A stretch of 64,000 nt of DNA from Calcarisporiella thermophila CBS 279.70 (lineage: Eukaryota; Fungi; Calcarisporiellomycota), in contig NW_027192213.1 of the NCBI RefSeq assembly GCF_041956535.1, positions 366,444-430,443 on the forward strand, written 5' to 3'. The position numbers and the translations under genes were made by a program. The notes under the pieces were generated by a model that searched no databases, was not told the DNA's origin, and worked only from the letters and a program-made list of their open reading frames with translations. Below are positions 1-64,000 of this stretch, piece after piece; the stretch's first letter is position 1, and each line of letters opens with the position of its first letter.

Positions 1-22
1 ATAATTAATACAATACTCTACA

Positions 23-2067
23 ATGCTGCACGAACTCCTTTTTGCGATGTCCGGTCATCCCGGCGACGTCTTTATATCCACCCCCACTACCTTCCAAGTC
101 ACCCCTGATTTCCCTCTTCTTCATAATTCCGAAATCCACGCGTTAAATCGCCTGGCGCATCTGGGCTTTTGCTATTTTCAGCTCTCGGAATTCATCGCCC
201 ACACTCGCAATCGTAAAGGCTTTTATCTCCAATCGTTAAGTACTGCTCTGCATAATGCGCTCGGGACCTATCGCTGTGCGCTTCTGGAATGTGAAAAGGG
301 AATAATAAGTAGCAAGAGCGGAACCCTCTCGATGTTAGAGGCGGAATTTGCCCTCCACGAAATAGTGCTTCCTGCCCTGCTTGGGCTCGTGAATGAGATA
401 AAGGATAAGAAGGTGGCTGGGTGCAGAATATTAGACGTGGTTGCCGATCGTACGCAAACCGGTGTTCCCGAAATAAAGAGCGTCATGATGCGCATACTCA
501 AGGCGTGTCACGCAGTTTTCTACCAGCAGATAGCAGCCTGGATGATGTATGGCCAGCTACGTGACCCTCATGCAGAGTTCTTCATCCGCGAGGATTCTCG
601 AGAAGAGCAGGTCCATACCGGCGGGAAGCTCAATTACGTCTTGGATAAAACGCAAATTCCATCCCATATTCCGATGGCTAGTGCAGAGTCGATCCTATTC
701 TCCGGAAGAGTCGTTAGAATCGTGCGTGAAGGGGCTGGCGAACATGCACGGTCCAGAGGCGGAAAAGGAGGGGGAAAGGATGCCTATTTCCCCCCCTCTT
801 CGGTGACCGATTCCCACCTCTCCTCCCTCATCCGTCTATCCCACTCCCCTGCATTCGAGCTCTCCGAATTCTGCAATACCATCCAATCTATTCGCAGCTC
901 CATTTCTCAGTGGGTATGGAGGCGTATACTCACCCCATCAACCATCGTTGTATGTTTGGAGTCTTTCAGGCACCTATTTTTGCTCGGAAGAGGCGATTTT
1001 GCCCTGAATATGCTGGAGGAATTGCAGCAGTTAGATGGGAAGCAACGCGTGAAAGAGCACGAGCTGAATGCGCTGCTGGTGCGAGCGGCGGTTGGGACGC
1101 TAGCCGAGGATGACCCTGCGTTGGACAAGCTACGGTTTGTGATAGGAGAAAATGCACCAGAAGACCCCAAGGAAAGCAAAGAGAAAAACGTGTTTGCCAG
1201 CATGCTTATCGGCATTCCAATCCGTCTGACCTACCGCCTCGAGTGGCCGCTTGACTTATTCCTTGGCGAAGAAGAGCTGCGGCAATACGACAACCTCTTC
1301 ACCTATCTACTCGTCACGCGAAGAATTCAGTTCCGCCTACAGCGGCTAGCACGAGCGGTATCCGAACGAGGGAGATGGCGGTGGCGACGACAATTGGATG
1401 GGGAGAAGAGTCTGATCGAGGAGAGAGAGAAAGACGCCCGCCAGTACGCCGAATGGAGCATGATTGTTTGGCGGGTACGAGGGATGATGATGTTTTTTAT
1501 CGACGCAATATGGGGGCATATGCAGGTAAATATTCCAGGCCTTATCAAATTTCAGAGATTGGATGAAAGCCAATCTGGCATTTCATTCTCTTTTTTTTTC
1601 GGATTGCTTATACCATCTTTATTTGTGAACCGCTTTTTAATGGGCCGAATTTTTAGATGGATGTGATCGAGGTCAACTTTCGTGCGTTTCTCCAGAAAGT
1701 CGCGGCTGCCGCCGCCGATACGCTTGATTTTGAATCTTTGCAACAGGCCCACCGCTACTACTTGGACAATCTCGTGCGTGGGTGCCTCCTGGAATCACAG
1801 GTCCTTAGAGGATGTCTGCGCGAAGCCTTTGGCGTGTGTGATCGATTCTGCGGCATTGTGGAAAGGGTGTCAGAGGATGGGGCGGGGAGGGGCGAGGAAG
1901 AGAGGGATGTCAAGGCCATTTTGCGACTGGAGAAGGAGTTCAATCGGCAGGCCTTCTTCCTATTTCGCACCCTCTCCGGGGTGAGCTCGGGAGAAGGCCC
2001 CGCCCGCCATCTCAACCACCTGCTACTGCGGCTGGATTTCACCAAATGGTTTTCATTTCATGTATAA
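23..2067 (+). CDS. GCP4: Gamma-tubulin complex component 4 (GCP4, Spc97/Spc98 family), 2 exons
   Basis: N-terminus MLHELL(F)AMSGHPG; motifs 'QIAAWMMYGQLRDPHAEFFI', 'FLLGRGDF', 'WPLDLF', 'DFESLQQAH', C-terminal 'LLLRLDF'. Intron 1526-1656 (GT..AG) joins ORFs 23 and 1657 in frame. Confidence 0.88.
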
Positions 2068-2235
2068 ACTCTCCCCAACCGATTGTTATTTGTTTTTCGT
2101 GTTTTCCTTTTTACAATATTTCCGAAAATGGATGTAAATAATTGAACAAAGAGCACACAAGATGAGACAGCCCGCCCGATAGAAAACCAAAAGAAGAAGA
2201 TACTTTATTTGCGAACGAAGCTAACTTATCACCCA

Positions 2236-3741
2236 TCATAGCTTCTGATAGTCTAACTTGGTCTCTAGCTTCTTTGCATCCGACACCTTCCGTACCGCCT
2301 TCATAAAGTCCTCCTGAACCACGTAGTCGCGCTCCTCGCGAATGGCAAACATGCCTATCCATGCAAAAATACAAAAAAAAAAAGGTCAGACACTTAACAA
2401 AGAGCCGGCATTGGGAGGGGGAGGCGGGGGGGAAGGGCAGAATACGCACCAGCTTCTGTGCACACGTTCCTTAGATCCGCACCATTAAATCCATCGGAGA
2501 GCTTCACTATCGCCTCGTAGTCAATCTCGCCGTGCTTGGTGATGGGCCCGGCATGGATCTTGAGAATTTCCATCCGCCCTTGCTCATTGGGGAGTGGGAT
2601 TTCAATCTTCCGGTCCAAACGACCGGGGCGCAACAAGGCGGGATCGAGGGTGTCAGGCCGGTTGGTTGCCATGATTAGCTTCGTCTGACCCAGATAGTCG
2701 AACCCGTCCATCTGGTTGAGCAGCTCCATCAACGTTCGCTGAATTTCACGATCGGCTGAGGTGCCTTCGGAGAAACGTCTGCCTCCAATAGCGTCGATCT
2801 CATCCATGAAGATAATGCAGGGCTCATGCTCTTTGGCATAACCTGAAGAGGAAGAGCAAAGAGGTTAGAGCACGTGCGCTCGATTCAAAAAGCTATAGCA
2901 CAATTACCAAACATCTCGCGAATCAACCGTGCGCTCTCTCCAATATATTTGTCCACAATCGCACTTGAGACCACCTTCAAGAAATTCGTCTCTAGACTAC
3001 TTGCGACAGCCCTAGCCAACAGTGTTTTCCCGGTGCCGGGTGGTCCGTATAATAGCACCCCCTTGGGAGGCTTAATTCCCACGCGCAAAAACAGTTCTGG
3101 ATTCGTCAGCGGCAACTCGATAACTTCTCTCAACTCGCGAATCTGTTCTGATAGACCCCCAATACCCGCAAAGCTCACATCTCCAGGGTCCTCGGAAGAC
3201 ATGTTGTACACCAGGGGATCGACCTCCCGTGGGAGGATACGCATAATGGTCAAGGTAGTCATGTCAAGAGCAACACGAGTGCCTTGTTTGAGCTTGAGTT
3301 TATCCACCTTATTACGGCAGCCAACAACATAGCGGGGGCCGCTTGAAGCCTTTACAATAACTAAAGAATAAGTGACGAGAGGCGGTGAGTGCCCAAAATG
3401 GGGGGGGGTTAAACTCAGAGCACAGCAAATAGAAAAAAAAAAACATACATCGCTCTTCATCCAGCTGTTTAAGCACTTCTCCGATGATCTGACCGACACT
3501 CTGAAGGGCTTTAAGATCATCCTCGGATTTTTCGTAGTGCTTCTCCAAATCTCTTAAACCGAAACGTACTATGCTCAACCAACGAAACTCGAATCAATCC
3601 AAATGCAAATGATCACATCCTTAAAGATTTATATTTACATTCTTTAACTTTAGCCTCCATCTCCCGGTGATCCAACAGCTTCTTCTTATAATCGTTGAGC
3701 GCTTTTGTGCGCGCATCGCTGTCGCTTGAGCTGCTTGCCAT
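2236..3741 (-). CDS. RPT4: 26S proteasome AAA-ATPase Rpt4 (PSMC6), multi-exon
   Basis: '[14 protein letters not shown]', '[13 protein letters not shown]', Walker A GPPGTGKT, '[30 protein letters not shown]'. ATG at 3741, ends KLDYQKL* at 2236. Confidence 0.96.
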
Positions 3742-5794
3742 GGTTAGGAAGTTTCTGACTGGAATAGAATGAGGATATAATCTACAAACGCGTCTTCAAG
3801 ATTTATTCCTTGCGTAAGCTCCATTGGGTGGCTTGGATTGGAGTGCCATTTCAAATTTTTCGTTTGGAGGATACCGGGTGGAGAGGAGAAGAGTCTAAGG
3901 GTAGAGAATGACCTCGTCTCTGCGGTATATCCCCGGAAGACCTGGCTGGATGACATGGCTACAGGCTAAACCCAGCTCTGCCATCTACTTCACCATGAAT
4001 AAATGTGACAGAAGAGTAGGCTATGAGTCAGAAGCAAGGATTTCAGCAGCAGGGTTTGTGCTGGTAGGAAACGTCTTGACGCGAAATTAATGACTGCTGC
4101 CACTGCTGGTCTCAACCTTTACCTTATCATAGCCATTGCTAGATAGTCTATCCCAGTTACCACGGTGTAAAGTTGTGCTTCTCAAGAAGGTTTATTCAGT
4201 TTCCACACGTTTCTTTCTCACGGAAAAATTCTCGGTATTGCCTCACCGAAACTTTCCTCATTTCAAGCGTCAATTGTGTATCCTAGACTCATAGAAGATG
4301 CGCGATAATCAAACCAAATTAAAATGATACTACAGATATAGGAAGGTGCAAATTTGAGGACACAATAAACCGTCCGTGACTAAAGAAAATGGAGCCGTGT
4401 TGGTTTTCGGAGAAGCCTATTCTATCCAAGCCAATAATGATAGAAGAGAGAATGTGAAAATGCTCTCAGCCATATCTACAATATTTAGACATAGTCTGCT
4501 AGTCTGTTAGCGTCGACTGTGCTTTCGAGAGTAAGCAAGTGGTATTAGCGTCTTGGCGGGTTGCCGGGACCGCGCTGACACCTCGTGAAAATCGGGTTAG
4601 CGTCAGGGGACGAGAGGCCAATGCGAAAGAGCACAAAATCGGCCGGAAATCTCGCGAGTGACCAGGTTACGAAAAGCCTCGGCTCCGTCAATGGCTTGTT
4701 CGTATTTCATCAGGTGAAAGAGAGCATTGGATGGCCGGGGCGGTGCTTTGATGGCGTGGATTTGGTATTTCCGGGAGAGCCACTATGTTCCCGGGCAAAT
4801 CCAGGGATTGCTTCTGAAGTTGGGCCGCGTGGAAGAGGCCGTCCCAGCCGGCACTGAGCTTCAATTTTTGCCGTCCCGCCGAGCACAATGGAGCAAAACG
4901 GCTCGCCGGGTGGCTGGCCATGGTTCGCGAAGCTCGGCTTCCATTGAGAACACCACTTCTGAAAATCCCGTCGGTATTCTGTCCAGGGGCTGCCCGGGCG
5001 TTCTCTAGGGGAAAAGGCGGTAGCCGCTCGTTCTACAATGCACGAGCAGAACCTTTGCGCGCACACCCGAGGTTACACTGCAAGTCACAATGCGCGAAGA
5101 GGCGAATGGGGAGGAGGCAAGATAGGATGGACAGCTGGCATTAGAAAGCGGCATTGTCGTAAGCACAGTAGCAAAACCTTTATCCCGCACGCGTCAGCTT
5201 ACGGCGGCCAGCATTTTTGCAGCCGTCAGGCAAGAGTTATATATAGCCCGACTGTGCTTCCGCCCGAGCGTTTTAGGCGATGCGAATCCGCGTTGGACAA
5301 AAATTTGTGTGCTTGCAAAATTTGATTTCATACAAAGTTCTCTTCTCACCTTGCATTTTGTTCTCGCACCTTTTAATCCTAATTATTACCAGCAATACCA
5401 GGGGCTCATTCTCTCGCAATCTCTGCGCTCATCTTCTCCATCCGTTGGCTTTGCATTTGGATCTGACAAGAAAGAGGGGGCGATTGCTGCTTACTTCCTC
5501 TGCTTATCCTTCTCTTGGTGTATTCCGCTTTTTATTTTTCTTTTTCTTTCTTCGATTTGTTTCCTAGTGCAAATAATCTCTTATTTTCTTCTCTATTTTT
5601 ATTTCCATTTAATCCCTTTTGATCCGCCATTCCTTGCGCCTGTCAATCGTGAAGTGAAAGCTTGGTTAGAGGTTCCGATTTGGTATTTTTTTCCCGCCTT
5701 CTTTTATTGCTATTCGATCGAATTTTCCCACCCTTTCTCTACGACGTATCTAATGGTTTGTCTAGTAGCAAACTACATCCATGCCCAGATCGAA

Positions 5795-8140
5795 ATGAGC
5801 GAAAAACGAAGTCTATCTTATGACCTTTTCGTGTGGTTCTTCAACATCCTCCTGGATATATTCTTCCGCGAGATTCAGCCGCGCGGTGCACACAAAATCC
5901 CGCTAGAAGGTCCTGTTATTTTTGTCGCAGCACCCCATGCGAATCAGGTTCGGGTGGCACCAGGGGATTAGGATTCTATAGATGGATATTGACCTGTTTC
6001 TATTACCAGTTTGTCGATCCCCTTGTATTAATGCGCGAATGCCCGCGCAGAGTGTCATTCCTCATTGCCGAAAAGTCTACGCGACGAGCCCTAGTGGGCG
6101 CTTTCGCTCGTGCAGTTCACTCTATCCCCGTCACGCGTCCTCAAGACATCACTAAAACAGGCCGCGGGCGCATCCGCCTCGCGGACCGCTACAACACTCC
6201 CACGCGGATCACAGGCGAGGGCACCCAATTCACTCAGTTCGCCCCAGGGTATCAGATCCACCTGCCTAAAAACGGAGGCGCTGCCGAGATCGTGGAGATC
6301 ATCTCTGACACCGAATGCGTCATCAAGAGGGAGTTCAAGGACCTCACGGCCCTGGAGATGCTCACGTCGGAGGAGGGCTCATCCTACAAGTATGCTCCAC
6401 CCGTCAATCAGACCGAGGTATACAAGCAAGTGTTTAAGGAGTTGGCGAACGGGCATTGTGTCGGGATTTTCCCCGAGGGCGGCAGCCATGATCGTGGGGA
6501 AATCATGCCCCTGAAGGCCGGGGTAACCATCATGGCGTTGGGCGCCATGGCTAGCAACCCGGACGTGGATGTGAAGATTGTGCCGTGTGGTAACTACGGA
6601 TTTCTCTGCGAAGCATGCGGGAATCTCTTCCTTGACTGACGCTTTTTGAATTAGGGCTCAACTATTTCCATGCGCATCGTTTCCGGTCTCGTGCGGTCGT
6701 GGAGTTTGGTCAACCCATCTCCGTGTCCCGCGAGCTGGTGGAGAAATACAAGCTTGGAGGGGCCGAGAAGCGGGAAGCCTGTGGCAAACTGCTCGATACC
6801 ATCTACAATGCCCTGAAATCGGTCACCGTCAACGCACCCGACTACGAAACGCTCATGGTAACCATCTCGTGACCGTGGTTGGGACGCAACCACTCATGAT
6901 GCTAATTTTCTTTCTTGTTTTTCTTCTCTGTTTCTTCCAATAGTTGATTCAAGCGGCACGTCGCCTCTACAAGCCGGCTCACCGTAGGCTTCACATCTCA
7001 CAAGTGGTCGAGTTGAACCGACGCCTCGTATACGGATACAATCTCTTCAAAGATGAGCCCAAGGTCAAAGAGCTGAAACACAAGGTCTCCGCCTACAATC
7101 AGCTGCTTAAGTACCACGGCCTCAAAGATCACCAGGTGCAAAAGGCCGCGCTGCACGGGGGCCATGCGTTATCGCTGCTCATCTACCGCATGTTCTGGCT
7201 GGCCTTCTGGGGCATCCTTTCCCTGCCGGGTGCCATTTTGAATCTGCCGGTGGCCATTGTGGCCAGGGTGATTAGTTCGCAGAAGGCGAAGGAGGCCCTT
7301 GCCGCCTCCACGGTCAAGATTGCGGGGCGAGATGTCCTGGCCACATGGAAGCTGCTGGTGGCGCTCGTCCTGGTGCCCCTTCTCTATTTCTCCTACACCA
7401 TGCTCGTGCTCTTCCTCACCCTGCGCTACGATTTGGCCTTCAAATGGAAGTTTTGGCTCCCCGTTTTGACGTGGGTGACCCTTCCGATTTTGAGCTACAT
7501 GAGCCTGCGCTTTGCGGAAAACGGCATGGACATATACAAATCGTTGCAGCCCCTCCTTCTCTCGCTACTGCCCTGGGAGCGCACGAGCGTGGTCAACCTG
7601 AGGACGGTCAGGGAGCGGCTGAGCAGCGACATCACCGAGCTGATCAACGAATATGGACCCAAGGTGTTCCCCGACTTTGACCCGAATCGGGTCGCCCTCG
7701 AGCGACATGAGGGCCGCCCACTGACGCCGACGCCGTCCTCGGCGCGGTTAGCGGGCGGCTTCTTCACCACCCCTCTCGAATGGCTCGACGACAAGGTGTT
7801 CCAGTGGGGCCGGGCGGACGACCAGGAGGCCGACGAGTACTTTTTCTTTTTGGATCGGCGCGGACCCGGCGGATTCTCCTCGCGCTCGCGATCCCGGTCG
7901 CGAACCCCCAGTGGAAGTTCGTCGCGGGCACGATCACGCACGAGCAGCTTTGGGACCGGGTTTGGGGGCGAGGGGTTGCGGGTGGAGGCCATGACCGAGC
8001 TCTCGAGAGACAAACCGTTCGCCGAGCTCACCCGTAAGGCAAGGGACAAGTCGCGGGAGCGCTACTTGAAGCCACCGGGGATCGAGTTCACCGTTGGAAA
8101 TGGGAACGTGGCGTCGGAGGAGGAGAAGAAGCATAACTGA
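5795..8140 (+). CDS. Glycerol-3-phosphate/DHAP O-acyltransferase (Gpt2/Sct1 family), 4 exons
   Basis: Motifs 'FVAAPHANQFVDP', 'GIFPEGGSHDR', 'KIVPCGLNYFHAHRFRSRAVVEFG', 'GRDVLATWK', C-terminal TM helices and Ser/Arg-rich tail. GT-AG introns link ORFs 5309/5833/6944. Confidence 0.93.
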
Positions 8141-8538
8141 GCCGTGGAGATGCATCCATATTTATCCTCATCGTTCTCCATTTTCTCTCTTTCTATTTAT
8201 ATACTCTTATGTTTACCCCCCCCCCCTCCCTCCTCCTCCTCCTCCGCCTCCTCTCTTTACGCACCTTCTGTTTGGGCTGGGTTGTTCCACGGGAAAAAAA
8301 AGAAGGGTTTATAACAGCTATTTTCTATATACAATTTTGTGTGTACTTCTTTTCACCTCTTTTCCTTCCTAATCCTTCGTTATCTTTTATCTAGATGTTT
8401 TTTGTCTTTCACTGCTAGCAACCATACGCCTTGTTCATATTTTCATATCCAAAAGGAATATATATATATATATATTTTTCAAATTGAGGTCAGAAAAAAG
8501 TAATACACGCACACTGGTCGAAATGCAAGGGATTTTCT

Positions 8539-9266
8539 CTAAAAGCTCTTCACCGCCATCGCCCCCAGTATTAGGCTAATTGCCTCCTGCTTGTTGTTTA
8601 TGCTCTCTCCAAGTTTATAGCACTAGAATAAGAGCATGGAGAAATGAACCAAGGCCAAACAGCCTGCGAACAGTTCACGGGGGCGCTTACCTTCTTCAGT
8701 GCGTTCATGTCGGTGAAGGTATCGAGTTCTGCCAGGGGAACCAGCTCACCCTCCACCACGCCCTTCAGTTCCTCCTGGAAAATAAGGGGGTCAATAACAT
8801 GAGCATGAACAGATATGCACAGATGAATGGAAGCGGGCTAGTACCTCGTCGGCCTCCTTTCCGATCTTGGCAATCACCAGGGCATCCGTGTCTTCCTTAA
8901 TTCCAAACTTCCGTAATGCCTCCGATATACTCGAGGTGGGCTCGAGGTTGTAGAGGATCTCGGAATAGAGGGTGCGGGTTTTCAGGCTGTTATGCTGTTG
9001 GTCATGGACCGCCTTGTTGGCTGCCACAAGGACTTGGAAGGGATCTAGTAGCTGCAGGGGAGAGCACAAGACAAGGTGAGCAGTTCTAGTTCTTGATGAG
9101 GGACCAATGCCAGACGAACCATGCGCGCATCAACAAACGCGTACGAGAGCGATGGGTCACCTTTCAGGAGCCGCTCGCGCAGGGAGGCTGTGTTTCTCAC
9201 ATTGCGGAAGAGGGCGAGATGGATTTTACCAGCGGCGGGATAGAGATCGAGATTGTATGATTCCAT
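8539..9266 (-). CDS. CGI121: KEOPS/EKC complex subunit Cgi121 (TPRKB), 4 exons
   Basis: 'LFRNVRNTASLRERL', 'FQVLVAANKA', 'LKTRTLYSEILYNLEPTSSISEALRKFGI'. Last exon CYKL...ILGAMAVKSF*. Confidence 0.92.
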
Positions 9267-10164
9267 GCCAATGTAACTCTGTTTTTAGACTTTGCCGCCG
9301 GGCCGTGGTGAGGTTGTTTGAATTCAGGAGCATCCTAGCCTGCCCTCAAGCCGGTGCCAATGTTGGGAGCTGGAGATCACAACAAAGGCCCGACTCACCG
9401 GCGCTAATTGGGCACAGCGGGTGGCTTGTGGGCGGGGTGGCCTCCATTATTAATTGCAACCATCTCCCCTATGCGCACGAAATTGATTGTATTCAGGTGG
9501 GGCGCCTAGGTCATGCATGCGCAGGATACCTCCACAAAACTCCAGGCTTCATTTCAAGCAGGCCCACCCTGTATGCACCGGATTGTTCCCAGGGGGCGAG
9601 CGCATACTGATCTTGTTGTAGCTCGCGCTGCCGTGGGCCGGCCGTGTTGGGGGAGGAGCTGCGGAGGAGGAGGCGATCGGCGAGGGGAGGCGGGCGAGAG
9701 GAGGACGAAGGGCTGAGGGCAATGGAGCTGACCGCCGAGCATCTCTGCAACCCATTTGCCATGGGGAGCAAGGGCAGCCAATGCGCCCTTCAAAACTGCA
9801 CCGCCGATCTTGCCTGCCCATCGCTCCACCATTTTAGCCGCAGCGTCACATCTAACAAATAAAGGCCGCCCAATTACATCACGGGCCGGGCCGGTTAGGG
9901 GTCTGCGGCGCCAAATGCAGGAAAGGTTTTTGGAGAGCATTCCACTGAAAACTTCTCGAAAGACCTCCCGCTACTCGTTCTAAATTAAATTTTCTGTTTT
10001 CGCTCAATTTTTCTGTTTTTCTCTTTCACGCTGGCCTCCTCTCCTCGCCTCTCCCCCATCAAAATCCAAACGCTAATCCGAACCAAGCCGATATATGCCT
10101 CCCCAATCTCCCGCCTCTGCCTCCATTCACTCCCCCTGTCTAGTCTCCCTCCCTTTTGGCATTA

Positions 10165-12617
10165 ATGCATCCGCTTCCCCCCGAACCGCTCTCCAAGCAG
10201 CACAATGCTGCATCGGCACCCCATCGCCAGAACAATCGTAGCGATTCCTTCGATGAGCTTCCTTGTGGGCGCCAAGACAATACCGTACAATCCCGAGCGT
10301 CCAATCCTGCTGCATGCGATCAAGGGATGGAGGATGGGGGCTTTCCGGCGAGCTCCTTTGCCGTGGAACAGCAGGAAATGTTGGTGAAGAGCGCAAGAAC
10401 GGTGCAAGATCGCCGGAGAGCTAACCAAAAGGTGGGCAGCTTTGAAGATCGGCCGAAGGAATCCCTCCCGGATCAGGATCAAGAAGCGGAGCAGAGCGCT
10501 GCTTCCAAACTGCGCTACGAATGCGACTCCATCGACGAATACTCTCTTGCAGGCCTCGATGAAAGCATCCATTACGACTGGGCGAATGTGCCTGCACATG
10601 GCATGCATCTTTCCTCCGATGCACAGCCCCCCGCTTATTTGTCCGTCCAGGCTCAATCCTCCCCCAAGGAAAAATTCAAATCCAGCAAAAGCCTTTCGAA
10701 TCGCCTCCGCTCATGTTCTCATTCCCCCGTCCCCCAACCCACCCTCCTCACACCGCAGTACCTGCAGCCAAAACCCTCGCCCACGAACATGGGCGTTCGT
10801 TTCTCCCATCTAAGCGAAAAGCCTTCCCTCTCGCGCAAGCTCTCGTGGGATGCAGAAAAGCTCAAGAGCTTGGCGGCGTTCAAACGCCGGCCCTCTCTGG
10901 TAAAGAAGCGCGAGAAGGAACGAGAGGCTGTGCGCGAGAGCCGATTCTTGGCCGAGAACAACTACATCACCTATTCTGTCGATATCGAGGACTATGAAAT
11001 CAAATATCCTATCGGTATGTCTTATTGCCCGAACTGGTCTCGAATGGATTTGGATCGTGCTAACCCTCGTCTATGCGCCTGTTTAGGACGTGGGGCCACT
11101 GCGACCGTGTACTATGCCCTCTACAAGTCTAAGCTTCCGGTCGCACTGAAGATTCTTGACCTGGATCGGTTTCAACGGAACCAGATCGACGAATTAAGGG
11201 TCGGTATTTCTCTCCTTTGACGGTTTCGTACCCCCAGCCCTAACCTCTATGCCTTACCCCCACTTTCAGAAAGAGACCCAAATCATGAGCTTATGCAGGC
11301 ACCCTAACCTTCTCCCAGTTTACCGCTCATTTGTCCATGGCTCGCAGCTTTACATCGTTACCCCGAATCTCTCTGCTGGTGAGTCATTCTTCTTAGTTCT
11401 TCTTCCTCTTTGAATCCCTCACGATAAAAAAAAAATTCTCGACTCTTATCAATATAAGGTTCATGCAAGGATCTCATTCGCGCCTCCTTTCCCAACGGGC
11501 TCCCCGAGCCGATGATCGCCTGTATCCTTTTTCAGGCATTGCAGGGTTTGCGGTATCTTCACCAAAACTGTCTCATCCATCGCGATATTAAGGCTGCCAA
11601 TCTCCTCTTGGACAAAGAAACCGGCCAAGTGCTACTTGCCGATTTTGGCGTCTCACGTATGGATACTCCCGCCGCCGATGAGCGCAACGGTAGATACAGC
11701 TTTGTAGGCACCCCTTCTTGGATGGCGCCCGAGGTGATTGAGAGGAAAAACTACGATGCCATGGTGGACATGTGGAGTTTCGGCATCACCGCGCTGGAAC
11801 TCGCCTATGGGGGCGCACCCTACGCGAAGCTTCCCCCCAGAAAGGTCCTACTCCTCACCCTACAGAATAGCCCCCCAAGGCTCGACCGCTCTCGATGCGT
11901 ATACCCGTACAGCCGTGCTTTCGAAAACATGATTGAGCTGTGTCTGCATAAAGACCCTAAGCAACGGTAGATCTCCTATCCATTTGGACGAATTCCTTGA
12001 CATTATCATTGAACTTTTTTTTTTGCTTGCTTCCCATTAGTCTCACTGCAGAGAAAGCCCTGCATCACGCCTTCTTCCGCCGTGCGCCACCTCCCAGCTA
12101 CCTCGCCTCTATTCTCAATATGTCCAAGCAGCCTTCGGTCCAGGAAAATTCACAGCTCACCCTGAAGCGATCGCAAGAGGTTGCAGAGAGGCGCCCTAGC
12201 GCAAACCCTCAGTCGTGGGATTTCGACACGTCCGGCGATGACCATCAGCTACAGGTTCAGCCGGCGTCTCCGCCTCCCGCGCCGCCACCCGCCATTCATA
12301 TTTCGCCTCCTTCGTCGCCGATGCCTTCCCCCTCGCTCATCCACTCCCCCGATGACGACAGGGCGCCGGGAACGGACGACCTGTCCCTCTCCGAGCCGTC
12401 TCCAAGGCGGGATAACCTTCGCCTCATCATTCCACAGCCGTCCCGCAAGCGCGCAGATTCGCTGTCTTCGGCGGGTGAATCTGATGAGGCCATTACTCCA
12501 ACCTCCTCCTACCCCTCATCGCCCTCCTCCTTGTCCAGTGCGAAGGCCAAGGACGAAGATGCGCGAACTCCAGCCTTCGTCTCCGCCTGGTCGGGCTACA
12601 CTAGCTATTCTGCGTAA
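10165..12617 (+). CDS. STE20-family Ser/Thr kinase (OSR1/SPAK-like), 5 exons
   Basis: GRGATATV loop, 'VALKILDLD', 'IDELRKETQIMSLCRHPN', HRDIKAAN, DFG, 'SFVGTPSWMAPE', 'ELAYGGAPYAKLPPRKVLLLTLQNSPP'. Low-complexity N- and C-termini. Start codon uncertain. Confidence 0.88.
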
Positions 12618-13045
12618 GCACTTGGAGGTAATCGCTTAGCTCCCCCCCCCCCTCCTGGCCATTGTATTTTTTGTTTTTTCGCTTATACTTGGGATTCATT
12701 TCTCTCCCTCTATCCATCTCTGTCCATATTTTCGTTAATATTTATCGACCCCCCTTCTTTTATTATATAAATACGCGTCGCATGCTGACAAATACTTGCG
12801 TCTTTTTTCCTCATTGATATAGATTCCTTTCCCTTTTCCCTCGAAGTGCTTTAGATTTTCCCCCTCTTCCTTACACTTTGTATAAATAAAAGATCCAAGA
12901 CCCTCTCTTTCGTAGCAAGGCAAAGTCTCATTTTATGCTCGGAATTTCAAAAGGAGGTAAAAACAAAGAAAAATATACACACAAAAACAAACGGGACAAA
13001 ATAACTACATAGCAGGAAAGCGGAGGGGTGAGGGGGGGGATGCTT

Positions 13046-14635
13046 TTAAACCACGTCGGCCTCGCTTTCTTCGGCCATCTCCTCGTCCTCCGCCTCCTCT
13101 TCCTCCTCCTCGGTTCCGCCCCCCTCCTCTTCCTCCACGTCCTCCTCGGGGATGGCCGGCAGGTTCAGCAGCACGTCCTCCTCCCCCTCCCCTTCAAACG
13201 AATGGAAAATGGTGGTCACGTCCACCTCCTCCCGCTCCATCTCCTCCATCTGCAACCGGTCCCGCAACTTGACCTCGGGCACCACATCGAACTCGTCCTC
13301 GCGCTCCTCATACTCGATGTTCTCCTCCAGCTCCTCGAAGTCCGGCGCAAACGCGCTCCACGACTGCTGTCGGCCCCTTCCCCAAAGATACATGTCCCCG
13401 TAGTTCGTCACGGAGGCCACCACCGGCATGCTGGGGTGCCACGCCACGTCCTCCAAGGGGTCCTTCGGGCCCTGCAGAATCTTGGTGAGGATGCCCGTGC
13501 CCCGGTCCCAAATGTAGATGCTGTGCTCCGCTTTGTGGGCGCTCCCGCCAATGACGTATTCGTCGTCCGCGCTGAACCCACACTGCGACCACTGCGTCCT
13601 AGAGACCAGGTCCTGGAACTTGTGCTGGAGGTGGGGATGCCCTTCATCGTCGAGTGAGAACACCCGAATGATACGGTCATTTGCGTTGACCGCGAGATCT
13701 CTACCGTGCATATGGGAAGGGGGGAAGAGTGGAAGAGGTTAATCAGCGGGTGAGCGCAGCAGACGTGGTCGCACGAGTGGGCTTACCTTCCCCTTCGGCC
13801 CAGGTGGATCTGTTTAATTCCGCTGGTTGTGATTCGGATGGAATGCAGTACCTAGGATCGCAGCGTTCACGTTAGCTGGAAGTTCCTGCACTTTCATGGG
13901 CTATCATCTCAAAGGGTCTCACCTTCAACGTGGCCACGTCTATAATGTAGATAAATCCTCTTGAATTCCCGGTGTAAATTCGCTCGCCGGTCAGGTCGAA
14001 GCAAAGCGTTGTCACTGTGCCCGAAGAGTGCTCTTCCCCCTCTGGAGAGGTGGGGATGTCTCGCTGGTGAATACGGCCGTCCGAAAGCTCCACAAGGACC
14101 GGCGCCTCCTGGAAAAGCGACGCCGCGAATACAAAGCTATACACAACAAGGAAGAGCATCGGTAGTATTCCAAGTGTTTGTGTCTCGCGGATGAAATTGC
14201 AGGGCTTACTTATTGCGCGGATGCATAACGGCTCTGCTGACTGCCGCTCCAAACCGAACATCCCGCTTCCTCCCCTCGACCAAGTCCCAAAATATGCATT
14301 TCATGTCCTCCCCTCCCGTCAACAAGTACCGCCCATTTCTTGACCAGCTCAAGCTAGTCACCGGCCGAACATGCCCAATGAGCTGGCGGGCGACACTGTG
14401 AGTGTCAAAGTCCCAGACAAGACATGCTCCAGAGGCACAGCCCGCAGCCAGGAGGGTTCCCCATCGGTTAAAGGCACACGTTCGCACCCCTAAATCTGGG
14501 ATCTCCTCTTCGATGACATCTGGGAAATCCTGATCGAATGGGTCTGGCAGAGAAGAAGTAGATGTCAATGTGAGAGGCCTCGAGACCCAGTCTGGTAAAG
14601 TTTTCCGCCACCTTACCAAGAAGTTCAAGATTCAT
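13046..14635 (-). CDS. SWD1: COMPASS/Set1C WD40 subunit Swd1 (RBBP5), multi-exon
   Basis: MNLELL|DPFDQDFP start; 'GHVRPVTSLSWSRNGRYLLT', 'HKFQDLVSRTQW', 'WSAFAPDFEELEENIEYEEREDEFD'; acidic tail. Confidence 0.95.
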
Positions 14636-15674
14636 CGCCTTCTAGTTCGATTCATTTAGTCGTGAATGCGGCCGGAGAGTGAAGCTCTAGGTATTCAATT
14701 TGCTATCTTAATAGGGTGCTGCGCCAATAAGAGTTCTTTGATTTTTGCCAGCTGGAGAGCATCGAAATCGAGTACCATTAGTGAGTATAGACTACAGGCC
14801 GCCAGGGAATGTCCAGGAATGGCGCCACACCTCTTGTAGAAATAGGTTGAGACGTGGGCGTGTATGCGTAGGGGTGCTGGGTGAAATTGTATGCGCACGA
14901 TCGAGTGTCAATAGTCAACATATGTAAATGAATTGCATTGGGGGCTCCCTATGAATCAGAGATCTAATTAATATAAGCAGCATATCTGCGCTTCCTCCCT
15001 AGACCCAATTGCCGACGTGTCTCGAGATAGCCAGCTGCACAGAAATGGTGGCTGAAGAAGCCTTGGCGCTGTGTTGCCTGTGTGGTGGGAAGCCGTAGGT
15101 TCCAAATATAGACCGTGTCATGAATATTCAATGGAGGAGCAACTTCAACATATGAGGCGTCGCCTGCACACTGGGATATACCTCTCGTAGCTCGTAGTCT
15201 TTTTATTATTTTGGTATTATGTGCACCTTGTTTTCATAACCTCATTAAGCTATTCCGATCACAGCCGTTACCTTAATGGAGAAAAGCTCAAGGAGAGGGA
15301 AGAATGGGCTGAGCAGGTGCAAGGAAAATATATTAAAAAGGAAAAAAAATGGGTTGAATTAATATCGTCCCAGACGAGAAATAAAAAGGTGTAGATATCC
15401 CAAGAAAAGAGGAGGTATTGTCTACTATTGGTGGGGAAAGAACTGGAAGAAAAGAAAAAGAAAAGGAAAAAAAAAAAAAGCAAATCTTACAAAAAGAAAA
15501 ATGTTCAATTATTTAGGATAGAAAGAACAAAAAGACAAAAAAAAGGGGGGGAGAAAAGCACCGACAAGAGCCCTATGGAATTTAGAAAAAAAAAGACCAA
15601 GTTAAAAACAAAAAAAAAAAAGAGAACAAAAATATAATAGAAATCCCATTGCAGAAACAAAAGCAATACGAAGA

Positions 15675-16157
15675 CTAAATAAGTGACAGCTCCAGCGTCC
15701 ACACTCGCCGCGCCCACAATCTCACAGGTACCCGCCGCTCACCGCCCACATGCATATCCACCCCGTCCCACCACACTTTCCTCGCGGGCTTCTTCCAAAA
15801 CAGCAGCAATTTTTGAGCCGCCGCCAATTCGGCCTGCGTTCCGCCCTTTCGCAAGTGCGCCAAGGCCATCGACACGATTGTCGTCCTTCCGGGATCAATA
15901 CAGCGGTAGCCCCACCGCGACTCGCGATCGAATCCCGACATGCACAGCAAATCGACCAGGTGCTGCTCGGCGCTGCTCTCCTTTGCGTGGGCATTGCGCA
16001 GCAGCGGGGTAAACACGTCCCGCTGCTCAAGCAGATACTGCGCACACTCGGCTTTAAGGGCCTGAGTGTCACTGGTATAGTCGATGCGCGAGCTGCAGCA
16101 GGAATGGTGACAGTCCGCAGGGCAGTCCACTGTTGTCGAAGCATTCGAGGCGGCTTC

Positions 16158-16193
<36 letters not shown>

Positions 16194-16757
16194 TGAGACC
16201 TGGTTCTCACTGCTCTGCGAGGTCGCGGTCGTCTCCAGTTCCCCCGAGGATGACTCGGTCAGGGCGGCCTTCTTTGCTGGGGGAATCGCAAAAAACTCGA
16301 GCTCCTCGCGCAGTACAATAATGGCGGGCCGCTGCTGCGGATAGCCACTCATAAGGAACTCGCGCGCGCTCTGGAAGAAGCCCAGTAGATAGCTTAGGCA
16401 GGCAGGATCAAAATCGACGTAAGCAACGTGTTCCTCCTCGATATCTTCCTCCACCTCCGGCTCTTCCGCCAGATCATGGTCCAACTCATTCGATGGATGC
16501 TCATCAGCCTCATCCCCGTATTCCACCTGGCGGCCAAATATTATGCCCTGAGGGAACATTAGGACGAGAATGCTCTCGGGGAGGGCAAGCAGAAGGTCAC
16601 GGTCGCAATCGAAACGCGTACCCCGAAGATCGAGAACAAAATGCTCTGGAAACAGCACTTGATCCACCTCCATAGGCACATCGTACTCGGGGTGAGAGGG
16701 CGAGGGAGGAGCTGTGGTGTAAGTATTAGCTGCAGATGTAATGACGTCTGAAGTCAT
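15675..16757 (-). CDS. WHI2: Whi2-like BTB-domain growth/stress regulator, single exon
   Basis: BTB-like 'LDLRGTRF...LLALPESILVLMFPQG', 'YVDFDPACLSYLL', 'IIVLREELEFF'; Whi2 C-terminus 'KLLLFWKKPARKVWW...RRVWTLELSLI'. Confidence 0.85.
16158..16193 (-). repeat. Coding CAG/CAA repeat (12 Gln) in WHI2
   Basis: 12 consecutive CAA/CAG codons on the minus strand. Confidence 0.9.
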
Positions 16758-17535
16758 GATGGGTTGAATCTCTTTCTATTCTAATTTTGGTTAAACCGAG
16801 AGAGAGAGAGAGAAATGGGGAGGGAGGAGAGATAGGAGAGAGATAGGGTAAACAAGAAATAAAAGCGTGGAGGGAGAGCTTAGTAAACGAAAAAGGATAA
16901 ACGGGAGAATAAACAAAGAAGATTATGAGAGTGAAATCGAAATGAAAAGTGGTCGCGTTCGCCCGCCCCAATCAGCTTTTATAAAAAGAGAAAATCCCCT
17001 TTTTGTGTTGACAAAGAAATCAATTTGGAAAAAGAAAAAAAAATGCCGGCAATGTTCAAGATTAAAAAGCAATCCGATGCACACTAGTGAAATAGCTATT
17101 AATAATAATAAATCTTTACAACCAATATATACACAATAAATGGGCAGAAGAGGGGGAAAAAGACGGCAGGAGGACACCGACGAAGATAAAGAATGCTCAA
17201 TTAGAGTTTCTGAAATAGTGGCGCAGCGGACACTGCTGCGCATTGAGGAGCAGCGAGACCGAGATGGAGTGATAAGTCTTTCCCATCGGTGGGAACCTCT
17301 TTCCAAAACTATCACATTTATTGTAGAGAGAGTTTGTGTGTGTTTTCTTTCGATTCCGTCGTTAATAGGACATACAATCAAAACTAAAATTTTTTACAAG
17401 AAAGATAAAAACGTCTCAGTTCCTATGTGGTCAGCCTTTGGTCGCCTCTAAAGGCCACTGACCCATGGAAATATTCAAACAGTTCAAAAGAGAGAGAAAA
17501 AAAATAATAGGAGAAGCATTTGGCCGAGAGGCTGT

Positions 17536-20500
17536 CTAAAACCTCCATTCCTCGTCCACCTCCATCGCCCACTTGAACTTTTCGCGCAAGCTGCGGTTGA
17601 ACACCTTGTCTAGCGGCACCTTGTGCTTGTAACACCACGCTGCTGAGATGCGCGGGTCGATGTAGTTGATCTTGGACGTGCTCAGGGCAACTTGCTTTGT
17701 CTCATCCTGCAAACGCAAACGCAAACGCAAATGGGAGGATCAAGTTAGCCTTGCGTCGCTCCCCTCCAGGCAACGAGGGCCTATTGTGTGTGAGGCCTTA
17801 CCTTGGTTCTCATTTGGAAATGCGTGTTCGAAATCCGCTCGTTCACCTTCTTAATCGCTGCGTCCAACTTCTCGATGGTCTGGTTCCGCTTCGGCTCCAC
17901 CTTACCCGTCTCCCGTTCCTTCGCCAACTCCTTCTCCCGCTCATCCACCTCCTTCAACCGTGCCTGTAGCTCCTTGGCAGGCTTCGCCTCCTTCCCCTCC
18001 GCAACCAGCGCCTCGTTCTCCTTCTCGAATTTGGCCTGTATTTTCTCGCGCTCCTTCTCTAGCAGCGTCTTCTCGTGCTCAACGACCCAGTCCTCCTCAA
18101 GATCCGACTCGGGCTCAGTCAAATCTGGGCGAGCCTTCTTCAGCTTCGGGTCGATGGTGAGCATGGTCTGCTTCAGCTTCAAACGCTGGTATTTGAGTGC
18201 CCGTATCTACCGTAGCAGTTGAATGGAAGATGTCGTCAGCCGGAGCAATGATGCTTTCCACCCCCTCTCAAACATACCTTATCGCGAATCTTGGACATTT
18301 GCTGATGATGCCCCTTGCTGATGGAGCGCTGATGGTTGCAGAGTACGGCCACCTCCTGGTTGGCTCGGTTGTAAGCCAGGAGTTTCTCCGCAACTGAGCC
18401 TTCGGCTGGCGTGTTTTCCAGCTGCTGTTGAAAAACATACGAGGCATTATACGTACGGAACACCTTGGCCGTTAATCCCGGCATCAAGCTGTTAAGGTGC
18501 TTATTCAGCTTAGCAGTCTATTTAATGGGGCAAGGTGACACGTTAGTCCTCCAAAAGTAGAAGACGAGGTGTATGTTCTTATTAATGGAAAGGTTACATT
18601 TAGACGGTCAAATATAGGGTCCTCATCATCTTTGTCTTTTTTGAATATCTTCAAGTTCTTGAACACTTGTTCATCGACAGGGACTAGTAAGAAGAACAAG
18701 AAAATACCAGATAAGTTAGAGACCGATTGAGGGAGGACAAATAAAAGGGGGGAGGGGGAAAGGCCGCTTCTATACCTGTGTTTTCGTATTTGATCGAGTC
18801 TTTACCCAGGAAGCTCAGATGCACGATGTTCGGCGGCTCAAGCGACACATGCTCACAACGCAACGAACAACAACCCACAGTATCCGCCTCGTCATCCCCC
18901 TTTTCATTACCAGCTCTGAGCGCAAGATGGTCAATAAGCCACATGGCCGTTGCTCGCTGTCGAGTCTCCATCAGTTTGTCCTTCAACTCTGCCAAGTAGT
19001 CGCGACGAATCCTAGCAACATGTTTCTGGGATGAAGAGAAAGAGAAAAGAGAGAGGGGAGGAGGGATCAGCTTTCGCCACCAGTGCTATACACAACAACC
19101 AGTATTTACTTTGAGCTCTCTCGCCTTCTCGAACTTCTTGAAGTCGCTCTGACCCTTCCACGAGCTTCCGGCGGCAAGGAACACGTACTTGAAAGAGTCG
19201 TTTACATTCTCCTTCCACATTGCTAGCCAAGTGACCGTCTGATCGTGAACAATCTTGCCCCACTTATGGCCTTCTGGTGGTTTGGGAATTGGCGCGTCTT
19301 TACCAATATTGATGGTGACTTGCTCAGGCTGAACTCGAGTCTAATGCGATTTGCCAAAAACAGAAAAGGCGAAAACAAAAGCTGAGCACAAGCACAAGTA
19401 TCAACGAAAAAAGCCATATGATATAGTACCTTTAGGGTGCCGGTCTTTGGATGTGCGCCGCGACCACGAAATAGTCCGGGGGGCTCGATACGGAAATTGC
19501 CCACCTTCTCCTTCCGCCCATCCACCAGTGCATACATATACTTCTCTTCCATCTTGAGCTTTTCCTCCTTCAACCTCTACCCATGGAGGAAATACGAATC
19601 AATGAGTCAGTTAAGAGCTGGGAAATCGTCGTAGTCAGTATAGCCCATTTACCTTTTTCTCATCTTTGGACATTGCTTTTTTTTCTTCCTTAAGCCTCTC
19701 CAAATGATCGTAAATGGGGGTGAAGTCACATTTGTCGAACTCTTTGATAGGGGGTGGCTAGAGAGAGAGAGAGAAAGAAGACGAAATGTGGTTAAACATG
19801 TGAATGCATTGAAGTAAGCCCGATGGAGGCGCGTGCACTCTTCAAAATTTAAATAAATGAAATCGGGCTTACGTTTTTGCATTTGGCAAGCACAGCCAAG
19901 AAGTCGCGGAAAAAATTCTCCCTAAACTCCTTCTTCTCATAGTGATCGGTATTGAGCACTTGGGCAAAGTAAGTTGCCACCTCCTCGGCCTCAGGCTCAA
20001 GCTCCACTGGAACGCCTAAAATGATTAGAGAGGATTTCCAATGATCAGCCCAGTGTTCACAAGCCTGCCATATCCAAAAGAGTTTTACGAATCAGGCTCG
20101 AACAGAAAACTCACCATCATATTTCATCTTCACTCCATGGGGCTCGTACTCGGGGGGGAAGAGGACCCCGTTGTGTTCGAATGTGGTCCACTTGATGCTT
20201 CCATCATTCTCCTCGTTTTGCTCCTCCCACCAGCGATAGGCTTCCTCCTCCTCTTCCTCCACTTCTTTTTTGGTTTTCTTAGTTTTCGATTTTTCTGTCT
20301 CACTCTCCCCCTTGGATTCCTCCTTCTTCACCTTCTTAGCCACCCCATCAGCTGCATTCTCCTTGCTCTTGGTCGACGGCTTCGATGTGTTATTTGTGGA
20401 GCGCTTTCGCTTTTTCGTCTCGGACTGCGAATTGTTTGCCTCATTTCTGGCAGAAGCATCGTTCTCCTTTTTCACCGCTACAGCCGAAGATTTGACAGGG

Positions 20501-21026
20501 CGGATTTTTTTAGCCTAAAAAGCACACATACACAGCGTCTAAGTTATAAGGCCAATCCTTGAAAGCGCAAGAAATAGCAACCCACCAATGGAACGTCTGA
20601 ATCACTGTCACTGCTGGCCTCCTGCTTCTTACGCTTATCGAGCCCATTTGTCCCACCATTCATTTCTGTCGCTAACTTGCTTCCACCTTGCTTGGTCACC
20701 TTGCGCATTGCGAGAGGGATGTCATCGTCGGAGTCATCAGGAATTCTTGAGGCAGAGCGGATCTGGGATGCAGGTGGGGAGCTTGCCTCTGAATCCACAT
20801 CTATTCAAAAAAAAACAATCATGAAATGAGTTGAATGGGAAGAGCGAGAGTAAATTCATGGGCTCCAATTCATTAAATAAAAATAAGTCGATTCCAAAAT
20901 ATTGAGAAAAATACATAGAAATTGATGTGAACACCAGGAGAGGAGGGTATTCTCACCTATTTCGCGCTTTATTTTATCAGCCAGCCTCTTAGAGAGAGGA
21001 ATATCGTCTTCAGAATCGGAGCTCAT
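17536..21026 (-). CDS. TOP1: DNA topoisomerase I (type IB), many exons
   Basis: '[18 protein letters not shown]', '[21 protein letters not shown]', 'LRAGNEK', 'FLGKDSI', '[10 protein letters not shown]', 'LCNHQR', catalytic Tyr motif '[12 protein letters not shown]'. Start [11 protein letters not shown] at 21026. Confidence 0.96.
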
Positions 21027-21447
21027 GTTAAACAAATCAGATAAAGAATGGGAGGAAAATCAATATAAATCGCCGTTGTTGGAGACGAAAAAAAAAAATC
21101 TATGGTCGAAAACAAAAATAGAAAGTAGAAGAGAGAAAAGAAAAGCAAGAAACAGAGATAAATACCACTTTTGCTTGACTTAAAAAAAATTATGAAAACC
21201 CACGTTTAAGATTTGAAGGCAAAAGCAAGAGATAGCAGAAGATGGCTGCGCCCTTTAATTGATGACGTAACACAAAATCCGAGAATTTTGAAGTTAGGCG
21301 GATGCCATAGTCGCGTTAAACCGTAATAGCGAAGGGAGAGCATGTGGCCTCGGGTCATACTCAAACAACAATAGAAGCTTGTTTTATTATTTGTCAAAAA
21401 CGAGAAATAACAATGGAGAGGGGGATGAAGAGGCGACCTAGTCAAAT

Positions 21448-22251
21448 TTATGCGCGAGACCTAAGGCGGGAGGCGCGGGCCAACTGCCGAGCGTTAAGCT
21501 TAGCAACCTTCTTTCCTTCCTCACGCTCCACCGTAGCGTCCTCCTCAGCGACAATAATCTCAATGTGCGAGGGGGAACTTTGGTAGGGGTTGATGCGACC
21601 ATGGGCGCGGTAGGTGCGGCGGCGCATTTTAGGAGCCTATCCGACAATTCAATAGAGCAGCAAATGGTGAGCATTGCATTTCTGAGATGAGCAAAAGTGA
21701 AAATAAAGGCTAATGACTTAACAACCTACCTGGTTGACCTGGATGTGCTTGATGACCAAGCCGTCCACGTTCAAGCCTTTGGCCTACAGTCAGCAAAATA
21801 GACCACCATGAGAGAAGGCCAACGAGAATTATATCCACGGATCAACCTTACCTCAGCATTGGACTCAACATTCTTCAAGAGCCCCTCCACGAATTCGCAG
21901 GACTTCACGGGCCACCGACCCTGAGTGGTACCGAATTCCTTGGCCTGAGCAGTGCGGCCAACACCACCGTTGAAGCGGCGAAAGGGGATCGCACGCTTGT
22001 GGTCTTTGACAGCGGCAAGGTAGGTAAGAGCCTTCTTGAGGTTCATGCCGGAGATGGCGGCGGCAACCTCGCGAGTGTTCTTGAAGTGAACGCGGAGGTA
22101 CGAACCACGTGCCTTGGCGACTAGAGAAATGATGAGGGGCAATCGAGATCACGAGGAAAGCGTTAGATTAACATCATCGAAATTCCAACAGTGAAAAAAA
22201 AACTAACTTACTTTTAGCAGGATTAGCTGGAGTAGCCGCGTATCTGACCAT
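21448..22251 (-). CDS. RPL17: 60S ribosomal protein L17 (uL22), multi-exon
   Basis: [13 protein letters not shown]|..[17 protein letters not shown], 'GRWPVKS', '[21 protein letters not shown]'. Probable 5' UTR intron about 22270-22446. Confidence 0.96.
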
Positions 22252-22518
22252 AATGACGGGCAATTACTCCTAGAGGCCAAAAAAAGAAAAAAAAAGAAGA
22301 ATTAGCGATGATGGATTCCAGCCATGGCCTCTCGACATTCCAAGAAAATCGACACATCGACATCTTTAGTTTCGTGGTGATCTGGCAGGATGAATGGATG
22401 CATTCATCCCCCTCCCCACGGATGGATGCATCAACATGATAGATACCTTCACACTTATGGAATAAAGAAAAGAGAGGGGACCTTTTTGAATTTGCTCTTG
22501 GTCAAAAGCTAAAGTCGA

Positions 22519-23031
22519 ATGCTGCGCAGTCACAAATGTCTTTGTTCGACTCTCCCTCCTTCCACGCCAATGCACACCTCCAGACCCGTCGATCCCCTCC
22601 TCCAATCCACCCTCCTTATAAATCTCGCTAAATCCACCGACTCCAATACCTCTCTCTGTCTGCTTGCTGAATCATGCCGTCTTATTGACAATTATGGGCC
22701 TTGCTCGAACCAATCCGATCCTCATCAACATCAGCAATGGCTATTTGCCCGTGCTCGAGCCCACTTTGAGCTAGCCGGTGCATACCTGAGAGTGGGAGAG
22801 GTCACTCAGGCAGAGAGCGAGGCTCGATTCACCGTCGAAATCGCAGATAACTTTCTCAAAAAACGCACCCGATCCCAGCCTAAATCACCCACCAGCGAAT
22901 TAGATAAGAAAAGTGACGATGAATGGAGGGGTTTTTTAAGAGAAGCATTGGATTTGCTGGCTAACACGCTAAAAGCAAGGGGCCTGGATAGACTAGCAGA
23001 GCTTACTCTGATTCGGAAAGAGAAAGTCTGA
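22519..23031 (+). CDS. Hypothetical helical (TPR-like) protein, 170 aa
   Basis: Uninterrupted ORF filling the gap between RPL17 and the CMTR1-like gene. Helical-repeat-like segments 'LFARARAHFELAGAYLRVGEVTQAESEARFTV' and 'LREALDLLANTLKARG'. No family recognised. Confidence 0.6.
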   Translation: MLRSHKCLCSTLPPSTPMHTSRPVDPLLQSTLLINLAKSTDSNTSLCLLAESCRLIDNYGPCSNQSDPHQHQQWLFARARAHFELAGAYLRVGEVTQAESEARFTVEIADNFLKKRTRSQPKSPTSELDKKSDDEWRGFLREALDLLANTLKARGLDRLAELTLIRKEKV

Positions 23032-23133
23032 TAATACTCTTTGTGCTTATCCTGTATATATTCATTAATAACGCCTTATTTTGTTTTATTTTTTAAATTG
23101 TGTTGCCTTTTTCCCATTGTTCGTCATTCCACC

Positions 23134-25057
23134 TCAAGTATTGGCAGATAATCCGGGGGCAAACTTGATGTGCCTCACCTGTAAAATAAATAGAAAAATT
23201 AGACATTGTGAGCACGGGTGTGTCCAACTTGCTGGTTCGGTTTTCCTATGTGAGCGCAAAGGAAAACGGGAAATAAAAATGAAAATTGTTACCTCATCGA
23301 CTGGCAACCTCCATTCCTTGAAACACTGTCTTCGAACCTCCTCTTGATTCACTGAAGGGCCGAGCTCCGGATTCTCTACATGCTTTAGCATCTCCTGAAT
23401 ACTGTTGGTCTGCCCGACCGCGATCTTCATGTTCAGAGCCTGCAGATAATCTAAAAAGGCCTCGTCTTTCTGCATTTCTTCCAGGTCGACGATGCCAACC
23501 ACTTCCTCTCCGCGCTCCATCGTCACATTCACCTTCAGCAAATAGTCGACCAATTCTATCGGGTTCTTTTCACGGTTTCCATGACACACTGCGTAGCGCT
23601 CTGCATTTGCGGGGCGGCTTGGCAGCGGCTTCACAATTGTAATGCGGTCAAATATGGAGTGCAGGATGTACACGAGTCCGGCGGTGAATGGGAGGGATAT
23701 GTCGAATAGTTTGCAGACAAAGACGCCGCCCCTTCTTAAGATGAGCAGCATGGAAATGATTTGGCAGAGTAAGAGACGCCGCATGAGCCATTCTTGGTCC
23801 TGCTCTTTCCCTTCGAAGCAAAGGCCGCCATCGGCAGTGACCAGATCAACGCCATTGCCGTCCGTCGCTTGGTCGATTAAGCGCGCAAACTCTCGAATGT
23901 TTTGCTCCTTCAACAAGTCCCCTGCATAAAATAGAGTGCTTATAAGCGCTTTCCCGGGCGATTGTGCGATGATGAGCCCTTACCACTTCCGTCGACCCCG
24001 TCGCAAACAGAAAACGAGTTCTCCACATCGGTATCTGGATGGAACTTATCAAGCGCCCAGTCCTCCCCTTTTCCTGTCTTTAACGAGATTCCCCATCCCT
24101 TCACCGCCTCCCCGCTCGTTCGTTTCCTCCACAAAACATACTCCGAGAAGCCTCCCGGCCCGCCACACAAGTCTGCAAAACGGAACACGCCTGCAGACGA
24201 GACAGGGGACCCGGTGAGGTTGCATAGGACATCGAGGTACGCCAACTTGACGGCCGCACGGTTAATGAAGAGAGAGTTTGAGACCCGTTCGTATGGGTTG
24301 GCCCTGGAACGGGCTGCCGTCACCAACTCGTGCGGGACGCCCACCAATTTTTTCTACCAGTTGTAGTGGATGCGGTTAGCATTCGCAATCACGGGGAATC
24401 CACTCACGACAAAACAAAATAAATGCCTTCGTGTACCTTCATCTCCATCAATCTCGTCATGACTGCACCCATAGAAAACAGATCGAAATCCACAGTTTCG
24501 GGCTAACACATCAACAAGAGTCTAAATACTTGAATCAAAGAAATTAAGATTATTTTATAATAATGACCTTTTCCCCAACCACCATTCTCAATTTTTGTGA
24601 CCCCATGCCCCGCCCGCCTTCAAGGAATTCCACACGCTGCCTCACGTCCACTTGCACTTTTTGCCCCGCTTGCTGCGATGGCTGTTGCTGCTGATACACT
24701 GGGGCCTTGTCCCTGGTAGCCTCGGTAGAGTGATGCTGAGGATTGCGTTGCTGTGGTGGCAAGGGCCTTCTTCCGTCGCGCATCCCCTCATTATTATAGG
24801 AGCGATTTTGCGTTGGATGCGACATATTGGAGGGAATTTGACGGGGTTGGTGGGGTGGCTGGTTTGAATACTGTTGAGCACCTGGATGGCGTCCAGGCTG
24901 CGGGCAGGTATATACGGAAGGAGGGGGGACGCGAAAATGCAGGGGAGTACTGCGGTATTCCGGGTCGGCATCTAGGAGAGAAGGTATAGGTATTAACAGC
25001 AGCTCTACTAACAGCCAGAAAACCGAAGAATTGAACAAGACCTGTGTATGGATCCAT
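23134..25057 (-). CDS. CMTR1: FtsJ/RrmJ-fold cap-specific mRNA 2'-O-methyltransferase 1 (CMTR1)-like, multi-exon
   Basis: 'ARSRANPYE..FINRAAVKLA', SAM motif 'FADLCGGPGGFSEY', 'DLVTADGG', 'GGVFVCKLFD', 'KPLPSRPANAERY' (K-D-K-E tetrad). Q/P-rich N-terminus. Confidence 0.87.
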
Positions 25058-25233
25058 CCTATTTGCTACTATGTTTCCTCTCTACTTCCCAATTAACCAC
25101 GGTTTTCCTATGGTACTTCATATTCTCGGTGCTTTGAGAGTATGAAAGCCGAGTCACACCTGCGCCTCGTTCAAACAACAAATTCAAAACTGGTATATCT
25201 TTATTAGAACTCTTTCGCTCTCCCGTTCACACA

Positions 25234-25649
25234 ATGCGACCAACTAAGAAGCCCATTTCGCGATCGTCCAAGTCTGCCAGCGCTAAAACCTCAACGCGAT
25301 CAGCTTCTGCTCCCAAAATCGCACAAAATAGTGCCGGCATTAAGAAGAAAAAGTCCTTCGATGCTCATAAATCCAAACAACTCACAGAGAATCTTGATTC
25401 CATGCTTGATGATCTAATGCCAACCCTGAAGAAGAAGCGAAAAGATCATGTAAGGCTCTCCTCCTCCCCCTCTCCTCCCTCTCTGCTATTCCAACTATCC
25501 ATCGGTTTCACTAACTGCATGAGTATATCCAATAGACCAAATCGAAGCCAGATCGAGACACCATAGTCGAGGAAGCTGAGCAGCGGCACCAGCAACTGCA
25601 GCAAGACATGAACGCGGCGCTGGATGGGATCCTTAAGATGAACGCTTAG
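25234..25649 (+). CDS. Small basic hypothetical protein (about 110 aa), 2 exons, possibly nucleolar
   Basis: Lys/Ser-rich exon 1; GT..CTAAC..AG intron about 25450-25536; exon 2 ends '...QQDMNAALDGILKMNA*'. Confidence 0.6.
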
Positions 25650-26383
25650 ACAATACCGCTCGAATCATGCACTTTATCTTTTGATTATTTTATTTGTCTC
25701 ATTTTGAAATTCCCTGTTGTATATACAGCTCTTTAGATGCAACCAGGCGGTATTGCCGCCAAGCACCTTCCATAGACTGTCAATGGTAGAGAGGCCATCG
25801 TTGGCGTCTCTCTATTAGGCCTCACGGGTGGGACTGCGAGGGCATTGCTGAGCGGAGGCGAGTCGGCTAGGTGACTAACTTTAAAGATGTATAACTCGAA
25901 TCTTATTTTTTATAATTTTATATATGGACATTCCCAATACTGCTTTTAAAATCTTCGTGAAGAGAAAACAAGAAAAAAAAAAAACAAACTAATAGGCTAA
26001 TAGAAAAGGAGAAAGTAGAAAAAAGAAAATCGGGGCTATATATAAAGGAAAAAAAAAACTAATATAACAAAGGTAGGGAAGGAAAAAAAAAAAATATAAT
26101 ATAATCCCAGTGAAGAAGAAAATATCCTAGAAAGAAATAAAAGAAAATCCTAAAAATCCCCAGGAAAAGAAAAAGCCTAGCATGAGGAAATGGGCAAGAG
26201 AAAAGGTACCATAGAAGAAATAGAAAAAAAGGGGGTGGAACTTCAAATTGTAGAGAAATAAAATGCTTGGAAATCATATCAATAACAAAAAAAAAGAAAA
26301 AGAATATGGTCACTCCCTCCTCCGATTCCCTCACTTCCATGAGTGCAATAGCAAATAGAAAAAGGAAAAACAAAAAGTATTAT

Positions 26384-28251
26384 TTAATGAGGATAAGAAG
26401 ACTGGCGCAAAATTGGACGGGGATTTGGAAGTGAAAGACGAGGGACGGAGCACGCAGCACCTTTTTCAGCCGATGTCTCCAAGGACATCTCCAGCGACGC
26501 CAACACACTAGGCAGCGAGGGCAGGGAGGGGCGAGTGAATACGCCGTTGCAGCCAAAAGGATTGGATGCAGCCAAGGAGGAGGCTGCAAATCGTGAGCCC
26601 TCGTCCATTTCGGCATCCTCAAAGTCCGAGAGGAAAGTGCTGCATGCCGAACCACGCGAGAGGGCGGGAGACGGATAGGGCAAGGAGCGAAGCCCACCCA
26701 TGTTGGGCGCGGTGGGCGAGGTGGTGGAGGGGGGCGAGGAGAGCTGGGCGGGGGACACCGAGTCTTGCACGGGAGAGAAAGAGGGGGCAAGACCAAGCGG
26801 GCTGCCGTGGTCGACGCTCACAGGCGTACAGGGCGAGACCGGGGAAGGCTCCTGGTGCGGCTGAGAGGGGGGCAGGGATTGCTGCGGGGAGAGGTGCGGA
26901 CGCAGCTTCGTCGCTTGGCTAAGGAGGAAGCCCGTCCAGCTTGAGAACACCTCCGACGTCAGATACAGGTTGTAGTCAATCAGCCGCAGAAACGTGCGCT
27001 CAATCTCGTTCACTTCCAGGTTGGATAGACTGGTGATCTTGGACCATGCGCGGTTACGATAGTTCTTGTCCTGCAGAAACTTGTTGGCGACGATAAGCGC
27101 ACCCACAAACATACGCCTGCCACACTTGACGAGATCGTTCACAGGGACATCGTCACGACGGTAGGCGACGATTTTGTTACGTACTCGGCAGATGTAGAAG
27201 AGCGCCGTCTGAAAAGTGGAGTAGGAAGTGCGCGAGCGTCTCAGGGTCACTTCAATAAAATCGCGAAGGGCAAGAACCTTGGGATTGATAGTCTTCTGCG
27301 GCCAGATGGAGCCAATCACTAGCGCTGCAATATCTATAGAATGGGAGAGGAGGAAGGGAGAGGAGGTTAGTCAGGGCAGAGAGAAAGAGAGAGAGAGACG
27401 CGCAAGATAAGAAAGCATCGAAATAAGAAAATCAAGGTCAAAAGGAAAGTTGAGAGTCGCAGAAAGCCTCTTGCAACGCGAGATGCAAGCGAGTGCGATT
27501 CAAGATAAGCGAGAAAAGGGAACAAGCCAGTTGTTCAGAAGAAGTGCAGGCCGACACGTCTTTGTTGGGCAACGTATAATCGCTGCAGATACAAAGTAGT
27601 GCGTCGGACTGTAAAAGAAAAAAGAGCAAAATGAAAGCAAAAAAAAAGAGAAACCGCAGCCAAGAAGAGGAACTAAAGTAGGGTAGGAGAAGGGGATAGA
27701 AAGGAAAACACCAAGAATGAGATGTGGGGGGGGGAGGGAGATTGGGTGGAGAGGGGAGAGAGGAGGGAGGAGAAGGAAAGGGGGGGCTAATACTCACCCA
27801 CAAGATTCGAGACAAAGGGACGTACAATCGGCCCATCAGCCGAATCCTCCTGTGCAGACGATTGCGGCAGCGGCTGCGTCTGGACGCGACGCAACGGGTT
27901 GAACCGGTGCTGCTGGTGATGGGATCCTCGGATAGGGCCGCATCGTTTCGCGGAGACGGGGGCAGGAAGTGGAGGGGTGTGGTGAGGAGTGGAGAGAGGA
28001 AGTTGTGAAGTAGGAGGTGTTTCAAGTAGCCGATGATCGGCACACAGAAGAAAATTGCTAGCATTGCAAGTGGAATTCGAAGCGATGGTGGAGGCCGACG
28101 GGGCGGCTGCCGCTGCCCTCAGAGGAGCATGGACAGAGCACGGCGGGATGACGTCCACGGGTGACACAGAAAGGCGACCATACGCGGACTGCAGCGGCTG
28201 CGACGGCGACCGCCCCGTCGCTGAGTCGATGGGGGAATGAGAGTGTACCAT
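26384..28251 (-). CDS. Pho85-type (Pcl/Clg1-like) cyclin, 2 exons
   Basis: Cyclin box 'FIEVTLRRSRTSYSTFQTALFYI', 'CGRRMFVGALIVANKFLQDKNYRNRAWSKI', 'EVNEIERTFLRLIDYNL'. Intron 27334-27797 joins ORF 27787..28251 in frame (..SNLV-D-IAALVIGSIW). Confidence 0.88.
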
Positions 28252-29933
28252 CAGAGTTGTGTACGAAGGGGAAGTTTATCCAGCGAAGAAGAGATTAAGA
28301 GACGTAAGAGACTACGTGGTTAGAGCGACAGTAGGAGGGTTGTTAGAACGAGAAGGGGGGGGGGAGGGAGAAGAGCGGTGACGAGACGATCGATGGGTAG
28401 TAAGTTGTGCGATGAGATACGAAAGAAAGCTGCGGCAGGTGAGTATATATATATGTATGTTTGTGTATACGTATATATGAAGACGAAGGAAAAGGCTCAG
28501 TAGGGGGAAGCCTCTTCAGCGGGAGCAGCTTTTCTTCCCTAGTAAGAGGGAAAGGCAATGGTAGCGGAAATCATGTTGGGGCGGGGCGTAATCACAGAAC
28601 AACAGCAATAGATATAATCTATAGCATCAATGATTAATGGGATGGGGAGGTATGGGCGGGGGGGGAGCAATTCGATAAACAAACCTCTTTGTTAGTTAGT
28701 TAGGAGTCGGCGCAATGACAAATAGAGACTGTTGAAAATCAAGCGAGGAAACAAAGCAGTAGTCGTCGGGGGGGAGCGGGGCCACTGTTGAAGGGCTCTT
28801 AGCAGGGGGGGGGGGGACGGCGGTGGGGCGGCAGAGAGTGAGTTGGGAAAAAAAAAGTCCTTGGAGCCAAAAGGGCAAGTTTTAAAAAAAATTTTCAAGA
28901 GCAAAAATGAGGAAAAAAAAAAAGGCTCTAGCCACACACCGCAGGGAGCATACACTATGAGTGAGAAAAGCAAAATACGGATGAGCGCAAAAAAAAGCAG
29001 AAAAAGAAAAACTTTAAAATTATGAGTCAAGCTGAAAATGACCGAGTGACGTAACCAAATCGCCCAAAACGAGAACTGAGATAGGGGGAGCGCTTGGAGC
29101 GGAAGAAAACGTTTCGGTTTAAACTCCTCCTGAGCACAACGAACTCTGTGGAAAAACGGATGGACGAAAGCGGCCCCCTTGTCCTTGGAAGTGTGCCCTG
29201 CAGCCCATGCCCGCCTGAATTCTCTCTTTGTCCTCGGCGGCCCTCCCTGCGGCGGAGGGGCGCCCGCCGCGGGTGCAGGCACAGGGGAGGGCTGGGGAGC
29301 GCCCTCTTGCAAGCGAGGCGAGGCGGGCAGCAAGCCCAGCCGGTGGCGGGTGGAAAAGGCATCCACCGGGCCTTAGTGGATTGTTTGAAGCCACGCCAGG
29401 GAATGGCTCACCTCTTTACTGGCAAATTTGTTTTGAGTTGATGGGTCATCTTTGATACATATTGCGTTTGGTTGAAAGGGCGCTGCCCTCTTTCTTTATG
29501 GAGATGCGTTTACTTTTTACCGCCGTGGAACCGCCGAGGAACAATGGAGAGGGTTGGGAAGGAAAGTGATAATGCAAACGAAGATAATAGAAACAATACA
29601 AACATGATACAAACTTTCATAACTCCTTTCCTTTTTCTTCGCTCTGCGTTCCTCCCGTCTTTCCAATCAGGGCCGCGCATGACTAAAACGGTGTCGCTGG
29701 CACACCCATTCTGCCCCCCCTCGAAAGCAACCCTTGGATGCACGGCCCTCTGGGGCCCGAGGAAGAGGGGATGCAGGGCGCGAGGAGGGGGACAAGCGAT
29801 GGAAGGGGGGGGGGGGCGGCGGGCCGCGGCGACCAGGGAGAGACGCGACAAGCTTGACAAAGCTTTCTTCCTTATCGCCCACATGGCAAAAATAATGTTC
29901 ACCATGGTTACTCCATCATAGAAATCCTCTTCT

Positions 29934-30423
29934 NNNNNNNNNNNNNNNNNNNNNNNNNNNNNNNNNNNNNNNNNNNNNNNNNNNNNNNNNNNNNNNNNNN
30001 NNNNNNNNNNNNNNNNNNNNNNNNNNNNNNNNNNNNNNNNNNNNNNNNNNNNNNNNNNNNNNNNNNNNNNNNNNNNNNNNNNNNNNNNNNNNNNNNNNNN
30101 NNNNNNNNNNNNNNNNNNNNNNNNNNNNNNNNNNNNNNNNNNNNNNNNNNNNNNNNNNNNNNNNNNNNNNNNNNNNNNNNNNNNNNNNNNNNNNNNNNNN
30201 NNNNNNNNNNNNNNNNNNNNNNNNNNNNNNNNNNNNNNNNNNNNNNNNNNNNNNNNNNNNNNNNNNNNNNNNNNNNNNNNNNNNNNNNNNNNNNNNNNNN
30301 NNNNNNNNNNNNNNNNNNNNNNNNNNNNNNNNNNNNNNNNNNNNNNNNNNNNNNNNNNNNNNNNNNNNNNNNNNNNNNNNNNNNNNNNNNNNNNNNNNNN
30401 NNNNNNNNNNNNNNNNNNNNNNN
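29934..30423. other. Assembly gap (run of N)
   Basis: About 490 N bases. Confidence 1.
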
Positions 30424-32690
30424 TCTCCAATCCAGTCTGCCCTTGCCCATTTTCAGTTAAAACTTTTTTCCTTCCGGACTGTTTGGGTTAGGTTTGAGGC
30501 TGGGTCGCCATTAGCTTCTGTAAGTTTTGGATTGTCGCTAGATGCCTTAGCTAAGGTTGCTCTGGAGAGCGGATCATGCCTAATCATGCCCCAAGGCAGA
30601 GGCCATCCTCCAGCCATCCTTTGGGAGCCGGTGCTAGAATCGCATCGATCTCCTTCACTCCCCAACACTTGTTTTGCCTCTAAGCCATGCTCAGGCCAGA
30701 AACAGGATAAACAAAAAACTAGTCATCATTCTTCATCTGGAGCACCCAAAGGCGGTTGTTCCCAATTGGCTTGGAGGCCCATTTAATTTGGACCCCCGCC
30801 CATCGGATTTTTATCCCTTTCCCTCCATATGGAACGAGTTTGAGCTCAACGACAGTCATTAGGATGCCCCAATAAGGAATCCAGAATGCAGGCTACAATG
30901 ATATACTATATTGGATTCGTATCTATTACATGTTCAAAATAGTAGTAGAGACAACATGGAGATTGAATTCACAAACTTCTAGATTAGAGGAGGGGAAATA
31001 CTGAGCGGGATGGGATGAAATGACAAAAGGCTGAATCTAGACAACGACCATCGAAGTATCCACGCGCCTAGATCAATACTATAGAGAAAAAGAATCGGGT
31101 TAGCACGCTTCCATGCACCCTGGCACCCTTGCATTCATTGCTACCTTGAAGATAATATATAAGGCATGGATAATGCCTGGGAAATAGCCCAGTATCGTTA
31201 GGAGAATGTTAATGCAGAGATCGAAGTGGCAGCCACGCTCGAAGAAGACTCCGAGAGGAGGGAGGATAATGGCTAAGTATATGCAAAACAGAGATTAAGA
31301 ACTGATCACGAAGTCGAGTGGGAGGGGTGCATACAGCATCACCCCTCGCTTGCCACTTGAATGACATGCATATACGAAGCAAAAGAACGCTAGACGGGAG
31401 AAGGGGCGAACTACATACCACACGCGATTTTGCAAATGTCTGTACAGGTGAAAGGCATGGTGGAAGAATGAAGTCTTGATAATCAACGGAGAACCAAGGT
31501 GCAAAGAGAAATATATATAAAAGAGAGATGCTGCTGCACAACGGAAATGGGCTCCCTTATAAGCCATTCTAGCTTAATTTAAAATTGTCGGCTGGGCGTA
31601 ACTCCGTTAAATCTTCCTTTTGCGGCCAAACTCGTCTTCTTTGGATTACTTGGATTGTCTTGGCAAAATATATTAAGGAAAACAGAAGGAATGGAAACAC
31701 AAAAAGAAAAAAAAAACGGTCTTCCACAGTGGACGAGTCCGCCCTTACTTTAGGATCTCGATACAAGGGCAGGTAGATTCGTGGAGATGACGGAATATCA
31801 TGGAACATCGTGGAACGCCTTCTCTTGCACACGGGAACTCCTTGGCTCCATAGTGGGCAACCTAAATAAGCTGGTCCATTTAAGCCTCCCCCCCCCTTCC
31901 TCCCTTCTGCCAAGCTCCTATCGGAGTACTTGGTGGAGGAGCGGTAGAAGCATAAGCAACAGAGAGAATACCAAAGAATATTCTTTGGGGATTCAGTCTC
32001 TACTTGGACATGCTCAGAAATAACCATGGCTCGAGTCACTCTCGCTTGGCCTTTCAACGGGTAACGTGCGTTCTTTTCGTCTGTTTCCATTGCATCGGGG
32101 CAGAAACGCTGCTGACCATGAGGTAGGGCAGAAAAACCAGGGTCTCTCCTGGCGTTCGAATTTCTTAAAACCTACCATATAGTGCAATCGATATTACGTC
32201 TTCCTTACCGAAATGTTGAACACAAGACGAATAGAGGAGTCCCCCTCTCACCAAGCGAGCCACCTGCACGCTTTTGCTTGATTCAATGACGATCAAGGTC
32301 CTTCATTCGAAAAGCAGGGGACCTAATGTATAGGGTCGGCGCTCATCAACAAGGTCGAGAGAAGATGCCCTCGCTCCTCTCCCCCCTCCTCCCTTAGGGC
32401 CATGTTTTCAAATTAAAAATGGATGGATATGCTTTAATTCACAAAAGGAAAATGGGGTTAAAAACAAATTGACAAGTTCTTTCTAAACAATAACAAAATA
32501 GGCCTTGCTCGGTTTGGCTGGGCTCGTGCGAGAGGGGGTCAAGCACAAACACATCAACATCAATACAAGTGAATTGTCCCATTAATACCAGAAAACACCC
32601 GAAGAAAAAGAAACAATGGAAAGAAAATAAACCAAAATCTAAATATTCACATCACCCTCCTTACTCCTCCTCCTCCTCCGCCGCACAGGC

Positions 32691-35600
32691 TTAATGCTGC
32701 TGGTTGATCTTGGCAAAATAGGGGGTCATGAACTCAAAGAAGGCGAACTGGGAGGGCTGCGTGCCGTACTGGTAGATGAACCGCGACGCGAGGTAGGCGC
32801 CGAAAATGGCCCGGACATAGTTCTCGGGGACTCGCTTCAGCAGCTCGTCAAGGCCAAGCTGGTCCAGGAGCAGCTTGGGGAAGGCCTCGCGAAGCACGGC
32901 CTTGCGCAGGGCCTCGTTGTCCCAGAGCTCGGTGCGCTGCAGCTGCTCGTTGAGCTGTACGATGGCGGTGCTGAGGTCGTCAGACACCACGGCCCGGGGG
33001 GCACCGGTGCGCTTGTGCTCGCGCCAGATGCACTCGAACTCCAGCTCGGCATTCTTCTCGATGATGCGATGCACCTCGTTGATGTAGTTGCGGTAGAACT
33101 CGGGCACCTGGTCGCCATGCACCTGCATGTGCTCGGCAAACTCGGCGTCGTTGAACGCCAGCGCGGCCAGCACCTCGAGCGAGGAGGAGGTCACGCCTCC
33201 CTTGTTGGCCGACGCGTCCTTGAAGATGATGGCGCCCGCCTTCTCGAGGCGGAGGCGGGCCTCCTGGGTGAAGAAGAGGTTGGCGCCCTCGACAATGTAC
33301 TTGAAGCGAGGGTTGCCGTGGGAATCCAGGAGCTTGTGCACGTTGCCGAGATCGACGGATTCCGGACGACCGCCACACGGCACGAACACGAGCGCGGTCG
33401 ACAGAGGGTGAAGGTGGAAGTTGTTGCGGAACGAGAGCCCGTCCTCCACCACCTCCCCGCTCGGCAGCTTGACGTTGAACTCGTCGACCAGCACCTTGAA
33501 GCCCTTGGGCCCAAGCTTCTCGGGGTTGAAGTTGCTGATCATCAGGCGGGCATTGGCAAGCCGTGTCAACTCATCCCGGGAAATGCCCTCAGGGTCGTAG
33601 AGAACTCCCGACCCGTCCACGATGGCGACCGTCTTGTCCTTGGAGATCTTGATTTCGTTCGAGCCGAGATCCCCATCGGGCCCACCCGTCTGCAGCTTGG
33701 TGACCTGCTCCTCCTTCAGCCCGAGCTTTCGATAAATGCCAAGCACGTACTGGTGCACGGAGCGTGTGGTCATGCCGAACAAATCGTGGGGAATCCCGCC
33801 AAGCGACTGGCTCTTGCCCGTGGTGAAGGCCTTCCAGAAGCTTGCGCCGCGCTTGCGAGCGTGCTGTGAGGCCCAATCCATGTAGTCAGCAGTGCCCTCG
33901 TCGGGGCCGAAGAAGAGGATCTCGGTCTTGCCATGCAGATCGATGATTTGCTAAAGGGAGGTGGAGGAAAGAGAGAGAGAGAGAGAGAGAGAAGAGAAAC
34001 AGGTTAGCCCGGGGAAATCTGGGTGCGGTGGGCGTCGAGAGATGGGGGGGGGGAGGAGGCTTACCTCTTTGATGCCGGGGGAGTGGCCCGGAATCAACAA
34101 GTCCAAGATACTGTCCACGTATTTTTCAAAGGCGACGCGGGGCTTATCTTGCTGGGTGATGTCGAGCAGGATGGTGCCCTTGGAGCCGCCCTCGGGAATG
34201 TCCTTGTTCTTGCGCTGCTGGGTTGCGGCCAGGGCGTAGTTCTCGTCGAACAAGCTTCGCAGGTTGATGCTGTAGGCTTCCTTGTTGCGCGAGCGGATGA
34301 TGCGGATGCCACCGCGGGCGACGTCTCGGAAGCGGAGGTGGAATCCGCGGAACTCGCTGCCGATCACGAGGAACATGCCGTAGACCTTGTTGGGGTACTC
34401 GATCTCGGGCAGGAACGCGGGGTTGAGGCGGAACGAGAGCGCCACCTTGGTGGGCTGGTAGAAGTTGGTCTTGAGCACGTGCTTGTTGAAGATGAGGAAC
34501 GACTCCATGACCATGAACTCGTGGCTGTTGGAGGTGGTGCGGCGGATCTTCTCGTGCAGCTCCTGGTCGGTCAGCACGTGCTCGGCCTGGAGGCGCTGGT
34601 ACGAGAGGGTGGGCTTGATGGCGGCGTTCGGCGGGTTGATGTAGTGGATCATGGCGAAGTTGGTGTAGAGCAGCTTGATGAGCTCGGGGTAGGTCTTGAT
34701 GATGTCGAGGATGTACTCGCGCGTGAACGTGTCGGTGCGCAGCCGCTTCTTGATCTTGTTGAGCACCTCCTCGTGCTCGGGGTTGGAGCGGTCCAGGATG
34801 GAGGTCAGCGAGGCGTACTCGCTCCCCAGGCGGTTGAGGAAGTGCTGGGCGAAGATCCAGCCGACGTAGCCGTAGATCGCCTCCTGCACGCTCAGCTGGC
34901 CGGTCTGGAAGAAGAACTGCAGCGGGGTGGTGGGCAGACAGTAGATGAGCGAGGCCTCCTTGATCACCTGGTAGATGCTGTGCTCGATCGGGGGCGACTG
35001 GGTGTTTGGCACCTGGTTGAGGTAGAGACAGAGGATGCTGACGCCGTTGGAGAACTGCTCCACGTACTTGCGGGTCGAATACAGGTCGTAGTAGTGGTAT
35101 AGATCCGACATGGCCGAGAAGAACTGCTGTGTGCTGCGCTGGCGATAGCCAATCACGAGGCGGCGCTCGCGGCTGTTCTCCACCTCGAACATCTCGATCA
35201 CGGGCCCCGTGCGCTGCAACACCTTGCGCACCATGTTCTGGTAGATCTCGAGGGTGTTCTCCGTGGCCTTCTCGAGGAAGGTCTTGTCGGAAATCTGCCG
35301 GATGTCCGCCTCCTCCTCAGCGGTCGGGTTGGGGTTTACGAAATGGCACTTCTTGACGAAATAGCAGCGCAGTTGGTGGTTCAGTAGTGACGAGACGGTG
35401 CCCGTGGAGCGATACGATTCGACGCGGAATGAGAGCTCGGTGGAGCTGTTGTCAAGATATTTGGAGTCGATTCTAAGGGGGGAGGGAGGGGGAGGGAAGG
35501 GGAGGAGAGGAGAGTGAGAAACCTAGAGAGGCCGGCGGGGGAAGGAGGGGAATGGCGACTAAAGCCGTCCACTGGCTTACCTTTTCTCATGCTGGGCTTG

Positions 35601-36064
35601 TGGGCCGGCTAGCTCTGAGATGCCGGGGCGGGAGGTATGGATGTAGACGGCGCCTTCATCAGTTTCATTCTCAAGGCTGATTTCAAGCTTGGCCTCCTTC
35701 TTGGTGTAGGCGGAGATCTTGGCGCCATATAGTGACATGATGTGGTTGGCAATGGTCTCGGCGGACTCATTTTGGAAGTACATGTCGTCGATGCCGAGGT
35801 TACTGTGGGAAAAAAAACACCGTTTATAGAAAATGTCAGATGAATTCAGGGGAGGGCGGGAAAAGTCGGCCCATCGTACCCGTAGAACCAGGAGACTTCG
35901 TTCTGGACAAGCTCCTTGGGCAGGAAGCCCTGTTCCTCAAGGAGCTGATTCACCTTGAGCATCTGCTCCTGCTTGCCCTCAAAGACAATGGGGTTATAGC
36001 CGGTGGAATTCTCCACCATCTGACCCTTGCTCTGATTCTCACCGTTCAAATTTGTTCCAGTCAT
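32691..36064 (-). CDS. GDH2: NAD-specific glutamate dehydrogenase (large fungal type), 5 exons
   Basis: 'RGFHLRFRDVARGGIR', 'KNKDIPEGGSKG', 'LFFGPDEGTA', 'AFTTGKS..LGGIPHD', 'QTGGPDGDLGSNEI', 'VEGANLF', 'KDASANKGGVTSSSLEVL'. Confidence 0.97.
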
Positions 36065-36901
36065 GGCTAGAGGGGAGTGTATGATGAATGAAGAGATGAA
36101 GAGGGGGAAGAAAAGCGAGAGAAAATGAAGACTATGAAGACGGGTGGGGAGAAAAGCAAGAAACAAAGAGCCAAACCAAGTGAGCAATTGTTTATAAAAA
36201 TGTCAAAATTTGTGTGCAGGAAAATAAAAAGCGAGGGCTTCTATAAACTCCAATTATTTGACTTTGAATTTTGTTGGGCGAATAGTCAAATTTCTCACGC
36301 TCTTGTTCGTTCTCCACACCGCTTTTTTTTCCTCCCCCTCTGCGTCCGACTCCATCCGCTTGTTCCGATGGCCCTGCGCTTCCACCCGGGATCCAACGCG
36401 GCCAGAAAATACACCGAGAGAATCACCGTGCGACGGTGAGACTTCCCCCCGCGCCCTCCTAGTTGCCGCCCCCGTCCTCCCCCTCCCTCCCCTGCTACTT
36501 TCCTATGCCACAACCTCGAATCGAAGCCAGCGAATTGATTTGCAAAATTTGCTGAGATGTCCATGGATTTCTATTTTTAAATTTGAGATGAGGGATTTCT
36601 TCGGCGTTGTCAAAATCCGGGGCGGAAGCCCAAACCCAGCAGCCCCTTGGCAGGAGAGAGAACGGAACAAAATTGGCATGCGGGAAGGAACGTTCCATTG
36701 CCTCATCCAGCAACGAACCACGTTTATTTACACTTCAATATTATTAATGACTAAGGAAGACAATACAGGACTATGACAAGGAATGCTGCATGCATATTTA
36801 CACGGGGGGGGGGGGGCGGAATGTTTGTAGGGGAAGGAGGAGAGGGAGGGGAGAGAAGGCACGGGAGGGGGCGCAGAGGCAAAATCCAAAAGATGGTGCA
36901 A

Positions 36902-38428
36902 CTATTCTATAGTCATGAACCGCGACGATGCGGGGTTATTCGCCGTCACTGTTACTCCACTCGTATGTAGCACTATATTCCAAAACGGCCGGTTAGCAAA
37001 CGCTTGCTCATGCGATTGGCACCAATGCCATATTCAGAACATATTCAACTCACAGTATTGCTTCAAGCCCTTTCCGAAATTCAACCAGCACGCTAAAGCG
37101 TTGACAAATGTGGCCAATAGAGCCATGAGGGAGATGGCCGCTAGAGACGGGTGCGAAAAGCAAAACGTAAGCCAACTATGCTAAAGGGAGTTTAGTTCTC
37201 CGAAAAAGAAGCACTAACCAAAAGTCGACAGAAACAGGAGCATGGCGCGATATTTTAGTGCTTGTTCCGCACCGTACATGCGGACAAGTTTGAAGGCAAA
37301 ATAAGCCATCCCTCCCAATAACAAAACGAGAAAAAGCATCATCAAGGAGCGTGATTCATGTCGCACCTATGTTTTGGTTGAGTGGTTTGGTCATGCACAC
37401 GAAAGAGAAGGAAAAAAAAAGCACAACCCAAAATTCACTTACACTCCAAATAGCAACTAACAACACAACCAAAGTCAAGGGAATGAGGACGATGGTCAGC
37501 GCATATTCGATGTCACCTTGTTTTAACACAAGCACTAGGTATTGCACGCAGAAGCCGAGGAAGAAGAAGAAGTCGAATTTGATGAGAAGGAGAAAGACTT
37601 GATACGTGCGATAGATATCTACATGGAGAAGTGAAGCTAGGTTCGTTGTCTTGTGGGACCATCCTGTTCAAAAATTCCCTTACTCTTCATTATCGGATCG
37701 GCCCCTACTTTCTTGTAAATAGACCATCTATTGCGCATATTTGCTGGAGATATAGAAGTGGAGCGAGACTTCAGAGCAAACCCACTTACCCAAATTCCTT
37801 GTAAAGCATACTGCCGAGGTAAAGGTAACCGAGCTCCGTTACGCCGATAGTTAGTGCCACTCCCACAAGTTTCATTTTGATGTGCTCGAAGTAGCTTGCG
37901 TAGGGCTCGCTAAAAGCCTGGGACATTTGAACATACTATAGTTATGTGGGTTAGTTCAACCCCCTTCTCATGGCAGGAGTAGGAGACACATGCCTGGACA
38001 ATGGATAATATGAAGCAGAGTATGTTGCTTATTCCGAATCCTATGACCTGAATCGTGTTTTGGTGTGCGAGCGCATCCCATATTATGACCAGGTTGAACA
38101 ACTGGGCAAAAGTGAAGATAACAAGATAAGCCGGAGTGCTTCGTCCTAACGCATCATTAAAGATTTTTCTACCATTTTGCGAAAATAAGCTTCATAGAGG
38201 TAGTACTATGGAAATGGTAAGACACTTACGATCCTGGATTAAAACCAACTATGGTAGTGCAGACTATGACTTCGAGCAGGATTACGGCGAACGCCTCCAG
38301 GAGAACTAGGAGAAAGGTCAACCTCGAGTACCGAGATTTGGGAAACAGCTACAATGAAAACAAATTAAAAGTAATTAGACACCACATAGGCCGCTCTTCT
38401 CGTAATTGTCTACCTTGGATAACTGCAT
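36902..38428 (-). CDS. Multi-pass membrane protein, UPF0658-like, many small exons (one GC-AG intron)
   Basis: Hand-spliced: 'WDALAHQNTIQVIG', 'LYKEFGWSIYKKVGADP', 'YQVFLLLIKFDFFFFLGFCVQYLVLV', 'VRHES', 'CWLNFGKGLK', ends FMTIE*. Confidence 0.75.
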
Positions 38429-38752
38429 GTGAAAATCGGTAAAAACGTTAGAATCCAACTTTCCCCTGACCGAAATTTTAATAAAAAAAGATCGGGCTAT
38501 TAAAGATAAAAATATAGAGCAGTCACTTCGACGTCACTTTTAAAGCTTAAACAGAAACGCGAATTGTGCTTTACATGGGAAGCTCGCGATTGTCATGTTA
38601 ACTGCTTTCTTTAATCCTCTTCAATAATATTTTGTCATCCAATCTCCACGCCTCTCCCTCCCCCCCCCTCTCTCTTACCTTTTTTACTCAGCTTATATTC
38701 CATATACCAGTGACAAGAGCAACTAATCTTCCATACGGCCCCGATCCAAAGT

Positions 38753-41027
38753 ATGCCCAGCATTGTATCAGGGAATCCCGAGATGTCTGCTCGGGCCTCG
38801 CCCTACCAATCCATCGCCAATGTAGCACTCATGGTCCGTTTCTTTCGTACTATGTTCGCTCTATTTGGCATATCTTACATTGCAGTGGTCTTGTTTCAAC
38901 TGCGAATCTCGTTTCGAATTTCCTTGAGTAAATGGATGAAATATCATGTGATGTATTCCATAACCAATTCTAATATACCATTGGCCTATTATCGCAGATA
39001 TTTTATGGACATTTATCTCATTTCGTAACATTTTCTATACGCTTATCATATATACGTTCAGTTTACCCCTGTTGTTTGCACGTAAAGCTAATCTTCACGG
39101 TAGGGATATTGTCTATCACTGGAGGTGATTCTTCTTATTGAGACTATGATTATTTTTGCCTTTAGCCAAAAGAGCAGTAAAGCCGAATTTATTCGGTGGT
39201 ATTGTCTACTATCTTGGTCACTGGGGCACTTATGCGGTCGTAGGCTTCTACATTCTGTCTGCTATCTCCATAGCAACTTCGTACTATGGTTTGCACGGGG
39301 AACGATATTTATCTGCAGTCTTCGTATATATGCAAGGGTGAATATCTGCAAAGTAGCATGGATTCATTAACCTTGATTATAATGACTTTCGTTGAATAGG
39401 CGAAATAATGCCCCGCGAATTAACGAGAAGTTCGTATATGCCGTGTCTCACATCATCTTTCTGGGCGTGGTGTTTAGTGCAAAGCGAATGCGGAATGGGA
39501 GGGACTGTTTAATGTCGCAACCCATCAATGTAATATCTTTTGCTTTGCGTTTTTTTTTTGTAAACTATTTCTTAACTTCATCGAATCTATCTCTACTCTA
39601 GCAAAGCAAGCTTCAAATCCTAAGGATGTCTCTCTCTTCAATTGCTCAAAAAAGTTTTCGATTCTCTCTGGTGTATCTGTGGCGCTTCACCATTGTCTTT
39701 TTCGTTTTTGGTGGAGTCCTATATCGACTCACTTTTCGTGTCTTCAGTACTTTTTCCTCGTAAATATCTGATTTCTCGCGTTACTCCCCTGATAAAAGAC
39801 GATTTTTTTAACCTGCTCAACTATAGTCTTGCAGACGATTCATACCGATGGTCCCGTGTTTTCCTCGATCCACACATGATCTTACGTTCATTCATTGCAG
39901 GTGGAATGGCTACGGCCTTTTGGTACACTTTAGACGAACTGTTTGATATATTCTTCACCGAGGTAACTATATAGATCTCTCTAGTTGTGAATAGATTCTA
40001 ATTTTAGGCCGTATCTTTTTAGCCACTTTTACTTACAGGTGCGACCTCGGACCCTAATCGTTGTTTGGTTAGTGGGCTTCGGCTGGAAAATAAACCAATA
40101 ATGAAGGTACTTATTTGTAACGATTAAGAAACTTATTTAATGTGCTCATCTGTCGGCTACTTTATTTAGCACTTTGCATTCTACGAGCTCTGGCTTGTTA
40201 TGCGCTCTCACCCGCATCGTCGTATTGCGCTCTTCGAGGATATCATGTCGACCCCCACAATGTGGCACCAGGTTTCCGAAGAGTGCTTCAAGGTGGTTTT
40301 CGAACTTATTACTGCGATCGAACGGGAGCGAGTGCATCCCCCTGCTAAAAAGCCTGAAAAAGAACAGAAGGAACCCACGGAGGGAAAGAAAGAATTGCCC
40401 CCGAGCCCGAACCGTATCAAGCCGGTGGTGGCGGATATTTTTGCAGGAGGTAAGAAGGGGGGGGACTTGAGACAGCGCATTGGATTCCCACCAGAATCTG
40501 GTAGCAATGCGCCGTCTATCCCAGAGGGCCAACCGCCCACCGTAGCAACGTCAAAACAACAGCAGGGGGCGAGCATCTCTCCCGAGGTTTGGGTGGCCAA
40601 TTTAGTTCTGAATATGCGCAAGATGCTAGAACGCTATCGCTGGGGCAAGATTTTATTTGCAGAGACAGGCGAGCGTCAGGCACAACGCGTTTTCAGCAAT
40701 TGGCAACTTGTCATTTGGGCTGCTCAAGTACTTTCCCGTCTCACAGCAGCCTCCTATCACGAGGATCAGTACGGAGTCGTGCAGCGAGACATCCCTCGCG
40801 TCCTTGAGTGTCTCCTCACGTGTCTGATGGCGACTGAGGAATTCCTTCAACGGCCCCCTGACAAGAGAAAAAGAGCGAGGGTAGTGCAGGAAACGCATGC
40901 GGTTGTTACTGCAATCGAGGCTTGTATATATGAAATAGTGGTGGTGTTTTACGAGAGCTTGGGTGAGATGCGATTCCCGCCAAGAATTGCCCAGCGATTG
41001 CAAGTGTTTATGGACTTCAAGGAGTAA
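38753..41027 (+). CDS. NDC1: Nucleoporin Ndc1, about 8 exons
   Basis: N-terminal TM exons; C-terminal Ndc1 signature 'IWAAQVLSRLTAASYHEDQYGVVQRDIPRVLECL...IYEIVVVF'. Confidence 0.85.
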
Positions 41028-41261
41028 AGAACAGTCCTGTCCAGTACTATTTAAAATTTCGCATCCTTTTTTTTTCTATCTATACACGTTTTTTTTTTTC
41101 TCTTTTTTCTCTTTTGAATAGTTAGATTTTTCTCTCAATAAACAATGTAAATGGAAAATTAAATCTCTGAAACCAAAAAGCTTAATTAATTCAAAAAAAA
41201 AAATACATACGGGATATATTCATTCTATTCATGTATAGCACAAATGTTTTCTAGGGCAACG

Positions 41262-42127
41262 TTATTTAAACTCCATTTTAAAGATAGGGTCCCCTTTCCG
41301 CTTTGTCCGCAATTCGACCTCTTTGCGCACGCACATCGCATGCCGCACCAGTATTTCAAGTGGGCTTTCTCCTTTACACCCCATGTATTCCACCAATGCT
41401 CTGTCCACCTCCTCTGCCAACCCTATTCTCCATTCCTTCGACATGTAGTGTCCCACACAGCTCTTCTCAGGTTCAGTGTAGCAGATCAAGGAAAACACGT
41501 CTTCGAGCGTGTGCTCAAAGCACTCCAACTCTTCTGATGAAGAGATTAATAATTTCGAGAATGTATTATGAATTCTTCGAGCCTGCTCGATTGCTAGGAG
41601 AAACTTTTCAGCTCTAATGAGTTCGATCAACGCTTGACATGCAAGGGCAAAAGCCGTCTCGATGGTACGAGAATTTGAGGTGGATGGCGAGGTGGAGAGT
41701 GCGCCAGGGAATGATGCATTAACTAGAGCAATGGTGCGGTCTATGCGGCCAGCACGGATGGAAGCCATAATCTCTATCATTTCATATTAAGCATGATTCC
41801 TAGAGTACTCTTTTTTTTTGCATAATAGGTTATACCTACTTTTTCTCTGGTGTGTTATATTTAATAGTTCTTCATACTTCTCGCTTAGTAATGGGCCTTT
41901 AACATCTAGAAAAAATAAAACGACATCAACATGCCACCTAGGCTACGTTAGCGAGATGAATACTTACCGGAATTATGACCTTCAAGCAGCTTCACCTCTT
42001 CTAGAAATGCACGCGCACTTCTTTCGTGAGAATGATGGACCAGATATGAAAATACAAGCTGGCGCATGAGATTAGATGAGGGAGGCGGGTATTTCTCATA
42101 GGGAGGATCACTAGTTTCTTTTGTCAT
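41262..42127 (-). CDS. LisH/CTLH/CRA-domain protein (GID/CTLH complex subunit-like), 3 exons
   Basis: LisH 'MRQLVFSYLVHHSHERSARAFLEE'; CTLH 'RKKIMASIRAGRIDRTIALVN..FP..L', 'FALACQALIELIR'; CRA 'LEDVFSLICYTEPEKS...RIGLAEEVDRAL'. Confidence 0.8.
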
Positions 42128-42221
42128 AGATTAGTATGCGAACGTAGGAAAAAAGAGAATGAAATGTAAAAGAAATGGAGATTCTCTATTTGAAGAAGTT
42201 TTAACGGTTCGTGACTTAATT

Positions 42222-42230
42222 TTTGCCACC
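42222..42230 (-). promoter_or_regulatory. PACE-like element GGTGGCAAA (putative Rpn4 site)
   Basis: Exact yeast PACE match in the divergent promoter of RPT1 and the CTLH gene; a second near-match AGTGGCAAA at 42732-42740. Confidence 0.35.
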
Positions 42231-42764
42231 AGCACTGTCAGCTCGAATCTCATGATCATATGCAGGGAGAATTATCCATAATAGACGATAAATGGTAATT
42301 AATCCTAGATTTGAAATCAGTAAAAGCAAGAGCTACTTGAAAGTGCCAACCAGCAATCAAACTATTTGGTAGTATCAGTCTGTTCATACACTCGCCCTAT
42401 TGATAGTTCAACTTCAATATAAGCGTGCTGCTTGCATTCCCAAAATCATTAAAACATCTAATAGATGCCTCTATTAATACAATTTTCTATCTTGTCCGTA
42501 ATTTTTTTATTCAAATTCTATGATATATGCCATATTTCGAAAGAAATAATGGCTTCATAATTCCAGAAAACAAAGGGTACATTATGGCCTTATATTCTTT
42601 ATAGTTGCTAAGTTGGCAAGCGCTCGCAAAATATTTCCATGATCTGTAAGCTAATGAAAAGTGTGGCTTGGCAACTTGAAGCTTACGCAACACGTCTGTT
42701 TCTTTTATCGCGTCTCATACTTCGGTTATTTTTTGCCACTAGTTACTTTCACATCACCGAAGCA

Positions 42765-44457
<1,693 letters not shown>

Positions 44458-44594
44458 ACATAATTGCTAGACTTTTCCATTTCACGACTCTTTCTGGTTT
44501 CCTTTTTTTTTTATCTATGTTTGTATGAAAAAAAAAAAGTGGGCATATCTTTGTAACCAAATAAATAAAACGCAAATGGACTTTTATTCTTCAA

Positions 44595-45117
44595 TTAAGA
44601 ACTCGCTGCTGAGCCTGTGGATGAGTTCGCTAGCTCCTTTGTTGTCTTTGTCTTGAGCGAGAGTGCATGTAATCCGCCCTTGAACTCCTCATCCAGCAGC
44701 CCGTAGATCATGCGATGTCGCTGCATCATATTTTTACCCTCGAATGCGTCAGAGACTACGCTGACTCTAAAAAAAAACGTTATACTTCTGTCAATTAGAG
44801 GGAGATTAACTAGGGGAATAAGAACCTGAAGTGAGTTTCCTTGCTTGTCACTCCCTTCATCGCGGCATGGTGGGCATGAAGATGGGATTCATTTATGATC
44901 TCCAAGTTGAGAGGATTCAAATTCTCGGTTAACTATTAATTAAGTGGATAAGTGTTAGCAAAATAATTTAGAACATTAAAGAAGACGGGAAGCTCACTTT
45001 TCTCTGGATATTCTGGTAAATGGGCCCTTCCATTTTGAGTTTAGATTCGTCTTGGGTTAGAAAATGGCGAAGAAATGGAGAAGGAGCTCGCTGGCGAGCG
45101 AAACGGGTAACAAACAT
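44595..45117 (-). CDS. BolA-family protein (Bol1-like, probably mitochondrial), 3 exons
   Basis: Arg-rich presequence-like N-terminus; 'LEIINESHLHAHH', 'ETHF|RVSVVSDAFEGKNMMQRHRMIYGLL..E..GGLHALSLKTKT'. Confidence 0.9.
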
Positions 45118-45208
45118 GGGCAGCGTATACGGCGAAAACTCAGTGTTGAGATTACAAATGGATACTCTCGAGAAAAAAAAGTCACAGTTTCCCAAAATAG
45201 TTTTCTAT

Positions 45209-45237
45209 CGATACCTCGCATTTATTTCCCCACGATT
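45209..45237. repeat. 29-bp exact direct repeat (other copy 46509-46537)
   Basis: CGATACCTCGCATTTATTTCCCCACGATT occurs at both positions with unrelated flanks. Confidence 0.92.
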
Positions 45238-45355
45238 TGTGCGCTATTTAGATGTTAGTCTCATTTGATTGCTTTTGAAAAGTCAATCCTTACGAATATT
45301 CGCTGTACTCTATTTTATTTGACAACCTAGTATTATTACGCTTTAGAGCTCCTCT

Positions 45356-46852
45356 TCATGGAGCTCGTAGTACAAGACACCGTTCAAATCCTTGACCGTC
45401 CTTTACTACTCCTTCGTGTTTCCAGTTCTCAAACACCGCCTTTACAGCATCCATCGCTCCTTTTGCACACTCTAATGCAAGGAGCCCACCCTTCTTCAAT
45501 AGACTAGTGCACATTAGTCCATTGTGTATTGCTTTGTAATATTCGAGCCCGTCTCGCGAATTTGTGAAAAGACCCAACTCAGGTTCATAGACACTAGCTA
45601 AATCAAGTCGAGACCGCTGCTGTGGTGAGAGATATGGAGGATTGCACACTATAGCATCGAACGGCCCCTCGCTCAAAAGTCCCTCCTCATGTGAAAGTCG
45701 AGTAAAATCTGCGAGAAGGAATTTGGATCGATCCTCCAAGTGAAGACGCTGTCGATTTTTTTCCGCTATACTTAATGCGTCCGGACTGATATCGACTCCA
45801 ACACCGAATGAAAGAGGTAGAGAAGCCAATATGGATAGCAGGATGCATCCGCTCCCTGTGCCCAAATCCAGTATTTTGATGCTTGATTCGACTGTAAAAT
45901 TGTCAAGGGTTGCCTGCACAAGTGTCTCGGTACTTGGACGCGGTATGATGGTTGCAGGAGAAACGATGAAGGGGTGCCGAAAGAAGTATTGTTCACCAAT
46001 TCGATAGGCAACCGGCATTCTCTCCTCTATTTCCCCTCTCTCTTCTATGCCTTGCTTGTCAAGGCCTTCTCTCTGATAATATTCTTCTAATATTCGCTCG
46101 TCTTCTTCTCGCTTCTTTCCGAAAAAATGAGCTTCTCTAGTCCGTATTCCCTCAAATTTTGCCGGCTCCTCCCCCTTTATCCTTATTTCTTCATTTGTCA
46201 CCGGGTGGTGAAACCAAATTTCTATCAGCGAGAGACAGAGGCCCTTGTTCTTGTTGCTTTTCAACGGCTTCGTATGAGAAGATTGGCCAGCAATAGGGTT
46301 GGATGTTTTAAAGAAATAGCGCCGGAGAGGAGCATTACCTGCTGGTTGCGAAGTGACAATATCGAGAGTAGAGAGTGTTCCTGCAGACGTACTTGGGGAA
46401 TATTTAATAAGCTCACAAGCAGTTATTATGGAGGATTCTTCTATCGAGCTGTCTAATGCTACATTTATGCTATCTTCATGTGTGGCAACACGTCCATGGC
46501 AAAGAGCACGATACCTCGCATTTATTTCCCCACGATTGAGCATCGCGGTAAGAGTCTTTTTCATCTCTAGGGATTTTGATACTACTAAATAGCCAGAGCA
46601 AGCCTTTCCAACATGATATATGCAATGAAGGGTAAGTGGCGTCGTTTCGGTATCGGCAGAGAAGAGATAAGGGAGATAATGTGTGAGTGCGTGAGGTGTA
46701 ATCCCAGGGCCTTTCCATAGGACGGCAAGATGTGAGTCCTGGAAAGTAACATGAACATTGAGTGAAGGGGGCTTTTTTTTCTTCTCACTTTTGACTTTGG
46801 TGCTGTAGACGGGTGCGTTCGAAGGGGGTGGCAATGTGCCTTCTTGGGCCAT
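45356..46852 (-). CDS. Fusion: degenerate RluA-type pseudouridine-synthase-like domain + HemK/PrmC N5-glutamine methyltransferase; single exon
   Basis: C-terminal half: 'PVAYRIG', 'IPRPSTETLV', 'ILDLGTGSGCI', 'GVDIS', 'NPPY'. N-terminal half follows RluA motif order: 'VTFQDSHLAVLWKGPG', 'YHVGKACSGYLVVSK', 'YRALCHG', 'NPIAG', 'FHHPVTNE'. Confidence 0.85.
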   Translation of the reverse strand: MAQEGTLPPPSNAPVYSTKVKSEKKKKPPSLNVHVTFQDSHLAVLWKGPGITPHALTHYLPYLFSADTETTPLTLHCIYHVGKACSGYLVVSKSLEMKKTLTAMLNRGEINARYRALCHGRVATHEDSINVALDSSIEESSIITACELIKYSPSTSAGTLSTLDIVTSQPAGNAPLRRYFFKTSNPIAGQSSHTKPLKSNKNKGLCLSLIEIWFHHPVTNEEIRIKGEEPAKFEGIRTREAHFFGKKREEDERILEEYYQREGLDKQGIEERGEIEERMPVAYRIGEQYFFRHPFIVSPATIIPRPSTETLVQATLDNFTVESSIKILDLGTGSGCILLSILASLPLSFGVGVDISPDALSIAEKNRQRLHLEDRSKFLLADFTRLSHEEGLLSEGPFDAIVCNPPYLSPQQRSRLDLASVYEPELGLFTNSRDGLEYYKAIHNGLMCTSLLKKGGLLALECAKGAMDAVKAVFENWKHEGVVKDGQGFERCLVLRAP

Positions 46853-46976
46853 ATCTATTTAATCAAGGCTATGTTTACTCGGTACAAATTTAGCAGTCAA
46901 AACTAGTCTCAGTGGCCAATTTGCATTCTCGCGTCTCTCATTCATTGAAAATATTTTTCTAAGAGCAACTTCGAGA

Positions 46977-47752
46977 ATGCCGATCACATTTTTAAGGTCT
47001 CCCGAAGAATCTACTTCCTCGGTTCGACATCACCAAGCTGCAGTTCGTGCAATTATAACACCTCTGTCCATTCTTACCCAGCAGCTGTCCGGTTCCGATA
47101 TTCCTTCAGAACTCGGAAAGGGAGATCTTGTCGTCCGCGAAGATAAACTTTATTTCTTTTCCTCTCAAACATCCGTGGGCTTTTCGATTGATTATCCGTC
47201 CATAATTATTCACGCTGTATCGCGTACCTTTGAGGGTGGACAGTGCATATACTGCCAGCTGGATGTAAATGAGGGCGAGGAAGGAGAGGAGCAACCAGTG
47301 GAGCTGCGTTTTGTGCCAGACGATCTGGGATCTTGTATGTTTTTTCTTTTTGTTTTTTCGTAGCTTGGGATTTTCGTAGTGCTGCTACCTATATTAACAC
47401 TCTGATCTTGAACGCGGTGATTATAGTGGATGCGATCTATATGGCACTCTGCGATTGCGCCGCTTTACATCCTTCCAAAGAAAGCGAGCATACAAATGGA
47501 GGTTTCTATGACGACGACGACTACGAAAATTATGATGACGAAGATAATGAATTTTTCACGGTCGCCCCAAGCGATGAAGCAGAGTTGAGTGAGGTTGGGA
47601 GGGCAGCCCTGGCGCACCTAGACTCGATTATTTCGGGACCCATCCCGGAACAAAGCCAGGAAACTGGAGATCAGAACGATATCGACATGGAAAACACAGA
47701 CTATGATCAATTTAGAGATGCGGATGAGAATCAAGATCGACAAACAAGATAG
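46977..47752 (+). CDS. ICln/CLNS1A (Voldacs/Lot5) methylosome subunit, 2 exons
   Basis: 'GKGDLVV', 'GFSIDYPSIIIHAVSR', 'CIYCQL', 'ELRFVPDD', 'VDAIYMALCDCAALHP'; acidic tail with 'QFRDADE'. Confidence 0.88.
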
Positions 47753-47852
47753 GAATAGAATTATGGGAGTTTTAGATAGTTTGGATCTTGCAAGAAGATT
47801 GAGAAAATAAAGTATGCATATATTATAATATAAAATGGCAATTTAACAAGAA

Positions 47853-49626
47853 TTATATTCTCGACTTGTTCAACGTCTCTAATCCCATTGCAAACTGCAT
47901 TATCTCACTCTGTCCGGAAGGCATATATTAATATTAAGCTAGCTGAGAGTTTCCTCTATTGTATTTAAATTACTTCACCTTCAATAATCCAAATGAATTC
48001 ACACCCGATAATCCGAGAGAGCGTGCCCATACAACTGGTCCGAATTCCGTCCCATACAGTCGATACAGCTTGTCGCAAACTCCCAGAATCGCTAAATTTG
48101 CCAAATATCTTTCTGAGGAATATTGGGTCAGTACATTCACGTTACCGATATCAGATCCATCAAGCACTCCTTGCTCAACAACACGCGAAAGAGAGCTCAC
48201 GTCTCCTAGGCCTTGGTTGAGGCCTTGGCCTGCAAGCGGGTGGACAGTATGGGCTGCATCTCCCACTAAAGCAACTCTATCCGTGACATAGCGTTCAGAA
48301 TTGCGCATTTTAAGAGGGAAAGCAGCACGAGTCCCATCCTGAACCTGCGTGACAAGAGGAGGAAGAAGCTTTTTGGCATCCGGTGCAGAGAACTCAACAC
48401 TGGAACGCCAAGCATACTCCTCTTCAGTATTTATATTTGGAGCATGTGAGGTAAAGTATTTAATATCTGCCCAGCTGAGCCTGAAAGCAGCATTGACTAA
48501 ATGGCAGAAGTCGGCTGGTGGAAGGGAGCGAATCTTGGTTGCGATAGCAGGGGTCGTCGACCAAACGAGGGAAGAATAACCGTTTTTTAGCTAGAAGCAT
48601 GTATTCATAGAATTCAATAGTATTGAGTCAGCGGCAGTAGGGCGATTACAATGACTAGAGAACGTCCAAGATATTCTAAGCACTACTTACAGGTAACATA
48701 GCAATGGGGCCAGATGGCAGGAAGCGTTGCCACGCCGTATTATTTTCAACCATCGCATCCACCTGTAGTGTTGCCACCACGCCCATTGCATCATAATTCC
48801 ATCCGAGGGACTCGATCTGCGCAAAAGACCGTACGGGAGAATTTATCCCATCAGCACCGACTAGAAGCCTCGTCTTCAATTTTCGTCCACCTTCCAAATA
48901 TACATTTGGCCAGTCGATTCCTCCTGTATCTTCGCCTTCAGTCTCTAATTGAACTTTCTCAACTTTAGATCCTTCAATAATTTCTAAGCTTCCGCCCAAC
49001 TCTTCCAACCGCCGAATAGCAGCCCGTTGCATATTCAAGTTTTCGACCATCCATGCAATTGCACCATTACTTCCTGATACAAGTTGAGAATTGAAATGAA
49101 TATGTGCATTAGTCAGCCCGTCCCAGACGTGCATATGAGGGTAAGGCTGCACGCGATCCAAATCCAGCTTATTCCAAACGCCGATATCTTATAAATATTA
49201 TAGGAATGAGATAGAATTACAAATATTCCAAAGTTTTATTTTTACCTTGGAAAAGTTTAACAGACGCAGGTGTTAGTGAGCTTACGCGATTAGAATATTC
49301 ATTCGGGGAAGGTGTCCACGAGAGGTATTTAGATAGGGAGCCAGCTTCAAGGAGAGCAATTTTGAGGTTCTTCAAGGTCGGAGACGATGCTATAAATACA
49401 AAGAGATGGAGCATGATAGAACAAGCATCATGGAAACACTCGAAACTAACTTTTAATTACCTAACGCGCATGCAAGGGAAGTACCTACAATTCCACCCCC
49501 TACAATCACGATATCATAAAATTTATTCAAATTTCTTCGGTTTTCCCCATTGGCACTAGTTGATAGCTGAGCCAGTGGAAACAACTGGGTTATTTTTCTG
49601 GATATTCTATAGCTTCTAGCTAGCAT
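47853..49626 (-). CDS. COQ6: Ubiquinone biosynthesis monooxygenase Coq6, multi-exon
   Basis: 'YDIVIVGGGIVG', 'YSNRVSSLTPAS', 'LLVGADGINSPVR', 'AWQRFLPSGPIAMLP', 'ALVGDAAHTVHPLAGQGLNQG'. Confidence 0.95.
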
Positions 49627-49743
49627 CGCAAGTCAAAGTGCAGAACCCTGCTGAAAAGAGTTGAAATATTTTGCATTTATTTCTCGCGGCGCAGTAGTGG
49701 CAAGCTGACCCTTTCCCTCTCGCCTCCCTATAAAACATACTTA

Positions 49744-50180
49744 ATGTCCCTTAAGAATCCATTTCACCGCAAAGCTTCTGAGGCCGTGCATGCTCTAACA
49801 CGAGCCGAGGAAGAAGCCTGTTTTAAACAGCTCAAACAAAATGCATTAGCTAATTGTGACTCTAAAATAAAAGGTATTAGCTAATTTACTTGTATTTATA
49901 TGATAGATATTCAGTGCTTATTTATTCTTATCAATGCCATTTAGATTTCGTTGAGTGCAGCAAAACGCATCAGTTAACTGTGGTATGGAAATGCCGAAAA
50001 CTTCACAAAGAGATGAATAAATGCCTAAATTCTTAGTAATATACTTCTATATATATGTTTCTCATTCCACTTTATTAATATATGTTTATTATTATCAGCA
50101 CCACGCAGGAGGAGCTAGACAAGCTAAAGCTTGAGAAAATTGCTCGGAAAAGACAACAAGCAGAGAAAGAGAATTCCTAA
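49744..50180 (+). CDS. CMC1: Twin CX9C cytochrome c oxidase assembly protein Cmc1-like, 3 exons (absent from ORF track)
   Basis: Spliced product ...HALTRAEEE...ANCDSKIKDFVECSKTHQLTVVWKCRKLHKEMNKCL...: two exact CX9C motifs and canonical GT-AG introns. Confidence 0.85.
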
Positions 50181-50420
50181 TCAAGCAACTAACGATTTCT
50201 CTATAAGTTATTCTCTTATTTTCCTTTTATATAGTCAATTTTTTTTTTCATTTCGCTTTACCTAAACCCAACCACCTCTGAAACAAATAAAGTCAATAGG
50301 TATATATTTATAATACAACCAGTATCTACACTCTATATAAAATAAGCAGATCTTCTCTTTTAAACTATGGAACTTCACCATATTATAAGGGGAGAGCACA
50401 TTCCATTATTTCATTACTAC

Positions 50421-53264
<2,844 letters not shown>

Positions 53265-53754
53265 GGACTTATTGATGTGAAATAGGAAAATCAACGGGGA
53301 AATAACTAAATCTACCTTCGTATTGTTCTGGAGAAGTATTTTTGAAAAAGGCTTCGGCAGTAGAATCTCTAAAGAGCGATAGAGCCGTAAGATCGCCATC
53401 GTCCATGCTTGCTCTATTTTTCGCGCTTCTCTGGTGTTACAAAAGTTGGTCATTTTAGGAGAAAGCGTGACGGTTTTAATTACCGGCTGTAAAGGATTGA
53501 TTTGAGGCTTAGAGGATATATTACTTCAATTCATGATTTATTCCTATATTTTTCTAGTATACATAATGATAATTTTTTTAAAAAGATTTCAGAATTATAT
53601 TTTTCAGTTTTAATATATTTGATAGCTATAGAGATACATAATCTTAATTGAATTGTGGATACTACTTCAAAATTATTGTATGGTGCTCACACTCGTTTAA
53701 ATATGACCATGAATATTAGAAAGAAAAAAATGTCACAATTATACTCCATATATT

Positions 53755-55614
53755 TTAGATTCGATGAACACGCACCCATAAAGGTCGTCGCATCGGAAGA
53801 GTGACAGAAGTCGCATAAAGCGGTTCTGTTGCTAGCTTTTCTTGTTCAATAAATTTTGGCGATAACTCAAAGCGGAATCGTGGAATCAATACAGAGGTCA
53901 TCGTAAGGGATTCTAGTGTTGCAAAAGTCTGTCCCAGACAAATCCTTGGACCCCCGTTAAAAACATTAAACTATTAACGCAACTAAGTATTTACTAATGT
54001 TCTTATTATCATTTGAAATATATACCAAACCTTATATTGAGATTCTTTTTTTACCCCCACGATTTCCCCTTTCTCATCTTTTTGTAGCCAACGCTCAGGG
54101 TTGAATTCTTCCGCATCCTCCCCCCATACCTCCTTATCTCTTCCAATCACGTATGAAGAATAATGAACCCAATCGCCTTTGCGGACAATTACACCACTTG
54201 GAAGAACATCATCGCAAGCCACGGTTTTTGTAGACTTTGGGACTGGAGGGTAGAGTCGCAAAGTCTCATAAAAAACGGCCATACAATAGTGTAGGGCTTT
54301 TATATTCTCATACGTAATATCACCAAAATGAGAAAGTTCATCCCGAATCCGTGCTTGGATTTCAGACCGTTGCATTAGCATCAAGTATTGCCAAGAAAGC
54401 TGTTGAGCTGTTGTGTCACGACCTATATTTGAGATTTTGTAAATTAATAAAATTATCATCCTTCTTGCTTGTAAGCATGTGTTATCTTATACCAGCAATC
54501 ATAAAATTTAAGATAGCGTCGCGCAATTCTACATCAGTAAGTTGGCTGCCGTCTTCGTGTCGGTAGTCTAGGAAAAAGTCCATAAGATCTTTTTGATTAC
54601 TATCGAACCCTTCCGCTCTCTCTTGACGACGCTTCTCAAGAGCATTATACGCATACTCGTCGAGAATCTTAATTGCGCTGCGGAATTTATGACCCTCGCC
54701 AGTGAGAAACTCAGTTACCCTTAATAATCAGGGTTAAGGATTAGACAGAGATGAGAAGTAAAACAGCTTCTTGTTACCAGAAAAATGGGTTGCGAAATCG
54801 CTTATCAATCACAGTTTGTACGTAGTCAAAGGCAGCAGCGAAAGGTACGGGAGCACTGGCATCTTCAAGGCAGTTAAAATGTTTTCCGAATGAAATTCTA
54901 CCAAAAGTGTCCAAAGTGAATCGAAAAAATAGATTTTGGAGATCGACATCCTCTCCTGAATCGGCTGCCCTTTCAATAATTGAGGCTACTCGGATAGCTT
55001 CCTCACGAAATACACCTTCGATCAGCTCACGAAATCGTTTGACGTTGAATATATTACTAGCCTACATGACAGTGGAGAAAAACACATATAAGCATCAGTA
55101 CGTCGATTACATCCTCCTTGAAATTAATTACTGTTTTGCGCTGCAGTCTCCATTTTTCTCCATTTGTGTTAAATATGCCATCTCCCAGTACTTCCCTTGC
55201 AATATTTTGCGTATGAGGTCCTTTGTAGAAATTATCGAAATGAGTGCGCTGTATGTACTCAATACTCGCCGGATCATGTGTGAAGATAATCCGTGGGGCG
55301 AAAGGTAGAGTAGCTGTATGCCATTTCCCATACTGAGCTCGCCATTGCAGAAATAGATCTAGAATTCGATTGGTATATTGCTTAAATGTGAGAGCGCTTC
55401 CTAGAAGAGGATATTCTTTAGGGCCAGGAAGAGATGAAATAGAACGAACACCAAATGCGCGTTTGCGGTGTTTGAAGAGGATGAATGCTATCGTCGCAAA
55501 ATAAGGATTCACGTGCTGCAAAGTGGTGGTAAGTGCCAACGGGAGAATATTCAAAACAGCTGGCACACGCAGTATTAACATAGATATTAATACAACTGCT
55601 GCAGACATCGCCAT
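53755..55614 (-). CDS. Cytochrome P450 (resembles CYP704/CYP86-like fatty-acid hydroxylases), 5 exons
   Basis: 'LGDGIFNTNGEKWRLQRK', 'FFRFTLDTF', 'AGRDTTAQ', 'ETLRLYPPVP', 'FNPERW', heme motif 'FNGGPRICLG'. Confidence 0.92.
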
Positions 55615-56722
55615 TGTAACACGCAAAGGAGGTTTGCCTAGTTCCACGAAGAAAGATAAATCCAGGGGAAGAGAAAAAAGATTTCCAGCGTGAGGAGAAA
55701 TATATAAGAAGTGACTATTACTCAGACCCCCGTTTAAAGCAATGGCGGCCATATATAATGCAATCACAGGACTCTATTAGTATAACCGGGCAAACCTTAT
55801 GATTCAGTCTAGCCATATTAGAACAATTACCTACAATAGGGAGCGACAAACAATTATATTTATTTTGTTGCCCCTATTTTCATGAAGATGTGCTATTAGC
55901 TTTGCGATATAATATGTAAAAAAATTTTCCATCCTAGCGTTGTGGCCCAAGATTGATCTAGATATTAAAATATAAGAGAAGCACTTGAAAAATATTCTGG
56001 AGTTTAAATCCAAGGAGTATAAGCTTATGCGCCAATTAGCCTAAGCGAGGGAAATGAGTAATTTCTATACATCATTAGTTCTTACTACCAAACTAACAAT
56101 TCATATACACAATATCTCATGATTGAATGTGAAAAAAAGGAAGCTAGGTAACTCAATTCGGAAAACGAAACCCAACAATCGACTAGTTTGCTTAGCACTA
56201 CCTGTAAGCACATAAATTAACTATGTACAAATTCATTGTAAATACTAAGGCGTCACTCAGTTCAGAACGAATAAACTTTTTAGTGATTTTCACACAAAAA
56301 TAAGAGGGTAAATTCTAAATTTCAGGGAGTTGATAACCGAAATTTAGTGGATCTGATGGCCGTTTATTAGTGTCTAGTCTCGCAGCTCCAAGCGCAAGGT
56401 ATATAATTCGTAGTAAATCCGATTACACTTGAAATGGTAATCCAATGTAAAATTTGTATGCGTTTTGTGGATAACACCACCTACCACGTTCAATTTGGAT
56501 CCCTCTGAAAGCTCTGATAAATTTTCGCCTTTTTATTTAAAACTCAAAAATAGGTGTAAGTGAAAAAAAACAAAGAATAATCACTAAAAAAAGCAATTTA
56601 CTCCCCCACTCACACTCCACTCACAAAAGTATGTATATATTGTATTTTTTTTGAAAAAATGACTATGAATACTTTTATTACTTACTCCATACAGTCATTC
56701 GTCAGACCTCCAATTTATGATG

Positions 56723-57442
56723 TTAATCACGGCGAGGGGACATGTCACGCCTAGGCGAATCGCGACGAGGAGACAAGTCACGGTCCTTACGAGGTGATTT
56801 GCTGCGAGAACGAGAATTCGAACGCGAGCGGCTACGTGGTGACCGTGGCGAACGCGAACGGCGTCTTTCCCTATCCCTATCGCGTTCCCTGTCTCGATCT
56901 CTGTGGCGGTCTCTATCCCTCTCTCCACCGGCATGGTTCGGGGGATTGCGACAATCCCGCGCCTGGTGACCCGTTTCCCCGCAAGTGAAGCACCGTTTTT
57001 CCTCATAACGCTTCGATCTCTCTCCCTCGCCCATAGGTTCCGGACAATCGCGCATCCAGTGGCCCGATTTCCCGCAGTTGAAGCACTGATCCCCTCGGCC
57101 TGCACCCGGTGGTGGTCTATCGTATCCCCCGCGCCCAGCACGTTTCGGAAAACGTGTTGTCTCCACACGAATGCGCTCTCCCTCCAGTTTATACCCGTCC
57201 AGTCCACGAATAGCATCATCGGCATCACGGTCATCATCGAACTCCACAAATGCGAAATCGGTCTTCATCTCAAGCTGGCGGATGTGCCCGTACTTGGAAA
57301 AAAGGTCTTCAATATCTCGCTCACGAACATAGCGGCTAAGATTTCCGACAAACAGGCGTCGGCTATTTGACCGGCGTTCGGAACGATCGTACCGATCATA
57401 GCGATCATAACGATCATCGCGGTAATCGCGATAGCGCGACAT
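56723..57442 (-). CDS. SR splicing factor: RRM + two CCHC zinc knuckles + RS tail (SRSF7/RS2Z-like)
   Basis: RNP2 'LFVGNL', RNP1 'FAFVEF'; knuckles 'CFNCGKSGHWMRDC' and 'CFTCGETGHQARDC'; RD/RS/SPR repeats. Probable 5' UTR intron 57445-57564. Confidence 0.9.
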   Translation of the reverse strand: MSRYRDYRDDRYDRYDRYDRSERRSNSRRLFVGNLSRYVRERDIEDLFSKYGHIRQLEMKTDFAFVEFDDDRDADDAIRGLDGYKLEGERIRVETTRFPKRAGRGGYDRPPPGAGRGDQCFNCGKSGHWMRDCPEPMGEGERSKRYEEKRCFTCGETGHQARDCRNPPNHAGGERDRDRHRDRDRERDRDRERRRSRSPRSPRSRSRSNSRSRSKSPRKDRDLSPRRDSPRRDMSPRRD

Positions 57443-58931
57443 GACTAGCAAACAACACAAAAACAATAAATCAAGTCCCTAATAAAGGCAACATTTAACC
57501 AAAGAAATTAGATCACATATAGATTAGGATATTTAAATATTGTTATAAAAATAAATACACCTACCTCCTTGGAACCTTGTACTGATCAATCAAAGGAGAA
57601 AACGAAACAAAAAACGCGAAATCAGTTTACACTATGACGTCACATGTGTGACTTCATATACAAATTTTTAGTTGAATGATTCTGAAAAGTAATCTAAGAC
57701 AGCTGGGTGTCCACAAGTTTTGGAGGACCAATTTGCATATATATAGGGGCGAAATGGACAACATGTTTTACACACATATATATAACCAAATAACTCCTGA
57801 AAGAAGGTGAAACGTAAAAAGAGGTGCTTTTGTTAAAAATTATTGACCTTCTAGTATGGTTCACTTGCTATTCTTGTTAAAATATTCTACTTGAAATCCT
57901 TAGAGCATTTATTATCTGCAATACTTAAAGGATTATTGTGCAAGTAATGAAGCAAAATTATAATACCATCAGGGCTTCCAAATATTTATGTATAAAACCA
58001 CCATCTCACCTTACTCTTTTAGTATCAACTATGTTGATTTTTATCAAATAATAGTACCTAGTGGTTGCAAAGCCAATTCACAAAAAACTTATCATCTAGT
58101 GTTTGGGCTCTCTAAAAAAGGAGAGTTTACTGGTAAGTTTGGAGCGCGCATGGGTATTAGTAGAATAGTCGCTAGAAATTATTAAAAATTGGGATCTACC
58201 AATGTATTGTTCTATTAGGCTAAACTATGAATTTCCACACATTAAGAGAAAAGGAGAACATGTTAAAAAGGTATTATATGGGCATTGCTCTTACTCTGCT
58301 GATGTGTAATATTTTGTTAAGAAAAGTTTAATAAGTGCGGATCAGCCAAAGCGATAAAAAGAGCACTCAGAAGCTCTTGAAGGAAGCTCCCATCAAATCC
58401 AAAGAGAACGCTAGAACTTCAGCGAAATTATAGTGAACGTCTCGGTTAGATTACGAAACTATAGTAATAAGTAAGTGCAATTAAGAGAAAAGGAATAAGA
58501 CTAAAAATAGTTTGCCGTATTATCAGAATTATAAATAGGATTGAATGGTATTTTTTGATAGAATTGAATAGATTTTTTTATAGTGCACTTGCTGTTATAA
58601 ATTAAATATTTTTATTAAACTTAAAATTAAAAAAAATATGAAGTTATAAGACAGAGTAGAGTCGAAACTGCCCAGTAAATGCTCTTGGCAAGCCTCATTG
58701 TAAAATGAAACTTTTGTTACTGCAAATAGAAAAACGTCGTTTATATATTTAAATATATATAAGGAAAAAAAATTAGAATACGAGTGGTAGGGTATTCGGC
58801 ATAGTCATATTGGAGCCAAGTGTTTTGAATGAAAGATATTTCGTCTTCTTGGACTTCTATCCAACTTCCCTTACACCCAAGCTCTTGGAAATCTTCTTTT
58901 TTATAATTTATGGACGTTAAAAGTATTTCAA

Positions 58932-59280
58932 TTTTTTTTTGATCAATCAACGGAGACTTTTATTAGTTTCCGTAGCTTACAAGAGTTTAATGATTACAAT
59001 GAAAAAAGGAAGGGGGGAATAAAGGGGTGGGGATATAGTTAGGTGGAAAGGTGGAACTTGGATTTTGACAATTTATGTTAGCCCAGAAAGGGAGAGAAAA
59101 GAAGAAAGCAAGGAAACGCAAGGGGATAAGAACATAGAGAAGGTGATAAACGTGGAGTAAGGGAATAAAGGGTAGATTAGATGTAAATAGTGATCGGGTA
59201 TTTGGTGAGAAATATGAAGTAAAGAGGAGGGGAGAAGGTAAAGAGTGGATAGGGAGAGAGGAAGAGTTGCTTCGTCACTT
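58932..59280 (-). mobile_element. 5'-truncated non-LTR retroposon fragment A (pyrimidine-rich 3' end, AATAAA, poly(A))
   Basis: T9 at 58932-58940. Last about 55 nt resemble the 3' end of the SINE at 60195-60539. Candidate TSD AGTATTTCAAT at 58922-58932 and 59769-59779. Confidence 0.65.
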
Positions 59281-59296
59281 CATTGAAGAGTATTTC

Positions 59297-59760
59297 TTTT
59301 TTTTTTTTTAACAAAGGACCTTTATTGAAAAGTATCCTATCCTGTTAAAAAGGTAGGGTAGCTTCTACGTCAAAATCACCCAGGTGATGCTCCTGGCCTA
59401 CCTTGTAGAATTTGGAGGATAGAAGGAAAAAGAAAGAAAGGAAGAAAAGGGTTTAAGTGTAAGAGGAAGAGAGAAAAGGTGATGAGGAGAGAGCTAGGAA
59501 AGTATGGAAACAGCTATTAGCTTAATAAAGAAGGGGATAAGAATAACTGTAAGAGGGAGGGATAAAAAGTTGTGTGCAATGGTATTAAGATAGGCCGCTT
59601 ATGTACATGAAAGAATGAAGAGAAGGGAAGGATTGAAAAAGTAAAAGAAGGAAGAGGAAAGGAGAAAAAAAAGGAAAGGTAGGGAGAAGAACGATAGAGG
59701 AGATGGTATTAATATACAGCGGTGAAGGGTTGGGTGCAGTTCTCAAGCCGGAGTTTGGAC
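59297..59760 (-). mobile_element. 5'-truncated non-LTR retroposon fragment B with 16-bp TSD
   Basis: T13 at 59297-59309 with AATAAA just upstream on the minus strand. Exact CATTGAAGAGTATTTC at 59281-59296 and 59761-59776. Confidence 0.8.
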
Positions 59761-60194
59761 CATTGAAGAGTATTTCAATAATACATTACAGCTGCGCCAC
59801 ATGCTCCATTAGTTAGGTTATATCTGAAATCGAATTTTGTTGCGTCGTATAATAGACTAATAAGGTCTATCCTGACAATCCTCTAGCTATCCCTAAGCTC
59901 TTGATTGTCCTTCCGTAAACACTTCAGAAGGCTAATAAACGACACAAAGTGGATTGTAAAGTAATCCGGTTCTATCCCAAAACAAAAATAGCACTCTTTT
60001 ATTGTAAACAAAGATGTTTCCCTTTTATACTAAAGATAACGTACCACAAACATAAATGTAAACAAGATAATAAAAATATAATGAGGTAATCAAGGAAAAA
60101 TATGTTAACCGTAACCGTAACCGTAAGATAATAAATATATTAATAAAACCATCCCAAGAACTTATAGAAGTATAAAAGAAAAACAAGCCTCCAA

Positions 60195-60539
60195 TTTTTT
60201 TTTTTTTGATAAATCAATGAAAACTTTTTATTTAATTTCCATATATTACATGAAGTTAATGTCAATGGACTTAACATGACGAGATATAGGTCCTTGATAG
60301 AAAGGCGTTCAATCGATATGCGTGTATGTAGTTGTCGTCAATAGCCTGTACGTGAAACCGATGTAATCTTTGTACTTATCGTAGGAGCGATCTTTTCAAT
60401 AATGTAGACTCAATTTCTGATCAAGTGGACAGCAGTCACAAACTAAAGGTAAGTGCTGGTGGGGGAAGTGGGGTTCGAACCCACGCCGTTCTCGTCGGCA
60501 TACCAGGGATAGTCCACTACACTAACCCTCCCCCTCTAT
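60195..60539 (-). mobile_element. tRNA-derived SINE, full length (about 345 bp)
   Basis: Minus-strand head GGGGGAGGGTTAGTGTAGTGG...GTGGGTTCGAACCCCACTTCCCCCACCA (A box TAGTGTAGTGG, B box GGTTCGAACCC, T-arm, acceptor stem). A13 tail at 60195-60207. TSD AAGCCTCCAA at 60185-60194 and 60540-60549. Confidence 0.88.
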
Positions 60540-60617
60540 AAGCCTCCAAAGCCACCTTTCCTCCTACTGCGCCACAATTCCATATTGTGCCAAATCGCCT
60601 CACAACAATTTCAGCGA

Positions 60618-60691
60618 GTTTTCGTGGTGTAGTTGGTTATCACGTACGCCTCACACGCGTAAGGTCTCCGGTTCGAACCCGGACGAAAACA
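60618..60691 (+). tRNA. tRNA-Val(CAC)
   Basis: Acceptor stem GTTTTCG/CGAAAAC, anticodon stem TACGC/GCGTA with loop CTCACAC, T-arm CCGG-TTCGAAC-CCGG; no intron; T-run downstream. Confidence 0.96.
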
Positions 60692-61532
60692 TATTTTATC
60701 GTTTTATGTGAAGTAATTATTTTTCTTGTATTTTATTTTTTTTTAGCTTTTTTTTAACTTTACAGTTATAGTTTTAATAAGAAATATATAAAATTTCTTT
60801 TCATGCGAAAATTATACATATGTTTGATGATACATTAAATATGATCTATTACAACATTTAATTAATGAGCAAATTAAACAACACGTTTATAATTGTGATA
60901 TATAAGTATGTAAGAAATTAATTTGTGAAATAATATTCTCAAATTCATTTATCTGCAAATTCATCCTAGGCTTTTCATAGGATAGAATAGCTTTTTAATT
61001 TGTAAGAGAAACTGAAAGAATAAGATAGCTGTGAGCAATACAAAACCAGCGGATCATGTAATAAATAAACTATTTCTTGCTTACATCATATCCAAAATTG
61101 GATAATACCATGAGCAAATCATTAATCTATGTTGCAGTGCACTGCAGCAAGCTTCATTGCGTCAAATGATACCGTTTTTCCAGGCCCTTTTGAACGAATA
61201 TTACTCACATTAGATCTGACCGAGCAAAGCTGGCACCGAAGAAAATGTCTGATTAAAGCAAGCTTTTTTTTTTTGTTTAGTTCAGCATATTGAAATCAAA
61301 GCTTTAATATACCTCGAAACAGCAATATGTTATCTCCTTAAAAAACACAGACGTTCCATTCTATTTACTTTTTTCGCATTTTTTGTTAATTTTCAGACCT
61401 TTCTCTCCTTATTTTTACAACGAGTAAGAAACCGTTATACAGCCCATCAAATTTTTTTGGGCGTATCCTTTCCATTCCTTTAAATTTTTCTAAAGAATTA
61501 TATTCCCTATTTCCATCATATTCGTCTTCTTC

Positions 61533-63374
61533 ATGTCCGTCTTCTTCTCTACTGCACTAGTAAGTGTATTTGTATTTCGACGGCCTGAAACTGCATGTTG
61601 GTTGGGATTTCCAACTCAAGTATGTGAGGTCTTGCGCCGCGTGAGTCCGTGGTACGTCCCAGCAGTCTATTTCCTTTATCTCCTCTATAAATACCGCAAC
61701 CGTGCAATTGGTACTCGCCCTTGCTCGTTGCATGGTCCCCGTGAGCATCCTTTGATCGGGAGTTTGATTGCTTTCCAGAAGTATGCGGAGAGCAACCTTG
61801 ATTTATTGCTGGACTGGCGTCAGCAATTCGGACTCTGGCATACTACGACACTCCCATTTATGGTGCCTATTGTTATTTTAAACTTACAGGTGTTGCTTTT
61901 TACTAATATCATTATTAAGCCTCGATGGATACACGCTTATGATGTAGCCACTATTGAGCACATACTTCGCGATAATTTTCAGAATTATGTCAAGGGGCCG
62001 ACGACTCAAGACCGAATGTACTCACTACTTGGCAATGGTATCTTCAATACGAATGGAGACCAGTGGCGCATGCAGCGTAAAACGGTAAAAAAAACGCCTC
62101 AACAAGCATTCGGGTCTATAAAAATAAACATGTAATTTTAGGCAGCTCATATATTCACCGTTAAAACCTTCCGTGAAATCACCACTGGAGTCTTCCAAGA
62201 TGGGGCTAAGACCCTTGCCTCTATCTTAGATCAAGCGGCACATTCAGGTCAAGATATCGATCTTCACGACCTCTTTTTCCGGTTTACCTTTGATTCCTTT
62301 GGTAAAATATCCTTTGGCTCTTCGTTCGACAGCCTACGAGGAGGTAACGTCATGCCATTTATGCGTGCGTTCGACTTTGCGCAGGATACTATTGATCGCC
62401 GATTTCGTGACCCTTTTTTCCGGTGAGATGATAAGAATATGGCACGAATAATTTGATTTAGACTAAATTCGTTTTGCTTGGAAGTATCACTGAATTCATC
62501 ACTGGTCGTGGCCGAAAGATGGAAGCTGCAGTAAAAGTTCTTGACAATTATGCGTTTACTGTTATCGACGCTCGACGCCAGAATCCAGATGAAAATCGAA
62601 AACGGGATTTGCTTGATTTGTTTATGGAGTACCGTCACGAAGATGGAAGTTGCCTATCCGATAGAGAGCTTCGCGATATCGTAGTTAATTTTATGATAGC
62701 TGGTCAGCAAGTTCATTGTAATCGAATATATTGATAAACATTTATATGTTGTTTATTAAATAGGCCGTGACACAACCGCTCAACAACTCTCCTGGCAGTA
62801 CCTTACCATGATGCAGCAAACAGAAATTCAAGACAAGCTCCGCGAAGAACTTTCTTCTGCCCAGGATAAACTTGATTATGAAAGTGTAAAAGAGTTACAT
62901 TATAGTACAGCAGTTTTTAACGAGACTTTGCGTCTTTATCCGCCAGTACCAAAAAATCATAAAACTGCCGTAAATGATGATGTGCTCCCGTGCGGTATTC
63001 ATGTTAAAAAAGGTGACCTCGTCCTTTTCAGTCCATACGTTATGGCACGCGATAAACAAATCTGGGGTGAAAACGCAGCTGAATTTGATCCTGAGCGGTG
63101 GTTGATACGAGACGCTGAGGGGAAAATAACAGGAGTCCGTAAAGAGTCTCATTGCAAATTTAACACCTTTAATGCCGGGCCTCGTGTATGCCCTGGCCAA
63201 ATGTTTGCGGTACTCAAATCCCTGACTCTGACAGCAGAGCTCGTAAAACGATTCAGGTTTGAATTGTCGCCGAAGTTTTTGGAGCAAGAGAGGTTGGCAA
63301 CCGAACCACTATATGGCACGAGTGTGACTCTACCAATGAGGCGTCCTCTATGGGTGCGTGTTCATCGTTTGTAG
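61533..63374 (+). CDS. Cytochrome P450, paralog of 53755-55614, 5 exons
   Basis: 'LGNGIFNTNGDQWRMQRK', 'AGRDTTAQ', 'ETLRLYPPVP', 'FDPERW', heme motif 'FNAGPRVCPG'. Near-identical C-terminus 'EPLY(G/A)TSVTLPMRRPLWVRVHR'. Confidence 0.92.
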
Positions 63375-63802
63375 GGAAAGTGCTAACTGAAGCAAACTTA
63401 ATTAAGAGTTGAGTGATTTTCAAATTGTTCCTTCGAAATCATTCCTTTCAACCTCATTTTAATCCTTTATCACTTCAGGAAAGGCATTTAGCCTTTTCCA
63501 TCGCCAATTTGGCCTTTTAAAAATTTGCCCAGCCTCCTTTATTTTTTCCTGTAGGTGATCATCTGATTTTCTTTACCTTTGGTTTATTGATACTACCTCG
63601 TATTTTTGTAATCTCTTTTTTCTTCCTTTCGAAATTTACTGTACACTTTTCGCTCCTTAATATCCCTTCCTATTATATTTTTCACTCATTTATTCATTTA
63701 TTGAGAGTAACATCCATTATTAATAATAAATAATCATATTAACTCTTCAATTAAAATTTAATAGATATTTTATATTATTATTGAATTTAAAAATTCAAAA
63801 AG

Positions 63803-63876
63803 TGTTTTCGTCCGGGTTCGAACCGGAGACCTTACGCGTGTGAGGCGTACGTGATAACCAACTACACCACGAAAAC
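63803..63876 (-). tRNA. tRNA-Val(CAC), identical inverted copy
   Basis: Exact reverse complement of 60618-60691. Confidence 0.96.
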
Positions 63877-63988
63877 TGCTTGAAATCTTTGAATATCAAA
63901 AAATAAGGTTGCGAAAAAAAAATTTTGCAGGTGACTTTTTTTTTGAAGTCTTGAACTGCTAAGCAATTGGCGACCGATATCTCTCCTT

Positions 63989-64000
63989 GGGGGAGGGTTA
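63989..64000 (+). mobile_element. Probable start of a second SINE copy (cut by window edge)
   Basis: GGGGGAGGGTTA is a 12/12 match to the first bases of the SINE head at 60534-60523, again upstream of and divergent from a tRNA-Val. Confidence 0.55.

Follow-up and report, generated by a model that had tools for sequence, protein, structure and literature searches.

A degenerate pseudouridine-synthase fold joined to a predicted PrmC-type methyltransferase in Calcarisporiella thermophila and other early-diverging fungi

Two homologs of PrmC have been described in eukaryotes, the mitochondrial HEMK1/Mtq1 and the cytosolic HEMK2/Mtq2 (PMC8904536). Bacterial PrmC/HemK (E. coli PrmC, PDB 2B3T/1T43; T. 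maritima HemK, 1NV8) is recognized by its fold, a LIPRPxTE hairpin, the motifs D-x-G-T-G-x-G and NPPY and a small residue preceding NPPY; such a residue (Ser/Gly type) marks PrmC and HEMK1, whereas HemK2/Mtq2 has Phe in its place (PMC8904536). RluD and RluC are S4-containing 23S rRNA pseudouridine synthases, and in E. coli K-12 a single RF2 variant ameliorates the defects of rluD inactivation as well as those of prmC inactivation (PMC5373646). In kinetoplastid mitoribosome assembly an inactive pseudouridine synthase, mt-LAF4, acts as a placeholder and was seen on the particle by cryo-EM, and mt-LAF3, an RluD homolog with a conserved active site, is bound on an intermediate of large-subunit assembly (PMC7703582). 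Fusions of related domains exist in bacteria: in PrmC/TrmB (NF002421) PrmC is joined to an RNA-modification enzyme, the partner being TrmB and not a synthase, and in proteins with PseudoU_synth_2 and Methyltrans_SAM (PF10672) an RluA-type synthase is joined to an RlmI-type RNA methyltransferase of the m5C family and not to PrmC. Both halves of these bacterial fusions are presumably active. The ESM Atlas held no cluster of the family described below, only PF00849+PF10672 fusions of bacteria scoring about 0.8, which are analogous and not kin and, at such scores, no more than a lead.

The window, which is the whole stretch of 64,000 nucleotides of Calcarisporiella thermophila CBS 279.70 that was analysed, contains at 45356-46852 on the minus strand a single unbroken open reading frame of 498 aa with an ATG start. 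A sequence-only reading of this DNA had proposed one 498-aa gene at this place, and both its coordinates and its start codon were verified. The AlphaFold2 model of the protein has a pLDDT of 86 and a pTM of 0.77. An exhaustive profile search for proteins carrying both domains, reduced to representatives at 50% identity, yielded at least 103 two-domain members, so that the halves are joined in relatives as well and are not separate genes there. The features of the C. thermophila gene, with counts over the 103 family rows, are as follows.

45356-46852, minus strand: complete coding sequence, 498 aa, with the stop codon (45356-45358) included; a member lacking S4 of the fusion family [quoted passage not shown]
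46772-46852, minus strand: N-terminal tail, aa 1-27, disordered and Lys-rich (pLDDT <50 for residues 1-27), in the place occupied by S4 in most relatives
46163-46771, minus strand: RluA-family (RluC/RluD-type) pseudouridine-synthase fold, catalytically degenerate, aa 28-230 (VIA Z 19-21; Foldseek; TIGR00005)
46589-46618, minus strand: YHVGKACSGY, aa 79-88, counterpart of motif II (HRLDxxTSGL), from the profile alignment to E. coli RluD and column counts
46283-46330, minus strand: degenerate motif III region, aa 175-190, with Arg177 and Gly189 retained (family column counts)
46028-46162, minus strand: linker helices, aa 231-275 (model helix 231-262; VIA ranges; family conservation)
45359-46027, minus strand: PrmC/HemK beta-hairpin and Rossmann-fold methyltransferase, aa 276-498 (profile, sequence and structure matches)
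45848-45868, minus strand: SAM-binding motif I, DLGTGSG, aa 329-335 (D329, G331 and G333 each in 98% of the family)
45632-45643, minus strand: NPPY, substrate-amide binding and catalytic motif, aa 404-407 (100% of the 103 family rows)

The frame is closed by a TAA 9 nt before the ATG, and a divergent ICln gene has its own ATG only 124 bp away on the upstream side. The S4 domain is thus absent from the encoded protein, and the idea that it resides in an upstream exon was rejected on the same grounds. The ICln gene itself is apparently split across two open reading frames. A scan for sigma-70 promoters and terminators gave counts at chance level, the model being bacterial and irrelevant to a eukaryotic host.

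Every named member of the family belongs to a fungus outside the Dikarya. The hosts comprise chytrids, Blastocladiomycota, Neocallimastigomycota and zygomycete lineages, including Mucor, Rhizopus and Phycomyces, and 43 of the 103 members form one clade without any named species, from environmental eukaryotes. By sequence searches the family has so far been found only in early-diverging fungi and in these unnamed eukaryotes. A word search with the N-terminal half of the Piromyces protein P0015 recovered only Neocallimastigomycota and two stand-alone synthases, and is of low sensitivity and uninformative on distribution. In a literature search no paper describing the S4/pseudo-synthase/PrmC architecture was found, and as judged from the sequences the family is apparently undescribed and would be a third branch of PrmC homologs in eukaryotes beside the two known.

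The C-terminal half had been read as an intact HemK domain with GTGSG and NPPY, and the motifs, the hemK_fam model TIGR00536 (138.1 bits, above the cut-off of 115.5, aa 275-491) and the structure agree on this. E. coli PrmC (2b3t) matches the protein with an E value of 1.8e-20 and 31% identity by sequence, and superposes on the AlphaFold2 model with Z 28.9 and an rmsd of 2.6 over 248 of its 276 residues. Since TIGR03534 (PrmC) scores 175.7 bits against 113.5 for TIGR03533, and the residue before NPPY (Cys403 here; C 90, S 7, T 4, G 1 and F 1 in the family) is small in 102 of the 103 rows, the domain is predicted to be a SAM-dependent N5-glutamine methyltransferase of the PrmC/HemK1 type and not HemK2 or PrmB. 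The hairpin specific to PrmC is conserved as well (Y283, F290, F295, IPR303-305, E309). For HemK2/Mtq2 (TIGR00537) the genome yielded a single candidate, weak and split, at C5:231557-231706.

Compared with bacterial PrmC, the protein is eukaryotic, stays below the TIGR03534 equivalog cut-off of 199.1 and carries a synthase fold of 200 aa in front. The suggestion that the N-terminal helical domain of HemK is largely missing stood only in part. PF17827 (PrmC_N) has no sequence match in the protein at E up to 1 and the TIGR03534 alignment starts at model position 40, but residues 240-285 of the AlphaFold2 model overlay PrmC from residue 12, and ESM Atlas clusters bearing PrmC_N are overlaid by the model from its residue 241. 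In the predicted structure the five-helix domain appears to be reduced to a helical remnant, not absent. The linker segment superposes on the C-terminal helix of RluD as well as on part of this PrmC domain, and its signature residues P230, K232, F233 and E240 are conserved in 86-97% of the family.

In RNA, adenine N6 and guanine N2 are further known targets of NPPY enzymes. The pocket might therefore have been re-used for an exocyclic base amino group (m6A or m2G) in rRNA or tRNA, presented by the dead synthase, and this is the alternative that survives best. The N-terminal fold is that of a family of enzymes which modify RNA, S4 domains bind RNA, and the protein-recognition domain of PrmC is reduced, with no PF17827 match. 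Moreover, the bifunctional PrmC/TrmB model NF002421 (90.9 bits on this protein) indicates that PrmC can fuse with RNA-modification enzymes, and NPPY-type RNA methyltransferases are structurally near to the domain, with Z 19-21 for the tRNA and rRNA enzymes (TrmM, 7wm6, Z 21.1; RsmC; RlmG), TrmN and METTL16 likewise being close neighbours. We nevertheless consider a base as substrate unlikely. The RNA methyltransferase models score 35 bits or less against the 175.7 and 138.1 bits of the PrmC and HemK models, Z is about 21 against 28.9 for PrmC, and the domain keeps the hairpin typical of PrmC as well as a small residue in front of NPPY. In addition, the methyltransferase domain carries a negative or no net charge in 77% of rows, as in bacterial PrmC, which by this crude heuristic speaks for a mostly acidic domain.

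If the enzyme is of the PrmC type, it could simply be a second, ordinary isoform of Mtq1 whose substrates are the GGQ factors of mitochondria, with the dead synthase as a mere scaffold or regulatory appendage that has no role in targeting. PrmC is the best family match, and in the tree the fusion domain lies near alphaproteobacterial PrmC, where a gene of mitochondrial descent would be expected. Such an enzyme has several substrates at hand, since four GGQ proteins of the mitochondrion are methylated by HEMK1 in mammals (PMC8904536). Fungi have both the fusion and Mtq1/HEMK1, and the two agree in enzyme type and in the small residue that precedes NPPY. However, a separate canonical Mtq1 paralog of 303 aa (L001; TIGR03534 196.4 bits, just under 199.1), for which the sequence-only reading had proposed a search, is present in the same genome, and many fungi with the fusion likewise encode a canonical Mtq1 of about 300 aa with a presequence-like N-terminus. 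The fusion proteins have about 200-300 extra N-terminal residues and mostly start directly with S4 and are acidic early, the first acidic residue standing at a median of position 5 against 22 in Mtq1. The C. thermophila protein has Glu as its fourth residue and lacks Arg within its first 25 aa, which by this heuristic check bears out the earlier impression that no obvious mitochondrial presequence is present. Its N-terminus is, from its sequence, not presequence-like, and the protein therefore probably acts outside the mitochondrial matrix. Moreover, the S4 and synthase-like domains have been kept over a long time across chytrids and zygomycetes, which argues that the function of the appendage is selected. 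A second Mtq1 isoform thus seems quite unlikely.

The phylogeny separates the two groups in the same way, with support of 100/100 for the fusion clade and 99/91 for the Mtq1 clade. Together with the lack of a characterising paper in the literature searched, this speaks against the fusion being an already known Mtq1. Placing the fusion and Mtq1 alone in one group was rejected by the AU test (p-AU 5e-9), and with it a recent duplication of Mtq1 within the fungi as the origin of the fusion. One group formed by the fusion, Mtq1 and PrmC of the Dependentiae type was not rejected (p 0.16), so an ancient duplication, or a shared ancestry that includes the Dependentiae-type PrmC, may lie behind the family.

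The N-terminal half was not recognized above cut-off by the sequence models, PF00849 giving 22.8 bits (cut-off 26.8) and TIGR00005 rluA_subfam 40.8 bits with an E value of 1.6e-10 (cut-off 192.7). Its assignment to an RluA-type fold, already made from the letters alone, is upheld by structure: residues about 25-254 of the AlphaFold2 model match RluD with Z 20.7, RluC with Z 20.4 (rmsd 2.6, 194 aligned) and RluA with Z 19.1 (VIA), and Foldseek matches this half to the pseudouridine-synthase fold with an E value of about 1e-11. The family profile of this half matches full-length E. coli RluD, S4 included, at 1.2e-25, and neither this alignment nor the Z scores separate an affinity to RluC from one to RluD. 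As with RluD and RluC, most relatives have S4 followed by the synthase fold; the differences are the replaced Asp (Gly here, variable in the family), the loss of S4 in C. thermophila and the fusion to a methyltransferase.

The catalytic Asp is the one residue universally required in pseudouridine synthases. In the profile alignment the family pattern L-E-K-A-x-x-G-L lies on HRLDKDTTGL of RluD, where the C. thermophila protein reads YHVGKACSGY, and Gly82 (codon 46607-46609) takes the position of the Asp, the same codon as in the sequence-only reading, which had also pointed to YHVG in place of HRLD and to a degenerate GRTHQIR. No D or E occurs at any position of aa 76-92. In the degenerate motif III region the column of Arg177 holds R in 74 rows and K in another 12 of the 103, and 96 rows retain Gly189. 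As judged by these alignments, the N-terminal half is a non-catalytic RluC/RluD-like fold that has lost the catalytic Asp and the HR of HRLD and has a degenerate motif III.

This state is not a peculiarity of the C. thermophila gene. None of the 103 family rows has HRLD, and the catalytic-Asp column reads E in 33, D in 22, G in 10, Q in 8, P in 6 and A in 5, with others in the remainder; only one of the 22 rows with Asp also has the motif II Arg, the motif IIa Tyr and the motif III Arg. NPPY, P304, N366 and P424 are, by contrast, 100% conserved. According to the aligned sequences, then, the canonical RluA active site has been lost throughout the family while the methyltransferase motifs are strictly conserved, and the dead synthase fold is a family-wide and ancient state. 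That this half is still a working, atypical synthase in a truly bifunctional protein might be argued from the Asp and Glu in the catalytic column, from the mostly kept Arg177 and from three relatives (P0003, Piromyces P0015 and P0036) that pass the PF00849 (PseudoU_synth_2) cut-off, yet it is very improbable given a freely varying Asp column, Asp without the other active-site residues, a Gly with no acidic residue nearby in C. thermophila and, elsewhere in its genome, three or more further PF00849 loci that exceed the cut-off. It is equally hard to credit that the gene is in decay, or an error of annotation or assembly, and has no function in C. thermophila, for the lost S4, Gly427 (Ala in 98% of the family), Ala463 (Gly in 82%) and the long branch of 1.1 are set against an intact 498-aa frame with every SAM and NPPY motif residue, a confident AlphaFold2 model, branch lengths of 0.9-1.3 as usual in the family and an architecture recurring in at least 103 representatives.

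The N-terminal S4 RNA-binding domain is retained in 75 of the 103 rows, and in the Polychytrium relative it passes the Pfam gathering score; as far as the sequences tell, it has been lost in C. thermophila, where the first 30 aa carry a net charge of +4. The S4/N-terminal columns are positively charged in 72% of rows, a charge count being a crude heuristic, and the columns of the synthase-like fold are about neutral (median charge +1). The affinity of the C. thermophila protein for RNA may be weaker than that of its relatives, since S4 has been lost.

The reading that we prefer, with about even confidence, is that of an N5-glutamine methyltransferase docked on RNA or on the ribosome. Its dead synthase, together with S4 or, in C. 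thermophila, with the Lys-rich tail, would bind structured RNA, and the most plausible partner, as for RluD, would be the rRNA of the large subunit or a ribosomal particle. This docking would let the PrmC-type domain methylate the glutamine amide of a translation-associated protein, candidates being a release or rescue factor of the GGQ type or a ribosomal protein. That the dead fold may be an RNA-binding module retargeting the methyltransferase is suggested by S4 standing ahead of it in those 75 relatives and by the precedent of a dead synthase as a placeholder in ribosome assembly (PMC7703582). mt-LAF4 resembles the fungal fold in having lost catalytic residues and in persisting without enzymatic function, as a module associated with the ribosome; it is, however, stand-alone and related to tRNA synthases, whereas the fungal fold is RluC/D-like and fused to an active-looking enzyme, and its binding to the ribosome is only inferred. 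Helix 69 as the docking site is only a lead, because an RluD affinity is not separable from an RluC one. The link between rluD, prmC and RF2 in E. coli would give a functional logic to the pairing of a synthase with PrmC.

A more specific form of this proposal is put forward tentatively, as possible though somewhat doubtful. The family would then be a hitherto unrecognized class of RNA-guided protein methyltransferases, in which a fossil module resembling RluD, together with S4, anchors the enzyme to the rRNA of the large subunit close to where release factors bind. The PrmC-type domain, so placed, would methylate a glutamine in a ribosomal protein or in a factor bound to the ribosome, outside mitochondria. 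If this is true, the activities of rluD and prmC, linked in E. coli K-12 by the same RF2 variant, would here be physically joined, and eukaryotes would have a third, ribosome-coupled pathway of glutamine methylation that is lacking in Dikarya and animals.

To our knowledge very few targets of protein glutamine methylation have been described. A new dedicated enzyme would thus point to a new target or to a new targeting route, and the fusion family would stand as a third, conserved eukaryotic branch beside Mtq1 and Mtq2, with a different architecture. Several of its hosts (Mucor, Rhizopus and Phycomyces) are genetically tractable, so the function of the fusion can be tested directly. Moreover, the family appears to be a clear example from nature of a pseudo-enzyme domain that has persisted beside an active-looking one over hundreds of millions of years.

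The fusion gene of Calcarisporiella thermophila permanently joins a PrmC-type catalytic domain to a non-catalytic RluC/RluD-like fold. As the sequence-only reading had it, the gene is one uninterrupted ORF. The features of its locus, and the separate methyltransferase gene of the same genome, are as follows.

45356-46852, minus strand: fusion gene, single ORF of 498 aa
46977-47752, plus strand: ICln/Voldacs gene (PF03517, 57.4 bits), spread over two ORFs, 46977-47363 and 47333-47752
45209-45237 and 46509-46537: exact 29-bp direct repeat, CGATACCTCGCATTTATTTCCCCACGATT (plus strand)
L001:1489-2400, minus strand (G000:C5, about 823971-824882): canonical Mtq1-type enzyme, 303 aa

An in-frame stop, TAA, precedes the fusion-gene ATG by 9 nt, and the upstream neighbour is the divergent ICln/Voldacs gene on the opposite strand, the two ATGs being separated by a common intergenic region of 124 bp. 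The split of the latter gene over two ORFs implies a short intron. The fusion protein carries a disordered Lys-rich tail where most of its relatives have an S4 domain, and these gene boundaries (upstream stop, close ICln gene) show that the loss of S4 is real. One copy of the repeat falls within the fusion CDS (about aa 106-115) and the other ~120-150 nt past the stop codon; an exact match of this length greatly exceeds what chance would give in 1.8 kb. Nothing was flagged as resembling human DNA.

A confident AlphaFold2 model (mean pLDDT 86, pTM 0.77), for which 18 family members were aligned, confines disorder to residues 1-27 and 271-275 and places a long helix, 231-262, as a bridge between the two domains. 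Foldseek ranked PrmC/HemK first (2b3t, E 8.5e-19, rmsd 2.2), followed by the catalytic domains of RluC, RluD and RluA (E about 1e-11 to 1e-10), and also returned human RPUSD1 and RPUSD4. A second structure aligner gave Z 28.9 for E. coli PrmC over 248 of 276 residues (model 240-498 onto chain 12-276), 20.7 for RluD (model 25-254), 20.4 for RluC (rmsd 2.6) and 19.1 for RluA. Both predicted folds are thus confirmed, including the pseudouridine-synthase fold previously proposed for the N-terminal half. The helical N-terminal domain of HemK had been considered largely lacking, and PF17827 indeed has no sequence match in the protein; however, the linker helices overlay this domain of PrmC, so that in the model it appears reduced, not missing.

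A word search, confined like all the protein searches to referenced sequences, found about 35 full-length relatives (30-39% identity), all from early-diverging fungi. An exhaustive profile search over 1.84 billion representatives, with the new sequences then added to the family alignment, brought this to at least 103 rows with both domains. All recovered names are non-Dikarya fungi: Chytridiomycota (Chytridiales, Chytriomyces, Podochytrium, Rhizoclosmatium, Physocladia, Nowakowskiella, Polychytrium, and Entophlyctis with tandem paralogs), Blastocladiomycota (Paraphysoderma, Sorochytrium), Neocallimastigomycota, Zoopagomycota, Kickxellales, Harpellales and Entomophthorales (Syncephalis, Piptocephalis, Spiromyces, Coemansia, Zancudomyces, Massospora), and Basidiobolus, Mortierellaceae, Endogonales and Mucorales. 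In a fast tree this named part roughly tracks the fungal phylogeny, and Dikarya and animals are absent among the best 150 profile matches (listed down to about 233 bits). Of the representatives, 43 group in a clade without any named member; restriction to fungi thus holds for the named members recovered and is not established for the family as a whole. Members of that clade lie on eukaryotic contigs (L009, from ENA ERZ25071330; L010, from JGI 3300062272) and one in NCBI assembly GCA_006365155.1 (L011, VFQN01001330.1). L010 and L011 have the gene order aldo-keto reductase, DnaJ, Glyco_transf_92, fusion gene in common, at about 40% GC and with genes called as single ORFs. Adjacent fusion-gene paralogs occur in Entophlyctis luteolus and Entophlyctis sp. 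JEL0112 (proteins P0302, P0387-P0392) under consecutive locus tags (HDU82_004801/004802/004804, HDU83_000523/000524, HDU84_007890/007891); one record of 1203 aa may be two copies joined.

The C-terminal half exceeded the cut-off of hemK_fam TIGR00536 (138.1 bits against 115.5), stayed under that of PrmC TIGR03534 (175.7 against 199.1) and reached only 113.5 bits with PrmB TIGR03533. Its closest solved structures by sequence are the release-factor glutamine methyltransferases 4dzr and 2b3t (E about 1e-20). Constraint on this half is tight over the 103 rows, with N404, P405, P406, Y407, P304, N366 and P424 conserved at 100%, F290 and E461 at 99%, and D329, G331 and G333 at 98%. Judged by these matches the half is a HemK/PrmC methyltransferase, and its catalytic domain is PrmC-type with motifs intact, as claimed from the GTGSG and NPPY motifs. 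Two departures of the C. thermophila protein at otherwise well-conserved positions are Gly427 (window 45572-45574; Ala in 98% of rows, within EPxxALF) and Ala463 (window 45464-45466; Gly in 82%). All but one of the 103 rows have a small residue before NPPY (Cys in 90); this residue is small in PrmC, HEMK1 and Mtq1 and Phe in HEMK2/Mtq2 (PMC8904536). Next to this, a PrmC-derived RNA (m6A/m2G) methyltransferase is unlikely, though it survives best among the alternatives. Net charge is positive over the S4/N-terminal columns in 72% of rows; over the methyltransferase domain it is zero or below in 77%, which resembles bacterial PrmC (median -7.5). This split, heuristic and weak as evidence, fits a front part that binds RNA and a catalytic domain directed at protein.

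Somewhat less probable still is a redundant mitochondrial Mtq1 isoform. The separate MTQ1 that had been proposed as a check exists: the L001 protein (TIGR03534 196.4 bits), which shows 100% identity to a named C. thermophila record, has an N-terminal helical region and an Arg-rich start, MRIRRRFRSAV, so the fusion is an additional gene, not the only HemK1-type enzyme. Orthologs of the L001 protein occur in many fungi that also have the fusion, namely Jimgerdemannia, Basidiobolus, Dichotomocladium, Halteromyces, Piptocephalis, Coemansia, Podila and Spinellus. In fusion N-termini the first acidic residue comes at a median position of 5 and residues 1-25 include 3 acidic ones, versus position 22 and 1 in Mtq1; in the window protein Glu4 is already acidic, and Arg is absent from the first 25 residues. 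These heuristic hints argue against a classical matrix presequence, in agreement with the first impression. In a careful tree of methyltransferase domains (18 from fusions, 22 from fungal Mtq1, 18 from bacterial PrmC) support was 100/100 for the fusion clade and 99/91 for Mtq1, and no bootstrap tree united the two. Uniting them alone cost 82 log-likelihood units (p-AU 5e-9); a union including the Dependentiae-type PrmC rows adjoining Mtq1 was not rejected (p-AU 0.16), the bacterial rows being the nearest matches of each query and the tested group having been named after a quick tree. The split predates the divergence of chytrids and zygomycetes and would go back to either an ancient duplication within eukaryotes or a separate acquisition. 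PMC8904536 gives the number of PrmC homologs in eukaryotes as two. On a starred branch, the sister group of the fungal Mtq1 clade is PrmC of Dependentiae/Babeliales-type bacteria; this position hints at a transfer, in either direction, between these intracellular bacteria and eukaryotes.

The RluA-family signal of the N-terminal half is real but sub-threshold at the sequence level (PF00849 22.8 bits, cut-off 26.8; TIGR00005 E 1.6e-10). A profile built from the N-terminal halves of the family finds full-length E. coli RluD, with its S4 domain, at E 1.2e-25 and aligns 'ineLeKAtsGlvivAKt' with 'vHRLDKDTTGLMVVAKT'. At the HRLD site the window protein reads IYHVGKACSGYLV, which puts Gly82 (codon 46607-46609) at the catalytic Asp, as first proposed, and aa 76-92 contain no acidic residue. 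Over the 103 rows this column holds E 33, D 22, G 10, Q 8, P 6, A 5 and others; of the preceding HRLD residues, Arg is there in 18 rows and His in almost none. A still-active atypical synthase is very improbable, motif II Arg, motif IIa Tyr and motif III Arg occurring together in only one of the 22 Asp-bearing rows. Moreover, at least three other loci of the genome exceed the PF00849 cut-off, so that pseudouridylation does not depend on this domain. The fold itself is retained, with conserved glycines G50, G87, G120, G189 and G204, R or K in 86 of 103 rows at Arg177, a family-specific linker signature (P230, K232, F233, E240 at 86-97%) and S4 ahead of it in 75 rows (above the Pfam cut-off in Polychytrium). 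This pattern is the mark of a domain retained for binding, not catalysis. A decaying gene or artefact is likewise very improbable.

The preferred reading is a targeted PrmC-type enzyme. The target of RluD is helix 69 of the large subunit; the synthase-like half ties between RluD and RluC, which leaves the helix 69 idea only a lead. The dead fold, with S4 or a basic tail, would bind structured RNA or a ribosomal particle and supply the targeting that normally comes from the PrmC N-terminal domain, and the enzyme would then methylate the glutamine amide of a translation-associated protein. The RluD homolog mt-LAF3 was seen bound to an LSU assembly intermediate, and mt-LAF4, an inactive pseudouridine synthase, is a placeholder in LSU assembly (PMC7703582). 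In E. coli K-12 the RF2-B variant ameliorates defects from rluD or prmC inactivation (PMC5373646), and HEMK1 has four GGQ proteins as methylation substrates, among them an integral ribosomal protein (PMC8904536).

Members are named in databases 'S-adenosyl-L-methionine-dependent methyltransferase', 'HemK methyltransferase member 1' or 'Bifunctional methyltransferase', and the literature searched gave no description of the architecture. Bacterial ESM Atlas clusters (Bdellovibrionota, Verrucomicrobiota, Myxococcota) join PseudoU_synth_2 to a different methyltransferase family, PF10672 Methyltrans_SAM; they may be analogous, and are only a low-score lead. Both domains come from known families; what is new is that their combination is conserved, that one half is a pseudo-enzyme and that the family forms a third clade. 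Nothing so far points to a new chemistry, and the substrate is what specialists in translation and RNA modification would want identified.
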